A stretch of 46,737 nt of DNA from a virus. Taxonomy: Duplodnaviria; Caudoviricetes. The notes under the pieces were generated by a model. It saw nothing but the letters and a program-made list of their open reading frames with translations, had not been told where the DNA came from and made no database searches. Each line of letters starts with the position of its first letter. Position 1 is the first letter of the stretch. Below are positions 1-46,737 of the stretch, piece by piece. Location of the stretch: positions 1 through 46,737 of the IMG/VR virus record IMGVR_UViG_3300037873_000007; one strand, 5' to 3'. The translations under genes were made by a program, and so were the position numbers.

Positions 1-127
1 CCACAATCAAGGCTCGTTCAGAGGCCATTGAGTCACCTCATCCCGAAGGCCTTGAGAAGGTTGTTGGTCATGCTGGCCCCCATAGCCATGCCGTTCTTCG
101 TCTTCCAGAACCTCTCGTCCCGTCGAG
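1..127. repeat. 127-bp terminal overlap (copy 1), circular-assembly redundancy
   Basis: Identical to 46611-46737; 127 is a common assembler k-mer length. Confidence 0.95.
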
Positions 128-905
128 CCAGGGACATGGTCTCCCCGAGCGACAGAGAGCGATGCTGCTTCTTGTCCGGGTCGTAGGTATCGATGACCTT
201 GAGCCACGGGCCCTTCGTGAGATCGATCCTGTCCGGGTCCAGCTCCAGTTCCTCAGCGATGGTCTGGATGTGCCCGTCGAAGAGATCTCGCATGGTCTTG
301 CCTTCGCTGAGATCCTTGGAGAGATGGGCGTAGCGGGAGGCAGCCTTCTTGGCCAGAGTTGCCCGGAGATCCTCCTCGGTCTTGCGCCCCGTAGCGAGCA
401 GCTGCCCCCACTCATGCTGGTCCCGCTGGCCATAGGGCAGGAAGTACTCGTTGCGGGCCACGTTGCGATACTGGGCCCGGCCGGCCTCGATCGCACCCGC
501 CTGGCGCTGCTTGGGGCTCGTCTTGTAGATCTGGAGGATGGCATTGGTGATCTCGGGGTCATCCGGCGAGAGACCCTTGGAGTTCATGATCTCTGAGATG
601 AAGGCCATCTGCTTGAGAGAGAGGCCAACACCCAGCCGGCCAGCGATCTCTCTGATCGAGCGAGTGCCCTCTGAGCGCTTGGCCTTAGCCGTGCCTGGGT
701 CGTTGTGGATGGTCATCTGCCAGTTGCGCTGAGACGCTGACTGGCCCTTCCACCACTTAGTCCCCATAACCTTGGCCCGGAAGGTGTTCGCTGAGAAGCC
801 TTGGTTGGGGTCGACCGCTTGCTTGAGAAGAGGCCCGAGTTCAGGGTGGTTGAACAGCCATGCCCACTGAGGGAATTCTTCCTTGACGGTGTCGAGAACG
901 CCCAT
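33..905 (-). CDS. Putative internal virion (ejection) protein, 290 aa
   Basis: Long helical-looking ORF coupled to the virion hydrolase gene in the structural operon; function inferred from position only. Confidence 0.6.
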   Translation of the reverse strand: MGVLDTVKEEFPQWAWLFNHPELGPLLKQAVDPNQGFSANTFRAKVMGTKWWKGQSASQRNWQMTIHNDPGTAKAKRSEGTRSIREIAGRLGVGLSLKQMAFISEIMNSKGLSPDDPEITNAILQIYKTSPKQRQAGAIEAGRAQYRNVARNEYFLPYGQRDQHEWGQLLATGRKTEEDLRATLAKKAASRYAHLSKDLSEGKTMRDLFDGHIQTIAEELELDPDRIDLTKGPWLKVIDTYDPDKKQHRSLSLGETMSLARRDERFWKTKNGMAMGASMTNNLLKAFGMR

Positions 906-908
906 GAG

Positions 909-1829
909 TCAATACCAGTTGTTCCGGTTGTGCCACTGGAGAGCGGCCGAAGGCGAACCGTACCTACCTGCGATGTACTCCAGGCCCCAATTGATCTGGC
1001 CCTCAGCTGTGGGCTCGATGGGCCCGTGGATGCTCGTCATCTTCTGAGCAATGCCAGCCGCAGAAGAGGTGGGGTTGTCAGCCTCAGGGTTCCAGTTGCT
1101 CTCACGGTTCCAGAGTTCAATGAGTGCATTGAGTTCCGAGGCGTCCCAGCCATACTTCTGCTGCATGACCTTGAGAGCATACTTCTGGTACTGGCCTGCA
1201 CCGCCGGCCCCGAGAGCAGTCGCTGCTTCCCCGGCGCCCTGCGAGGCTACGCTGATGCCCGAACGGAGTGCATCCTCCATCTCGAACTCGCCAGCGATCT
1301 CGTCGGCGGCCCCCCACATGTCCATCTGATTCATTGGGGCCACATCGCCCCCGTCATTGTTGCCACCGATGATCGACATAATGGCGTTCATGCGGTTGGC
1401 GAGAACGTCCTCGGGGTTGGCTGCCGGGGAGTCCAGCATGTCGAAGTCGAGATTGGGCTGGCCTTCGTAGTCAGCGCCGTCGCCCAGCTCCCAGTGCCAA
1501 GGCTCATGATCCATGGGCTGGAAGAGACCGTGCTGGGGGGCCAGTTGGGAGAGGAGATCCATGTCGCCCGAGAAGTCGATCGCCATGCCCTTCTCGTGGT
1601 GAGAGGTGCCGGGGCGAGCTACCCAGTTGTCGGCAACCTCAGGGTCACCGTACTTGGCGAGCGCTTCCTGCCAGAGACGTTGCTGGTGGGCATTGTCTCG
1701 ATAGCCGGAGGTGAGACCAATGCGACCACCGGAAGCCTGGATGATCTGGATGGCGATCGAGCGGAGAGGCTCCTGAACACCTTCCAGCTTCTCCATCATC
1801 TCCGGGGGAAGGGCAGTTGCAGTGGGCAT
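909..1829 (-). CDS. Virion-associated peptidoglycan hydrolase: VanY/M15 D,D-peptidase fused to lytic transglycosylase (SLT-like)
   Basis: SGYR..Q, VARPGTSHHEKGMAIDF and EPWHW (M15); LWNRESNWNPEADNPTSSAAGIAQ and QINWGLEYIAGRYGSP (SLT). Start ATG 1829 overlaps the upstream stop (TGATG). Confidence 0.9.
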   Translation of the reverse strand: MPTATALPPEMMEKLEGVQEPLRSIAIQIIQASGGRIGLTSGYRDNAHQQRLWQEALAKYGDPEVADNWVARPGTSHHEKGMAIDFSGDMDLLSQLAPQHGLFQPMDHEPWHWELGDGADYEGQPNLDFDMLDSPAANPEDVLANRMNAIMSIIGGNNDGGDVAPMNQMDMWGAADEIAGEFEMEDALRSGISVASQGAGEAATALGAGGAGQYQKYALKVMQQKYGWDASELNALIELWNRESNWNPEADNPTSSAAGIAQKMTSIHGPIEPTAEGQINWGLEYIAGRYGSPSAALQWHNRNNWY

Positions 1830-2659
1830 CAGAACAAGCCTCCCCCGGGTCCCCACTGAGAGAGCAGCTGCTGGAACTCGTTGACGTAGTCGAGACCCTT
1901 CTCCGCTGCGACACGATCAGGGTCCTCGCCCTCAACCTTCGAGAGGATGAAAGCCTCGGGCGAGGGCATGCCTTCAACGTTCTGAGAGGTGCCTTCTGCT
2001 GCATAGGCTTCCTGCTGAGCGGCAATCTCCTGCTGCTGGAATGCGCTCACCATCGAGTTGATCTTGTCCTCGGACCAGCCCTCGCCCCGAGTCTCGATGA
2101 TGGCCTGACGGAAGAGAGGGATCAACTCTTCACGGGGCGTTGTGCGGGTAGGAAGCTTCTCCTGGGCGTTGGGGTCGACAGGCACGATGTTGCCGAACTC
2201 ATCAACCTGGAAGGCGCCCTGAGACTCAGACTTCATCTTGTTGAGAGCGCTCGTCCAGTGGAGACCGTTCTGGTTGGCGTAGGCGAGCAGCTTGTAGAAC
2301 GCAGCCGCCGAAGTCTCATCCCAGACCCTGAACTGAATCGAGGCGCCTGGGGGAAGAAGGCCAACCTCTGCGAGCTGACGCTGGAGATCAGCGATCTGTG
2401 CCGGGCCGAAGTTGGCGGGGAGGAGTTCATCCCCCTCTTGGTACTGAGGCCGGCGTGAGACCGTGCCGCCGCCACCCCAAGGGTCACCGAAGATGTCAGT
2501 GTACTCAGAGATGTCGGTGCGAGCGGTGTAGTCGTCGGGGACGCCGATGTTCTGGGCCGGAGGGGTGTACTCCTCTAGGTCGGGGATGCCAAGAGGGTTG
2601 TCCCCGCCCGAGGGCTCCTCCTGCTCCTGGCTGCTGTAGCGACCCCTGCTCGCCGGCAT
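1829..2659 (-). CDS. Putative internal virion protein, 276 aa
   Basis: Coupled between the 1588-aa gene and the hydrolase gene. Confidence 0.6.
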   Translation of the reverse strand: MPASRGRYSSQEQEEPSGGDNPLGIPDLEEYTPPAQNIGVPDDYTARTDISEYTDIFGDPWGGGGTVSRRPQYQEGDELLPANFGPAQIADLQRQLAEVGLLPPGASIQFRVWDETSAAAFYKLLAYANQNGLHWTSALNKMKSESQGAFQVDEFGNIVPVDPNAQEKLPTRTTPREELIPLFRQAIIETRGEGWSEDKINSMVSAFQQQEIAAQQEAYAAEGTSQNVEGMPSPEAFILSKVEGEDPDRVAAEKGLDYVNEFQQLLSQWGPGGGLF

Positions 2660-5600
2660 CTACCCCTCCACCAGCTCCTCGGACTCGACGTGAGTCTCTC
2701 GGGACAGAACGATATCCCATGTGAGCTGGAAGTCAGGGTGTCGCTCCATGATGGCCTGGGCGACGTTGTTCAACCAGATGCGAACAGGCTCGGTATCTCG
2801 TGAACGAGAGAATGAGGTGCGACCGGGGATCTGTGAGACATACTCCATGGCCTGGTCCCGATACTGGAGATAGAGCTGAATCCCCTTGCCGGCATCGGTC
2901 GACATCGCCACTTCATCATCGAGAGTCTTGTAGAGTTCTGCGATCAAGTCCTCTGTGTCGGGCTTCTCGGCGAGACCGGTAGGGCCCGAGGGGTACAGCT
3001 CCATGATCTTCTGCCGGGCCTGGCGGAGATAGTCCGTGGCAGCTTGGTCGGTGCGGGAGCCAACCCTCTTCTTGTAGAGATCGTAGAGATAGTCGCCCCG
3101 GGTGGCGTTGGCGAGGTTGAGCCACTGGGCCGGCGTAATGTCTTGCCGGTCGTTGTCGACGAACGAGCCGATGTAGACGTCGTAGTCGAACTTGTGGTCC
3201 TCATCCTGGGGCAGAAAGAAACCATACGTGGAGGGGAAGTCATTCTTGAGTTCCGGGTTGGTGAGGATGAAGTTCTGGGCCTCTTGGGTCCTCGGAATGC
3301 CATACGTCGACGAACCCGACTTGGGAATGACTGAGAGGATGGCGTTCTCGCCGTACTGCTCCATGAAGAGTTGGGCGGCGTTCTCGTAGTCCGTCTCCTG
3401 CAACTCGTGGAACTCCTCAACCAGGACCGAGGTGGCCAGGAGGCGCCCCGACTTGTCCTCGGTGAGGAAGCGGAAGCTGGGGGTTGTCGGCGAGAACGTC
3501 TGGGCGAAGGAGCGGATGTAGTAGAGATCTCGGGCCGCCCGCTTGGCGTCATGGGTGAGCTGCTGCATGCCCGAGCGGGTAGTGGTGTCGTACTCCCCCG
3601 TCGAGTACAGGTAGGCCATGGCGTCCTTCTGGGCATTGCCCCAGAGACGCTGGTCGTAACCGCCGTTCGAGGCAGCATCGAAGGCCCGTCGCATCCACGG
3701 AGGTGCGTAGGAGAGGAGCTGAGTGATGTCCGAGGGCTCACGCTCACCGGGGGCCCCATAGGGAAGGAGGAGATCCTTGACGCCCTGGAACTGAGGCTTG
3801 TTCTGGATCATCCAGGCCACCGGGATAGCTGCTACAGGCCCGAGACCAGGCACGATCGAGCCGACCATGTTGAGGCCCTGAACGCTGCCGGTGAGAGGCA
3901 CGGGCACACCTGAGATGGACTGCGTGAGCCACTGTGAGCCAGGGATCACGAAGACTTCCTGGTCGTGCTGGTCCTTGAAGAAGAAGCCCTGCTGCGTGCC
4001 ATCGGCATCGAGCGGGGCCCCCATCAGCTCGCCGAACTCCGACCCCCTGGCACCTTCGAGCAGCTGGTCGGCCCGACGAAGCAGCTTGAGAGATCCGACG
4101 ATGCGCCCGGTCGCTCCGGGCCCGCCGATGTCGGTGAGGAGGCGGCCCCATGCCCCGAAGATCTCCTGATAGGCATTGCCGAACGGGGCGATGATACGAG
4201 CAGCGTCGGCCAACTGTCCCTTCTCGTTGAGATCGTAGAGAAGACGCTTCGAGGAGTCGACGGCGTAGCCCTTGGCGAGGAAGGTGAGTTCATCTTGAGC
4301 GAGAGTGCCCTTGCCTGGGGCCCGCTTGGCTGCCCTCTGGAGACCCCGCATCATGCGCTGAGGAAGGTTGGCCTGTGCGGCGTTGGCGAGGATAGCGGCC
4401 CGAGCTGCGTCGTCAGCGAAGGGGAGGAGTTCGATGGTGTGCTGCCAGAGATACTGCTTGAAGGTCGGCGCACGGTCCCAGAGGTTGTCGGCGAAGCCCA
4501 TGGTCATGGCGAACATGGAGTCAACGGCCCGATTCCAGCGGTCGTAGAACTGGTGCCCGGCTGACTGAAAGTCGACTTCGAGACCCTTCACAGCATCAGG
4601 GGCCGAGCCCATGTGAGCATCGAGAGCTTTGACGAACTTCGGGTTGGTCTGGTTGACGTTAGCGATGAGAGGCGTCCCGTCAGCCATCTTGCCCGTCTTG
4701 AGAGCCTCGATGAGCGCTGTGTCGCCACCGGTCTTGATAGTGATGCGGCGAGAGATCGAGTGGAGGTAGTCCTGGATCTGCTGGTGCGACTGGAGATTAC
4801 CGGGGTGCGAAGCCCGGAGCATATCGAGATGCTTGCGGCCGTCGTCGGCGACCAGAAGCCACCGCTCAGTCTCGTTGATACCATTGTTGAGGATGAACTT
4901 GGAGATCGGGTCGTAGCTGAGTTCCGTGAGTTCGTTGGCCCATGCACCACGGAAGCGGGAAGAGAACTCAGGCCGGTTAGGAATGGGAACTGGGCGGGAG
5001 CTGGAGACGACTCCGGGGCGAGACAGCCACCCGCCATGGCCCTGGGTGAGACTGTTGCGGAACTCGTCCAGCTCGGTGATCGTGATGCCGCTCGGGTCGA
5101 TCGAGCCCCTCTTGCCTAGTGCCCAGCCAAAGTAGGCGAGAGGGTGATGAAACATGGAGTCCAGGCCGGCGGTCGCCATACGCAGCTGAGATTCTCCGAC
5201 GACCCTGGTGATCCACGCTGGGAAACGCCCGAGCAGGGTAGAGGTCTTCCAGATCTCCTGCGTGAGGAAATCCATGGCAGCGATCGGGAACCTGTTCTGC
5301 CCGAAGGAGCCCGGGGACTTCGTAGTGGTGAGGATGCGGGTGCCTGGGTTGGAGGTGAGACGTCGGATCTTGCGGGCGTCAGGAAGAGGAACGTAGCGGG
5401 CGAGGTGCTCGGTGACGAGATGGGGCCCGGGGACGTCGGTCATCTGACCGTTTACCTGCATCTTGGTCCACACGGGGACGTCCGAGGCCACCTCATCGAC
5501 GAAGCCGGCGAGGTGCTCCCCGTACGTTTCCCGGAAGAGTGTCGTGAGAGAACGGGCGTGCTCCTGGGTGACGCCGTACTGGACGAGAACACCTGCCTCG

Positions 5601-7426
5601 TGCTCCATGGCCTTGGTAGCGGCGGCGAGAAGTCCACCCCGGCCCGGGGAGCGGGCGATGTCGTTGAGGACTTCTTCCTGCAACTCGATGGGCACCTTGG
5701 CGTTGACCATGTGCCGCTCAAGCTGTACCGCAAACACACGGGGGTTCTGGGTGTCAGCCTGAGACTGAGGCATCCAGCGCAGGAGACGAGACTGCGAGAT
5801 ACGGGGGCTGAGGTTGTTCAACGCCCCGACCATCGGGTTATCAGAGAAGTCGTGGGCCAGGTTACGGGTGGCGGCCTTCATCTCCGTAGTCGAGCGAATC
5901 TGGGGCCCGAGGAGACCTTCAAGGAGGTTGCGAGTGTCAGCCGTGGTGCGGGTGTCAGCGAACTGGGCGGCGACTTCGGGGTCGATGCGCCGGTTCATGG
6001 CGATCCAGACACGGGCCGGAGAGGTTTCGTTGGTGAGAGCTTCGATGGCCCGTTGACCCTTCCTGCCATTGAGCCACGTGGCAGCCGTGGGCCCATGGAC
6101 AGTTCTCCGGAGACCGTTGACGAGCCCTGCTTCGACGTGGAAGGCATCCTCGACTTCAAACAGGGCCCGGGCCTTGCGAATCCTGCCGATCTTCCCGAGG
6201 GCAAGAGTCGACGGGTCAGCGAGAGCAACACCGGCATCCACGGTCCCGGAGAGGATTGCGAAGGGCTTCGTGTCAGGCTCGGTGACAGTGTCGGCGAGGA
6301 AGCGGCCGATGGTGATGTTGTGGCCGCCGATGAGACCACGCTTGGCTTCCCGGTCCCTACGCTCACGGGCCACCTCGGACTCGGGGTCGACGAAGAACCC
6401 ACGGCCAGCGGAGATCGGGCGGCCTTGCTGAGCTGCACCCAGCACTACACCGAGATCTGACTGAGACTCGGTCCAGTTGACTGGCTTGCCCCTGACAGCG
6501 CCGATGACGTTGCGGAACTGGCCCTGGATTTCCTGGGCTGGTGCATCCATGAGGATCGTTGCCGGGCGTGTGAGGATGCCGGCGGCGGCGAAGGGGTTCT
6601 CGGGGTCGATGGGGACGCCGGCCTGCTGGAGACCCTCAATGGTCTGGGGGTCGGGTCGTCGTACGAGCTTGTTCACGGGCCCGGCATCGACTCGTGCTCC
6701 AGCGAAGACACCCCCACCTGGAGATGAGGTACGGGCCTGGGGGAAGAGTTCTTCATCGATGTAGGTACGCTCACCTGAGGGCTTCCAGAGGCCCATGCGC
6801 TCGTTCTCTTCACCCCACCTCTCATCGGCGTTGATGAAAGGCAGTGCGACGTTCTCGTCGGCGAAGGCTTCCTTGAGACGCTCGAAAGCACGACCCTTGC
6901 GGGTGAGAGTATTGCGGGGCCGCTGGGCCAGCCCCTTCTCGTCATCGATGACGATCTTGGAGGCGTTCACTGCGGACCGGAGATTCGGATGCTCGGCCAG
7001 AATGTCGTCCATTGAGGCCCATCCCATGCCACCGAGTTCTTCCCGCTGCTTCTGCTCGGCCATGCCCCGGATAGCGAACCCTGCTCGGGCACCCAGTGTC
7101 CCGCCCGGTGAGAGCGCAGAGACCTTGATAGCGCCCCCGAAGGAGTTATCGAGCTTGGCCTGCGCTGCGAGGGCGTTGTCGTGCCATTCCTCGAACAGGG
7201 CCAGGTTGGAGATCTGCTCGATGCGGGGGTCAGTCGGGGGAATACCCGCTCGACTCAGGCTCAGGTTCACGCCGGCAGGCATCCACGGCGTGTTCCGGGC
7301 GTAGGAGGAGACCATCTGGGCCGTCTGCGGAGTGAACTGCGAGGCGGCCTGCTGGAGGCGTTCCTGTCGAGCCTGATAGGCGTAGAGATCGATGATCTCC
7401 GCTACAGGGTCGTTGAAGTACGGCAC
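2660..7426 (-). CDS. Large internal virion/ejection protein, 1588 aa
   Basis: Largest ORF; lies downstream of portal next to a virion PG hydrolase, as podoviral ejection proteins do; no tape-measure-like repeats seen. Confidence 0.7.
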   Translation of the reverse strand: MPYFNDPVAEIIDLYAYQARQERLQQAASQFTPQTAQMVSSYARNTPWMPAGVNLSLSRAGIPPTDPRIEQISNLALFEEWHDNALAAQAKLDNSFGGAIKVSALSPGGTLGARAGFAIRGMAEQKQREELGGMGWASMDDILAEHPNLRSAVNASKIVIDDEKGLAQRPRNTLTRKGRAFERLKEAFADENVALPFINADERWGEENERMGLWKPSGERTYIDEELFPQARTSSPGGGVFAGARVDAGPVNKLVRRPDPQTIEGLQQAGVPIDPENPFAAAGILTRPATILMDAPAQEIQGQFRNVIGAVRGKPVNWTESQSDLGVVLGAAQQGRPISAGRGFFVDPESEVARERRDREAKRGLIGGHNITIGRFLADTVTEPDTKPFAILSGTVDAGVALADPSTLALGKIGRIRKARALFEVEDAFHVEAGLVNGLRRTVHGPTAATWLNGRKGQRAIEALTNETSPARVWIAMNRRIDPEVAAQFADTRTTADTRNLLEGLLGPQIRSTTEMKAATRNLAHDFSDNPMVGALNNLSPRISQSRLLRWMPQSQADTQNPRVFAVQLERHMVNAKVPIELQEEVLNDIARSPGRGGLLAAATKAMEHEAGVLVQYGVTQEHARSLTTLFRETYGEHLAGFVDEVASDVPVWTKMQVNGQMTDVPGPHLVTEHLARYVPLPDARKIRRLTSNPGTRILTTTKSPGSFGQNRFPIAAMDFLTQEIWKTSTLLGRFPAWITRVVGESQLRMATAGLDSMFHHPLAYFGWALGKRGSIDPSGITITELDEFRNSLTQGHGGWLSRPGVVSSSRPVPIPNRPEFSSRFRGAWANELTELSYDPISKFILNNGINETERWLLVADDGRKHLDMLRASHPGNLQSHQQIQDYLHSISRRITIKTGGDTALIEALKTGKMADGTPLIANVNQTNPKFVKALDAHMGSAPDAVKGLEVDFQSAGHQFYDRWNRAVDSMFAMTMGFADNLWDRAPTFKQYLWQHTIELLPFADDAARAAILANAAQANLPQRMMRGLQRAAKRAPGKGTLAQDELTFLAKGYAVDSSKRLLYDLNEKGQLADAARIIAPFGNAYQEIFGAWGRLLTDIGGPGATGRIVGSLKLLRRADQLLEGARGSEFGELMGAPLDADGTQQGFFFKDQHDQEVFVIPGSQWLTQSISGVPVPLTGSVQGLNMVGSIVPGLGPVAAIPVAWMIQNKPQFQGVKDLLLPYGAPGEREPSDITQLLSYAPPWMRRAFDAASNGGYDQRLWGNAQKDAMAYLYSTGEYDTTTRSGMQQLTHDAKRAARDLYYIRSFAQTFSPTTPSFRFLTEDKSGRLLATSVLVEEFHELQETDYENAAQLFMEQYGENAILSVIPKSGSSTYGIPRTQEAQNFILTNPELKNDFPSTYGFFLPQDEDHKFDYDVYIGSFVDNDRQDITPAQWLNLANATRGDYLYDLYKKRVGSRTDQAATDYLRQARQKIMELYPSGPTGLAEKPDTEDLIAELYKTLDDEVAMSTDAGKGIQLYLQYRDQAMEYVSQIPGRTSFSRSRDTEPVRIWLNNVAQAIMERHPDFQLTWDIVLSRETHVESEELVEG

Positions 7427-7438
7427 GGGCTCACAGGA

Positions 7439-7510
7439 TCAGAACACGAAGACGAGCACGAGCACGAGAGCCACGAGGGCGACGACGAGAGCGAGTTGAG
7501 AAGTGGTCAC
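7439..7510 (-). CDS. 23-aa hydrophobic membrane peptide (MTTSQLALVVALVALVLVLVFVF)
   Basis: GTG start overlaps the upstream stop (GTGA); fills the gap; single TM segment; below the ORF-track size cutoff. Confidence 0.55.
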   Translation of the reverse strand: MTTSQLALVVALVALVLVLVFVF

Positions 7511-7875
7511 AGGTTCATCTCCGTCCTCTCGATGAGGCGCCTGACATCCTCATCATGAAACATGCCGTACACAAGCCGAAGAAGAGAAAGGGACTCCGGA
7601 CCAAATGGGCCAGTGAGAAGTGCGTCAGGACCAGCACCAGGCCCAACAGCGAGACCAGCGGTAACAGGCTCATCAGGGTAAGCACTGGGATCTTCCAGAG
7701 CAGGGACTTCCCCGGGGCCAAGACGTCCTGGAAGAGGGACCCTGGAGCCAGACTGAGACGCAGCCGTTGGAGAGCCGGCCATGGGCTGGACTGCCTGGGC
7801 CTGTTCCGAGGACTTGCGCTGGCCGTAGGGCAGGCCCGGGGGGACCGAGACGGCCTGAGTTGGTGCATCACTCAT
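7507..7875 (-). CDS. Hypothetical virion-region protein, 122 aa
   Basis: GGGAGG RBS; Pro/Gly-rich with PDEPVTAGLAVGPGAGP. Confidence 0.7.
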   Translation of the reverse strand: MSDAPTQAVSVPPGLPYGQRKSSEQAQAVQPMAGSPTAASQSGSRVPLPGRLGPGEVPALEDPSAYPDEPVTAGLAVGPGAGPDALLTGPFGPESLSLLRLVYGMFHDEDVRRLIERTEMNL

Positions 7876-7898
7876 CGATCCTCCCTGGGCCTACTGAG

Positions 7899-8168
7899 TC
7901 AGTTGCCGCCGTGGGCCTTGCCGCCGCCTCGCTTGCCCCAGTTCTGCTTCGGGGTCGGCATCTTGGTCACCTTGGCGGCGGGGCGACCAGCGGCCTTGCC
8001 CTTCACGCCGGGGATGGTCGACTTGGCCACCCGAGGACGGGGTCGGCTGCCCGTGGGGGTCTTGTTGGCGGACCGGCCTGGGGCCCGACCGGTGTTGGCC
8101 TGGTTGTAGCTCGGGCTGTGATCGGTGGCCACGGTGGGCCGGGGACGTGAGCCAGTCTGCTTGCCCAT
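7899..8168 (-). CDS. Small Lys/Arg-rich basic protein, 89 aa
   Basis: ATG 8168 preceded by GAGGGAGG; TGSRPRP occurs twice; very basic. Confidence 0.7.
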   Translation of the reverse strand: MGKQTGSRPRPTVATDHSPSYNQANTGRAPGRSANKTPTGSRPRPRVAKSTIPGVKGKAAGRPAAKVTKMPTPKQNWGKRGGGKAHGGN

Positions 8169-8205
8169 GTGGGCCTCCCTCTTCGGACTATCGGTAGGGG
8201 CGAGT

Positions 8206-10092
8206 CTATGCGCCGGCCGCACGTTGGCGAGTGCGATCAACCGTCCCACCCTGCCCGAGCTGACCCAAGAGAGCCGTGAGGTTCTGGAGAGACGGGCCCT
8301 GCTCGGGGATCGAGGTGGGCTGCTCGACGCCCTGGCCGGGGAGACTCATACCGGGCTGGGCTTGTGCCGGGGTCTGGGCCACAGTCGCCTGCTCCTCCTG
8401 CACCTGGGCCTGGAGAGCGATCATGGCCTCATACGGGTCCATACCCTTGGCCAACATCTGGTCGAACCGGGCAATGTGGACGGGCTGCCAGGGGCCTTCG
8501 GGGTTGGCTGCGAGAGCCTGGATGGACGAGAGGAAGGCCACTAAGACGGCCTCACGCACGATCTGCTGCTGCTCGGCGTCAGCATCAGGGATGAACGGGT
8601 CGATCTGCATGAACCGGTATCGGCTCATGGTGTTCATGGCAATCCGCTGCCCACCGACGACAGGGAGCTGGTCGACATCCACACCGTTGATCGGGTATTC
8701 GACCAGGTGCTTAGAGTTGTTCCAGAGAGCGGCCGGGGAGTAGCTCACCTCGCCCTGCCATGCTCGGGTCATGATGAAGATCTTCTTCGTGGTGGGCAGG
8801 CCGGTGCCGGGGTCGTAGTCCTGGAAGTAGCCCTTGTCGATGGCGATGGCCACCTCGTTCTCGTGGCGTAGAGACTTGGCGAAGATGTCCTGGGCCTGAG
8901 CGATCGTGAAGTTGATGGCGGCCCCCATCACCTGAGCGCCCCGTCGACCAGTGCGGACATTGTCTGACTGAGACATGCCTCCGAACTCGGCAGGGAGGCC
9001 GGCGTCCTGGTGGATGTGGTGCTCGATGCGGTCCTGGAGCTGCTCGGCCCGGTAAGAAGGGTCGAGATCCTGGCGCTCGATCTTGCCACCTCTGATCTGA
9101 CCAGGCGTGCCCGAGGCCGGGTCCGGGATAGTGACGACGTCGACCTGCTCGTTGGGGTTGGAGACAGCCCACTCTCGGGCCCAGATCGAGCGGCGCTGAG
9201 CGATGACGCCCATGGCCATGAAGGCAGCCTGGGCCTGGTACATGCCAATAATGCCGTCGTACTCACCGAGGGTCTTGTCGAGATTGACTGAGCCGGGCAC
9301 GACTGCCAGTGGGTGGCAAGCGAAGTTGTCGAAGCCGCCAAGCATCTCTGCATTGGTGCCATAGGCGGCCTCGCCGTAGTAGGGGTCACCGACGACATCG
9401 GGGGCGATCAAGATGAGGCAGCAGTAGTAGGCGTCGCAGTACTCCAGGACGTCGAACATCATCTCGGAGTTGTCCTGGCCCGGGTCGTAGTTGAAGGGCT
9501 TCTTGATGCGCCCGAGCTGATCTGGGAAGCGCTTCTCCAGCCAGGCATAGGAGTGGCGCTGCACGAAGATGCAGTCGGAAGGCAAGTAGTCGTTGAACTC
9601 GATCTCAGCAGGGAAGGTCTGGAGAGGATGGCGGGCGTACCACTTGGGGTACTCCTGGCCCGTACGGGGATCGTGGAAGGGCTTGAGGACGACAGGGGTG
9701 CATCCATAGGCGAGGAGTCTCATGCCCCGCTGGATGCGATGGATGCGGAGATCGTTCTCGTAGTGCCACGAAGAGGAGATGAGACGTCGGTTGCGAGTGG
9801 CCTTCTCGGAAGTTTCCACACCGGGCCGGAGAACTGGCCAGGTGCAGACAGGGTCGGTAGAGGCGATGCGGGCCCCCATCTGCTTCATGCCCCGTTGGGC
9901 GAGGTTGGCGACCATGGGCCGCTCCGACTCGGTCAGCTCGGGGAGAGGCACGACCATGTCGTTGTTCATGACGGCCTGGATCTCCCTGATGCGCTGGAGA
10001 TCTTCCCCCTGGGCGGACCGTCGGTGCTGGTAGGTGGCCCAGATCTCGTCGGCGGTCGGCCGGCGGTAGGAGTGGTACGCAGCCAGTGTCAT
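8206..10092 (-). CDS. Portal protein, 628 aa
   Basis: Immediately follows terminase with ATGA overlap (10089-10092); portal-like size with Q/P-rich C-terminal tail. Confidence 0.8.
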   Translation of the reverse strand: MTLAAYHSYRRPTADEIWATYQHRRSAQGEDLQRIREIQAVMNNDMVVPLPELTESERPMVANLAQRGMKQMGARIASTDPVCTWPVLRPGVETSEKATRNRRLISSSWHYENDLRIHRIQRGMRLLAYGCTPVVLKPFHDPRTGQEYPKWYARHPLQTFPAEIEFNDYLPSDCIFVQRHSYAWLEKRFPDQLGRIKKPFNYDPGQDNSEMMFDVLEYCDAYYCCLILIAPDVVGDPYYGEAAYGTNAEMLGGFDNFACHPLAVVPGSVNLDKTLGEYDGIIGMYQAQAAFMAMGVIAQRRSIWAREWAVSNPNEQVDVVTIPDPASGTPGQIRGGKIERQDLDPSYRAEQLQDRIEHHIHQDAGLPAEFGGMSQSDNVRTGRRGAQVMGAAINFTIAQAQDIFAKSLRHENEVAIAIDKGYFQDYDPGTGLPTTKKIFIMTRAWQGEVSYSPAALWNNSKHLVEYPINGVDVDQLPVVGGQRIAMNTMSRYRFMQIDPFIPDADAEQQQIVREAVLVAFLSSIQALAANPEGPWQPVHIARFDQMLAKGMDPYEAMIALQAQVQEEQATVAQTPAQAQPGMSLPGQGVEQPTSIPEQGPSLQNLTALLGQLGQGGTVDRTRQRAAGA

Positions 10093-12077
10093 GCGTTCGC
10101 CGTCCTCTGATTCATCCAGCTCGGGATGTCGTTGTAGAGGGAGCCTAGTGGTTCGGCGTCGACCACAAGGTGCTGGAGATTGAACTCCATGAACCAGTTG
10201 GCCATGATGCAGTCGGTCGTGGTGACATCCGGGTAGTGGGTGAGTTCCTTGACGAGAGGCTTGCACATCGAGCGGCCCGCCATCGTGCCCGGCAGAGAGA
10301 CACGGCCGAACTTGTAGTGGTTCTTGATGGTCTCCACACCGAAGTTCTCGTCGGCCTTGTTCGACTGAGTGTTATGCGGCCGGAGCTGCACTGAGTTCTG
10401 CGAGCACCACTGGCGGAACCATGAGTACTGCATGAGGAATCGCTGAGCACCGTTCTTCTCAACAATGAGATAGTTGATCGGGAAGCCGGTCTTGCGGGCC
10501 CGTTCTTGCCAGTCAGCCAAGAGGCCCGTGTGACATGCGAGCGGCACGTTCCAGTCGAGCAGGTCAGGGCCGTCCATCCTGCCCCGGTACATGTCGATGA
10601 GATACCGCTGGCCCATGAAGCGGTCGACGCTCGGGGGCTCGACGTAGATCCACCATTGCACGGACCAGAACTTGGCCGGCGCAGGGTCGACGGTGACAAT
10701 CGAGAGCTTCGTGCCGCTGAGGCCATGAGGCACCTGACCAACAGTGCGGGCGTTGTCGTAGCAGCCGGGGAATGAGTTGCCGTGCTCATCGGTGCCACCC
10801 GTGATCCAGATGGCCGGCACAAGGACGCCCTTGGGGTCGACGTCCTGCTGCTGATAGACGACTTCGTAGTTCGAGTTCGGGCGGTCCTTCTCCGCAACCT
10901 GTTCCCGCCAGCTGAGACGCACAGGATCGAGCAGGCAACCGGAGTGCTCGGGGTCCTTGGGGTCAAAGGGTGCTGCCCGGCGTGAGTGCATCCGGGGATT
11001 CTCCTTGGCCTTGCAATACTCGTTGTAGTGCGCCTTGTAGACAATCTGGTGGTACTTGGGTCGAGACTCGGGCTCGATGTCCTTGTCCTCGCCGATGAGT
11101 TCTGTGATGTTGAAGTCGTCGTCCCAATCGTCGATGTCGATGTCTGAGACCGTGAGTTCCTTGCAGTGCTTGTAGAGATCGTTGCTACCGAGACGCTGCC
11201 CCTGGAGGAGGAGAAGGCCGTAGGGTTCGAGCCGGCGTTCGGCGACATCATGCCACCATCCTTCATCCTCTTTGACCGTGTCCTCGTTGCGGAGACGATC
11301 GAGAGAGACCAGGTCGTCCCAGATCATGATGTTGACACGGTGGGAGATGACTTCTGTGTTGCGCCCGAAGGCGGTCCAGGTGGCTTCCTTCTCACCTGAG
11401 TAGGTCTCGCCGAACTGGACGACGGTGAGCTGATCGTTGGCCCACGGGATCTGGTCGGCACGGTCAGGCCGGAGAGGCCCGTAGTCGTGGGCGAGAACAG
11501 AGTCGGCATCGAGGGCCAACCCACGGGAGAGTTCCTGCTCGTCGGCCTCCATGGGAACGGTCCGGGCGAGGGTGTTGCGGAGACGTCGGGTGTAACGCTC
11601 GGCGATGTTCTGAGTGACGGCCCCGAGCAGCCCACGGATAGCCCGATTGCGGACGGTGAGCCAGGCGGGGATGTCGTGGGTGAAGAGAGTTGTCTTGCCT
11701 GAGCCCGGTGGGCAGTTGAGAACCACGAACTCCTTGAAGGAGGTTTCGAGGAGGCGGATGGTCTCTTGGGCGGCGTTCTCCTGCCATGGAGATGAGATGC
11801 GGCCGAAGAACCGGGCCCGGAACCTAGCGAAGTCGTTGAGGCAATCGAGGGCCGTGGGGCTGAGATCCTCCCGGGGTATGGGGCCAGCGGGGATCTCCAT
11901 CCTGACCCGAGGTTTGCGGCCGGGGTTCTGGGGCTGGGCGAGGAGGCGCTGGTTCAATCGGCGGCCCGTGGCGTAGGAGACTCCGGCGGCCTTGGAGGCT
12001 TCGGTGATGTTGAGCCCACTCTGCCTGCCCCTGGCGAAGAGGGCCTCTTTCTCTGAGCTGGTTCTGGGCCTGGCCAT
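10089..12077 (-). CDS. terL: Terminase large subunit with N-terminal HTH
   Basis: Walker A CPPGSGKTT, Walker B IMIWDD, YQQ motif, RNase H-like VTVDPA and C-terminal DCIMA; N-terminal LNITEASKAAGVSYATGRRL HTH. Confidence 0.92.
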   Translation of the reverse strand: MARPRTSSEKEALFARGRQSGLNITEASKAAGVSYATGRRLNQRLLAQPQNPGRKPRVRMEIPAGPIPREDLSPTALDCLNDFARFRARFFGRISSPWQENAAQETIRLLETSFKEFVVLNCPPGSGKTTLFTHDIPAWLTVRNRAIRGLLGAVTQNIAERYTRRLRNTLARTVPMEADEQELSRGLALDADSVLAHDYGPLRPDRADQIPWANDQLTVVQFGETYSGEKEATWTAFGRNTEVISHRVNIMIWDDLVSLDRLRNEDTVKEDEGWWHDVAERRLEPYGLLLLQGQRLGSNDLYKHCKELTVSDIDIDDWDDDFNITELIGEDKDIEPESRPKYHQIVYKAHYNEYCKAKENPRMHSRRAAPFDPKDPEHSGCLLDPVRLSWREQVAEKDRPNSNYEVVYQQQDVDPKGVLVPAIWITGGTDEHGNSFPGCYDNARTVGQVPHGLSGTKLSIVTVDPAPAKFWSVQWWIYVEPPSVDRFMGQRYLIDMYRGRMDGPDLLDWNVPLACHTGLLADWQERARKTGFPINYLIVEKNGAQRFLMQYSWFRQWCSQNSVQLRPHNTQSNKADENFGVETIKNHYKFGRVSLPGTMAGRSMCKPLVKELTHYPDVTTTDCIMANWFMEFNLQHLVVDAEPLGSLYNDIPSWMNQRTANA

Positions 12078-12504
12078 GGTCGAGCGTCCTCAGCTGGTTA
12101 TGGGCTGAATTGAGCCCCGTCCGTTGGGAGCCTAACCCACCACCCCCCGCCGGCCCCCCTCCCGGCACACCCCGGGGTCACCTGAGACGAGCTGAGAGGG
12201 GCTGAGGCTGAGTGGGTGTGCGTGGCGTGCGTGCGAGGGGGTGAGATGGTGCTGAGATCACAGAGATGAACGCGAGATGAGTGAGTATGAGTGAAGATGC
12301 AGCTCGTGTGCACATGGGCGTGTGCACTAGTCACACTGTCCCTACCTGTGAGATGCACTGAGGTACCTGGGATTGTTGCGGTCCTGTTACAAGGTGAGTC
12401 AAGGCTGAGAAACCCGACATGGGTGGGGGGTGACGGGGTAGTGTGTGGGTGGACAGGGCAAGCGAGAGGCCGGGAAGAGGCCTCGGAGATCCCTGCGAGA
12501 CCAC

Positions 12505-12629
12505 GGCGATTCTTCGCCCGCTACTTGACAACCTGGCCCGAGATCACTCCCGGGAGTGAAGCGTCCCACGGTGCGTCTACCGCACTGGGCAGCCTCCTGC
12601 GAGATCGGCCAGGCCTGCTACTTGAGAAC
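12505..12629 (+). promoter_or_regulatory. Hairpin plus two boxA-like motifs (candidate antitermination signals)
   Basis: GGCGA-TTCT-TCGCC (12505-12518), then CGCTACTTGACAAC (12519-12532) and TGCTACTTGAGAAC (12616-12629). Confidence 0.5.
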
Positions 12630-12657
12630 AGAAGAGACTTTCCATCCATCCTCCGAA

Positions 12658-12776
12658 CGAAACGGGGGTGAGATGGCTAGGCGCTACCAGGCCGCTGAGA
12701 GTCATTCCCAGCACCCTGGACGCACCTGGCCGCTCCCGTCCCGTGGCACTGGTAGCCACGGCTGAACGAGATACCG
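12658..12776 (+). ncRNA. Type II hammerhead ribozyme, variant core (HH-A)
   Basis: C-GAAA 12658-12662; stem III CGGGGGT/GCTCCCG with long extension; GUC site (C12740); stem I CCGTGGC/GCCACGG; core CTGAACGA (one extra nt); loop TGGTA pairs with 3' TACCG; stem II only about 1 bp. Confidence 0.7.
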
Positions 12777-12783
12777 AGAGAGG

Positions 12784-13134
12784 ATGGACATGGCACAAGT
12801 AGCACTGCACTTCAACGGCGCTACCACGGAGATGGTGCGAGACCTGGCATCGGTCCTGAGTCGCAACGGTCACGAGGGTGAGCTACGGCTTGGCCTGGAT
12901 GGGCCCGAGCTATGGCACGGAGAGACTCCCGAGCTGGGCACACGCCAGTTCGCCCACGTCGTGGCTGAGCTGGTGAAGATCTCCCCCTCGTTCTACGGGG
13001 GAGCCAGTACGGAAGATGGCAAGACGAGCATTGCCGATGCCCTCGATGAGTGGCGGACCATGAAACGGCAAGCGAACGAGAGGGCACTAGCGGACAAGCT
13101 GGGCCCGGGAGAGGACACGATCAGTCATGGCTAG
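12784..13134 (+). CDS. First early gene, hypothetical (start 12784 or 12790)
   Basis: GAGAGGATGG start motif; coupled to the next ORF. Confidence 0.75.
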   Translation: MDMAQVALHFNGATTEMVRDLASVLSRNGHEGELRLGLDGPELWHGETPELGTRQFAHVVAELVKISPSFYGGASTEDGKTSIADALDEWRTMKRQANERALADKLGPGEDTISHG

Positions 13135-13393
13135 TGCATTCGAGGTAGTGGGAGAACTGATCTACGACCGGGAGACAGACGAACTCCTCAAGGTCAGGGT
13201 CAGTGAGCTGCGAGAGGCATTCCAGGCAAGGCAGTACCTCATGCGAGACAGGACACTGCGTCTCCTGCGAGACACCTACCTGAACGACCAGGTGCCCAGT
13301 GATGTCAGCACGTATGCGATCTACCGCACCGTGCGCAACGCTGTGATTGACCTGGCCGAGGTGAGACTGCGTCACGAGTACGGAGGCTTCTAG
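13127..13393 (+). CDS. Hypothetical early protein, 88 aa
   Basis: Overlaps upstream ORF; its TAG abuts ribozyme HH-B. Confidence 0.75.
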   Translation: MASAFEVVGELIYDRETDELLKVRVSELREAFQARQYLMRDRTLRLLRDTYLNDQVPSDVSTYAIYRTVRNAVIDLAEVRLRHEYGGF

Positions 13394-13468
13394 TCGAAAC
13401 TCCTGGTCACTGAGAGAGTGGCCGGGAGTCTGTAGGGATTGACCACCCTGCACTGATGAGACAGGTCA
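13393..13468 (+). ncRNA. Type II hammerhead ribozyme (HH-B)
   Basis: GTC-GAAA; 12-bp stem III 13400-13411/13417-13428; GUC site (C13430); stem I TGTAGGG/CCCTGCA; CTGATGA 13453-13459; GAC; pseudoknot TGACC/GGTCA. Confidence 0.95.
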
Positions 13469-13486
13469 CAGAGAGGATGGGAAGAC

Positions 13487-13903
13487 ATGTTGACATCAAC
13501 GGCTGTCACGCTGGTGAACGAGAGCCTGGTGTTCCCGGTCGGGTGGAAGGTGACCGCCACGGATCACACGGACCGTTTCGAGGGTTCGATCCTGGTGCAC
13601 ATCGTGCTGACCGATGCCCGGAAGAGTGAACGGGAAGAGGCTCCCGAGTACAAGGTGCCGATCCCCAACGGTGCGAGGAGTGCGTTCCCGGTCTACGTGG
13701 CCGACGTGAGTGGGATTGAGGATCTGACATTCGAGATCATCCAAGCCATGAGCGAGGCTTACGTGCATGAGCTGCGAGAGTTCGTGCGAGTCGCCCCGAC
13801 GTTCTGGGCCCCGTTCCATCCCCACAAGGGAGACGGCATTCGGCGCTGGGCTGAGAAGACTGGTGGAGATCCGAAGCGTGACTACCTGTTCGGGTTGGGC
13901 TGA
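13487..13903 (+). CDS. Hypothetical early protein, 138 aa
   Basis: GAGAGGATGG motif upstream; protein-like composition. Confidence 0.8.
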   Translation: MLTSTAVTLVNESLVFPVGWKVTATDHTDRFEGSILVHIVLTDARKSEREEAPEYKVPIPNGARSAFPVYVADVSGIEDLTFEIIQAMSEAYVHELREFVRVAPTFWAPFHPHKGDGIRRWAEKTGGDPKRDYLFGLG

Positions 13904-13906
13904 GAC

Positions 13907-14101
13907 ATGCTCACAACCAAGTCAGGGCACGTCATCGACTGGAGATGGTCAGACTTCACAGGCCGGCGAGAGATCGTTGGGAGAGCGGCCGGGTATTCCA
14001 TCTATGCGAGTGAGCACGAAGATGGCACCTGGTCATGGAACGGGTTCTGTTACGACACCCTCGAGCATGCGAGAGAGTCAGCTCGTAAGGCTGGCTACTA
14101 G
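13907..14101 (+). CDS. Hypothetical early protein, 64 aa
   Basis: Closely spaced ORF; its TAG abuts ribozyme HH-C. Confidence 0.7.
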   Translation: MLTTKSGHVIDWRWSDFTGRREIVGRAAGYSIYASEHEDGTWSWNGFCYDTLEHARESARKAGY

Positions 14102-14178
14102 TCGAAAGTCATCCCCTGGTGTTGGGCTAGGGGGTGACTCTACGGGAGATGGCTTACCCGTACTGATGAGACAGGCCA
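14101..14178 (+). ncRNA. Type II hammerhead ribozyme (HH-C)
   Basis: GTC-GAAA; 13-bp stem III 14108-14120/14126-14138; CUC site (C14140); stem I TACGGG/CCCGTA; CTGATGA 14163-14169; GAC; pseudoknot TGGCTT/AGGCCA. Confidence 0.95.
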
Positions 14179-14199
14179 ACATCGAGAGGATGGGAAGAG

Positions 14200-14397
14200 A
14201 TGCTGAACGCCTTTATCAAGGTGATTGAGATGCTGCTCGTGTCGGCTGTGTGGGTGTTCTCCTACGCAGAAGAGGCCGCCTACCGCATCAAGCGACACAA
14301 CCGGCTGACGCCCACGTTGGGCACGGTGCTGGTCACGTGGCTTGGCCTGGTCGCAGTCGTGCTCTACATCGGCGAGCAGATCGGGGTCGTGTCATGA
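14200..14397 (+). CDS. Small membrane protein, 65 aa
   Basis: Two hydrophobic segments; GAGAGGATGG upstream. Confidence 0.7.
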   Translation: MLNAFIKVIEMLLVSAVWVFSYAEEAAYRIKRHNRLTPTLGTVLVTWLGLVAVVLYIGEQIGVVS

Positions 14398-14759
14398 GAG
14401 CGGTCACAGTCACGATCGGCCGCAACCTGGCTGATGGTCAGCTGAGCCCTGAGAGCTGGTCTGAGTACATCGGCCGAACCCGAGCGGTGGTAGCGGCTGT
14501 GTCCGATGAGATCTGGGTTGCCTCCCGGTATAAGGGACGGTGGGCCGGAGAGACTGAGGATGCGTTCGTGGTCTACGCAGGGCTGCCAGAGAACAAGGAT
14601 GAGCCCAGCTGGCAGATGTACGGTCGGGAGAACATGCTACGAGAGCGACTGCGCAACCTGGCCAGTGAGTACGGACAAGAGAGCGTCGGGGTCACGTTCG
14701 GCGAGAACGAGCTAGTGCAGGCGTTCCCGAGCTACCAGGAACAGGAGACGGTGGCGTGA
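14394..14759 (+). CDS. Putative SAM lyase / DUF3574-like protein, 121 aa
   Basis: ATGA overlap start; GRWAGETEDAFVV and LASEYGQESV resemble the G-(W/Y)-G..E and LA..(Y/F).QESV pattern of phage SAM lyases. Confidence 0.55.
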   Translation: MRAVTVTIGRNLADGQLSPESWSEYIGRTRAVVAAVSDEIWVASRYKGRWAGETEDAFVVYAGLPENKDEPSWQMYGRENMLRERLRNLASEYGQESVGVTFGENELVQAFPSYQEQETVA

Positions 14760-14941
14760 ACATGACTGAGTGGCACGAAGGCTACCTGGAGGGGCTGATG
14801 GGGTACCGGTGGAGATGGTCACTGCTCACCGAACATCCCAAGTGGACGTCCCTGGCCCATAAGGGTCATATCGAGGGATGGGCCGATCGCAAAGCAGCTC
14901 ACAGAGATCTCGGACTGGAGATCACAGGTACTACGAAGTGA
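14756..14941 (+). CDS. Hypothetical protein, 61 aa
   Basis: GTGA overlap start. Confidence 0.6.
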   Translation: MNMTEWHEGYLEGLMGYRWRWSLLTEHPKWTSLAHKGHIEGWADRKAAHRDLGLEITGTTK

Positions 14942-15024
14942 GATCACCCCTACACGAGCGAGCAAGGGTTCGTGTAGGGCAATGTCACATCGTGTGGCAG
15001 ATAGAGACATAGGAGGATGGAAAG

Positions 15025-15099
15025 ATGCTTGGACTGTTTGCGGTCGTGCTGGCAGCCGTCGTGATCCTGTACGTGCTGAACGTGCTAGTGAACGGCTGA
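15025..15099 (+). CDS. 24-aa membrane peptide (MLGLFAVVLAAVVILYVLNVLVNG)
   Basis: AGGAGG RBS; single TM segment. Confidence 0.6.
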   Translation: MLGLFAVVLAAVVILYVLNVLVNG

Positions 15100-15229
15100 G
15101 AGATGACCAGAGGTGAAGTCCAGCTCAAGACGTTGTTACGAGACCTAGCAGAGAGGATGAGGGATGACAGACAGGAAGTTGCGGAGGCTGGCACGTCGTC
15201 AGTCGAGCACGGAAGAGGAGGAATGAGAG

Positions 15230-15592
15230 ATGGGTAAGGTCATCCAGCTCCATCAACGTGGGAAAGGTGGCTGGGAAGGCACCCGACGTCGCATCCACCT
15301 GGCCATCCTGAACGGTACCGAGTTCAAGTCAGGTGCGATGAGAGGTGAGCGAGTCGCCCCACCGGTGAGCACTGGCCGACTCCCAGACGACTGGGCTGCT
15401 GTCCTGCGAGATCAGCAGCCTGACTACGTCGTGTGGAGCTACGGCACGCCGATCGCCTGGCACCACGAAGGCGGGTGGACGGTGCCGGATGAGAGGTACT
15501 CCAACACCACGACACGGCACCAGGGGTTCGCCCGAGTTGCGCTGGCACTAGCGGGCCCGGTCCAGACCTTGGACGACGAGCGGCTGAGGTGA
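15230..15592 (+). CDS. Conserved phage hypothetical protein, 120 aa
   Basis: YVVWSYGTPIAW...YSNTTTRHQ pattern recalled from phage early proteins of unknown function. Confidence 0.75.
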   Translation: MGKVIQLHQRGKGGWEGTRRRIHLAILNGTEFKSGAMRGERVAPPVSTGRLPDDWAAVLRDQQPDYVVWSYGTPIAWHHEGGWTVPDERYSNTTTRHQGFARVALALAGPVQTLDDERLR

Positions 15593-15740
15593 GGTGAGCG
15601 AGGATGGGTGGGAGTCTCTTCTGGATCTCAGCAGGATCGGGGCAAACGGCCTCTCAGGGCCCCGTAGCCGTTCTGGGCGCTCCTACCCCCCACCCGAGGG
15701 CTCTGGAGCGCAGCACGACGCATCCTGGCCGGCGTCCTGA

Positions 15741-16114
15741 GCCCGTCCGTCCTGGTGTGCGGCCCCCATTTCGGCCCGTCCGTCCTGGAACTCACGCATC
15801 GTAGCGAGGTGGGTGGGTAGGGTGGCGCTTGGCAACGGAGCCCTTCCGTCCTGGTAAACGGAGACGTAAGGAGAAGGTTTAATGCCAGCTGAGTATTTAG
15901 TAGAGAGCGTGGGGCTGGATCGTGCCAACGATGCGATCCGAGTCGAGCAGCGAAAGGTGGAAGCGCTGGCGACTGTCCTCATCCAGAACGCTCGGGTGCT
16001 GCACAAGCAGATGCACCCCATTCTGGAGGGGGGTATGAGAACGTGCAAGCAAGTCACGTGCCGACGGGTGAGAGAGGTGTTGGGTCAGAGCTAGCCCGTC
16101 CGTCCTGGTAAACG
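15741..16114 (+). repeat. Iteron/operator-like direct repeats GCCC(G/T)TCCGTCCTGG x4
   Basis: Copies at 15741, 15774, 15840 and 16094; the last two extend with TAAACG. Confidence 0.85.
15882..16094 (+). CDS. Hypothetical protein, 70 aa
   Basis: AAGGAG upstream; C-terminal H..C....C residues; sits between repeats 3 and 4. Confidence 0.55.
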   Translation: MPAEYLVESVGLDRANDAIRVEQRKVEALATVLIQNARVLHKQMHPILEGGMRTCKQVTCRRVREVLGQS

Positions 16115-16135
16115 AGAAGCTAGTCGGGTAAATGA

Positions 16136-16173
16136 GAAGGCCCCGTCAGGTGCGAGATCCTGGCGGGGCCTTC
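16136..16173. terminator. GC-rich hairpin, probable terminator of first early block
   Basis: GAAGGCCCCGTCAGG / CCTGGCGGGGCCTTC; weak U tract. Confidence 0.6.
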
Positions 16174-16445
16174 GTCGTGGTGCGGCAACTCGTTCGAGCC
16201 CCAGCAAGTCTTCGCTGAGGTGCGCCGTACTCAGGGAGAGGATGGGGGCCTGACCCGAGCCGGCGCACACCCAGCTGGTGTCGGGCGCTGGGAACCCGAC
16301 GCAGGCCAGTGTACCGGGCGGGCCCGACGTCGACGAATTTCAGCATGTCGAATTGTCGGTTTCCTCCCGTTAGGGGTGTAGTCCCTCCTATAACAGCAAC
16401 AAACCGACATTTCCACACGTCGAAATTGTAGAGGCTTCGACCTGC

Positions 16446-16451
16446 TACACT
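16446..16451 (+). promoter_or_regulatory. -10 box TACACT for a probably leaderless RHH gene
   Basis: TACACT ends 7 nt before ATG 16459; no SD present. Confidence 0.5.
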
Positions 16452-16458
16452 CGCCGGC

Positions 16459-16737
16459 ATGCCCTCCCCCCCGAGCGCACCAGCTGGGCTTACGCTCCAA
16501 GACGTCTTGGAGATGTACAAGGCGGCAGAGCCCGGCCAGACCATTGTCCTCCCCGAGATCGTCAAGCGTGACAGGGGACGGCCACGGGTTATCCAGAACC
16601 CAAGGAAGATAGAGGCCAAGGTGGAGCAAGAGGTCCACGAGGCTCTGTCTGAGATCGCTAAGGAGAACGGCACGACCGTAGCAGATATCCTCAGAGATCT
16701 TGCACAGGGTTATGTCGAGGCCCACCGAGCGGCCTGA
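16459..16737 (+). CDS. Ribbon-helix-helix (CopG/Arc-like) DNA-binding protein with AT-hook-like RGRPR
   Basis: RDRGRPR followed by KIEAKVEQEVHEALSEIAKENGTTVADILRDLA. Confidence 0.75.
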   Translation: MPSPPSAPAGLTLQDVLEMYKAAEPGQTIVLPEIVKRDRGRPRVIQNPRKIEAKVEQEVHEALSEIAKENGTTVADILRDLAQGYVEAHRAA

Positions 16738-17296
16738 CGGGCTCCCCCCCTGCTCAAGAGGGCGGATCGTTAACTACCACGTGCCGACTGGGACTATCCG
16801 AGTCGTCATTGATAGGTGTAGTAAGTGGACGTGCGAGGACTGCTGTCTCCGTAAGTTTGCTGAGAAGACACTACACTTACATGGGATTACTGAGCCCGTG
16901 GTACTCATTCCAGATTCAAGACCCCACCTTTGGAAGGTGGCTGACCAGGCTCAAGCCGGGTATATGAAGATGCTTCTACGAGGCGTGCAGACCCCACTCG
17001 TACTTGCTGAGGCCAAGATGTACCCGGGCCAGATCACGACAGAGTGCACTAAGGCGTTGGTCTCCCTGAGCGGAGATGTCCGGGCCTCATCCGTGAGAAT
17101 GGTCTGCTTCAACCATCGTTGGCTTCCAGAACCTGATCCCCAGCACGAGTTCTTAGCCAGTGCTCATGGCAAGAAACTCCGTGAGATCGAGCAAGCCTTA
17201 GACGACAGTGGATTCCAGAGTCGCAACATCGGTGACATGGAGATCGACAAGGCCAAGCGCATCATCTCAGCCTTCCTTGATGGCGTAGAATGGTGA
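16712..17296 (+). CDS. Hypothetical Cys-motif protein, possibly replication-associated
   Basis: C...RCSKWTCEDC metal-binding motif; start uncertain (TTG 16700 or ATG 16712). Confidence 0.5.
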   Translation: MSRPTERPDGLPPCSRGRIVNYHVPTGTIRVVIDRCSKWTCEDCCLRKFAEKTLHLHGITEPVVLIPDSRPHLWKVADQAQAGYMKMLLRGVQTPLVLAEAKMYPGQITTECTKALVSLSGDVRASSVRMVCFNHRWLPEPDPQHEFLASAHGKKLREIEQALDDSGFQSRNIGDMEIDKAKRIISAFLDGVEW

Positions 17297-17588
17297 ACTG
17301 GATCTGAAACTGAGACGGGAATAGGGTCTGAGCTGGGATGGTTGGGACAGGGCGTGGAGTGGACTGAGCTGGGCAGAGAGCAATCAGGGGTGAGAGTGTA
17401 TGAAAGCCTCCACACCCTGGATACGACTGAGCAGTGGAGAGGTGGGGATGAGCGGCCGGCGGAGGGTTGTGGACGGCTCAGCTCGGGGCGATCGCTCCGT
17501 GTGGAGGGGTTGTGAGCTGGTCAGCCGCTACCTCGGGCCCGCTAGCCACCCCTGCCCGGTAGCTCGATCGACGTCGCCGACGATGACG

Positions 17589-17617
17589 TTGATATCCAGA
17601 GTAGGAGCAGGTACACT
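17589..17617 (+). promoter_or_regulatory. SigA-type promoter
   Basis: TTGATA-17 nt-TACACT upstream of the 17686 gene. Confidence 0.75.
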
Positions 17618-17685
17618 GTCTGGGCTGGTCAACCGCCTGAACCCTCGGGAGGTGACGGCCAGCGATCGCCAAACTGAGAGGATGG

Positions 17686-18246
17686 GTGCAAGTGAGAATC
17701 GGTGAGATAGAAGTCGGCAAGGACTATGTAACGGACAGCTTCGGCAACCGCATCCGAGTCACGGCCATCGTGCGTGAGTCAGAGTGGGCGGGTCGAGATA
17801 CCCACTACGTCCGAGTTGTCGAGTACGTCAACATCGACGCTGACGGCAAGGTTGCTCCTCACCCCGAGCCGAAGCTGACTCGCAAGGCCAAGGACATCCG
17901 AGAGCCCTGGGATGAGTGGTTCGAGCGTGAGCAGAAGAAGCTTTGGCGTGAGAGGCCCCTGCGTATCGCTGAGACCACCATCGACAGGCTGCTTGAGAAG
18001 CTGGACCTGGACGCTGAGGTGAAGGCCGGGTTCAACTACGGCAGCCGGGGCAAGGATGAGAGCTGGTTCATGACCATCGAGTTCGGTGGGAGCAAGGTGG
18101 ACGAGCTGGCGCAGGTATTGATGGCCGCCAACCTGTCCCGCATGGTGCTCGGAGATATGGGCTACGAGGAGTTGAAGTTGGAGGAAGAGGCGCTCAACAC
18201 CTACGCAGAGGAGAAGCTGGAGAAGGGAGAGGATGGGAATGAGTAA
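17686..18246 (+). CDS. Hypothetical protein, 186 aa
   Basis: GTG directly after GAGAGGATGG. Confidence 0.75.
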   Translation: MQVRIGEIEVGKDYVTDSFGNRIRVTAIVRESEWAGRDTHYVRVVEYVNIDADGKVAPHPEPKLTRKAKDIREPWDEWFEREQKKLWRERPLRIAETTIDRLLEKLDLDAEVKAGFNYGSRGKDESWFMTIEFGGSKVDELAQVLMAANLSRMVLGDMGYEELKLEEEALNTYAEEKLEKGEDGNE

Positions 18247-18433
18247 GGGAGTCATCACCTTCAACAAGAGGCTCCAGCGCTTCGAGTACTGGATGGAGAG
18301 TCGAGAGCACGCACACAGCGACAGCCTCCCAATCCTCATGTTCAAGTACCCTGAGGTGCCCGTGAGTGCAGAGGCAACACGGCTGGCTCGGGACCTGGGT
18401 CAGCTGAGAGAGGATGGGAAGACGTATGAGTGA
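18239..18433 (+). CDS. Hypothetical protein, 64 aa
   Basis: GAGAGGATGG motif; overlaps both neighbours. Confidence 0.65.
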   Translation: MSKGVITFNKRLQRFEYWMESREHAHSDSLPILMFKYPEVPVSAEATRLARDLGQLREDGKTYE

Positions 18434-18662
18434 TCAGAAGTACGACATCACCATCGATGAGGAGTACGTGAAATCACGTGCTCCCGGTGGCGAGGCGGTG
18501 GATATCGGGGTCCGCACCCGCCAGTTCAAGCGCATCGACGCACCCAAGTTCGAGCGGGAGGACATCAAGATCGTCCTCGCCTCGGGTGTGCCGGTCACGA
18601 TCAAGAGTGAGGTGTGGGACGAGATCCACATCCGCCGGGCCAAGACAAGGAACGGGAGCTGA
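18426..18662 (+). CDS. Hypothetical protein, 78 aa
   Basis: GAGAGGATGG motif; coupled. Confidence 0.65.
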   Translation: MSDQKYDITIDEEYVKSRAPGGEAVDIGVRTRQFKRIDAPKFEREDIKIVLASGVPVTIKSEVWDEIHIRRAKTRNGS

Positions 18663-18663
18663 G

Positions 18664-19704
18664 ATGCCTGCCAGTATCACCCAACACGAAGGCCGAGACC
18701 TGGTCGCTGTCAACTGGAAGCGGGGTCACCCCTGGCACCAGTTGGGAGTCAGGTCCGAGTCGGACATGACCATCGAGCAGGGGCTCCAGCTCGTCGGCGT
18801 CGACCAGGAGGAGATCAAGCTGGTCCCTCTGTACGACAAGGAGTGGTTCGGGTCGGGAATCCCCCACTACACCGAGATCCCCCTTGAGGTGTATGGAGTG
18901 AAGTCGTCGGTCTTCGGCATGATGGCCACGGCCGGCAACAAGTTCACCCCACGCCCTCGCCGAGAACTCCTGGAGCTGGCGTTCGAGATCACGGGCCTGC
19001 AAGAGGATGGTGCCCACCTCGACACCATCGGGATTCTGGGAGACCGAGGCCAGACGTTCTTCGCCTACATCCAGGTACCCGAGCTGGTGATCGATCCCCA
19101 TGGGGTCGCTGATCACATCGAGCGGGGCCTGTTCGTGGCGAAGGGCTACGACGGCAAGCTTGGCAACGTCGCCGGTTTCACCGCTATCCGGGTTGTGTGT
19201 GAGAACACTCTCTACATGGCCCTCGGTGGCAAGGTCGACCAGTTCATCCGAGTCAAGAACACCAAGAACCAGGTCGAGCACATCCGAGAGGCAGCCAGGC
19301 TGCTTGAGTACTCGGGTGCGGTTGAAGCTGCGATGGTTGAGAAGGCTGAGACCATGCTCGGAGTCGATGGCGAGAAGGCGTTCGAGGCCATCGTCGACAA
19401 GTTCTGGGACGTGAAGGAGGAAGGGCTCGGCAAGAAGGCGCTGAGTCAGCGAGAGAGGAAGCGTGAGACCGTCAGAAGGTTGTACGACGGCGAGGACAAC
19501 CTGAGTGTCGACCACCTGGGCAAGAACGGGTACGCCGCATACCAGGCATTCGTCGAATTCGTCGACCACGAGCGAGACGTCACCGGCAAGGATCTGAGTG
19601 ACGCTGAGAAGGGAGTTGTGAGGGCCCGGACGGCTGTCCTGCCTGGTATGCAGGTTGACGAGAAGGTGATTGCGTCGGACCTGGTGCTGGCGCTGGCAGC
19701 GTAG
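18664..19704 (+). CDS. DUF932/DUF945-family phage protein, 346 aa
   Basis: PWHQLG; GYDG...FTAIRVVCENTL; C-terminal GYAAYQAFVEFVDH. Confidence 0.85.
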   Translation: MPASITQHEGRDLVAVNWKRGHPWHQLGVRSESDMTIEQGLQLVGVDQEEIKLVPLYDKEWFGSGIPHYTEIPLEVYGVKSSVFGMMATAGNKFTPRPRRELLELAFEITGLQEDGAHLDTIGILGDRGQTFFAYIQVPELVIDPHGVADHIERGLFVAKGYDGKLGNVAGFTAIRVVCENTLYMALGGKVDQFIRVKNTKNQVEHIREAARLLEYSGAVEAAMVEKAETMLGVDGEKAFEAIVDKFWDVKEEGLGKKALSQRERKRETVRRLYDGEDNLSVDHLGKNGYAAYQAFVEFVDHERDVTGKDLSDAEKGVVRARTAVLPGMQVDEKVIASDLVLALAA

Positions 19705-19713
19705 GGAGGTGAG

Positions 19714-19932
19714 ATGGCAAGACTTCCCAGTGAGAAATACCTGATACAACAGATCGACGGCATGGTCGTCCTGTTCGAGGATGGTTCCGAAGAGGTGTTG
19801 GTCAGGTTCGACCCGAGTAGCCAGCATCTCACGGCCATGGCGCAGAAGACCATCCATGACCTTGAAGATCTGAGCGAAGAGGACAAGTCATTCGCTCACT
19901 TCTGGTCCGGCTACTTCTACGCACACAACTAG
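19714..19932 (+). CDS. Hypothetical protein, 72 aa
   Basis: GGAGGTGA RBS. Confidence 0.75.
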   Translation: MARLPSEKYLIQQIDGMVVLFEDGSEEVLVRFDPSSQHLTAMAQKTIHDLEDLSEEDKSFAHFWSGYFYAHN

Positions 19933-19940
19933 GAGGTGAG

Positions 19941-20015
19941 ATGGCAAGCCTGATCCTCCTGGTCCTGGTCACTGCGTTCCTCCTGGTCGGGGTCTACACC
20001 TGGAGACTGAGATGA
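19941..20015 (+). CDS. 24-aa membrane peptide (MASLILLVLVTAFLLVGVYTWRLR)
   Basis: AGGAGGTGA RBS; single TM segment. Confidence 0.65.
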   Translation: MASLILLVLVTAFLLVGVYTWRLR

Positions 20016-20170
20016 GCTACTACGACGAGCGAGATGACACGGATGGTGAGTCGGTAGAGTGTCCCTTCTGCCACTCACCGGCCGGGTCGGCATGTCGCTC
20101 CATGGGTGGTGGAATCGCAAAGGTCCCACACCCGAGCCGCATGAGAGAGGCTCGTAGAGTCAAGGAGTAG
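20012..20170 (+). CDS. Small zinc-finger protein, 52 aa
   Basis: VECPFCHSPAGSACR...PHPSR fits the CPxCxxxxGxxC...HxxR actinophage zinc-finger pattern; ATGA overlap. Confidence 0.75.
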   Translation: MSYYDERDDTDGESVECPFCHSPAGSACRSMGGGIAKVPHPSRMREARRVKE

Positions 20171-20239
20171 GAGATCGAGAGGGCCAGTTGACCGGAGTCG
20201 CCACCACGGTCCTGGCCCTCTCCCTATGTAGGAGCAGAG

Positions 20240-20368
20240 ATGACACTCAAGGAAGCCAAGTCGAAGCTGGACCTGATCATCATCGACATGGTGATTGGTA
20301 AGGACATCAAAGGCGGGGTTGAGAGACTCATGCAGCTGAGCGTTGAGATGGGAGAGGCCGAGTCGTGA
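20240..20368 (+). CDS. Hypothetical protein, 42 aa
   Basis: AGGAG RBS; GTGA overlap with next gene. Confidence 0.55.
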   Translation: MTLKEAKSKLDLIIIDMVIGKDIKGGVERLMQLSVEMGEAES

Positions 20369-20712
20369 CCAAGCGCCACCGTAGAGACGATCATCCCCTC
20401 AACCCTCCCCCTCAAGAGTGTCAGTTCTTCATCCGCTACCCCACCCCCGAGTACGTCCAGAGTCTCTTCTCGGCCGAAGAGAGACTGCTCAAGTACGGCC
20501 AGGTGATGTTCTGGATGGTGGGGATTGCTGACCTGGAAGGTGGGTGTGGGCATTTCAAGGTCATCTGCAAGATCGATGACGTGCAGAGGGCGATGCTGCC
20601 GTGCTTCACCTCTGAGGCGGCGGCGGACAGGTGGAGAGCTGAGTGCCAGCAAGTCGCCATGGACCTGTTGCAGCGAGACGGCCGCAACCCAATGAAGTTC
20701 GGGACCAACTGA
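20365..20712 (+). CDS. Hypothetical protein, 115 aa
   Basis: Coupled ORF. Confidence 0.65.
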   Translation: MTKRHRRDDHPLNPPPQECQFFIRYPTPEYVQSLFSAEERLLKYGQVMFWMVGIADLEGGCGHFKVICKIDDVQRAMLPCFTSEAAADRWRAECQQVAMDLLQRDGRNPMKFGTN

Positions 20713-20954
20713 TGGCGAGAACATGGGGATCAGAGAAGCAAGAGTTCCATGACGCCATCGAAGTCGCCAAGGAGTCCCTCGAAGTCCAAGCCTGCTACAC
20801 CTACCTCAAGAACAAGCACGTCACGAGCTGGGCTGGCTTCACCATCTCCGTACACGAGACACGACTCAAGGCAGCGAGATGGCTGGCGAGAGAGCTGGGA
20901 GGGGTTGAGCGCATTCTGAGATCGAATTGGACGCCGGCCGATCCCCCTACCTAG
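20712..20954 (+). CDS. Hypothetical protein, 80 aa
   Basis: TGATG overlap start. Confidence 0.65.
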   Translation: MARTWGSEKQEFHDAIEVAKESLEVQACYTYLKNKHVTSWAGFTISVHETRLKAARWLARELGGVERILRSNWTPADPPT

Positions 20955-20983
20955 TTGCTTCCCGACACCCCGTCAGGTACGCT
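20955..20983 (+). promoter_or_regulatory. SigA-type promoter
   Basis: TTGCTT-17 nt-TACGCT; shares the CAGG-TAC(A/G)CT context of the 17589 promoter. Confidence 0.7.
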
Positions 20984-21002
20984 ACGTGACATGTTTACAC
21001 GT

Positions 21003-21217
21003 CGATCGGTGAGGGTGGGACGCCGAACACCCGTCACCGGTCGCACGAGCGCACGACGCACCCATCCGTCGGGGTGTGGTGTGGCGATTCTTCGCCCCGT
21101 GCGCTCGTCGCCGATGGGAGACCACCCCGATTGCACCTCCCGATGGTGGGATGCGGGGCCCGTCGGCATCACGGGGGAGAGGCCGGGTTTGAGTGGGACT
21201 CGCCCGAGCCTCTCCCC
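21003..21217 (+). ncRNA. Candidate four-domain structured RNA / leader
   Basis: Closing stems 21003-21043, 21045-21108, 21110-21167 and 21174-21217, back to back after the promoter. Confidence 0.6.
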
Positions 21218-21243
21218 TGCGCTCGCTTAGAGAGGATGGAGAC

Positions 21244-21393
21244 ATGGCCAAGCAGGCTGGAGACGGCAAGCTGAACTACACCAAGGAACAGCAGAAGGCC
21301 AACAAGACAGACGAGGAGTTGGCCAAGGAAGCCATCGTCAAGGAACACGGGATGGACGGGCTCGGCAAGATCGCTGAGAGAGGAAAGGGTTGA
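21244..21393 (+). CDS. Hypothetical protein, 49 aa
   Basis: GAGAGGATGG motif upstream. Confidence 0.6.
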   Translation: MAKQAGDGKLNYTKEQQKANKTDEELAKEAIVKEHGMDGLGKIAERGKG

Positions 21394-21397
21394 GAGG

Positions 21398-21547
21398 ATG
21401 GGTGACAAGGGCAAGGGTGGCAACGGAGATCAGGACAAGGGCAAGGCCGAGGAGCACTACAGGGATCTCAAGAACGCTGAGCGCTGGACTCGGATCGTCA
21501 AGGAGACGGTGGAGGGCGAGCAGCAGGGTGGAGGGGAAGGCCAGTGA
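21398..21547 (+). CDS. Hypothetical Gly/charged protein, 49 aa (MGDKGKGGNG...)
   Basis: ATG inside the GAGAGGATGG motif; GTGA overlap with next gene. Confidence 0.55.
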   Translation: MGDKGKGGNGDQDKGKAEEHYRDLKNAERWTRIVKETVEGEQQGGGEGQ

Positions 21548-21711
21548 GATTCCCCATGTTTCCACTAGCTCTCCCCTTCGTGATCCTGGGAGCTGTCATC
21601 TTCGGCGAGGCTTTCACGGCGCCCGGTGACCAGACGTTCCAGGCAGTGGTAGGAGCGTTCCTGTTCGGCGGGGGCGTGGGATGGATCTGGGTGACCAGCC
21701 GGCATCTATGA
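21544..21711 (+). CDS. Small two-TM membrane protein, 55 aa
   Basis: Two hydrophobic segments; GTGA overlap. Confidence 0.6.
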   Translation: MRFPMFPLALPFVILGAVIFGEAFTAPGDQTFQAVVGAFLFGGGVGWIWVTSRHL

Positions 21712-21718
21712 GTGATTT

Positions 21719-21791
21719 GGGCCGGTAGTCCAGGTGGCTGGGCACTCCTTTATAGAGGGGATGGGTGCGGGTTCGACTCCCGTCCGGTCCA
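21719..21791 (+). tRNA. tRNA or tRNA-like gene with atypical anticodon arm (nominal anticodon ATA)
   Basis: Acceptor GGGCCGG/CCGGTCC; D arm GTCC/GGGC; T arm GCGGG-TTCGACT-CCCGT; 73 nt; anticodon arm ambiguous. Confidence 0.75.
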
Positions 21792-21808
21792 CAGAGAGAT
21801 GAGAGAGG

Positions 21809-22108
21809 ATGGGTATGAAGGTAGCTAAGACACACGAGGCGGCCTGGGTTGACGCCGAAGAGGCTTCCAGACCTATCGACGGTCAGGTCATCACCGACCG
21901 ATACTGGGTGACGAGATGGAACGAGGACAAGCTGGAGATCTTGTTCGTCCTGCTCCCGGGCCGGCCCAAGTACGCTTCGCCTCAGTGCAACAGGCAGAAG
22001 TATGTCGCTGAGCACATTCGGGACAGCATGTACCCTGAGTGCCAGGTGAACTTCGTCAAGACGGTCTACATGGGGCACTACCGGCAGTGGGCCTACGGAG
22101 ACGGCTGA
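21809..22108 (+). CDS. Hypothetical protein (start 21809 or 21815)
   Basis: GAGAGGATGG motif; SPQCN motif. Confidence 0.7.
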   Translation: MGMKVAKTHEAAWVDAEEASRPIDGQVITDRYWVTRWNEDKLEILFVLLPGRPKYASPQCNRQKYVAEHIRDSMYPECQVNFVKTVYMGHYRQWAYGDG

Positions 22109-22109
22109 G

Positions 22110-22307
22110 ATGCTCTATGACGTAACAGTCATCGACCGTTGGGGCCGGCACTACTCGTGGAGTGGCGCCCGAGTTCTCCCCCACCAAGAGGGTTCCCTTC
22201 AAGTATTCATGCCCCGAGGTGATGGGTCCGAAAGGATCATGAGTGTGTTCTCCCGAGATGACTGGGCATCTTACACCGTGTCCCTGAGGCGTGAGGTAGT
22301 CGAGTGA
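22110..22307 (+). CDS. Hypothetical protein, 65 aa
   Basis: Coupled to the helicase gene. Confidence 0.6.
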   Translation: MLYDVTVIDRWGRHYSWSGARVLPHQEGSLQVFMPRGDGSERIMSVFSRDDWASYTVSLRREVVE

Positions 22308-24019
22308 GTTCTGTCCCCGACCGTGACGATCCCCGCTTTGGTCTCGTTCCCCTCCCCGACCAGGTTACGGAGATCAGGCCGGCGCAGTGGGACGCCACTC
22401 AAGAGGCTGTAGAGAGCTACCAGGCCGGCAACGACGTGGTGTTCCTGGAAGGTCCAACTGGTAGTGGTAAGTCACTGGTCGGGGACCTGGTTACCAGAGA
22501 GCTAGCAAGGGTCAATGGTGGGCTCACTGCCAACATGGTGTGCACCACCAAGGCCCTCCAGGAGCAGTACGCCGAGTCGTTCCCCTATGCCAAGGTCATC
22601 ATGGGGAAGTCCAACTACGCCACGATGCTGGGCAATGTGAACGAGATGGCGGTGCCGTGGAACAAGTCGTGGTCGGCCATCACGTGTGCGGACTGCACAT
22701 GGGACAATGCGACTGAGGAGTGTCGCTGGTGTAGTGACCGCAACTTCTGTCCCTACGGGATCGCTAAGAACCGTGCGAGATATGCGCAAGTCGCCATCCT
22801 CAACACGGCCTACTACCTGACTGACTCGATGTTCGCCGGGGCGTTCCGGGGCCGTGGGCTGACCATCCTCGACGAGGCTGATCTTGTTGAGCGGGAGATC
22901 CTGAGTCGCACCGAGATCGTCATCAGTCCTCGCCGCATGAAGGAGATGCTGCTGCTCCCCCCGAAGCGCAAGACAGCGGGGCCGGACGGTAAGGGCGCAG
23001 TGGAGTGGGCGAGCTGGATCAGGAACATCGCTATCCCGTCAGTGGAGAACCACCTGGCTCGGATCGTGAAGCCATGGAGCCCCAACGCCGGCCCTGCTGA
23101 GATCAAGGAGTACAAGGGCTGTGTCGAGCTGAGGGAGAGGCTGTACTCGATCGTGGCCGACGTGGCGCTCGGGGGCTGGGTGTACGACGGGATCGAAGAC
23201 GGCGCTGTGATCTTCCGCCCGGTGAGAGTGGAGAAGTACGGCAGCCAGATTCTCTGGCCCACGGCGAAGAGGTTCCTGGTGATGTCCGCCACGATCCTGT
23301 CCGCTGATCTCATGAACGATCACCTCGGGGGATACCTGCCCTACACCTCGATCGTGATGCCGAGCACGTTCCCGGCCAAGAACCGCCCCATCTATGTCTG
23401 CCCGGTGGCGGATATGAGTAACAGTGAGAAGGAGGCGAGCAACCGGGGTAACTGGCGGAAGATGGTTGGGGGCATCAGGAAGGTGCTGGAGAGGCATCCA
23501 GACGAGAGGGTTCTGGTGCACACGGTCAGCTACGACCTGGCCCGGTTCGTCAAGGATGAGTTGAAGCTGTCCCCCTCTGCTCCTACTGAGTTCTCCCGCC
23601 GGCCCATCATCATCTACACCAGCTCGGACGAGAAGGCCGGGGCGTTGGCGGAGTACAAGCGGACTCCTGGGGCCGTTATGATCGCAGCGTCCATGGATCG
23701 AGGCATTGACCTTCCTGATGAGATGTGCCGAGTGATGGTCGTTGCCAAGGTGCCGTTCCTCAACCTCAAGGACAAGAGGACGAACGCCATGCTGCATTCG
23801 ACGGGCGGGGGCAGCTGGTATCGAATGGAGGCCATCCGCACGTTGATCCAGATGACTGGGCGAGGGGTGAGACACGAGAACGACAAGGCTGAGACGTACA
23901 TCCTTGACGCCCAGTTCACTGACAACCTGTGGAAGAAGTCCGACTTCCTCTTCCCGAAGTATTGGAGGGATGCCATCGACTGGCGGAAGACGACTAGGTG
24001 GTTGATGGGTGCTCGCTGA
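22304..24019 (+). CDS. DinG/Rad3(XPD)-like SF2 helicase, 571 aa
   Basis: EGPTGSGKS, LQEQY, Cys cluster CADC..C..C..CPY, ILDEAD, MSAT, RGIDLPD, QMTGRGVRHEND. Confidence 0.92.
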   Translation: MSSVPDRDDPRFGLVPLPDQVTEIRPAQWDATQEAVESYQAGNDVVFLEGPTGSGKSLVGDLVTRELARVNGGLTANMVCTTKALQEQYAESFPYAKVIMGKSNYATMLGNVNEMAVPWNKSWSAITCADCTWDNATEECRWCSDRNFCPYGIAKNRARYAQVAILNTAYYLTDSMFAGAFRGRGLTILDEADLVEREILSRTEIVISPRRMKEMLLLPPKRKTAGPDGKGAVEWASWIRNIAIPSVENHLARIVKPWSPNAGPAEIKEYKGCVELRERLYSIVADVALGGWVYDGIEDGAVIFRPVRVEKYGSQILWPTAKRFLVMSATILSADLMNDHLGGYLPYTSIVMPSTFPAKNRPIYVCPVADMSNSEKEASNRGNWRKMVGGIRKVLERHPDERVLVHTVSYDLARFVKDELKLSPSAPTEFSRRPIIIYTSSDEKAGALAEYKRTPGAVMIAASMDRGIDLPDEMCRVMVVAKVPFLNLKDKRTNAMLHSTGGGSWYRMEAIRTLIQMTGRGVRHENDKAETYILDAQFTDNLWKKSDFLFPKYWRDAIDWRKTTRWLMGAR

Positions 24020-24212
24020 GAAGGTGTGCATCAACTACTCGTGCTACATGGCCAAGACGCCTGTAGAGACCATTCGTACCTCTTGTCTCGGTTGTGGAGA
24101 GCCCATGACCCCAGTGCGAAGGTTGGAAGAGTTATCCGACCAGGCGCTGAGAGACATGCAGAGGCGGATTGATCAGATATTCGCAGACAGACAAAGGAGA
24201 TTCGGTGAGTAA
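24009..24212 (+). CDS. Small Zn-ribbon protein, 67 aa
   Basis: CINYSC...CLGCG; overlaps both neighbours. Confidence 0.6.
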   Translation: MLAEKVCINYSCYMAKTPVETIRTSCLGCGEPMTPVRRLEELSDQALRDMQRRIDQIFADRQRRFGE

Positions 24213-25206
24213 CACCAATGACTACTGGGACCCAGACGACTCCCAACAGCTCCTCGGAGATTTCGAGGGGACCGTCCTCCAGTCGTTCTGGTCGACCATG
24301 CGCATCCAGTCGCAGGGGAAGATCGACGGCGCCGGTGCCGACAACACCCAGCTGTACTGGCTGGTGAGTGTCGATGAGGTGTGGCAGGAGTACGACAAGA
24401 TCATCCCCGAGTCGGTGTCGATCAACTTCGGCATCGGTGAGAAGTGGCGCTCCGATGAGAGTGGTCGCTTCGTCGAGCACGAGGACGATCCCGACCCCGC
24501 CAAGGTGGCCAGCGGAGACGCCAAGGCCATGTCCTTCAAGGGCGGGTCGATGTACGGCAAGTGGCTGGGCCTGTGTGGCGGTCGCTACGACAGCTACTAC
24601 ACCCAGACCAACGTCGACCCCCTCGTGGCCGACCTGAGGGTGCTCGATGACGGGCCCGAGCTGCGCTACGACCTGAGTGGTGTCAGGGCCATCCAGTCCC
24701 GGCGCAAGGTCGGCAACCCCCGAGATGCCTCGATCTGGGTGGGACTCCGGTTCCGCTTCCGAGGCGTCGGGTTCGTCTACAAGCAGACGAAGGGCACGCC
24801 GAGTTTCAAGGTCATGCCGTTCTCCTTCCTCGGGTTCAGCGAGGACGTGGCGGCCAGCTACGACCCCAACTCGGCCGGCACCATCGATGCCGGAGACAAC
24901 GGTGCCAGCTCGGTCGTGACTGAGGCTGCGCTCGTGTCCGAGACCCTGGTTGGGGCGTCCGGCGAGCTGGTCGAGACCCTGACCACCCTCGTGTCCAACG
25001 CCAGCTCTCATCCCGAGTTCATGAAGGGGGCGCTCAAGATCCCTGAGGTCAAGGGCAACCCCGACATCAAGGCTTCGGTGATGAACGCCAACACGGGCCC
25101 CTGGTCGAAGAGGGGCGTGACGTTGGAGGACGCCGAGGCTGCCAGGGTCGAAGCCGCTCAGGAGACCGCAGAGGCCGACGCCGACCCGGTTCCTGCTGAG
25201 AGCTGA
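24205..25206 (+). CDS. Putative ssDNA-binding/recombination protein, 333 aa
   Basis: GTG start with AAGGAG RBS; beta-rich N-terminal half and acidic tail; adjacent to helicase; function inferred. Confidence 0.5.
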   Translation: MSNTNDYWDPDDSQQLLGDFEGTVLQSFWSTMRIQSQGKIDGAGADNTQLYWLVSVDEVWQEYDKIIPESVSINFGIGEKWRSDESGRFVEHEDDPDPAKVASGDAKAMSFKGGSMYGKWLGLCGGRYDSYYTQTNVDPLVADLRVLDDGPELRYDLSGVRAIQSRRKVGNPRDASIWVGLRFRFRGVGFVYKQTKGTPSFKVMPFSFLGFSEDVAASYDPNSAGTIDAGDNGASSVVTEAALVSETLVGASGELVETLTTLVSNASSHPEFMKGALKIPEVKGNPDIKASVMNANTGPWSKRGVTLEDAEAARVEAAQETAEADADPVPAES

Positions 25207-25211
25207 CCGTC

Positions 25212-25724
25212 ATGGCCCGGCCGCTTGACATCGTGGACGTAGCAGGAGATCCGAACTTCAAGCCGGATCTTCACACGCCACGCCGAGATGCCTTCGTGTC
25301 GGTCGTGCAGGACAGGGTGTCACATCCGTACCTGACTACCACCGAGTTCGCCAGAGAGATGGGCGTGTCTGACAAGCAGGTACACCGCTGGTGCGCTCGG
25401 TGGTACGGGCCACTCCCTCCTCTCCGCAAGGGCAAGTCGATGGGCTACCGCATCCACCCGTACATGGTCCGAGTCGCAAGGGGCTGGCTCCAGACCGAGG
25501 ACAGGTGGATTCGGGAGGCGCTTCGTACCGTCCTGGCGAGAGAACCCCGAGACTGGGTTGTCGTGGTTGGCAGCAGTGGTGTCACGTACTACACTGCTGC
25601 TGAGGCGCTCCAGGGAGTCAACCAGCTGCTCCCGAGAGTCGCCGGGAATAAACAACCGGTCTCAGTCCTTTATGTGGGTACACACCAAGATCCCGCAGAG
25701 GATGGGAAGAGAGAGGAAGCCTGA
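25212..25724 (+). CDS. HTH DNA-binding protein, 170 aa
   Basis: YLTTTEFAREMGVSDKQVHRWC (HTH_17/excisionase-like). Confidence 0.75.
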   Translation: MARPLDIVDVAGDPNFKPDLHTPRRDAFVSVVQDRVSHPYLTTTEFAREMGVSDKQVHRWCARWYGPLPPLRKGKSMGYRIHPYMVRVARGWLQTEDRWIREALRTVLAREPRDWVVVVGSSGVTYYTAAEALQGVNQLLPRVAGNKQPVSVLYVGTHQDPAEDGKREEA

Positions 25725-25725
25725 C

Positions 25726-26103
25726 ATGGCTGTCGAATTCCTGGGTACGGTCGACAAGGTCCCCGAGCGGTCGAAGAACGGGGACTGGGGTCGGCGCTTC
25801 GAGAACGACTTCAAGCCCAACCAGGGCACGACCTACCGCTTCAAGGGCGCTTCCAGCTCGACGGCGTCCAACCTGCGTCGGGACCACGGTCTCGATGCCT
25901 TCACCCAGACCGAAGAGGTCAAGGGCGAGGACGGCAAGGTCACCAAGGAAGTGTTCATGTACGTGACCTGGCTCGGCGACGAGAAGGCCAAGGAGATCCA
26001 GGCCGACTTCGCCTCGGCCAGCGCCAAGCGCAAGAACGGCGCCAAGGGCAAGGGGAACGGTGCCGCCACGGCCACCGCTGCCAAGGCCGGCGCCAGCAAG
26101 TAG
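25726..26103 (+). CDS. Hypothetical protein with Ala/Lys-rich tail, 125 aa
   Basis: GAGG RBS; strongly GC3-biased codons. Confidence 0.75.
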   Translation: MAVEFLGTVDKVPERSKNGDWGRRFENDFKPNQGTTYRFKGASSSTASNLRRDHGLDAFTQTEEVKGEDGKVTKEVFMYVTWLGDEKAKEIQADFASASAKRKNGAKGKGNGAATATAAKAGASK

Positions 26104-26139
26104 CAGTCCTCAGCTAGTCACCGGCTAGTTGAGACAACA

Positions 26140-26194
26140 GAGAGCCCCTTCATGCAGTCGACGGGTACGGCCCGGGCTGTGTGAGGGGGCTCTC
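26140..26194. other. 20-bp intergenic hairpin (terminator or processing stem)
   Basis: GAGAGCCCCTTCATGCAGTC / GGCTGTGTGAGGGGGCTCTC; G-U pairs work on the + strand. Confidence 0.65.
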
Positions 26195-26211
26195 GTCGAT
26201 TCTGAGAGAGG

Positions 26212-26565
26212 ATGGGTATGTACGGACCGCATGAGTATTTGAGGGCCTTGCAGCACGAGACCCGGGTTTACCTGGACTCGATGCCTAACCCGACCAACAC
26301 GATCGAGGAGCAGCTGCTCAACCTGTTTGAAGAGGTGGGTGAGCTGGCCCGAGCAGTCCTCAAGCGCAAGCAAGGGATCAGAGGCACCCGAGGGGAATGG
26401 GACGCTGAGGTGCGCAAGGAGATCGGCGACGTGTTTGGTTCGCTCGTAGCTTGCGCCACGGTTGAGGGCCTGGACTTCTATGAGACGGTGGAAGAGAGGA
26501 TGGTGGAGGTGTTGGCCCGGCGCTGGGATAAAGACATCATGGGTCACGGACTCCCGGAGAGCTAA
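26212..26565 (+). CDS. MazG-like nucleotide pyrophosphohydrolase
   Basis: LFEEVGELARAV...KEIGDV (EExxE...ExxD). Confidence 0.88.
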   Translation: MGMYGPHEYLRALQHETRVYLDSMPNPTNTIEEQLLNLFEEVGELARAVLKRKQGIRGTRGEWDAEVRKEIGDVFGSLVACATVEGLDFYETVEERMVEVLARRWDKDIMGHGLPES

Positions 26566-26566
26566 G

Positions 26567-26848
26567 ATGTACGAGATCCGCCAGATGGATACTCTTACCC
26601 GAGAGACCCATCGGCCCTCGCACCTGGTCTACCGGCTGAGTGGGACGGGCAAGGGTTTCCAGGTATGGGAGTTTGTGGCCCTGTTTAGCAACGAGGAAGA
26701 CGCCACCTGGTATGCGGCCACGATGACAGCAGTCGATGCAGGGCTGGAGAGGCAACGAGTCATCGATGATCTGGCTGGGGTCATACGTAACAAGCGAGTC
26801 GAGATCGAACTTCAACTGGAGGAAGAGGATGAGGGAAGCACTGAGTAA
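26567..26848 (+). CDS. Hypothetical protein, 93 aa
   Basis: GGAG RBS; coupled. Confidence 0.6.
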   Translation: MYEIRQMDTLTRETHRPSHLVYRLSGTGKGFQVWEFVALFSNEEDATWYAATMTAVDAGLERQRVIDDLAGVIRNKRVEIELQLEEEDEGSTE

Positions 26849-27131
26849 TAACCACTTCTCCCATGACCAGCAGCTTCAAGACGTCCTGAACAAGCTGACT
26901 CCCCGAGAGTGGGAGATGGTCATCAGCGAGTTCCCCGAGCTGGATAGCGACATCGGGATCATCTACGAGGGGTTCGTGGGGGCGTCGCATTGGGACACCG
27001 TGAAGATGGGTGTCGACATCGAGTACCCTCAGCACGTGACCGACTTCATCGAGGCCCACACAGACATCCACTGGGAGGACGGAGAGCCTTGGCGGGAGGT
27101 TGATACGAGTGAGGTTGAGGTTGAGGAGTGA
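26829..27131 (+). CDS. Hypothetical acidic protein, 100 aa
   Basis: Coupled ORF; WEDGEPW motif. Confidence 0.65.
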   Translation: MREALSNNHFSHDQQLQDVLNKLTPREWEMVISEFPELDSDIGIIYEGFVGASHWDTVKMGVDIEYPQHVTDFIEAHTDIHWEDGEPWREVDTSEVEVEE

Positions 27132-27313
27132 CCTACCCCAACCTCCCGTGCGGCTGCCTGATACCCCCCGAGCTGATGGTGGGGTATCAAGGCGGCGATC
27201 GCCTCTTCACCTGTGGGATGCACGGACGCACGTTCGTAGTGAGAGGCAGTCAGGTTGTGACGTGGACGTTCCGAGTTGAAGAGAGGCCAAGTGGTCGAGA
27301 CACGGAAGAATGA
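27128..27313 (+). CDS. Small metal-binding protein, 61 aa
   Basis: LPCGC...CGMH; GTGA overlap. Confidence 0.6.
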   Translation: MTYPNLPCGCLIPPELMVGYQGGDRLFTCGMHGRTFVVRGSQVVTWTFRVEERPSGRDTEE

Positions 27314-27572
27314 GGCCGGGGTCGAGTTTCTGGTCATCCCTATCCGAGAGCTGGTCGATGTCCTCAAGGATGACGTCGATCAGCTCGTCCATGCCACGGC
27401 TGTGATGATGGAAGAGACGGCACTCATGCAGGCACTGGTCATGATCCACGGGCCAGACCGAGCCGCTGAAAGGTATGTCGCTGCCGGGGGCCATCTGAGG
27501 TTCATGGGGGATGACGTGGTGATTCTGTGGCCGAAGGGAGGGATGAGAGATGCGCCCGAACACTCCGGATGA
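27276..27572 (+). CDS. Hypothetical protein, about 95 aa
   Basis: Fills gap; start uncertain. Confidence 0.55.
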   Translation: MKRGQVVETRKNEAGVEFLVIPIRELVDVLKDDVDQLVHATAVMMEETALMQALVMIHGPDRAAERYVAAGGHLRFMGDDVVILWPKGGMRDAPEHSG

Positions 27573-28143
27573 TCTCTACGAGAAGTTGATCGTGGCGCAC
27601 GGGCCCACAGCTCGTGGAGTTGGGTGGCGCAATGAGGACGAGCAGAACCGGCGTTACCAGGTGATGTTCGAGGGCCACCAGTACGGCTACTCGTCGATCC
27701 TGGACGTCGGATGTGGGTATGGAGAGCTGGTGAGGTTCCTAGAGAGCAACCGGCCGAACTGGTTCCCACACATCAAGTACTGGGGCCTCGACACGAACCC
27801 TTACGCCATCGACCTGGCCCGAGCTGGGTTCGGGAACGCCAGGCCGGTGGACAGTGAGGGCGAGCGCAAGTTCATCGAGGGCGACATCCGAGAGATCAAG
27901 GGTGACGCCACGTTCGATCTCGTAGTGGGGTGTGGGGTGTTGAGCTGGTACGAGTTCAGGTACAAGCTGGAGATCTTGCAGGCCATGTGGGCGAGGTGTC
28001 GGAAGACGCTGGTGTTCAACATCAGGACCAAGGACGTTGGAGTAGCGGATCTGGCCTTCCTGCTGCCGATGTTCAAGACGCAGAACTGGAAGATCCGGCA
28101 TGACTACGGGCTGGATGAGATGACGGTGTGGGTGACTAGGTGA
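27550..28143 (+). CDS. Class I SAM-dependent methyltransferase, 197 aa
   Basis: ILDVGCGYG motif I, YWGLD, FIEGDI, FDLVV; N-terminal VGW...Q..RY. Confidence 0.88.
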   Translation: MRPNTPDDLYEKLIVAHGPTARGVGWRNEDEQNRRYQVMFEGHQYGYSSILDVGCGYGELVRFLESNRPNWFPHIKYWGLDTNPYAIDLARAGFGNARPVDSEGERKFIEGDIREIKGDATFDLVVGCGVLSWYEFRYKLEILQAMWARCRKTLVFNIRTKDVGVADLAFLLPMFKTQNWKIRHDYGLDEMTVWVTR

Positions 28144-28394
28144 ACTTGACCAATGCCCTTCTGGGTGGACTGATGCTCGTAGGGCCTCCCCTCCTGGCAG
28201 CTCTCGGGCTCGGAGTCATGTGGAAGTGCATGGAGGGGAGCAAGTGGTGGGTCGAGCTGGCCCTCATGTACTTCACGGCCGTGGTGGGTGTTGCATGTCT
28301 GGTGTGGGTGCTGAGATCGCCGGCCTGGATCGAGGAGAAGTTCCCGTTGGAGCCCTATGAGCCAGTGAAGATCCGAGAGGTTGAGGAGGGGTAG
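28140..28394 (+). CDS. Two-TM membrane protein, 84 aa
   Basis: Two hydrophobic helices. Confidence 0.7.
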   Translation: MNLTNALLGGLMLVGPPLLAALGLGVMWKCMEGSKWWVELALMYFTAVVGVACLVWVLRSPAWIEEKFPLEPYEPVKIREVEEG

Positions 28395-28606
28395 TGGGCA
28401 TTGAGAAGGTCAAGGAGACGACGGAGTGGTGCAGCTATCAGGCCCACTACCTGTCATACCTCTATGGGGAGATGGAGAGAACCCCGAAGTGGCGATGGAT
28501 GTACCGACGACGGTTGAAGAGGGCTCAGACTCTGGCTCAGCTGGAATACAACCAGGCCATCAACCGCATGATCGCCGCCATCAAGGAGATTGGGCCTCAG
28601 CGATGA
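28394..28606 (+). CDS. Hypothetical protein, 70 aa
   Basis: GAGGAGG RBS; coupled. Confidence 0.65.
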   Translation: MGIEKVKETTEWCSYQAHYLSYLYGEMERTPKWRWMYRRRLKRAQTLAQLEYNQAINRMIAAIKEIGPQR

Positions 28607-29757
28607 GTGACAACCGGGCGAGCGTCAGGTGGGAGATCAGTCACGGTGGAGAAGGGGAAGATCAGTCCCTCATCATCCGGGCGTCTGCGTTGGGCCACCC
28701 GTGCATGTGGGAGCTGATCGCCTCGGGGCAAGGCATCGATCCCGGCACTCTCCCCAAGAACATGGCTCGGGCCTTCCAAGAGGGACATGATGCCGAGCCT
28801 CTCATCATCCGAGATCTGGAGGAGAAGTACGGGTTCATCTTCCATTCGAGACAGCACGAGGGCAAGTTGCACCTCGTAGACAACATCTACGTGATGTACC
28901 ACCCAGATGGTGTGGGGATAGTGAGAGGGTGGTTCCTCCGTCAGTACTGCCACATTCAGATCCAGCCAGTTGATCATGAGACAGGTATGAAGGCCGTCTT
29001 CGAGATCAAGAACCTGTCGAACTCCCTCTGGTGGGATGCTGTGAAGAAGGGCGTCGAGGAGACCATCACGGAGTACCCCTGGCAGCTGAGTGCGATGATG
29101 CAGGGGGAGGGATTGCCGGGGTTGTGGATCTGTCGCAACAAGGGCCTCCCTCCTGACAAGGAGACGGGGGTGAAGCCGTACTGCGAGCACGAGGGCAAGC
29201 TGCACTTCCAGTTCGTGGACATGCCCTTCATAACTCACGACGAGATGGTTGAGAAGGCACTGCTCATCAAGGAAGGGGTGCTCGGTGAAGATCTCCGCAC
29301 GTCGGACCGGCCCTGCGATACACCTAACCATTTCCCCTGCCGATTCTTGGCAGTGCGACCTGAGCCTGAACCTGGACAGGGAAGAGATGGTGAGGAAGTC
29401 GGGGGAGAGGGTATGGGAGCATCGGGTGTCCTCCATGTTTCAGGTGAGGACGCCAAGGTGTTGGATGAGGACATCCGGCAGTATCTGTTTCTCAAGGGGC
29501 AAGCGAAGGAGAACAAGGAGCGGCAGGACGCCATCCGAGACAGAATCATTGAGACCGGTACGAGGTTACTGGGACGAACCCCGGAGGAGATCCAGACCGA
29601 CAAGTGGCGGGTCCCGGTGAAGCCAAGTTACTCATCGGGGTATGAGTGGGACAAGATGAGCCCTGAGTTGAAGCGGGCCGTCGAGAAGTACAAGAAGAAG
29701 GGTAAGGTCACCGGACATCATGTTCGGGACATCGAGCGATTGGACTTAGGAGACTAG
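28603..29757 (+). CDS. Cas4-like/RecB PD-(D/E)xK exonuclease, 384 aa
   Basis: IRASALGHPC, GH..E, HPDG, FEIK, YPWQL, C-terminal Cys. Confidence 0.8.
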   Translation: MSDNRASVRWEISHGGEGEDQSLIIRASALGHPCMWELIASGQGIDPGTLPKNMARAFQEGHDAEPLIIRDLEEKYGFIFHSRQHEGKLHLVDNIYVMYHPDGVGIVRGWFLRQYCHIQIQPVDHETGMKAVFEIKNLSNSLWWDAVKKGVEETITEYPWQLSAMMQGEGLPGLWICRNKGLPPDKETGVKPYCEHEGKLHFQFVDMPFITHDEMVEKALLIKEGVLGEDLRTSDRPCDTPNHFPCRFLAVRPEPEPGQGRDGEEVGGEGMGASGVLHVSGEDAKVLDEDIRQYLFLKGQAKENKERQDAIRDRIIETGTRLLGRTPEEIQTDKWRVPVKPSYSSGYEWDKMSPELKRAVEKYKKKGKVTGHHVRDIERLDLGD

Positions 29758-30617
29758 TGGCACCTACACCCCCCCTCCTGCCGAACGGCAACCCGATCAA
29801 GGAGCGCATCCAGATGTTTGGGCCTCCGAAGATCGGCAAGACACACCAGTTGTTCAACATCGCCCTGTGGCACCAGAACATCGGCTCGGATGCCATGTTC
29901 TATGGTCTCAATAGCGATACGTCCTGGGAGACGCTGATGTTCAACGAGGAGTTCCAGGGCCTCACGAACATCACCTGGCGTGACTGCAACTACTTCCAGG
30001 ACTACGTGAACGCCGCCCGAGAGTTCCATCCCCTGCTGCGAGAACAGGACTGGATGGTGCTGGATTTGAGCGACCATGCCTGGCAGGCAAGTCAGGATGA
30101 GTTCGCCCGCATGAAGACACGAGAGGGTGGGAGCGAGATCGAGGACGTCGGGGATCTCTGGACAGTCGATGACGCTCCCCGAGACAAGGACGGCAAGCAG
30201 AAGTACCCGATCGAGGGATGGGACTGGGGCATGCCCAACGCTCGGTACCGCATCCTGGCCAACAACTACATGATGAGAGGCCAGGGGCACCGACTGATCA
30301 TCTCGGGGGCCACGGGCATTGTCGACCCGACGGCCAACATGAAGGAAGACGACACGACGAAGCGGGCCCGTGAGATGTTCAAGCACCTCGGGGCCAAGCC
30401 GGCGGGCCAGAAAGACGACCCATTCCGCTATCACACGGTCCTGTATGTCGATGGCAACGAGGCCGAGCACTCCCAGAGGATCGCAACGGCCGGCGAGAGA
30501 TGGGGCAACAGGAAGTGGATGGGAAGGAGGCACCGGGGCGGCCAGATCACGCCCGAGCCGATGAGTGACTTCTTCATCGACTACCTGGTGAACACGGCTG
30601 GATGGAGCATGGATTGA
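29757..30617 (+). CDS. AAA/RecA-fold P-loop ATPase (Sak4/AAA_24-like), 286 aa
   Basis: MFGPPKIGKT Walker A, WMVLD Walker B; adjacent to exonuclease. Confidence 0.8.
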   Translation: MAPTPPLLPNGNPIKERIQMFGPPKIGKTHQLFNIALWHQNIGSDAMFYGLNSDTSWETLMFNEEFQGLTNITWRDCNYFQDYVNAAREFHPLLREQDWMVLDLSDHAWQASQDEFARMKTREGGSEIEDVGDLWTVDDAPRDKDGKQKYPIEGWDWGMPNARYRILANNYMMRGQGHRLIISGATGIVDPTANMKEDDTTKRAREMFKHLGAKPAGQKDDPFRYHTVLYVDGNEAEHSQRIATAGERWGNRKWMGRRHRGGQITPEPMSDFFIDYLVNTAGWSMD

Positions 30618-30724
30618 GAGGTCTCGATGCAGTACTCATAGGAGTACTCCTAATCCTTGCAGGCGTTCTAGTCATGTTGGTCCACACACTTATCCAGCTA
30701 TACCAAGAGAGGTGTTCGAGGTGA
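30602..30724 (+). CDS. Small membrane protein, about 40 aa
   Basis: AVLIGVLLILAGVLVMLVH; start ATG 30602 or TTG 30614. Confidence 0.45.
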   Translation: MEHGLRGLDAVLIGVLLILAGVLVMLVHTLIQLYQERCSR

Positions 30725-31119
30725 ATGAGGCTTACATCCGGCGCCTGATCGAAACCCTGAAAGACTATGGGTACCACCGCAACGAGACGTTCATGACTCG
30801 GAACACGGCCAAGGAAGCAGCTCGGGTACTGGAAGAGTTGACCGCTGAGAAGTTCGTTCCCCTCAAGCCGGGACGATGTGAACATGCCTGCTTCTTCAAC
30901 CTGGACGATGGGCGAGTGATCGCTACCCGTTGCAAGAAGACCAAGGTCGGGCACGGAAGGCAGCACGAAGGCCGGGGAGAGGACCAGTTTCCGCTGGAGG
31001 CTTGCTACTGGCTCCCGGGAGACAAGCACGAGTTCAGGACCGACCGAACGGATTTCTACGCCTGGATAGTGAAGGAGGGAGACTTTGGAGCAGCCGAAGA
31101 TTCTCGTGAGTCCAGCTGA
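30721..31119 (+). CDS. Hypothetical protein with Cys/His motif
   Basis: C..AC...RCKKTKVGHGRQH; GTGA overlap. Confidence 0.65.
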   Translation: MNEAYIRRLIETLKDYGYHRNETFMTRNTAKEAARVLEELTAEKFVPLKPGRCEHACFFNLDDGRVIATRCKKTKVGHGRQHEGRGEDQFPLEACYWLPGDKHEFRTDRTDFYAWIVKEGDFGAAEDSRESS

Positions 31120-31780
31120 GCCCGAGTTCTTCTGGGACCTGGGCGAGCTGAGCAGCCGATGCGAGGAGATGGGTGCCGACTTCCTGTGGCACTCCAAGAT
31201 GGGGTTAGTAGGGGTGCAGAGAAAGCAGTTCCCTGCCGACTTCATGGCGAGCAAGAATGATGGCAGGCTCAACAAGGAGTACCGGCAACTCCAGGCGTGC
31301 GACGTGAGAGTGCTGGCGCTGGAAGGAAGAGGCCGGTGGTCGAACACGGGCTATCTGATGATCGACTACACCCAGCAGAGATGGCACATCACCCAGCACC
31401 GCAACTACCTGGCGAGCGTCCAGATCCACAAGGGTGTCACGCTGGCCACTACTGAGAACATCTCGGACACCTTCGTGTGGATCGAGAGTTTCCAGAAGTG
31501 GACGAACAAGGATGATCACCTGAGTCTTGAGGTGAGACCGGCCGCTCCCAAGAACGAGTACTGGGCGGAGATCGCTAACCGGGACTACCAGAAGTACTTC
31601 CTCCAGAGTTTGCCCTACATCGGGCCCAAGCTGGCCGATGCCATCATCGACCACTTCCATGGGGTGCCGTTCCGGTTGAATGCCACGTTTGAAGATTTCC
31701 TGGAGATCCCTGGGATTGGGCCTGGGCGGGCGCAGAAGATCTGGGATGTGTTCCACAAGCTGGAGGCCAGTAGTGAGTGA
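31085..31780 (+). CDS. ERCC4/XPF-family structure-specific nuclease with HhH pair
   Basis: GADF...VQRK...DF..S..DGRL, LALEG; LPYIGPKLA and IPGIGPGRA HhH motifs. Confidence 0.85.
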   Translation: MEQPKILVSPAEPEFFWDLGELSSRCEEMGADFLWHSKMGLVGVQRKQFPADFMASKNDGRLNKEYRQLQACDVRVLALEGRGRWSNTGYLMIDYTQQRWHITQHRNYLASVQIHKGVTLATTENISDTFVWIESFQKWTNKDDHLSLEVRPAAPKNEYWAEIANRDYQKYFLQSLPYIGPKLADAIIDHFHGVPFRLNATFEDFLEIPGIGPGRAQKIWDVFHKLEASSE

Positions 31781-32012
31781 TCCCATGATGGAGACTGAGG
31801 CTTGGCAACGGGGCCTCGAACGAGCGAAGGCTGAGTTGGCCAAGATCCCTCCCCCCGACGGCACAGTGTCGGTGAGTTCCGCCAACGATGGTCACGCCGA
31901 TCTCTACAACGTCCCCTACTTCAAGCTGTGCAAGATCTGCGGGTGGGGAAGGAAGTCAGACAAGTGCACGTGCGTCGAGGACGGGCGAGTGAATGAGAGG
32001 AGAGGGGTGTGA
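31773..32012 (+). CDS. Hypothetical protein with C-terminal Cys cluster
   Basis: CKICG...CTC; coupled. Confidence 0.6.
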   Translation: MSDPMMETEAWQRGLERAKAELAKIPPPDGTVSVSSANDGHADLYNVPYFKLCKICGWGRKSDKCTCVEDGRVNERRGV

Positions 32013-32527
32013 GTCTCCAGTACAAGTGCGACTACTGCGGAGAAGTCGTTGAGCCACCTGATGCTTATGGGCTCGGCGTGTTCACCAACGACACGGAGAG
32101 GGCGGGTAGAGCCAAGGTGTGGGAGGGGTTCGCAAGGCCTGAGAAGAAGTTGGGCCTCTCCATTACCCCCTTCATCGACGGCAACCCTGATAGCCAGATC
32201 TGTGGGGCATGTGTTGGGCAGGGGTTGAAGTCGATGATCGGGGAGCTGTGGCCTCCTATGCCAGATATCTTCAAGCCCGAGACTTGGAGTCCCCAACACT
32301 TCAAGAGTTCTCCTGAGTCGTTTGAGGAGTCGCTGGAGGGGTTCCTAGAGAGGAAGGCCGATGCCACGCACTCGCCTGGAAGTGATCGAGCAGATAGTGA
32401 CATGCCGGGAGTGCGAGCTGAGTCAGACGTGCCGGAGTCCAGTTCCGTTCCACACCCCTACGACGACGACATCGAGTGCATCTGTCCCGAGAGAGGCTGC
32501 ACTGCCCGAGTTCATCGTATTAGGTGA
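32009..32527 (+). CDS. Zn-binding hypothetical protein, 172 aa
   Basis: YKCDYCG...ICGAC; AGGAGAGG RBS; 167-nt overlap with UDG. Confidence 0.65.
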   Translation: MSLQYKCDYCGEVVEPPDAYGLGVFTNDTERAGRAKVWEGFARPEKKLGLSITPFIDGNPDSQICGACVGQGLKSMIGELWPPMPDIFKPETWSPQHFKSSPESFEESLEGFLERKADATHSPGSDRADSDMPGVRAESDVPESSSVPHPYDDDIECICPERGCTARVHRIR

Positions 32528-33146
32528 GGCCCCCGGCCAGGTTGAGGACTACCTCGGGAAGCCCTTCGTAGGGCCCGTTGGGAGATTCCTCAAGGTCCGT
32601 CTGGCGCACGTCGGTCTCCTCCACCGGGCAGTCTTCGCTAACACAGTGTGCTGCTGGCCCAAGGAAGAGATCGATCACAAGCCCAGTAAGAGTCATGTCA
32701 ACGCCTGCCGAGCCAACCTCCATGCTCAGCTGGAGATCGTTGAGAGCCCCTACGTACTGGCAGTGGGTGGCTATGCGCTTGAGGCCATGGTGAGACATGC
32801 CACGGTCATGAAGCATGCGCAGGGTGTATGGGTGCCTATTCATGGCAAGCTGGTCTTCCCGATCTACCACCCAGGGTATATTCTGAGAGCCAACGATGTG
32901 ACTCAGCTGAGGAAGTGGGAAGCTGAGATCTACAGGTTCTCAGAGACACTCAAGTTCCACGGGGTCTGGGACACACCCAACGTTGATGTCGATAAGCCGC
33001 CTTGGTGCTTGTACTGCGGTAAGGAGTGCTACTACGGCACGCAGGTCTGCTACAAGCACCGCAATGACTGGAGGAACGACCAGGTATGGGATCACGCTCG
33101 GAGAAAGAAGAGAAAGGTGCATCCCGACCAGACGACGATGTTCTGA
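32361..33146 (+). CDS. Uracil-DNA glycosylase family 4 (Fe-S)
   Basis: CRECEL, LGEAPG..ED..GKPFVGPVG, NTVCCWP, IYHPG. Confidence 0.92.
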   Translation: MPRTRLEVIEQIVTCRECELSQTCRSPVPFHTPTTTTSSASVPREAALPEFIVLGEAPGQVEDYLGKPFVGPVGRFLKVRLAHVGLLHRAVFANTVCCWPKEEIDHKPSKSHVNACRANLHAQLEIVESPYVLAVGGYALEAMVRHATVMKHAQGVWVPIHGKLVFPIYHPGYILRANDVTQLRKWEAEIYRFSETLKFHGVWDTPNVDVDKPPWCLYCGKECYYGTQVCYKHRNDWRNDQVWDHARRKKRKVHPDQTTMF

Positions 33147-33172
33147 TCTGGGATGACCTGAGCGGGCCTCCA

Positions 33173-33295
33173 ATGTCAGATGAGCAGTTGGAGAAGATGA
33201 GGGAGTGGTGGGAGAATGAAGTCGCAGCAAGGTTCAAGCCGAGGCCCGTATCGTCCCAGAAGGAAGGAGACCTCTATGACCAGAGAGGAGGATGA
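33173..33295 (+). CDS. Hypothetical protein, 40 aa
   Basis: Fills gap; weak RBS. Confidence 0.4.
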   Translation: MSDEQLEKMREWWENEVAARFKPRPVSSQKEGDLYDQRGG

Positions 33296-33539
33296 GGAAT
33301 GGGATGAGTGGCTAGACAGCATTATCACAGGCATCAATCGCAACAAGGACAAGGAGAGCAAGGCCACCAAAGAGACTCCGGTGCCGTTCTCGCCAGGATT
33401 CCACCCGAGTGAGAGAGGAGGTGAAGATGGCCAAGTCAGCACCGCCGCCGCCGAAGCCTCAGCCGAAGCCGGCGACCAAGCCGACCCCCGTTCCCCACAG
33501 CCCGGGTCAGACGCCGACGACCCCGAGGGGTCCAGGTAA
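33276..33539 (+). CDS. Hypothetical acidic protein, 87 aa
   Basis: AAGGAG RBS before ATG 33276. Confidence 0.5.
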   Translation: MTREEDEEWDEWLDSIITGINRNKDKESKATKETPVPFSPGFHPSERGGEDGQVSTAAAEASAEAGDQADPRSPQPGSDADDPEGSR

Positions 33540-33555
33540 CTACCCACAGAGATGA
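33427..33555 (+). CDS. 42-aa proline-rich peptide (MAKSAPPPPKPQPKPATKPTP...)
   Basis: Strong AGGAGGTGA RBS; ends just before the terminator. Confidence 0.55.
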   Translation: MAKSAPPPPKPQPKPATKPTPVPHSPGQTPTTPRGPGNYPQR

Positions 33556-33564
33556 TGTGAGATG

Positions 33565-33606
33565 AGAAAGCCCCCGGGTCCTACGAGAGGGACCTGGGGG
33601 CTTTCT
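33565..33606. terminator. Bidirectional terminator at convergence of the two arms
   Basis: AGAAAGCCCCCGGGTCC / GGACCTGGGGGCTTTCT. Confidence 0.8.
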
Positions 33607-33768
33607 TGTGCATCTGTTCCCCGGGGGAGAGGGAATCTCAGCCCGGAGTTGTGGGTGTTGACACTGAGTAGCCGATGGCGCCTCCTTCCCCTGAATCGAA
33701 CACACGTGCGACGCTGTGTGGCGATCTCCGGGCCTCGATCGACGTCGGAGGGGTAGGGGTGCCGGCGA

Positions 33769-34305
33769 TCAGGTCACCTGGTCACGGTTGCGCCGCTCGG
33801 ACTCCTCCTCGAAGCGCTCGGGCACCTCTCGCAGCTCGGCCAGGTCGTTGTCCGTGACCTTGAAGGTTCGCTCGGCGTAGAAAGCCGTCCACACGACCGT
33901 CCACTCACGGGCACAGTCACATCTCAGCGTGACCGTCGATGGAGCGTCGGGGTAGGTGTGGACCTGAGCCACCTGCACGGCATGGCCCTTGTGGACGTCC
34001 ACCTCATCTCCACCGGGCTCACCGGTCTCGGGGTCACGGCCCCGCACCTGCTCACGCAGCTCCTTGGGAACGTAGATGTACGAGCCCGTCTGGGGCGGCG
34101 GGAAGGAGCGGATCACGGGGCGATCGCCGGCCCGGGTCTGGACGAGCCGCTCGACGTTCTCCTCGGCCTTCTCCTGCTGCCCAGCTGCCACGAGATCTTC
34201 GTGGGTGGGAGCCTGGGCACGAACCTCGGAGTCCTCATCGAGCATCGGCTGCTCCTGCTGCTCCTCCAGCTTCTCCAGGTTCTCCTTGTCCTGTGCCTTG
34301 GTCAT
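33769..34305 (-). CDS. Hypothetical late protein, 178 aa
   Basis: GAGGAG RBS; ATGA overlap. Confidence 0.7.
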   Translation of the reverse strand: MTKAQDKENLEKLEEQQEQPMLDEDSEVRAQAPTHEDLVAAGQQEKAEENVERLVQTRAGDRPVIRSFPPPQTGSYIYVPKELREQVRGRDPETGEPGGDEVDVHKGHAVQVAQVHTYPDAPSTVTLRCDCAREWTVVWTAFYAERTFKVTDNDLAELREVPERFEEESERRNRDQVT

Positions 34306-34556
34306 CGTGGCATCTCCTCACTGAACGGGGCGGACGTGGTGGGGGCCGGGGCGTTCTCGGCCTTGTAGACCCCGACCATGACGGCCAGGGTGCCGACGAG
34401 CGTCACGAGTGCTCTCACGGCTGTCTCAGCTTCGACGAAGCTGACGTTCTCGTCGGCGAGGATGGTGCGGATGAGATCTCCGTAGCCGAAGAGGGCAGTC
34501 AGGATGCCGCTCACCCACATCTTCTTCGTGTAGAGGAAGTCCAGGATCTTGTCCAT
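34302..34556 (-). CDS. Putative holin, 84 aa
   Basis: Two hydrophobic segments, small size, downstream of endolysin. Confidence 0.6.
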   Translation of the reverse strand: MDKILDFLYTKKMWVSGILTALFGYGDLIRTILADENVSFVEAETAVRALVTLVGTLAVMVGVYKAENAPAPTTSAPFSEEMPR

Positions 34557-34957
34557 CAGACTGCATCTCCTGTCTTCATCGTCTCATCGACGGGTGGCAG
34601 GGGCTCGGCCTCTGCTCGGGCCTTGACGAACATGTCCTGGAGCGAGCCGAGTCCGAGGCGACCATCGGGCCGCCGGCCAGTGAGCGTCTTGATGCGCTCA
34701 CGAAGGTAGAGCTTCTTCTCTTCGTCTCCGAGGCCCGCCATCGCTGCCTCATCGGGGTCGGCGTAGTGCACCTGGCGCTTGTCGTCCACGAAGGCGAACT
34801 GGTCAGACTCTCCACCGAAGGCTTCGGTCTGCTCGTAGTGAACCTGGTTGCACTCAGGCTTGGGGCACTGACGTCTCGACTTACCCCCGACGCCCTGGGC
34901 AGTAGGGGGCCCGAAGAACCTGGAGTGGCAGTTGGGGCACCGGAACTCGACGTTCAT
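34556..34957 (-). CDS. Zn-ribbon protein, 133 aa
   Basis: CPNC...CPKPEC. Confidence 0.65.
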   Translation of the reverse strand: MNVEFRCPNCHSRFFGPPTAQGVGGKSRRQCPKPECNQVHYEQTEAFGGESDQFAFVDDKRQVHYADPDEAAMAGLGDEEKKLYLRERIKTLTGRRPDGRLGLGSLQDMFVKARAEAEPLPPVDETMKTGDAV

Positions 34958-35262
34958 GTCGGAGGCTCCGGGTACAGCCCACCCTCACGGGCTTCGGTCG
35001 GCCAGCTCTCGTTCCCGCCCTTCATACCCTCCTCGAACGGGCCAGCGAGGATCTTGGCCCGGACGGCAGCATCCTTGGCTTCGAGCAACTTCCGGAGTGC
35101 CGTCGATGTCTCGGCACATCTCGGAAGCGTCTGGGCCAGGTGATGTGCCATGGTCTCGAACGGCTGCGAGACTTCCTGGAGCGGTGCACGAAGGTGTCCA
35201 CTCTTGAAGAACTGGAGGATCTCGTAGCCACCCTCCGGCACGTTCTGTTGCTGCATGTCCAT
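34954..35262 (-). CDS. Conserved helical-hairpin phage protein, possibly Acb2/Tad1-like
   Basis: FF..HL...LQEVSQPF...LP...E...ALRKLLEAKDAAVRA; CDS well supported, function speculative. Confidence 0.6.
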   Translation of the reverse strand: MDMQQQNVPEGGYEILQFFKSGHLRAPLQEVSQPFETMAHHLAQTLPRCAETSTALRKLLEAKDAAVRAKILAGPFEEGMKGGNESWPTEAREGGLYPEPPT

Positions 35263-35303
35263 CTCTCTCTTGCCTCCTACAGCCAGTTGACCGTGTTGGG
35301 AAC

Positions 35304-35624
35304 TCAGTAGCGGGAGCCCCGGCGCCGGGGAGCGCTCGCCTTCATCGTCTTCGACCTGCCTCGCATGCCGCCACCCTTGGTGCGCTTGACCGGGGTCGGG
35401 GTGACCTTGCCACCGGACCGGCCCGTGCGCTTCTTCGCCGCCGCCATGAAACTCGGGAGGGGCTTGACGCCCGTGGACTTGGAAGGCTTCTTCTTGGCCA
35501 TCTTGTCAACCCCCTTGATCGTGCCAGCGTTCTTGCTGGCATGGAAGACCTTCTCACCCTTGGCTTTGCCGTACTGGCGCACCATCGCTGCGTGGATCTT
35601 CCGGCCTTTAGCGGTCTTCGGCAT
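35304..35624 (-). CDS. Small Lys/Arg-rich basic protein, 106 aa
   Basis: MPKTAKGRKI..AM..QYG..KGEKVFHASKN.GTIKGV domain plus basic tail; GAGGT RBS. Confidence 0.75.
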   Translation of the reverse strand: MPKTAKGRKIHAAMVRQYGKAKGEKVFHASKNAGTIKGVDKMAKKKPSKSTGVKPLPSFMAAAKKRTGRSGGKVTPTPVKRTKGGGMRGRSKTMKASAPRRRGSRY

Positions 35625-35628
35625 GGTG

Positions 35629-36135
35629 CTACCTCACAAACGCAATTGCCAGCCCAGCAGCAGCAATCGATAGAGCAACAAGCACTCTCATCGCCGTAGC
35701 CGTAGCCTCGATCCTATCGAGTCGAGACTTCAAGTCATTGATCTTCTCGTCCTTCGCATCACTTGACTTCTCGACCAGCGTGCCAAGTGCGTCGATCTGC
35801 TTGGTAACCGCCGACTCCGACTTCCTGGTAGCAGCGTCGAACGCCTCCGTCTGTAATGCGACTGCGTCCTTGGCAGCCTGGAGAGCGGCATCGAGAGCAT
35901 CCTTCGTGTCTGTCTTCTGCTCGGCTGTACGCTGGGCTACGTCCTCGAACTTGTCATCAACGTTCCTGAACCTGTCTTCAACGGCCCTGAACTTCTCATC
36001 AGTCAACTCACTGAGATGGCGAATCTCACCTACGACTAGCTCACGGGTCGAGGCAATCTCTCGGTGGAGCTGCTCGGTGGTGAGGATCGTCGGATCAGGG
36101 ACCGGGCGAGATCCTTTGTCGTTGGGGGCCATCAC
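35629..36135 (-). CDS. Coiled-coil protein with C-terminal TM (lysis cassette)
   Basis: Heptad-rich helix plus VLVALSIAAAGLAIAFV; follows endolysin. Confidence 0.7.
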   Translation of the reverse strand: MMAPNDKGSRPVPDPTILTTEQLHREIASTRELVVGEIRHLSELTDEKFRAVEDRFRNVDDKFEDVAQRTAEQKTDTKDALDAALQAAKDAVALQTEAFDAATRKSESAVTKQIDALGTLVEKSSDAKDEKINDLKSRLDRIEATATAMRVLVALSIAAAGLAIAFVR

Positions 36136-36161
36136 CTCAGCGATAGTAGTCGTACCTTCAC

Positions 36162-36968
36162 TCAGGTGAGGGCGGGGCCGAAGTGGCGGACGATGCGGTC
36201 GTACTCGTCGTCATCGAGGATGACGGTGGGAACGCCGCCCTTCTCAGCCTCTGACCAGTTCTTCGGGCCCGTCACAGCGATCAGCTTGCCGGCGGCGAAG
36301 ATCAGGGTGTGGTCGTTGGAACGCTTGCGGATGAGAGTCATGGAGTCGTCCTCCAGGAGATAGGTGGGGAGTTGGAAGGGCTTCTGGAGCCTCGGGATGA
36401 TGATGGTCTCGATCTGGCGGATGCGCCTGTCGCCTGGGCAGACCTTGCCGAAGCCCTTGGTTGGGTTGGTCCACAGCTCACCCCCGGGCACGATCCCGGT
36501 GTAGGGCTGCTCGAAGTTGCCGGGGCATCCCTGGCGATGGTAGGCGATACCACGGTGCCCGGGCCGGGTGTTGGGGATGAGACGGCGGGGGATGTCGTAG
36601 CGGGTGCAGAGCCAGTCGCAGATCCTGACAATGCGGTCGAGTTGTTGGGGAGTCCACGGGGGAACGTTCGAGCCTGTCCAGCTGGGGAAGTTCTCCCCCT
36701 TGTCAGCGGTCTCGATCGAGATGACGTGGTCGTTGCCATCCCAGTTGGCGTCAGCCTGGAAGTCGAGATCCTGCCACTGACGGGCCGCACCCGAGCCGGC
36801 AATGCCGAAGTGAGATTCGGTGCCGCTGTACCCGTTCTCGTGGAACATGATGTTGACCCCGGCGAAGCCCCCGGCCATCGTGTGGAGACAGATGATGTCG
36901 TGGGCCCGCATGCGGGGTTCCGTCTGAGGCCCGAGCGGGTCCCATGTTGCGTGAGGGCATCTGGTCAT
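36162..36968 (-). CDS. Endolysin, N-acetylmuramoyl-L-alanine amidase (Amidase_2)
   Basis: ICLHT, SHFGI, AN..GN...ISIET, IAYHR, KVCPG. Confidence 0.92.
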   Translation of the reverse strand: MTRCPHATWDPLGPQTEPRMRAHDIICLHTMAGGFAGVNIMFHENGYSGTESHFGIAGSGAARQWQDLDFQADANWDGNDHVISIETADKGENFPSWTGSNVPPWTPQQLDRIVRICDWLCTRYDIPRRLIPNTRPGHRGIAYHRQGCPGNFEQPYTGIVPGGELWTNPTKGFGKVCPGDRRIRQIETIIIPRLQKPFQLPTYLLEDDSMTLIRKRSNDHTLIFAAGKLIAVTGPKNWSEAEKGGVPTVILDDDEYDRIVRHFGPALT

Positions 36969-36992
36969 CCCATCCTCCTTGAGGGTTGAGTC

Positions 36993-38171
36993 CTAGGCAG
37001 CGGCCTCGTAGGCGAAGAGGGTATCGAGGTTGCAGGCCCCTACACCGGACGTGCCCCAGTTGAAGGGGGTAGTCGAATCCCATGCCACACCCGCACCAGC
37101 TGTGAAGATGTTATTGACCTGGGAGCCGCTTCCGAGAATCACGCCGGTACCTGAGAAGACGTTGGCGCCACCACCCTGGGCCCGAGCGGCTGCGAAGCCA
37201 CGCTGGTTGGTCGCCCCGCCGGCCTTCATAGCGACGGGGAGAGGGATGATCACCGTACCGGTGAGGTTGCCGTCGGCGGCCATGGCGAACCCGGCCCAGC
37301 CAACGACGATCCGGCCGAGCTTGAAGAAGTTGCCGTACTTGGTGCCACCCGTCCCGAGATCGAAGGTGCCGTCTGAGAACGAGGCAGGGACGTACGTAGA
37401 GGATGCCTCAGAGGCGAACTTGAGGAGGGTGATGATCCCGTCGGTGACCTGGTTCGTTGCCGAGACGCCACCCGCTGCGATCTTGCCGGCGATGACCGAG
37501 GCAGCCCCGTGAGCAGCTGAGTCGACTACTCCCGCTGCAAAGAAGGATGGGAGATCGATCGAGCCGGCGCCCAGCTCGTGCACGTGATTGGCCAGTGCGA
37601 TCGCAGTACCCGAGCCGGCTGAGAGCACCGTGCCAACAGCGACAGGGGTGCCGGAGACTGGGCCGGCGTGTGTGTGCGTATCCCGAGCCGGATGGGTACC
37701 GGCGCCCTGCGAGGCTGCCTGGTTAGCGACTACTCCAGTGGGGGTGCCTGGCGTCCAACCAAGAGCGGCGAAGGTGTGACGGGCGGCCAGATCGTGTCTG
37801 GTCCCATCGGTCTTCATGTACTGGGTGTGCTCATCCTGAGTGACGTCGAAGAGATGCTGGTTGTACTCGTGAGCCTCTTCCCCGGCGAAGGTGTGCTCGA
37901 TCGACTCACCAGCGGTGTGCCCGGCAGCAGCGGTGCCATCACGGCCACGATCACCCAGAGACGAGATGGTGCACGTGACACCCGTCCGAGAGGCTACGAG
38001 GATGCGCTCCTCATTGAGCCCACCCCGGTCGAAAGTCACCCAGAACTTGCCGTTGGCTCCACCAGCCGGGAACCCAGTGGAGGCGGAGAGGTCGAAGGTG
38101 AGGGCCACGTTGGTGATGTCCGTGGCCAGAGTGGTCGTAGGAGCGTTACCAGCGTGGTCGAGAAGAGGCAT
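36993..38171 (-). CDS. Tail fibre/spike protein, 392 aa
   Basis: RGRDGTAAAGHTAG N-terminal motif, ARDTHTH / ALANHVH repeats, C-terminal G.F.KLG..V beta domain. Confidence 0.75.
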   Translation of the reverse strand: MPLLDHAGNAPTTTLATDITNVALTFDLSASTGFPAGGANGKFWVTFDRGGLNEERILVASRTGVTCTISSLGDRGRDGTAAAGHTAGESIEHTFAGEEAHEYNQHLFDVTQDEHTQYMKTDGTRHDLAARHTFAALGWTPGTPTGVVANQAASQGAGTHPARDTHTHAGPVSGTPVAVGTVLSAGSGTAIALANHVHELGAGSIDLPSFFAAGVVDSAAHGAASVIAGKIAAGGVSATNQVTDGIITLLKFASEASSTYVPASFSDGTFDLGTGGTKYGNFFKLGRIVVGWAGFAMAADGNLTGTVIIPLPVAMKAGGATNQRGFAAARAQGGGANVFSGTGVILGSGSQVNNIFTAGAGVAWDSTTPFNWGTSGVGACNLDTLFAYEAAA

Positions 38172-40051
38172 CAGTTAATCACCTTCATCTTCAAGAGGCA
38201 TGTGCCGTTGAATCCTTTGAGGCCCGAGATGCCAGTGATGACCTTATGATATTCGAGATCGTAGTCATCAATGATCACCGGCCAAGACTGATCTCCCTCT
38301 TGCCATGTCGTCGGCGTCTTGTCATGCCAGAGAGAGTGGATGAATGCCAGTTCGCCGTAGGTATCCATCTCCATAGGGAGGCCCAGCATGTTCTTGAGAT
38401 CTGGAGAGAAGAGGAGAGCAGCGAAGATGTTTACCGTCGGCATCGAGGCTTGGGGCTCAGACAAGAACAACCAGGACTTGATCGTGAGACCAAGGGTAGG
38501 TTCTACGGCGTCCCGATAGAGCTTGAATCGGAACTCAAAGTGGTGGCCTACCAGTTCACCGATGGCCCGAGGGATACCGTGCTGGTTAGGGACGAAGGGG
38601 CCCGTGTTGACACCGAGGGAGAGGAAGGGCCCATTGTCGACCGAGATGAGGGTTTCGTGGCTGCCCTCGCCGGCTGAGTGGGCGAGCTGATAGAAGAGAG
38701 CGATCTTCGCCTCGGTCATCCCGTACGTGATCTCGCCGGTGTCAAGGAAGCCTTCTGCTTCGAGAGTTGTGTCCTCCGCCCAGATGCCGACCTGGTCGAT
38801 AGCGAAGACACGAATGTCCTGGAATGTGACAACCGAGCGGATGTTGTTTGAGCCGCCTTGGGCCATGATGTCAGGAGCGAAGGCGGGGACAAGAAGTTCG
38901 GTGGAGGTGAAGGTCTTGAGGGAGAAGCGACCGAGCCCAGTGTCACCCTCGTGGTTGCCGAGCCCATACCAGACGAACTCACCCTGGCCCTCAAAGCAGA
39001 GGACAGAGAGAGGAGTGTCGATGCGGGCGCCAATACTCAGGTCGCCAGTCTCACGGGCAACGGCGAGGCGGAAGCCCTTGTTCGTGCCGATGCAGATGAA
39101 GTTCCCGAGATAGCCTGAGATCGAGGTGATGATCTCGCCGTCTTCGAGACGACCGGCGATAACAGGGGCGTCGAGCGCAGTGCCGTCTTGTTTGACTGCC
39201 GTGCGGTAGATGAGGGACTTGTCGCCCGAGAACCCGGCCATGTAGATAGCAGCGTCACCTTCGGCGAAGCCGACCCACTGGAAGTCCGTATTGGGCTGCG
39301 TGAAGAGGGGAGCAGGGAGCGCACCACCAGCCCCAACCGTGAGTGCTGAGATGTCGTAGAGAGCGTTATTGTTGGCTGCGAGGAACCGGTTCTTCACGAA
39401 CCCGAGGATCTCGACCGTGCCGGTGATGTGAGCTGCGCCGCCAACAGCACCGGTCGAGCGGGTCGTCTTCCAGATCCCTGCCGCACCATGGCACGTGATG
39501 ACATTGAAGCCATCCGAGGCAATGTCCGTTGGGGCCGTGCCTGGTGTGCCTGTGACAGTCGTGAAGGTAGGAGTGTTGGGGAGGATGTTTGCGGTATAGG
39601 AGATGACCGTGCCGGCGATGACGTAGAGACGATCCCCGACGACTACGAGTTTGAGGTTGGAAGCGTTCGAGAGTGCTTTGGCGTCTGTTGCAGGGAGGAG
39701 AGAGAACTCCCACTTATCCCAGACGTTGATGCCGTTGCTATTGCGGAAGCGGAACTTCGAGGACTCTTCCCGGTCGAAGGTAGTCTGGCCGGCGCCGAGA
39801 TGGAACGACTCACCACCACGACGCCAGAGGCCCTCAGGGTTGAGAGAGTGCTCGGAGGGCTGGGTTGAGTCGTCGGCCTGCTGCCGGAGAAGGGGGACGG
39901 TGCGATGCCGAAGCCAGTCAGGGTTCGTCTCATCGAGCATGTACCCGTGGCCACCAAGAGCAGCAGGAGTGACCTTCTGGGCGGCCGAGATCGTGACGGC
40001 GCCACCGAGGTAGAAGGGCTCGGCATATGGGGCGTCGAGAAGGAAGCCCAC
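38171..40051 (-). CDS. Tail nozzle/stabilisation protein (beta-propeller-like), 626 aa
   Basis: Beta-rich; SFHLGAGQ; lies between adaptor and fibre genes as in podoviruses. Confidence 0.65.
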   Translation of the reverse strand: MGFLLDAPYAEPFYLGGAVTISAAQKVTPAALGGHGYMLDETNPDWLRHRTVPLLRQQADDSTQPSEHSLNPEGLWRRGGESFHLGAGQTTFDREESSKFRFRNSNGINVWDKWEFSLLPATDAKALSNASNLKLVVVGDRLYVIAGTVISYTANILPNTPTFTTVTGTPGTAPTDIASDGFNVITCHGAAGIWKTTRSTGAVGGAAHITGTVEILGFVKNRFLAANNNALYDISALTVGAGGALPAPLFTQPNTDFQWVGFAEGDAAIYMAGFSGDKSLIYRTAVKQDGTALDAPVIAGRLEDGEIITSISGYLGNFICIGTNKGFRLAVARETGDLSIGARIDTPLSVLCFEGQGEFVWYGLGNHEGDTGLGRFSLKTFTSTELLVPAFAPDIMAQGGSNNIRSVVTFQDIRVFAIDQVGIWAEDTTLEAEGFLDTGEITYGMTEAKIALFYQLAHSAGEGSHETLISVDNGPFLSLGVNTGPFVPNQHGIPRAIGELVGHHFEFRFKLYRDAVEPTLGLTIKSWLFLSEPQASMPTVNIFAALLFSPDLKNMLGLPMEMDTYGELAFIHSLWHDKTPTTWQEGDQSWPVIIDDYDLEYHKVITGISGLKGFNGTCLLKMKVIN

Positions 40052-40962
40052 TAGCCACCCGTTCGGTTCGGGTAGCGCTTGGCGAGAACTCGCATCTCCC
40101 GGTCGATGGCCTCGTAGTAGGCGATGGCAAGGTTCCGCACCGAGCCGAGCACGGCCCCGGGAGGAACTTCCTCTGAGCGACGGGGCTCAGGCTGCTTGGT
40201 GAGAAGGTTGCGCTTGATCTCCCCGCCGAACATGCACCTGATGGCTGCCCCAAGAGGAGGGATGTCGTGCGCTGAGTTGTGGAGATGGGTAAGGGTAGTG
40301 ACGTCAGCGTCGGGGTCGAAGGGATCGAGATCGAAGGGGGAGAACCGGGCTCGGTACGAGACCTTGACGGGGCGTCCCGAGGACCCTGCTGACTTGAGCA
40401 CGAGCTGCCGACCGCTCGGGAACTCGGTGAGATCGGCAGCATTGTCGACTTCGTAGAAGCGAGGGGGGATGGTGGGCCAGTTGTTGGCCGAGCCCGACTG
40501 GTCGTGAGAGAGCCGCCAGATGTCGATGAAGTCAGAGGCGACCAGGTCGTAACCAGAGATGGCAGGGCTGTAGTCGAACTGGAGTGAGTTGACCCAGAAG
40601 AGGCCGTGACCTTCGAGGGCCTTGAGACAGTGGTTCAGTTGTTGGGCGATGCGGAAGTCGGAGAAGTCCGGGTTGACGTAGACCAGGGTGCCGGCGGTAT
40701 GAGCAGCTGAGGTAGAGCCATTGGTACCCGGGATGACTGAGATGTTGGTGCCGGGTGAGGAGGAGGTGGGGTCTTCGACGACGTGGTAGATCTCCAGGTC
40801 AACGCAGAGACGTGCGCCGGCCGCCACCCCTGCCCCGGCATAGGAGAGCTGGAGCACGTTGGCGTCGGCAGCGACCGAGTTCTGGAGCACGTTGATGCGA
40901 TCGGGGTGCTCCGTCATGAGGTGTTGCCGGGTCTCCCCGATGAGATCCTGGAGAGTCGTCAT
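40051..40962 (-). CDS. Head-tail adaptor / tail tubular protein, 303 aa
   Basis: MTTLQDLIGETR start; GTNGSTSAAHTAG motif shared with fibre; position. Confidence 0.6.
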   Translation of the reverse strand: MTTLQDLIGETRQHLMTEHPDRINVLQNSVAADANVLQLSYAGAGVAAGARLCVDLEIYHVVEDPTSSSPGTNISVIPGTNGSTSAAHTAGTLVYVNPDFSDFRIAQQLNHCLKALEGHGLFWVNSLQFDYSPAISGYDLVASDFIDIWRLSHDQSGSANNWPTIPPRFYEVDNAADLTEFPSGRQLVLKSAGSSGRPVKVSYRARFSPFDLDPFDPDADVTTLTHLHNSAHDIPPLGAAIRCMFGGEIKRNLLTKQPEPRRSEEVPPGAVLGSVRNLAIAYYEAIDREMRVLAKRYPNRTGG

Positions 40963-40968
40963 GTAGGG

Positions 40969-41115
40969 TCAGCCCTTGTTCTGGCCCCGCTTGGCACCCT
41001 TGCCGGGCATCTTGACCTTGAGAGGCTTGCGCCGAACAGTGCGCTTCGATGAGATCGCACCAGGCTTCTGCGGGCGCTTCTTGCCGCCGTAGTTGGGGAA
41101 GTCCAGGACACCCAT
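40969..41115 (-). CDS. 48-aa Lys/Arg-rich peptide (MGVLDFPNYGGKKRPQKPG...)
   Basis: AAGGAGG RBS before ATG 41115; below ORF-track cutoff. Confidence 0.7.
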   Translation of the reverse strand: MGVLDFPNYGGKKRPQKPGAISSKRTVRRKPLKVKMPGKGAKRGQNKG

Positions 41116-41158
41116 GGGGGTCCTCCTTGAGAGGGTGGGGTTGAGCGAAGCGGAACCC

Positions 41159-41497
41159 CTAGGTGGGGTCTGAGTAGTCGATGTTCATCGGGCGCTGCTC
41201 GACGTCGAAGCGATCCTCTGCCATGCGCTCCCGAGCACGAGCCCCGTCCACACGAGGGACATCGTAGCCCTGCTCGACCAGACGCTTGAAGGCCGGCATG
41301 TCCCGCTCCCACCGACGCTCCCTGGTCAGGGTCTGCGTGAGGGGCTCATCAGGGCATCCAGGGGTGCGGTTGACCCGGCGAGTGGGGAGGGCGGTAGCCG
41401 AGAAGTTGATGGACACGAGGTGTTGGACGTAGGTCAGGTCACAGGAAGGGTCGACGCACGAGGCGGGGTGACCCTTGCGACCGGCGATGAGTGTCAT
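41159..41497 (-). CDS. Hypothetical virion-region protein, 112 aa
   Basis: ATGA overlap; RWERDMPAFKRL...G motif. Confidence 0.7.
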   Translation of the reverse strand: MTLIAGRKGHPASCVDPSCDLTYVQHLVSINFSATALPTRRVNRTPGCPDEPLTQTLTRERRWERDMPAFKRLVEQGYDVPRVDGARARERMAEDRFDVEQRPMNIDYSDPT

Positions 41498-42504
41498 GAG
41501 ATGCGCTCCATCTCGAAGCGGCGGATACGGACCATTGAGCGGGAATCGGTGCCAAGGTGGGCAGAGATGATGCCATTGGTACCGGGCCCGGTAGGCATGG
41601 GGACAATCCCGGTATCGACGTTGAGATCGACAGTCTTGCTGAGGACGGGGTCAGACCAGGAGATGGCGTCAGGCGAGGTACCAGCGGGGAAGATCTTGAC
41701 ACGGATTGTGTTGCCGATAAGTTCCCACTTCCAGCCATACGGGAGGCCAAGCATGGTAGTGAGATCCCAAGGAGAGGCTTGGCGGTTGGCGAAGCCCGAG
41801 CCATTAGGGAAGGCATGCCAGGCCCCAACGTTGAGGAAGGGGATGCCGAAGACGACGTTGTTATTGAGAGTGATGCCCTGGTTCTTGCCGGTTGAGGAGT
41901 TGAACTGGGCCCGGAGGACGACTCCCATCTGAGGGATGATGAGAGCGCCGCCGCCGATGTCAAGACCGAAGGTAGGTGGATCGATCTCAATGACGCCTTG
42001 GGAGTCTGTCCAGCCAGCAGTATCCGAGTGGAGGAAGAACTCTCGTAAGCTCGACTGACTCGGGATAGTGCCAGCGGACAGTTGGATACCGAGCTTGTTG
42101 CCGTTGGTCAGAGACGGAATAGCAGGGGTTGCGTGAGTGCCATCAGCGGTCAGGAGCATCTTGGACGAGAACTTGGAGAGTTGTTCTGATGTCCAAGTGG
42201 CCTTGACAGGGGCGATGTTGATACGAGAGCCATAGCCGGCGGTGATCAGAGCTGCTTCGTCGGCAGCAGAGATGTCGTGAATGTGCCCACCCTGGTAGAC
42301 CCTTTGAGCCTGGAGGAGACCAGGGTCCTCAACTTGGCCAGCATAGGGGTACTGCGACTGGTGCCAGGTGTCGTCTTGGTCCTGCCAGACCGTCTCACCA
42401 GTGGGAAGAGGAGAGTAGTGGCGGAACAGGCGGTCAGCGGGGTTGAGGGAATGAGGGTCACCTCGTGCCTCGCCGAGACCTTCCGGGGGAGTGAAGGTCG
42501 TCAT
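41494..42504 (-). CDS. Virion protein with C-terminal beta-sandwich-like domain, 336 aa
   Basis: N-terminal YQGGHIHDIS....ALITAGYG motif; beta-rich C-terminus. Confidence 0.65.
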   Translation of the reverse strand: MTTFTPPEGLGEARGDPHSLNPADRLFRHYSPLPTGETVWQDQDDTWHQSQYPYAGQVEDPGLLQAQRVYQGGHIHDISAADEAALITAGYGSRINIAPVKATWTSEQLSKFSSKMLLTADGTHATPAIPSLTNGNKLGIQLSAGTIPSQSSLREFFLHSDTAGWTDSQGVIEIDPPTFGLDIGGGALIIPQMGVVLRAQFNSSTGKNQGITLNNNVVFGIPFLNVGAWHAFPNGSGFANRQASPWDLTTMLGLPYGWKWELIGNTIRVKIFPAGTSPDAISWSDPVLSKTVDLNVDTGIVPMPTGPGTNGIISAHLGTDSRSMVRIRRFEMERIS

Positions 42505-42719
42505 GGGTAGGCAGTGGTCGTGTTGAGGTAGTAGCGGTTGCCGACTTGGGTGGCCATGCCGCCGAAGAGAGCCGACTCGCCTACCTTGGAGGGAAGAGGC
42601 TCAGGTGCCGGAGAGGCACCGGGGTTCCCAATCATGAGTGCCATGATGAGAGGATCGCCAGCCGAACCCTCATAGGCCACGAGGTTGAAGGTGCCTTGGA
42701 GTGACTGGAGAGAAGGCAT
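42501..42719 (-). CDS. Hypothetical protein, 72 aa
   Basis: Coupled on both sides. Confidence 0.6.
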   Translation of the reverse strand: MPSLQSLQGTFNLVAYEGSAGDPLIMALMIGNPGASPAPEPLPSKVGESALFGGMATQVGNRYYLNTTTAYP

Positions 42720-43282
42720 CAGGGCCCCGTGTTCCGTCGGATGACCAGGTTGAGAAGTTCCGCCACCCCTGTGTAGGTATCAGCGCCGTCAGCTCCGATA
42801 CGAGAGATGTTGATGCTGTAGACGTTGCCGAAGGCGAATGGGGTGAGGTTGACGTTGGCGACCTGGTCGATCGTGTAGTTGAGAACACCTGCTGCTGCGA
42901 TCGTGGCCACGTTGGCTGTGGCTGTGGCGAAGACAGCCTCTGAGATGTTGTCAGAGAAGAGATTGAACTTCTTGACGTCAATGGTCCAGCGAACCGGGTT
43001 GACACCGGCCGTCGAGCCAGTCCAGACGAACGAGACACCCATGAAGTCCCACCACTTCGGGACTCCGACGACGATGCCCATAGTGGTCGTGGCAGCGTCC
43101 GGAAAGCCGACACGAGGGACACCGTTCGTGACCGGGAAGGTGGGAGCCCCGGCAATGGTCGAGAGTTCACCGGGCGAGAAGAAGATGCCCTCGTTGGCTG
43201 CCACGACTCGGATGGCGTTCTCCGAGGCGTCGTAGACCCGGTTGAGAATCTCCTGGGTTCCGAGATTTGCTCCACCTGGCAT
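42719..43282 (-). CDS. Putative virion beta-sandwich protein, 187 aa
   Basis: GGAG RBS; QEILNRVYD N-terminus; beta-rich. Confidence 0.65.
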   Translation of the reverse strand: MPGGANLGTQEILNRVYDASENAIRVVAANEGIFFSPGELSTIAGAPTFPVTNGVPRVGFPDAATTTMGIVVGVPKWWDFMGVSFVWTGSTAGVNPVRWTIDVKKFNLFSDNISEAVFATATANVATIAAAGVLNYTIDQVANVNLTPFAFGNVYSINISRIGADGADTYTGVAELLNLVIRRNTGP

Positions 43283-43302
43283 GTGAGACTCCGTTCATGT
43301 GA

Positions 43303-43350
43303 GAGGCCCGTCCAGAACCCCCCGGCAGGTCAGGGTTCCGGACGGGCCTC
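43303..43350. terminator. Hairpin after capsid operon (terminator/attenuator)
   Basis: GAGGCCCGTCC...GGACGGGCCTC. Confidence 0.65.
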
Positions 43351-43370
43351 ACTTCTCTCCCCCCGAAGGG

Positions 43371-43628
43371 CTAGTCAGTCGTAGTGACGAGAATCCAAGC
43401 GCTCGCATTGCGAGACCACAGCTCCTCGTCAGCCGGCAAGATGAAGTCGAACATCCCTGGAGGGAGGAAGAACCCCTCTCCTGAGAGATTGACCTCATCC
43501 TCAGTGAAACCGATGAAGGTACCGACTGAGGGAGTATTGATGTGGACTCGGCGAGGGAAGTCCACCTTGTCGATGGCCTTGATAGCAGTGCTACCAGAGG
43601 CCATCGGAGAGGCAATGAAGGCGGACAT
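43371..43628 (-). CDS. Small protein following capsid gene, 85 aa
   Basis: TGATG overlap; beta-rich; possible decoration protein. Confidence 0.6.
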   Translation of the reverse strand: MSAFIASPMASGSTAIKAIDKVDFPRRVHINTPSVGTFIGFTEDEVNLSGEGFFLPPGMFDFILPADEELWSRNASAWILVTTTD

Positions 43629-44608
43629 CAGGTGTTGGCGCCGATCGAAGACGCAACCTCGATGCGCCGGAGAGCGGCCTCACGGAACCGGCCGAAGCCG
43701 CCCATCCAGTACCAGCCGACGGGCACGAAGCGCATCAGCTTGTCCACGACGTTGCCGAGGATGACGTTCGGGATGGGCCCCGAGGCCTCCTTGGACCAGG
43801 TCTTGGCGAGAGCCTGGTTGCCCATCACGAGGACGGGATAGACGTCGACGGTGCCACCGACACCGCCGTCCACGAAGCCGCCGGGGCCACCCTGGCCGGC
43901 TGCGAGGTTGGGGGCGGTGAGACGTGGGGTCACGACCCAAGCCACGCCCTCGAAGAGACCGGTCTCGCCGTTCCAGATCTCCTTGGGCTGGCTGTAGATG
44001 TGCGGGTCACGCCAACCAGCACCACCGGTCTCACCCCGGAAGTCGTACTCGACGGCGCCGGCCATGAAGCCCCGGAAGTAGTTCCCGAGACGCTGCACGT
44101 TGGCGTCGGTCATCTGAGCGACGACCTGGCGAGACTTGGCGCCCGTCATGATGTGGCCGGCGGCGACGGTCACCCGAGAGACGGCAGCGCCGCCGTAGAT
44201 GACGTTGGAGCCGGCGACGAGCGGGTTGCGGGCGAGGCAGTCGAACGAGAGGCCGGCGTTGAAGCCGACGGCGTTGGCGATCTGCTCGCTCACGGTGAGG
44301 TACGACTGACCCCGGATACGGGCCGACGAGATGACGGCGTTGCCGTACTCGTTCAGCGAGATGGTCACCTCGGTGTCGGAGAGCGCCACGGCGTCGATGT
44401 CGGCGTTCTGCGAGAGCGGGGTGATGGCCGGAGCCAGGTCCGTGACGATGTTGAAGAGGACGGCCGAGCCCGGGTGCGACTGACGAGTGGGCCGAACGGT
44501 GGCACACGCATCGAAGTACAGCTCGGGGCGCAGGTCGTAGTAGGCGAGACGCTCGTAGGCCGTTGTGGCCTGCGTCAGCGTCGTGGTGTCGGTGAAGACG
44601 TCAGCCAC
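43628..44608 (-). CDS. Major capsid protein (N4-gp56-like), 326 aa
   Basis: LNEYGN, YDFRGETG..GWRDPH.YS...IWNGETGLFEG, VDKLMRF.PVGWY, LRRIEVASSI; AAGGAG RBS; extreme GC3 bias. Confidence 0.9.
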   Translation of the reverse strand: MADVFTDTTTLTQATTAYERLAYYDLRPELYFDACATVRPTRQSHPGSAVLFNIVTDLAPAITPLSQNADIDAVALSDTEVTISLNEYGNAVISSARIRGQSYLTVSEQIANAVGFNAGLSFDCLARNPLVAGSNVIYGGAAVSRVTVAAGHIMTGAKSRQVVAQMTDANVQRLGNYFRGFMAGAVEYDFRGETGGAGWRDPHIYSQPKEIWNGETGLFEGVAWVVTPRLTAPNLAAGQGGPGGFVDGGVGGTVDVYPVLVMGNQALAKTWSKEASGPIPNVILGNVVDKLMRFVPVGWYWMGGFGRFREAALRRIEVASSIGANT

Positions 44609-44648
44609 AGCAGGGATCTCCTTGTTAGAGCTGTGACGTCATCGAGAG

Positions 44649-45248
44649 CTAGATCGTGTCGCCCTCCAGAATCAGGCCCTCGTTGCGGCCCTGCTGGCGG
44701 ATCACGGCGAGGACTTCTTCCTTCGAGGTGGCCTTGTCGATGGCCTCCTTGAAGTCCCTGGTACCGGTCCCCCCTCGCTGAGCCATGACCGCTGCGTACT
44801 CGAACTCCGTGAGACCCTGGATAGCAACGTTGCGTGCCTCACGGGGGTCAGGGTGTTCCGAGTCGAACATGGGCTTGAGGAACTGAGGCTGGTTGGCATC
44901 GTCCGAGTTGGCATTCCCATCACCGTTGTTCTGGTTCTGGTTCTGCTGACCCTGCTGGGACGGCTGGTTGGTCGGCTGGTTGTTCTGCTGGGGAGGAGCC
45001 AAGGAGAAACCGAGAGACGTCGCCGCTGCCTTCATTGAGTCTGCGGTCACCTCGCCGTCGCCGATTACGTGGATGATGGCACCACGCTGGACGTCATTGA
45101 GATGTCCGAGACCCGACTCCGAGACTGCGAGACGGCCTTCGAGTTCCTTGATCCTGGTGTCCTTCTCCCCGAGCTTCGAGTGAGCCGAGTCGATCAGCTG
45201 ACGCAGCTTGGACGGATCTTGCTCGTCGTTGACGTTGTCGTTGGGCAC
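44649..45248 (-). CDS. Capsid scaffolding protein, 199 aa
   Basis: Directly upstream of capsid gene; coiled N-terminus, Q/N linker, AIDKATSKEEVLAVI C-terminus; GAGGTGA RBS. Confidence 0.75.
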   Translation of the reverse strand: MPNDNVNDEQDPSKLRQLIDSAHSKLGEKDTRIKELEGRLAVSESGLGHLNDVQRGAIIHVIGDGEVTADSMKAAATSLGFSLAPPQQNNQPTNQPSQQGQQNQNQNNGDGNANSDDANQPQFLKPMFDSEHPDPREARNVAIQGLTEFEYAAVMAQRGGTGTRDFKEAIDKATSKEEVLAVIRQQGRNEGLILEGDTI

Positions 45249-45331
45249 TTCACCTCTCCTCGCCTACGCCCTGGGTTAGGAGGTTCGCCAGGGGAACGGT
45301 GAGAGGAGTGTACATCAGGGGTCGGCGAGTG

Positions 45332-46135
45332 CTAGTCCGATGCGCTGCCGACTGCGAAGCCTTCCTGGCCCGCTGCGAACGTCGAGGTGCCCTGATACTC
45401 GGCGAGGCGGTTCGAGCGGCGCCGTTCCACCTCCTGCCCGAGCTGGGCATCGCCGGCCAAGAGTTCGATCTGCTGGTCCGTGGTGATGTCCGTCTCCGTG
45501 CCGACCTGGGCCTTGAACAGCTCCTCGTTCTGCACGAGCTGAGAGAAGCCGGTCAGGGCTTGCTCCCGATTGATGCCAGAGGTGAGGAGACGCTGGGCTT
45601 GGGCCGCAGTGATGTCGCCAAAGCCTGCTCGGGCTCCTGCACCGGCGAGCTGAGACGTGCGGTACTTCTGCTGAAGGATGCCAAGGTTGACCTTGGGGTT
45701 CATCCAGTAGGACATGAGATCGCCATTCGTGACTTCGGGGTAGAGACGCTGGAGGGCGGACTTGGTCTCAGAGTCATCCTCGAAGATGGCAGCAGCGGTG
45801 ATGGCAACGACTTCCTCGGCCTCACGGAACGACTTGTTATTCGAGATCATCATGTCCACTTGGGCCTTGGAGATATTCATACCCCATTGAGTAGAGAGAG
45901 CCGAGATGCCCTGCTCGTAGGCGAGGTAGTCCTCGGGCGTGATGGGCGGGTAGCCCTTGGCCTCACGGGCTTTGATGCCGGGGAACCGAGCATTGAACTC
46001 AGGCCGGTTGAAGAGTTCGAGAGAGATCTGATCCTCGGACCAACCCTGGATGATGGCCTCGGTAGCCCAGCCCAAGAGGGAAGTGAGGCCATAGCGGGCG
46101 AGGGCCTGCTGGAGCATCGGAGGGACGCCGGCCAT
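45332..46135 (-). CDS. Putative internal virion protein, 267 aa
   Basis: RFPG...R...G...I.PEDYLAYE motif; helical; structural operon. Confidence 0.65.
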   Translation of the reverse strand: MAGVPPMLQQALARYGLTSLLGWATEAIIQGWSEDQISLELFNRPEFNARFPGIKAREAKGYPPITPEDYLAYEQGISALSTQWGMNISKAQVDMMISNNKSFREAEEVVAITAAAIFEDDSETKSALQRLYPEVTNGDLMSYWMNPKVNLGILQQKYRTSQLAGAGARAGFGDITAAQAQRLLTSGINREQALTGFSQLVQNEELFKAQVGTETDITTDQQIELLAGDAQLGQEVERRRSNRLAEYQGTSTFAAGQEGFAVGSASD

Positions 46136-46638
46136 TAGTCATCCACCCAGAAATGACCGTCACGAAGAGGAGAGCAGTTCTTACCTCCCCATACGAGCCA
46201 TCCATCGGCTCGGAGTTCATCGGTGATCTCTTGCTCTAGAGTGAGAGCTTCCTCTCGTGTAGAGCAGGGAACAGCTTTGACGAGAGACTTTACTCCATAC
46301 CGTTTCGTCACCTTTGCCCCCCTCCCGGCCCGGTGGTCACTGAGACGCTTCTCCAGATTTGAAGTCATCCCGACATACCAACCACCTCGGGGGATGTTCA
46401 ACTCCAAGACATACACGACGAATGGAGAGGAGATGGGCTCGCCTCCCAGATTGGACCGTTGCACGGCGGATACCGGGCTCAGTGCCGAGTTAGGCGGCTC
46501 CTGAGGACGAGCGAGACGGGGGTACGTAGCCACCGGACCGGCCTGCGGCCGGACCGCCCCCATCAGTCGTCCCCGCCACCAACATCGCACAGGCCCACCA
46601 CCCCGCAAGGCCACAATCAAGGCTCGTTCAGAGGCCAT
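46135..46638 (-). CDS. GIY-YIG nuclease (free-standing; true start uncertain)
   Basis: VYVLEL...WYVGMTSNLEKRLSDH..GRGAKVTKRY...EEALTLE. Confidence 0.85.
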   Translation of the reverse strand: MASERALIVALRGGGPVRCWWRGRLMGAVRPQAGPVATYPRLARPQEPPNSALSPVSAVQRSNLGGEPISSPFVVYVLELNIPRGGWYVGMTSNLEKRLSDHRAGRGAKVTKRYGVKSLVKAVPCSTREEALTLEQEITDELRADGWLVWGGKNCSPLRDGHFWVDD

Positions 46639-46737
46639 TGAGTCACCTCATCCCGAAGGCCTTGAGAAGGTTGTTGGTCATGCTGGCCCCCATAGCCATG
46701 CCGTTCTTCGTCTTCCAGAACCTCTCGTCCCGTCGAG
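46611..46737. repeat. 127-bp terminal overlap (copy 2)
   Basis: Identical to 1-127. Confidence 0.95.

Follow-up and report, generated by a model that had tools for sequence, protein, structure and literature searches.

Can a self-cleaving ribozyme in a phage leader decide when the gene behind it is translated? This question is raised by a variant hammerhead, HH-A, in a stretch of viral DNA of 46,737 nucleotides (the window), which is a complete 46,737-base virus genome with direct terminal repeats. The original prediction held that HH-A is a two-state switch: its ribozyme fold would hide the ribosome-binding site (RBS) of gene 1, the first early gene, and an alternative fold would leave that site free. 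The features that bear on the answer are collected in Table 1.

The recognised gene products of the phage are a terminase, a major head protein, a helicase and an exonuclease with a Cas4 domain. Among cultured phages, the terminase finds its nearest matches in 29 Streptomyces phage records, with which a part of it aligns at about 25% identity (one of these matches is filed under Beephvirinae), and several of its nine genome-bin matches are actinobacterial. Given these two sets of matches, the uncultured 46.7-kb phage is probably an actinophage. A DNA search returned no close relative among cultured phages; a further one, which gave at least 117 stretches, left one weak candidate after filtering, and scans with the capsid and with a 408-aa protein found no relative. 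No sequencing run with RNA was listed, and the one DNA run found, a possible source of the window, showed no variant.

The HH-A leader lies about 600 bases from the terminase start and heads the opposite arm. Gene 1 is likely the first early gene, where “early” is read from the layout of the arms; its product had no PHROG, no Pfam and no strong atlas match. A promoter scan returned 0 sites. Just 3' of the TTGACA motif lies a perfect 16-bp palindrome (12544-12559), a possible operator that was not seen in L372, the relative described below, and one 8-mer occurs at 12520-12527 and again at 12617-12624, both copies complementing the gene 1 start. Elsewhere in the genome, a C-rich motif near the terminase start (12154-12173), kept in L372 and more loosely in a second relative, L119, is a possible genome-end or packaging signal. 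A gene-poor part of the early arm (15740-16114) carries four copies of a 22-nt repeat (family D2). The sole tRNA gene (21719-21792), which directly precedes an RBS, was called tRNA-Tyr with anticodon ATA; the usual tRNA-Tyr anticodon is GTA.

Table 1. Features of the gene 1 leader and its surroundings in the window; pairings and cleavage site are predicted.
Feature	Position	Strand	Remarks
Terminase large subunit	10089..12077	-	PHROG 38, E 1.8e-25; starts the structural arm, divergent from the leader
13-nt motif with TTGACA (12525-30)	12519..12531	+	candidate promoter -35, no consensus -10
Outer-helix 5' arm	12616..12624	+	9 bp with 12796-12804 (gene 1 start); mean P 0.93
Anti-SD strand	12642..12653	+	pairs with RBS and start (ribozyme fold) or with decoy (nascent fold)
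C11.1 and GAAA of catalytic core (G12, A13, A14, A15.1)	12658..12662	+	structural scan; GAAA at 12659-62
Stem III	12662..12739	+	8-bp base 12662-69/12732-39 and irregular arm of about 60 nt
Decoy	12664..12675	+	SD-like, AUG-containing 5' strand of stem III; captures anti-SD in nascent RNA
30-codon ORF inside ribozyme	12673..12765	+	stop is the UGA of the core; no Pfam match
GUC triplet	12738..12740	+	cleavage predicted 3' of C12740, from hammerhead consensus
Stem I (7 bp, 12741-47/12755-61) and loop I (12748-54)	12741..12761	+	fold probabilities
Core CUGAACGA (12762-69; A6a-type insertion) and G10.1	12762..12770	+	structural scan
3' tail pairing with loop I	12772..12776	+	5-bp pseudoknot with 12750-54, by complementarity
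Phage RBS motif and gene 1 start	12776..12793	+	masked by anti-SD
Gene 1, 114 aa	12790..13134	+	opens the arm leading to helicase and Cas4-like exonuclease
HH-B, canonical type II hammerhead	13392..13470	+	RF02276 35.8 bits (gathering 37); without anti-SD clamp
HH-C, canonical-core type II hammerhead	14100..14180	+	RF02276 33.6 bits; without anti-SD clamp

A structural scan placed three type II hammerheads on the + strand, at 12659 (HH-A), 13396 and 14104. HH-A follows the type II order (GAAA, stem III, UH, stem I, CUGA..GA, with stem II open), has its core-adjacent pairs (10.1-11.1, G12770:C12658; 1.1-2.1, C12741:G12761; 15.1-16.1, A12662:U12739) and carries an H at position 17 (C12740). The exact consensus core CUGANGA is replaced by one with an extra base, CUGAACGA. 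Since this base matches the described natural A6a variant, we file HH-A as a variant and not as a consensus member. The variant core, the stem II of about 1 bp (C12658:G12770) and the extension of stem III by about 60 nt, which had been announced from the sequence, were all seen; the loop I/3'-tail pseudoknot (12750-54/12772-76) and the outer helix (12616-24/12796-804) had not been part of that description. The stem III arm has a z-score of -3.6, with equally stable shuffles in 1 of 300 cases, and stem I has P 0.83-1.0 in the full-length fold and in all prefixes from 12760 on. The pseudoknot is offset by 2 nt after A9, as in 2 of 113 cases with a pseudoknot of at least 4 bp. HH-A had no RF02276 match at E up to 10, nor a match to a custom covariance model (a poor one, with 5 pairs only); the long stem III may explain both misses. 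A type III register for HH-A itself was considered and rejected, since GAGA would have to stand in for GAAA and position 17 would be a G. In both modelled folds the 30-codon ORF inside the ribozyme has its SD-like site paired; it is therefore probably not translated and unlikely to act as a regulatory uORF.

What sets HH-A apart is the pairing of its flanks. The complements 12645-53/12780-88 and 12642-44/12791-93 are perfect, exactly as first noted, and lie within the dominant fold, where the helix covers the SD, the AUG at 12784-86 and the UG of the AUG at 12790-92; the claim that it hides the RBS and both starts is thus borne out by the folding. Of these starts, 12790 is probably that of gene 1, because the candidate at 12784 sits within the phage's own RBS motif, GAGGATGG, which has 21 copies on the + strand, many of them just 5' of ORFs. 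The masking pairs belong to the minimum-energy fold of 12642-12793 (-72.9 kcal/mol, z -4.6, 0 of 200 shuffles) and have P 0.95-1.0 in five sequence contexts at two temperatures; all folding energies given here leave out pseudoknots and Mg2+. Among the 35 RBS-like sites of the genome, some of them probably not real starts, that of HH-A has the longest perfect upstream complement. The anti-SD and the SD flank the predicted cleavage site, and by the models the SD is closed off before cleavage and accessible in the free 3' product: opening the RBS at 37 C is predicted to cost 14.1-17.5 kcal/mol in the precursor versus 3.7-5.1 kcal/mol in the free 3' product (10.8 versus 2.3 kcal/mol with a narrower region). 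By these models the anti-SD/SD helix is real and unusual; together with the masking of the same site in the relative L372 (see below), it suggests that cutting and translation may be coupled.

To place HH-A among its kind we used 148 rows of type II hammerheads, which came from pattern scans (among the matches listed) and a few loci; 134 of them had enough flank and a detectable SD and start. Among the matches listed, the longest perfect upstream complement of the 148 is that of HH-A, and its release gain (how much more accessible cleavage is predicted to make the RBS) of 8.5 kcal/mol is the first of the 134 phage type II hammerheads, whose median is 0.4 and 95th percentile 4.8 kcal/mol; HH-B and HH-C gain 0.9 and 1.9 kcal/mol. 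A stem III spanning more than 50 nt was found in 3 of the 148 rows, among the matches listed. An A6a-type insertion with U7, not C, occurs in otherwise intact type II hammerheads at 7 of 120 viral loci. A link between this insertion and RBS masking was rejected, since the 5 other scored A6a-type rows gain -1.3 to 0.5 kcal/mol. A scan for type III hammerheads whose stem III carries a GGAG-type SD gave three matches, and on inspection none was of this kind.

The survey also brought up hammerhead-like motifs in other phages. In Streptomyces phage Salutena (L515, MT708548; 500-3020), unannotated type II hammerhead-like motifs, read by eye, lie 5' of several small genes, some of them with an extra base after the core. 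Pseudomonas phage MP42 (L516, JQ762257) has an intergenic type II hammerhead at 570-645, to which weak matches in many related Pseudomonas phages are similar. At L513 (805-870, minus strand), a type II-like motif with GGAA for GAAA stands, by eye, directly 5' of an SD and start.

An ordinary role for HH-A would be to trim the early transcript, just as HH-B and HH-C would, with the RBS complement as an incidental feature. Its position would fit: among the matches listed, an SD and a start follow within 50 nt in 130 of the 148 type II rows. Perfect inverted repeats can also arise somewhere in such a region, with at least 9 bp in 38 of 1,000 shuffles. However, the complement in HH-A hits the RBS exactly and is nested with helices of 3 and 9 bp, its masking ranks first of 134 among the matches listed, and it is kept in a relative in which the intervening sequence is not. 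We therefore consider mere trimming very unlikely.

That relative comes from a search with the terminase, homologues of which exist as proteins at 58-70% identity. We aligned 22 of the 120 listed homologues and used the alignment to fetch 51, 80 and 9 loci. The closest with upstream DNA is L372, whose terminase is 69% identical. L372 and the window have in common, at matching distances, the terminal motif, the 13-nt TTGACA-containing motif (identical, about 110-120 nt upstream of the anti-SD) and the anti-SD, 10 nt of which are identical; the RBS is also kept, whereas the interval between anti-SD and SD is not conserved. In L372 the anti-SD is the 5' strand and the SD the 3' strand of stem III of a canonical type III hammerhead, which is predicted to cut directly after the anti-SD. 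Its release gain is 9.1 kcal/mol and its predicted product Kd 4e-8 to 8e-3 M at 37 C. No counterpart of the 9-bp outer helix was seen there, the long stem III extension is absent, and homology between the two gene 1 products is not detectable (E 0.14). An 8-nt stretch of gene 1 in L372 perfectly complements the 5' strand of stem I (about 355-362/437-444, minus strand); this pairing has P 0.00 in the precursor and forms in the free 3' product, in longer contexts.

A ribozyme at this leader position was found in 1 of 143 related loci, namely L372. L391 and L430 have canonical type II matches at other positions, and L447 and L439 have doubtful ones; RF02276 matched 0 of 5 related records. At 49-52% identity, L119, L375 and L377 have no hammerhead by our scans, and L375 and L377 no Rfam ribozyme match at E up to 1. 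Their first-gene leaders fold into long hairpins of high stability (z -3.9 to -5.3), at the base of which the flank pairs with the leader's own, different RBS. Gene finding in these loci was crude: the motif-based scan gave 0 genes in L119 and 1 in L375, and the first-gene scan was noisy. Long irregular hairpins, often with CTAG, stand 5' of several early genes in all three early arms. RNase III processes hairpins in phage early regions, and those processing hairpins resemble the ones in L119, L375 and L377, which are candidate protein-cut processing sites where the present phage has hammerheads. When the 40-nt flanks were shuffled, the observed masking was matched in 4 of 60 cases for HH-A, 4 of 60 for L372, 51 of 60 for L119, 1 of 60 for L375 and 3 of 60 for L377. 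This sample comprises the five closest loci with a recognisable leader, to the exclusion of L378, L420 and more distant ones, and its support for predicted masking is modest.

Does HH-A have a second state? The original prediction saw one in the pairing of 12642-55 with 12663-76. This 5' hairpin is predicted to form, since the 5' strand of stem III looks like an SD with AUG (the decoy is also similar to the gene starts at 19705 and 19932); it traps GAAA and competes with stem III, as proposed. Its pairing is not perfect: in straight register there are 3 mismatches, and the hairpin forms with 13 bp interrupted by two bulges, at -17.0 kcal/mol. Nor is it an equilibrium alternative, because in full-length RNA the free ensemble lies 9-12 kcal/mol below the 5'-hairpin fold and 19-22 kcal/mol below the complete alternative with its second helix. 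These gaps rule out equilibrium bistability, and the comparison of competing folds that had been suggested as a check thus went against a balanced pair; two folds of nearly equal energy, as expected of a riboswitch, were not found in full-length RNA. Rfam gave no match to a sensor or aptamer domain in the region of the stem III extension. The second helix, 12683-90/12749-56, was to break stem I. Despite perfect complementarity it has P 0.00 in full-length folds and in every sufficient prefix, and as an inverted repeat it is at chance level, since 142 of 1,000 shuffles of the region contain a perfect one of at least 8 bp.

The second state appears when the RNA is folded as it is made. The 5' hairpin has P of about 1.0 in nearly all prefixes ending at 12670-12784 (minimum 0.51, at 12754) and yields only once the SD is transcribed; it is also dominant in the free 5' product and when the ribosome footprint is kept open. 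With the footprint open, stem III has P 0.002-0.017, and the ribozyme fold and RBS access are, as predicted, mutually exclusive. Stem III has P 0.04 when the 5' strand is present and the SD is not, 0.88 when the 5' strand is left out, and about 0.9 when both are there. What stands of the two-state switch is therefore an alternative state in nascent or ribosome-bound RNA; its balance with the ribozyme fold does not stand, and L372 keeps the masking without any decoy or alternative state. In these models the two states are ordered in time or by ribosome occupancy, not balanced. The nascent open state is probably short-lived, because the barrier to leaving the 5' hairpin is low from the nascent fold (5.4-6.5 kcal/mol; 10.7-12.5 from the relaxed fold), and its lifetime is uncertain.

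One reading, the closest to the original prediction, is a pulse followed by shut-off. The decoy fold would then be the ON state: ribosomes loading during transcription would keep the ribozyme unfolded, untranslated messages would close and cleave, and after cleavage the products would stay paired, with gene 1 OFF or decaying, such that the ribozyme senses ribosome occupancy. The persistence of the decoy pairing up to 12784 and the loss of stem III under the footprint are consistent with this, and a similar decoy exists in L119, 3.5 kcal/mol above the masked fold. The cleaved products of HH-A are moreover predicted to remain bound, at -13.8 to -16.6 kcal/mol, or a Kd of 2e-10 to 2e-12 M (37 C, before any help from nucleases or ribosomes). 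With such exit barriers, however, the time window may be too short, and L372 lacks the decoy state and the second helix never forms. We consider a pulse followed by shut-off unlikely.

The core raises a different doubt: HH-A may be a relic with next to no activity, perhaps left by the duplication of a type III unit, and its anti-SD a plain repressive helix that would lower gene 1 output irrespective of the core. The insertion after A6 (A6a) is a natural low-activity variant, and shortening the pseudoknot costs about 20-fold at 4 bp, within a range of about 20- to more than 100-fold (PMC3088659). Stem II, 1 bp in HH-A, has at least 3 bp in 140 of the 148 rows (among the matches listed), and neither Rfam nor our custom model scored HH-A. 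Its 3' end (GAGA-SD) aligns with the L372 unit (GAAA-SD), which suggests, speculatively and with weak statistics, an origin by duplication and permutation of a type III unit; the alignment was equalled in 8 of 500 shuffles per half and is driven by the RBS and anti-SD motifs. The A6a insertion and the mismatched stem II could thus reflect decay rather than tuning. On the other hand, stem I, stem III, GUC, GAAA and pseudoknot are all intact, the insertion recurs in seven otherwise intact phage hammerheads, and a natural ribozyme with a 1-bp stem II and a 6-bp pseudoknot cleaves at more than 1.2 per min (PMC3088659). A relic therefore seems rather improbable to us. As the extra core base and the 1-bp stem II are both known natural variants, HH-A is, by analogy, a variant of a known hammerhead class, and probably a slow one.

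The reading we prefer, with a probability of roughly one half, is that gene 1 has a cleavage-coupled translational gate, of which HH-A, as a slow type II hammerhead, is a part. It is favoured by the dominant masked fold, the top release gain, the conservation in L372 and the flank pairing in L119, L375 and L377. In the computed part of this mechanism, the nascent leader would first park its anti-SD on the decoy within stem III, with the ribozyme unfolded; a transcribed SD free of ribosomes would strip the anti-SD from the decoy, upon which stem III would close and the RBS be hidden, and a bound ribosome would keep the ribozyme unfolded. Slow cleavage after C12740 would then leave anti-SD and SD on separate molecules. 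The RBS would become free once the 5' piece is lost, a step in which nucleases or the 30S subunit would probably assist, as would the return of this piece to its pairing with the decoy. The net effect would be to delay or damp gene 1 synthesis until cleavage lifts the gate. The parting of the products is the weak step, since their complex is predicted to be strong in HH-A and much weaker in L372, and release would need help. It also counts against this reading that a single one of the 143 loci has a ribozyme at this position and that the decoy state is missing there.

How much of this is known from other ribozymes? Clustered type II hammerheads with a loop I/3'-tail pseudoknot were described in phage and prophage operons by Perreault et al. 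in 2011 (PMC3088659). HH-A shares with them (RF02276) the topology, the GUC site, the pseudoknot and the clustering before small genes; it differs in combining A6a with a 1-bp stem II, in the 76-nt stem III arm and in the anti-SD helix and decoy. In haloviruses HF1 and HF2 the HHphage precedes the first ORF of an early polycistronic transcript by 13 nt, and regulated cleavage with salt as the signal was proposed for it (PMC3088659). It resembles HH-A in its variant core and its place ahead of the first early gene, but has another insertion and an archaeal host, and the passages on it describe no RBS masking. The words “ribosome binding” and “translation” are absent from the main text of that paper, and the HH-A core strings from the text of its supplement, whose alignments, figures and Dataset S1 may contain them. 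The A6a insertion, the 1-bp stem II and a variant hammerhead before the first early gene are thus already known (PMC3088659), and to that extent the view that HH-A has no described equivalent fails. For the masking it may hold: titles and abstract openings, with subscription papers mostly outside this scope, yielded no description of a natural hammerhead that masks an SD.

The nearest parallels are artificial. In engineered hammerhead and twister switches, SD and anti-SD form a closing helix (Wieland and Hartig 2008, cited in PMC5052635), and cleavage of SD-masking ribozymes raises expression, 5- to about 100-fold for twister (PMC5052635). Cleavage in these switches parts SD and anti-SD, a layout that L372 has directly. 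HH-A differs from them in being natural, with no aptamer seen, a masking helix outside the core stems and much tighter predicted product binding. Among bacterial self-cleaving ribozymes, a 2019 review counts glmS as the only well-understood case (PMC6765202). Like HH-A, it is a self-cleaving 5' UTR ribozyme ahead of a gene, which glmS controls; unlike HH-A, it has a different fold and a cofactor and acts through decay (PMC6765202).

A wider reading, which we put forward tentatively and consider rather doubtful, is that in this phage family an anti-SD clamp around an interchangeable cutter gates the first early gene, HH-A being a ribosome-sensing form and maybe a permuted type III duplicate. 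The cutters, proposed just as tentatively, would be the type III hammerhead of L372, the type II hammerhead of the window and protein-cut hairpins in L119, L375 and L377. If this is true, HH-A would sense ribosomes in nature, as a ribozyme that takes up its fold only while no ribosome occupies its SD. The leader is a candidate natural counterpart of the engineered SD-masking switches, present at one locus in two hammerhead permutations, and its folds lead to an unusual prediction: the ribozyme would be activated by the SD. For most self-cleaving ribozymes of bacteria and phages little is understood of what they do, and this leader offers a candidate for a regulatory role.

What the first reader, a model, noticed from the sequence alone, without database searches (positions are those of the whole stretch)
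12658..14178. Three type II hammerhead ribozymes punctuate the start of the early operon
Seen: three elements in successive + strand intergenic positions share the order stem II-GAAA-stem III-NUC-stem I-CUGA(N)GA-stem II. Predicted cuts are after 12740 (GUC), 13430 (GUC) and 14140 (CUC). Stem sequences differ between copies yet all pair. The loop-I/3'-tail pseudoknot covaries: TGGTA/TACCG, TGACC/GGTCA, TGGCTT/AGGCCA. HH-B and HH-C start in the TAG of the upstream gene, and all three end a few nt before a GAGAGGATGG ribosome-binding motif. Established: pseudoknotted type II hammerheads occur in bacteria and phages and leave 5'-OH and 2',3'-cyclic phosphate ends. Inference: the phage cuts its earliest polycistron, independently of host nucleases, into two-gene units of about 690 and 710 nt, analogous to RNase III processing of the T7 early mRNA.
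Basis: partly seen in the sequence, partly recalled or inferred. Interest (0 to 1): 0.92.

Follow-up and report, generated by a model that had tools for sequence, protein, structure and literature searches.

The report
Phage hammerheads, first masks ribosome site
Three self-cutting hammerhead RNA motifs really do sit between the first small genes of this uncultured phage, a layout known since 2011, but the first one is an odd variant predicted to hide the first gene's ribosome-binding site until it cuts itself, which would be a natural version of an engineered gene switch.

Summary
Observation confirmed. A descriptor scan finds exactly three type II hammerheads in the complete 46.7-kb phage genome, with cuts after 12740, 13430 and 14140; 0 of 100 shuffles give one of equal stem quality. 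Copies B and C match Rfam Hammerhead_II just under the cut-off; A is missed. The layout and the mRNA-processing idea were published and tested by Perreault 2011. Such arrays are common (28 lineages here, up to 15 copies), and this scan has reported them on other DNA. In folding models, cutting lowers the cost of opening that site from 8-11 to 3 kcal/mol. Matched masks recur on leader hammerheads of a few unrelated phages (8 of 78 against 7 of 274, p=0.007), but a partial hold-out was not significant, and most leader hammerheads lack one. An earlier scan note describes a similar mask on a type III hammerhead. Two syntenic relatives have long hairpins, not hammerheads, in these gaps. Nothing was tested by experiment. 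Verdict: known array, with a plausible cleavage-gated translation variant (about 40%).

The parts
10089..12077 (-). Terminase large subunit, divergent from the hammerhead operon (context)
   Evidence: PHROG 38, E 1.8e-25
12525..12530 (+). TTGACA, a possible -35 element or part of a boxA-like motif; no matching -10 found
   Evidence: Sequence; promoter scan negative; the role is inference
12621..12629 (+). boxA-like motif in the leader (resemblance recalled, not tested functionally)
   Evidence: Sequence; regex
12642..12653 (+). Anti-RBS stretch: 12645-12653 pairs 9 Watson-Crick bp with 12780-12788, and 12642-12644 pairs with 12791-12793 (UG of the AUG plus the next base); forms a distal extension of stem II
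   Evidence: MFE; pair probability 1.0; second strongest such duplex among 168 hammerheads
12658..12776 (+). Hammerhead A (type II variant): cut after 12740, core CUGAACGA with one inserted base, 1-bp stem II, long stem III, pseudoknot 12750-12754 with 12772-12776
   Evidence: Descriptor scan; no Rfam hit; the only CUGAACGA core among 469
12778..12793 (+). RBS and start codon of gene 1, masked in the uncut RNA
   Evidence: Opening energy 8.1-11.5 kcal/mol uncut against 2.8 in the 3' product
12790..13393 (+). Genes 1 and 2 (114 and 88 aa, no family match), inside the 690-nt fragment 12741-13430
   Evidence: ORFs; no PHROG or Pfam hit
13393..13468 (+). Hammerhead B (canonical type II): cut after 13430, pseudoknot 13440-13444 with 13464-13468
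13487..14101 (+). Genes 3 and 4 (138 and 64 aa, no family match), inside the 710-nt fragment 13431-14140; RBS at 13471
14101..14178 (+). Hammerhead C (canonical type II, CUC cut triplet): cut after 14140, pseudoknot 14150-14155 with 14173-14178
14200..14941 (+). Genes 5-7 (no significant family match; start of gene 6 at 14394 is inferred), downstream block; RBS at 14184
14932..14994 (+). Long interrupted hairpin (12-bp upper stem) before the next RBS; not a hammerhead; possible RNase III-type site (inference)
   Evidence: z -6.9, 0 of 200 shuffles; no Rfam hit

Best explanation
The three motifs are self-cleaving type II hammerhead ribozymes that cut the phage's first rightward polycistron during or soon after transcription. 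Shown here: the sequence, the folds and their positions. Inferred from the family: B and C cut fast. Each cut leaves an upstream RNA that ends just after a stop codon in the stem III hairpin with a 2',3'-cyclic phosphate. It also leaves a downstream RNA that starts with a 5'-OH and the pseudoknotted stem I, 38-44 nt before an RBS. The result is separate two-gene mRNAs, each with its own structured leader, whose stability and translation are insulated from upstream context. Copy A is probably slower (core insertion, 1-bp stem II) and is held together by a distal helix that covers gene 1's RBS and AUG, so its cut is also the step most likely to release gene 1 for translation. That last step is the least certain part (about 0.4).
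For: Complete cores and stems in all three, 0 of 100 shuffles. Rfam RF02276 hits for B and C. In relatives, the pseudoknot holds without being filtered for: 325 of 370 own loop/tail pairs give >=4 WC bp against 24% with swapped tails. An SD-like motif follows the core in 384 of 469 hammerheads. Perreault 2011 showed that all ribozymes of three tandem arrays cleave in ~2-kb transcripts, that one array cleaves in E. coli, and that a 1-bp stem II ribozyme with a pseudoknot exceeds 1.2 per min. Syntenic relatives L003 and L407 carry other folded elements in these gaps (z -2.7 to -6.8 for 8 of 9 folded), which fits processing as the conserved job. Masking of gene 1's RBS.
Against: No cleavage or expression data for this phage. 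No close relative keeps the same hammerheads, so there is no within-family covariation: genes 1 and 3 had no relatives, and G001 and G002 have no RF02276 match. B and C fall just below Rfam gathering, and A is not hit. Copy A's insertion resembles A6a, reported as low-activity. A 2019 review says the purpose of such ribozymes is still undefined (PMC6765202, passage). No promoter was found.
Confidence: 0.72

Rival explanations
1. Copy A is a cleavage-gated translation switch. In the uncut leader the anti-RBS masks gene 1's RBS and AUG, and the same pairing is needed for the ribozyme to fold. Slow cleavage separates the strands and switches gene 1 on, as a delay or a proof of processing. A ribosome that reaches the RBS first would hold the ribozyme in an inactive fold.
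For: 9+3 bp helix at P 1.0. Opening cost falls from 8.1-11.5 to 2.8 kcal/mol on cutting, with no such fall at B or C. With the RBS held open, the anti-RBS pairs with the 5' arm of stem III and core-proximal stem III drops from P 0.93 to 0.01. Only 2 of 60 leader shuffles mask as well. Masks matched to their own different RBS motifs occur on first hammerheads of L160, the L180 family, L290, L292 and L355. With the window and the anti-SD-selected loci left out, leader-type against intercistronic is 9 of 78 against 6 of 271 (p=0.0014) and, with more loci, 8 of 78 against 7 of 274 (p=0.007).
Against: Thresholds were chosen after seeing data. The partial hold-out gave 2 of 16 against 2 of 97 (p=0.096), and 0 of 16 against 1 of 97 by the helix rule. 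'First in array' alone is not enriched per lineage (2 of 27 against 3 of 116, p=0.24). Specificity controls are modest: 5 of 78 (p=0.046), 7 of 78 (p=0.003), 4 of 78 (p=0.13), and the window's own composition shuffle gives p=0.06. 1.5% of random 25-mers from the window pair as well. Relative L003 shows no mask (45 of 60 shuffles reach it) and L407 a weak one (9 of 60). The two-state fold was not seen in the 6 other masked cases that fold as hammerheads; the seventh, L190, is a doubtful call. A 12-bp duplex could persist after the cut.
Confidence: 0.4
2. The distal helix is only a folding brace that makes up for the 1-bp stem II and the long stem III of copy A, or copy A is decaying and barely cuts. 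Gene 1 is then simply translated at a low, fixed level.
For: 1-bp stem II, inserted core base and 81-nt stem III span. A6a-type insertions have low activity, and some disruptive variants were inactive. Other genes of the window without any ribozyme also have high opening energies (13127: 15.7; 13907: 13.5).
Against: All other core positions, a perfect 7-bp stem I and a 5-bp pseudoknot are intact. Masks in other phages sit on hammerheads with normal 3-bp stems II, which need no brace.
Confidence: 0.35
3. The cuts serve to make circular or re-ligated RNAs. Each fragment has half a hammerhead at each end, the B and C halves share the same GUC/GAC stem II, and A's 3' half (GAU) would pair with B's GUC.
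For: Sequence and the modelled junctions. The 690-nt fragment is a multiple of three.
Against: Perreault 2011 looked for spliced or circular products and found none. GUC/GAC is simply the commonest stem II in this seed-biased set (150 of 168). Cut-to-cut spacings show no frame bias (34/44/40 of 118), and the 710-nt fragment is not a multiple of three.
Confidence: 0.08
4. The released 5' leader fragment acts in trans as a small anti-RBS RNA that damps the phage's own later early genes, which share the RBS, or host mRNAs.
For: The leader stretch pairs at -14.5 to -25.7 kcal/mol with all 21 GAGGAUGG sites on the + strand, some better than with gene 1.
Against: This follows directly from the shared RBS. 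There is no expression data and no sign that the fragment is stable. The cis pairing is far more favourable by proximity.
Confidence: 0.12

Closest known systems
Clustered type II hammerhead ribozymes flanking genes in prophages and phages (Perreault et al. 2011, PMC3088659; Rfam RF02276 Hammerhead_II)
   Same: Type II topology, loop I/3'-tail pseudoknot, short stem II, triple arrangement around short gene blocks, proposed processing into operon- or gene-length mRNAs.
   Different: Blocks of two genes. Copy A combines a core insertion, a 1-bp stem II and a distal helix over the RBS and AUG. No such mask appeared in the passages and section 8 that I read, and 'Shine' was not found in the 11 supplement files held as text (figures that are pictures were not searchable).
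Engineered SD-sequestering hammerhead and twister switches (Wieland and Hartig 2008, as described in PMC5052635)
   Same: A ribozyme stem hides the SD and self-cleavage frees it; active against inactive constructs differed 5- to 100-fold for twister (passages).
   Different: Here it would be natural, on an extension of the open stem II of a type II hammerhead, with no aptamer identified; function untested.
RNase III processing of phage early transcripts (T7 early RNA, Dunn and Studier 1973; lambda cIII translation stimulated by RNase III, Altuvia 1987)
   Same: An early polycistron is cut between genes, and cutting can raise translation. Relatives of this phage have long hairpins at the same gaps.
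   Different: Cutting is by the RNA itself and leaves 5'-OH and cyclic phosphate, not 5'-phosphate. I saw these two papers only as titles in a reference list; mechanistic details, and the similar lambda N leader, are recalled.
glmS ribozyme (recalled; named in PMC6765202 and PMC5052635 passages)
   Same: A natural self-cleaving RNA in a 5' leader that controls the downstream gene.
   Different: glmS needs a metabolite, and cleavage lowers expression through decay (recalled); here no ligand is known and cleavage is predicted to raise translation.

Membership tests
Type II hammerhead ribozyme (RF02276) | Conserved core C3 U4 G5 A6 N7 G8 A9, G12 A13 A14, A15.1-U16.1, H17 | tested here: met
   Met in B and C; A has all conserved bases plus one inserted base between A6 and G8
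Type II hammerhead ribozyme (RF02276) | Stems I and III closed by loops, stem II open | tested here: met
   Stems I/II/III of 7/1/9, 7/3/13 and 6/3/14 bp; stems I and III of A at P 0.96 and 0.92
Type II hammerhead ribozyme (RF02276) | Loop I / 3'-tail pseudoknot of 4 or more bp | tested here: met
   5, 5 and 6 bp; 325 of 370 in relatives against 24% with swapped tails
Type II hammerhead ribozyme (RF02276) | Score at or above the Rfam gathering threshold (37 bits) | tested here: inconclusive
   B 35.8 and C 33.6 bits over the full model, E<4e-4; A not hit, probably because of its long stem III and insertion
Type II hammerhead ribozyme (RF02276) | Mg2+-dependent self-cleavage after H17 | not testable with these tools
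   Needs a cleavage assay
Clustered phage/prophage hammerhead arrays | Several same-strand hammerheads between co-oriented phage genes, each before an RBS | tested here: met
   complete virus record
Clustered phage/prophage hammerhead arrays | Co-transcription and processed ends in vivo | not testable with these tools
   No raw RNA reads were available
SD-sequestering ribozyme switch | SD paired in the uncut RNA and free in the 3' product | tested here: met
   In folding models only: 8.1-11.5 against 2.8 kcal/mol; P 1.0
SD-sequestering ribozyme switch | Mask conserved or covarying in homologues | tested here: inconclusive
   No homologous hammerhead found; recurs in unrelated phages with modest enrichment; hold-out not significant; L003 negative
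SD-sequestering ribozyme switch | Cleavage raises translation | not testable with these tools
   Needs a reporter assay
RNase III sites of T7-type early RNA (for 14932-14994 and the relatives' hairpins) | Long interrupted stem between genes, cut by host RNase III | tested here: inconclusive
   Long stems are present; sequence determinants and cutting were not tested

The most novel reading that the evidence does not exclude
A minority class of phage leader hammerheads are natural, ligand-free translation switches. An anti-RBS just 5' of stem II masks the first early gene until the ribozyme cuts. In this phage the same stretch also toggles the ribozyme between an inactive fold (RBS free) and an active fold (RBS hidden), and a slowed core sets the timing. 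That would give bacterial and phage hammerheads a defined regulatory job, and show that ribozymes and RNase III-type stems are interchangeable processing devices in one phage family.
Probability: 0.4. Interest if true: 0.8.

Novelty: new variant of a known kind. Interest (0 to 1): 0.5.

Why it matters
What self-cleaving ribozymes do in bacteria and phages is still open: a 2019 review says more work is needed to define their purpose. The array itself adds only another example. The masked first copy gives a concrete, cheap test: active against inactive ribozyme, with and without the mask, in a reporter. Several independent phage leaders (window, L160, L180, L290, L355) can be tested side by side. 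If it holds, it is a natural counterpart of the engineered ribozyme-RBS switch.

Tried and rejected
Close relatives: gene 3 in viral contigs and gene 1 in metagenomes found none. The terminase found 2 viral loci and 11 metagenome loci at 32-52%; of these, L003, L004, L405, L407, L409, L410 and L414 were scanned and none has a credible hammerhead. Among annotated phages there are only distant Streptomyces phage terminases (about 25% identity over 38-40% of the query), so the host is not established. Sequencing runs: no RNA holder listed; the one DNA run may be the source of the window and showed the same sequence in one contig with no variants, which is not independent support. A general rule that the first hammerhead of an array masks its RBS was rejected. 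L190's first hammerhead counted as a hit but is a doubtful call (stem III P 0). The inverted repeat 12570-12589 / 12707-12726 as a competing fold was rejected (P 0.0). Two numbers were not used: the anti-RBS pair probabilities (wrong coordinates, redone) and the cofold binding energy (mis-indexed). A fourth, decayed hammerhead at 14942-15010 is not supported: no GAAA or descriptor hit and no Rfam hit. Frame-keeping spacing for circular mRNAs was rejected. A minus-strand RBS reading of the anti-RBS stretch leads only to ORFs of 42 aa or less and was not pursued. No paper describing a natural RBS-masking phage hammerhead turned up in the listings of searches; the library lacks most subscription papers, bioRxiv supplements are closed, and Perreault's supplementary figures that are pictures could not be searched. 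A source for the lambda N leader analogy was sought and not found.

Full report
Setting. The window is a complete virus record with direct terminal repeats, 61% G+C. The terminase gene lies on the - strand at 10089-12077. A run of small + strand genes starts at 12790. Genes 1-7 have no significant PHROG or Pfam match; further on come a ribbon-helix-helix-like protein and DUF932. 'Early operon' is an inference from this order; the promoter scan found 1 site against 2.0 expected. The host is unknown; the terminase is only distantly like those of Streptomyces phages.

Observation. A type II descriptor finds exactly three hits on both strands of the genome, with cuts after 12740, 13430 and 14140. 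Of 100 dinucleotide shuffles, 8 gave one loose hit and 0 a hit of equal stem quality. B and C start in the upstream TAG. The RBS motif is the phage's general one (14 + strand sites, 0 - strand).

What is known. Perreault et al. 2011 (PMC3088659; I saw the abstract, passages and section 8, and searched the supplements for four terms with no hit) reported type II hammerheads with this pseudoknot and clusters flanking single genes or short gene blocks in prophages. They proposed processing into shorter mRNAs, showed cleavage of three tandem arrays in vitro and one in E. coli, and found no circles. A 2019 review (PMC6765202, two passages) says the purpose remains undefined. Earlier notes of this scan report the same kind of array on other DNA; they are leads, not evidence.

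How common. Over 393 loci I found 508 distinct type II hammerheads and 39 arrays of three or more with at least 2.5 kb free upstream, in 28 lineages, up to 15 per array (the ten loci chosen by anti-SD patterns and the window's own two loci were left out). Without filtering for it, the pseudoknot has 4 or more WC pairs in 325 of 370 own loop/tail pairs against 24% with swapped tails. An SD-like motif follows in 384 of 469, and 187 of 469 start TAGTC, which the seeds partly force. So the stop-codon start and the downstream RBS are generic features.

Copy A is different. Its core is CUGAACGA, the only such core among 469 (the seeds favour canonical cores). Perreault describe an insertion after A6 as low-activity. 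Stem II is one pair; a 1-bp stem II with a pseudoknot can still be fast. The leader at 12645-12653 pairs 9 WC bp with 12780-12788, and 12642-12644 with 12791-12793, covering the RBS and AUG of gene 1 (P 1.0). Opening RBS-to-AUG costs 8.1-11.5 kcal/mol in uncut RNA starting between 12500 and 12641 and 2.8 in the 3' product; B and C show no such drop. When the RBS is held open or not yet made, the same stretch pairs with the 5' arm of stem III and the catalytic fold is lost (P 0.93 to 0.01). These models ignore the pseudoknot. Chance levels: 1.5% of random window 25-mers, 2 of 60 leader shuffles, p=0.06 on a composition shuffle.

Does the mask recur? Masks matched to their own RBS occur on the first hammerhead of L160 (9 bp), of the L180 family (6 bp, five distinct sequences in one cluster), and of L290, L292 and L355. 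None of the loci tested shares tblastx hits with the window (L292 and L355 were not in that test). Between the L180 family and L290, which fall in one lineage by blastn, mask and RBS differ in a matching way. With the window left out and one count per sequence cluster, hammerheads without an upstream ORF reach -11 kcal/mol in 9 of 78 against 6 of 271 (p=0.0014), and the helix rule gives 4 of 78 against 2 of 271 (p=0.024). Against this: the thresholds were set after seeing data; 'first in array' alone is not enriched per lineage (2 of 27 against 3 of 116); specificity controls gave 5, 7 and 4 of 78 against 2.0 expected (p=0.046, 0.003, 0.13). A hold-out with rules fixed in a note gave 2 of 16 against 2 of 97 (p=0.096), only one of the two being a real RBS mask, and 0 of 16 against 1 of 97 by the helix rule; pooled 8 of 78 against 7 of 274 (p=0.007). 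Most of that hold-out had already entered, so it is only partial. The mask is a minority feature. An earlier scan note (e1-6081351) describes a similar mask on a type III hammerhead in another genome; I met it after forming the idea and did not check it.

Relatives. L003 (terminase 52%; shares two early genes in order) and L407 (50%; shares one) have no hammerheads. Their early intergenic gaps hold long interrupted hairpins: z -3.9 to -6.8 for 4 of 4 folded in L003 and -2.7 to -5.9 for 4 of 5 in L407. The window has a similar hairpin at 14932-14994 (z -6.9). They look like RNase III substrates; this is inference, and the T7 and lambda cIII precedents I saw only as reference titles. The MFE of the first element reaches over the RBS in both relatives, but opening energies do not support a mask in L003 (45 of 60 shuffles) and only weakly in L407 (9 of 60). 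L410 is not syntenic.

Mechanism. Most likely (0.72) the ribozymes cut the polycistron into a leader, two two-gene mRNAs of 690 and 710 nt, and a downstream block, each new mRNA starting with a 5'-OH and a pseudoknotted hairpin 38-44 nt before its RBS. The folds and positions are shown; cleavage, end chemistry and the effect on stability are inferred from the family. For copy A the readings are a cleavage-gated translation switch (0.4), which would work like the engineered SD-masking ribozymes (PMC5052635, passages), or a mere folding brace or decaying copy (0.35). Circles (0.08) and a trans-acting leader RNA (0.12) are weak: spacings show no frame bias (34/44/40 of 118).

Verdict. B and C are ordinary members of a known arrangement. 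A is a variant with a testable regulatory design that I did not find described in the listings of five literature searches, within a library that lacks most subscription papers. Interest 0.5; 0.8 if the switch is real.

Noticed in passing
window 21719-21792 (+): A tRNA called Tyr with the unusual anticodon ATA (Rfam 42.7 bits) ends about 11 nt before a GAGAGGATGG RBS at 21803. It could be another processing element rather than a working tRNA.
   Followed up: no
window 15740-16114 (+): Four copies of a 22-nt direct repeat in and around a short ORF, upstream of a ribbon-helix-helix-like gene at 16459; possible operator or origin sites.
   Followed up: no
window 16124-16189 and 16336-16427: Two more long hairpins in the intergenic stretch before the RHH-like gene (z -3.8 and -3.1).
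   Followed up: partly
window 12621-12629; L017, L166, L333 leaders: A boxA-like motif (consensus recalled) lies within 120 nt upstream of 5 of 22 leader-first hammerheads against 12 of 196 others (p=0.018). The count includes the window and one doubtful call (L025).
   Followed up: partly
L407:661-705: A tRNA T-arm-like element in the fifth intergenic gap of a syntenic relative (weak Rfam hit; fold not better than shuffles, z -0.5).
   Followed up: partly
L003:1366-1601 (-); L004:5795-5877 (+): Sub-threshold Rfam hits to manA RNA (38.6 bits) and to tmRNA ends (41 bits) in terminase relatives.
   Followed up: no
L066, L073, L081, L084 (last hammerhead of each array): The last copy in several arrays has a distinct short-loop form with its own stem II. 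In L066 and L073 it sits directly before a homologue of the window's DUF932 gene.
   Followed up: no
L140/L141: An AT-rich phage with two hammerheads, each preceded by a stretch complementary to its own RBS. It was found by an anti-SD-like pattern, so it was left out of the counts.
   Followed up: partly
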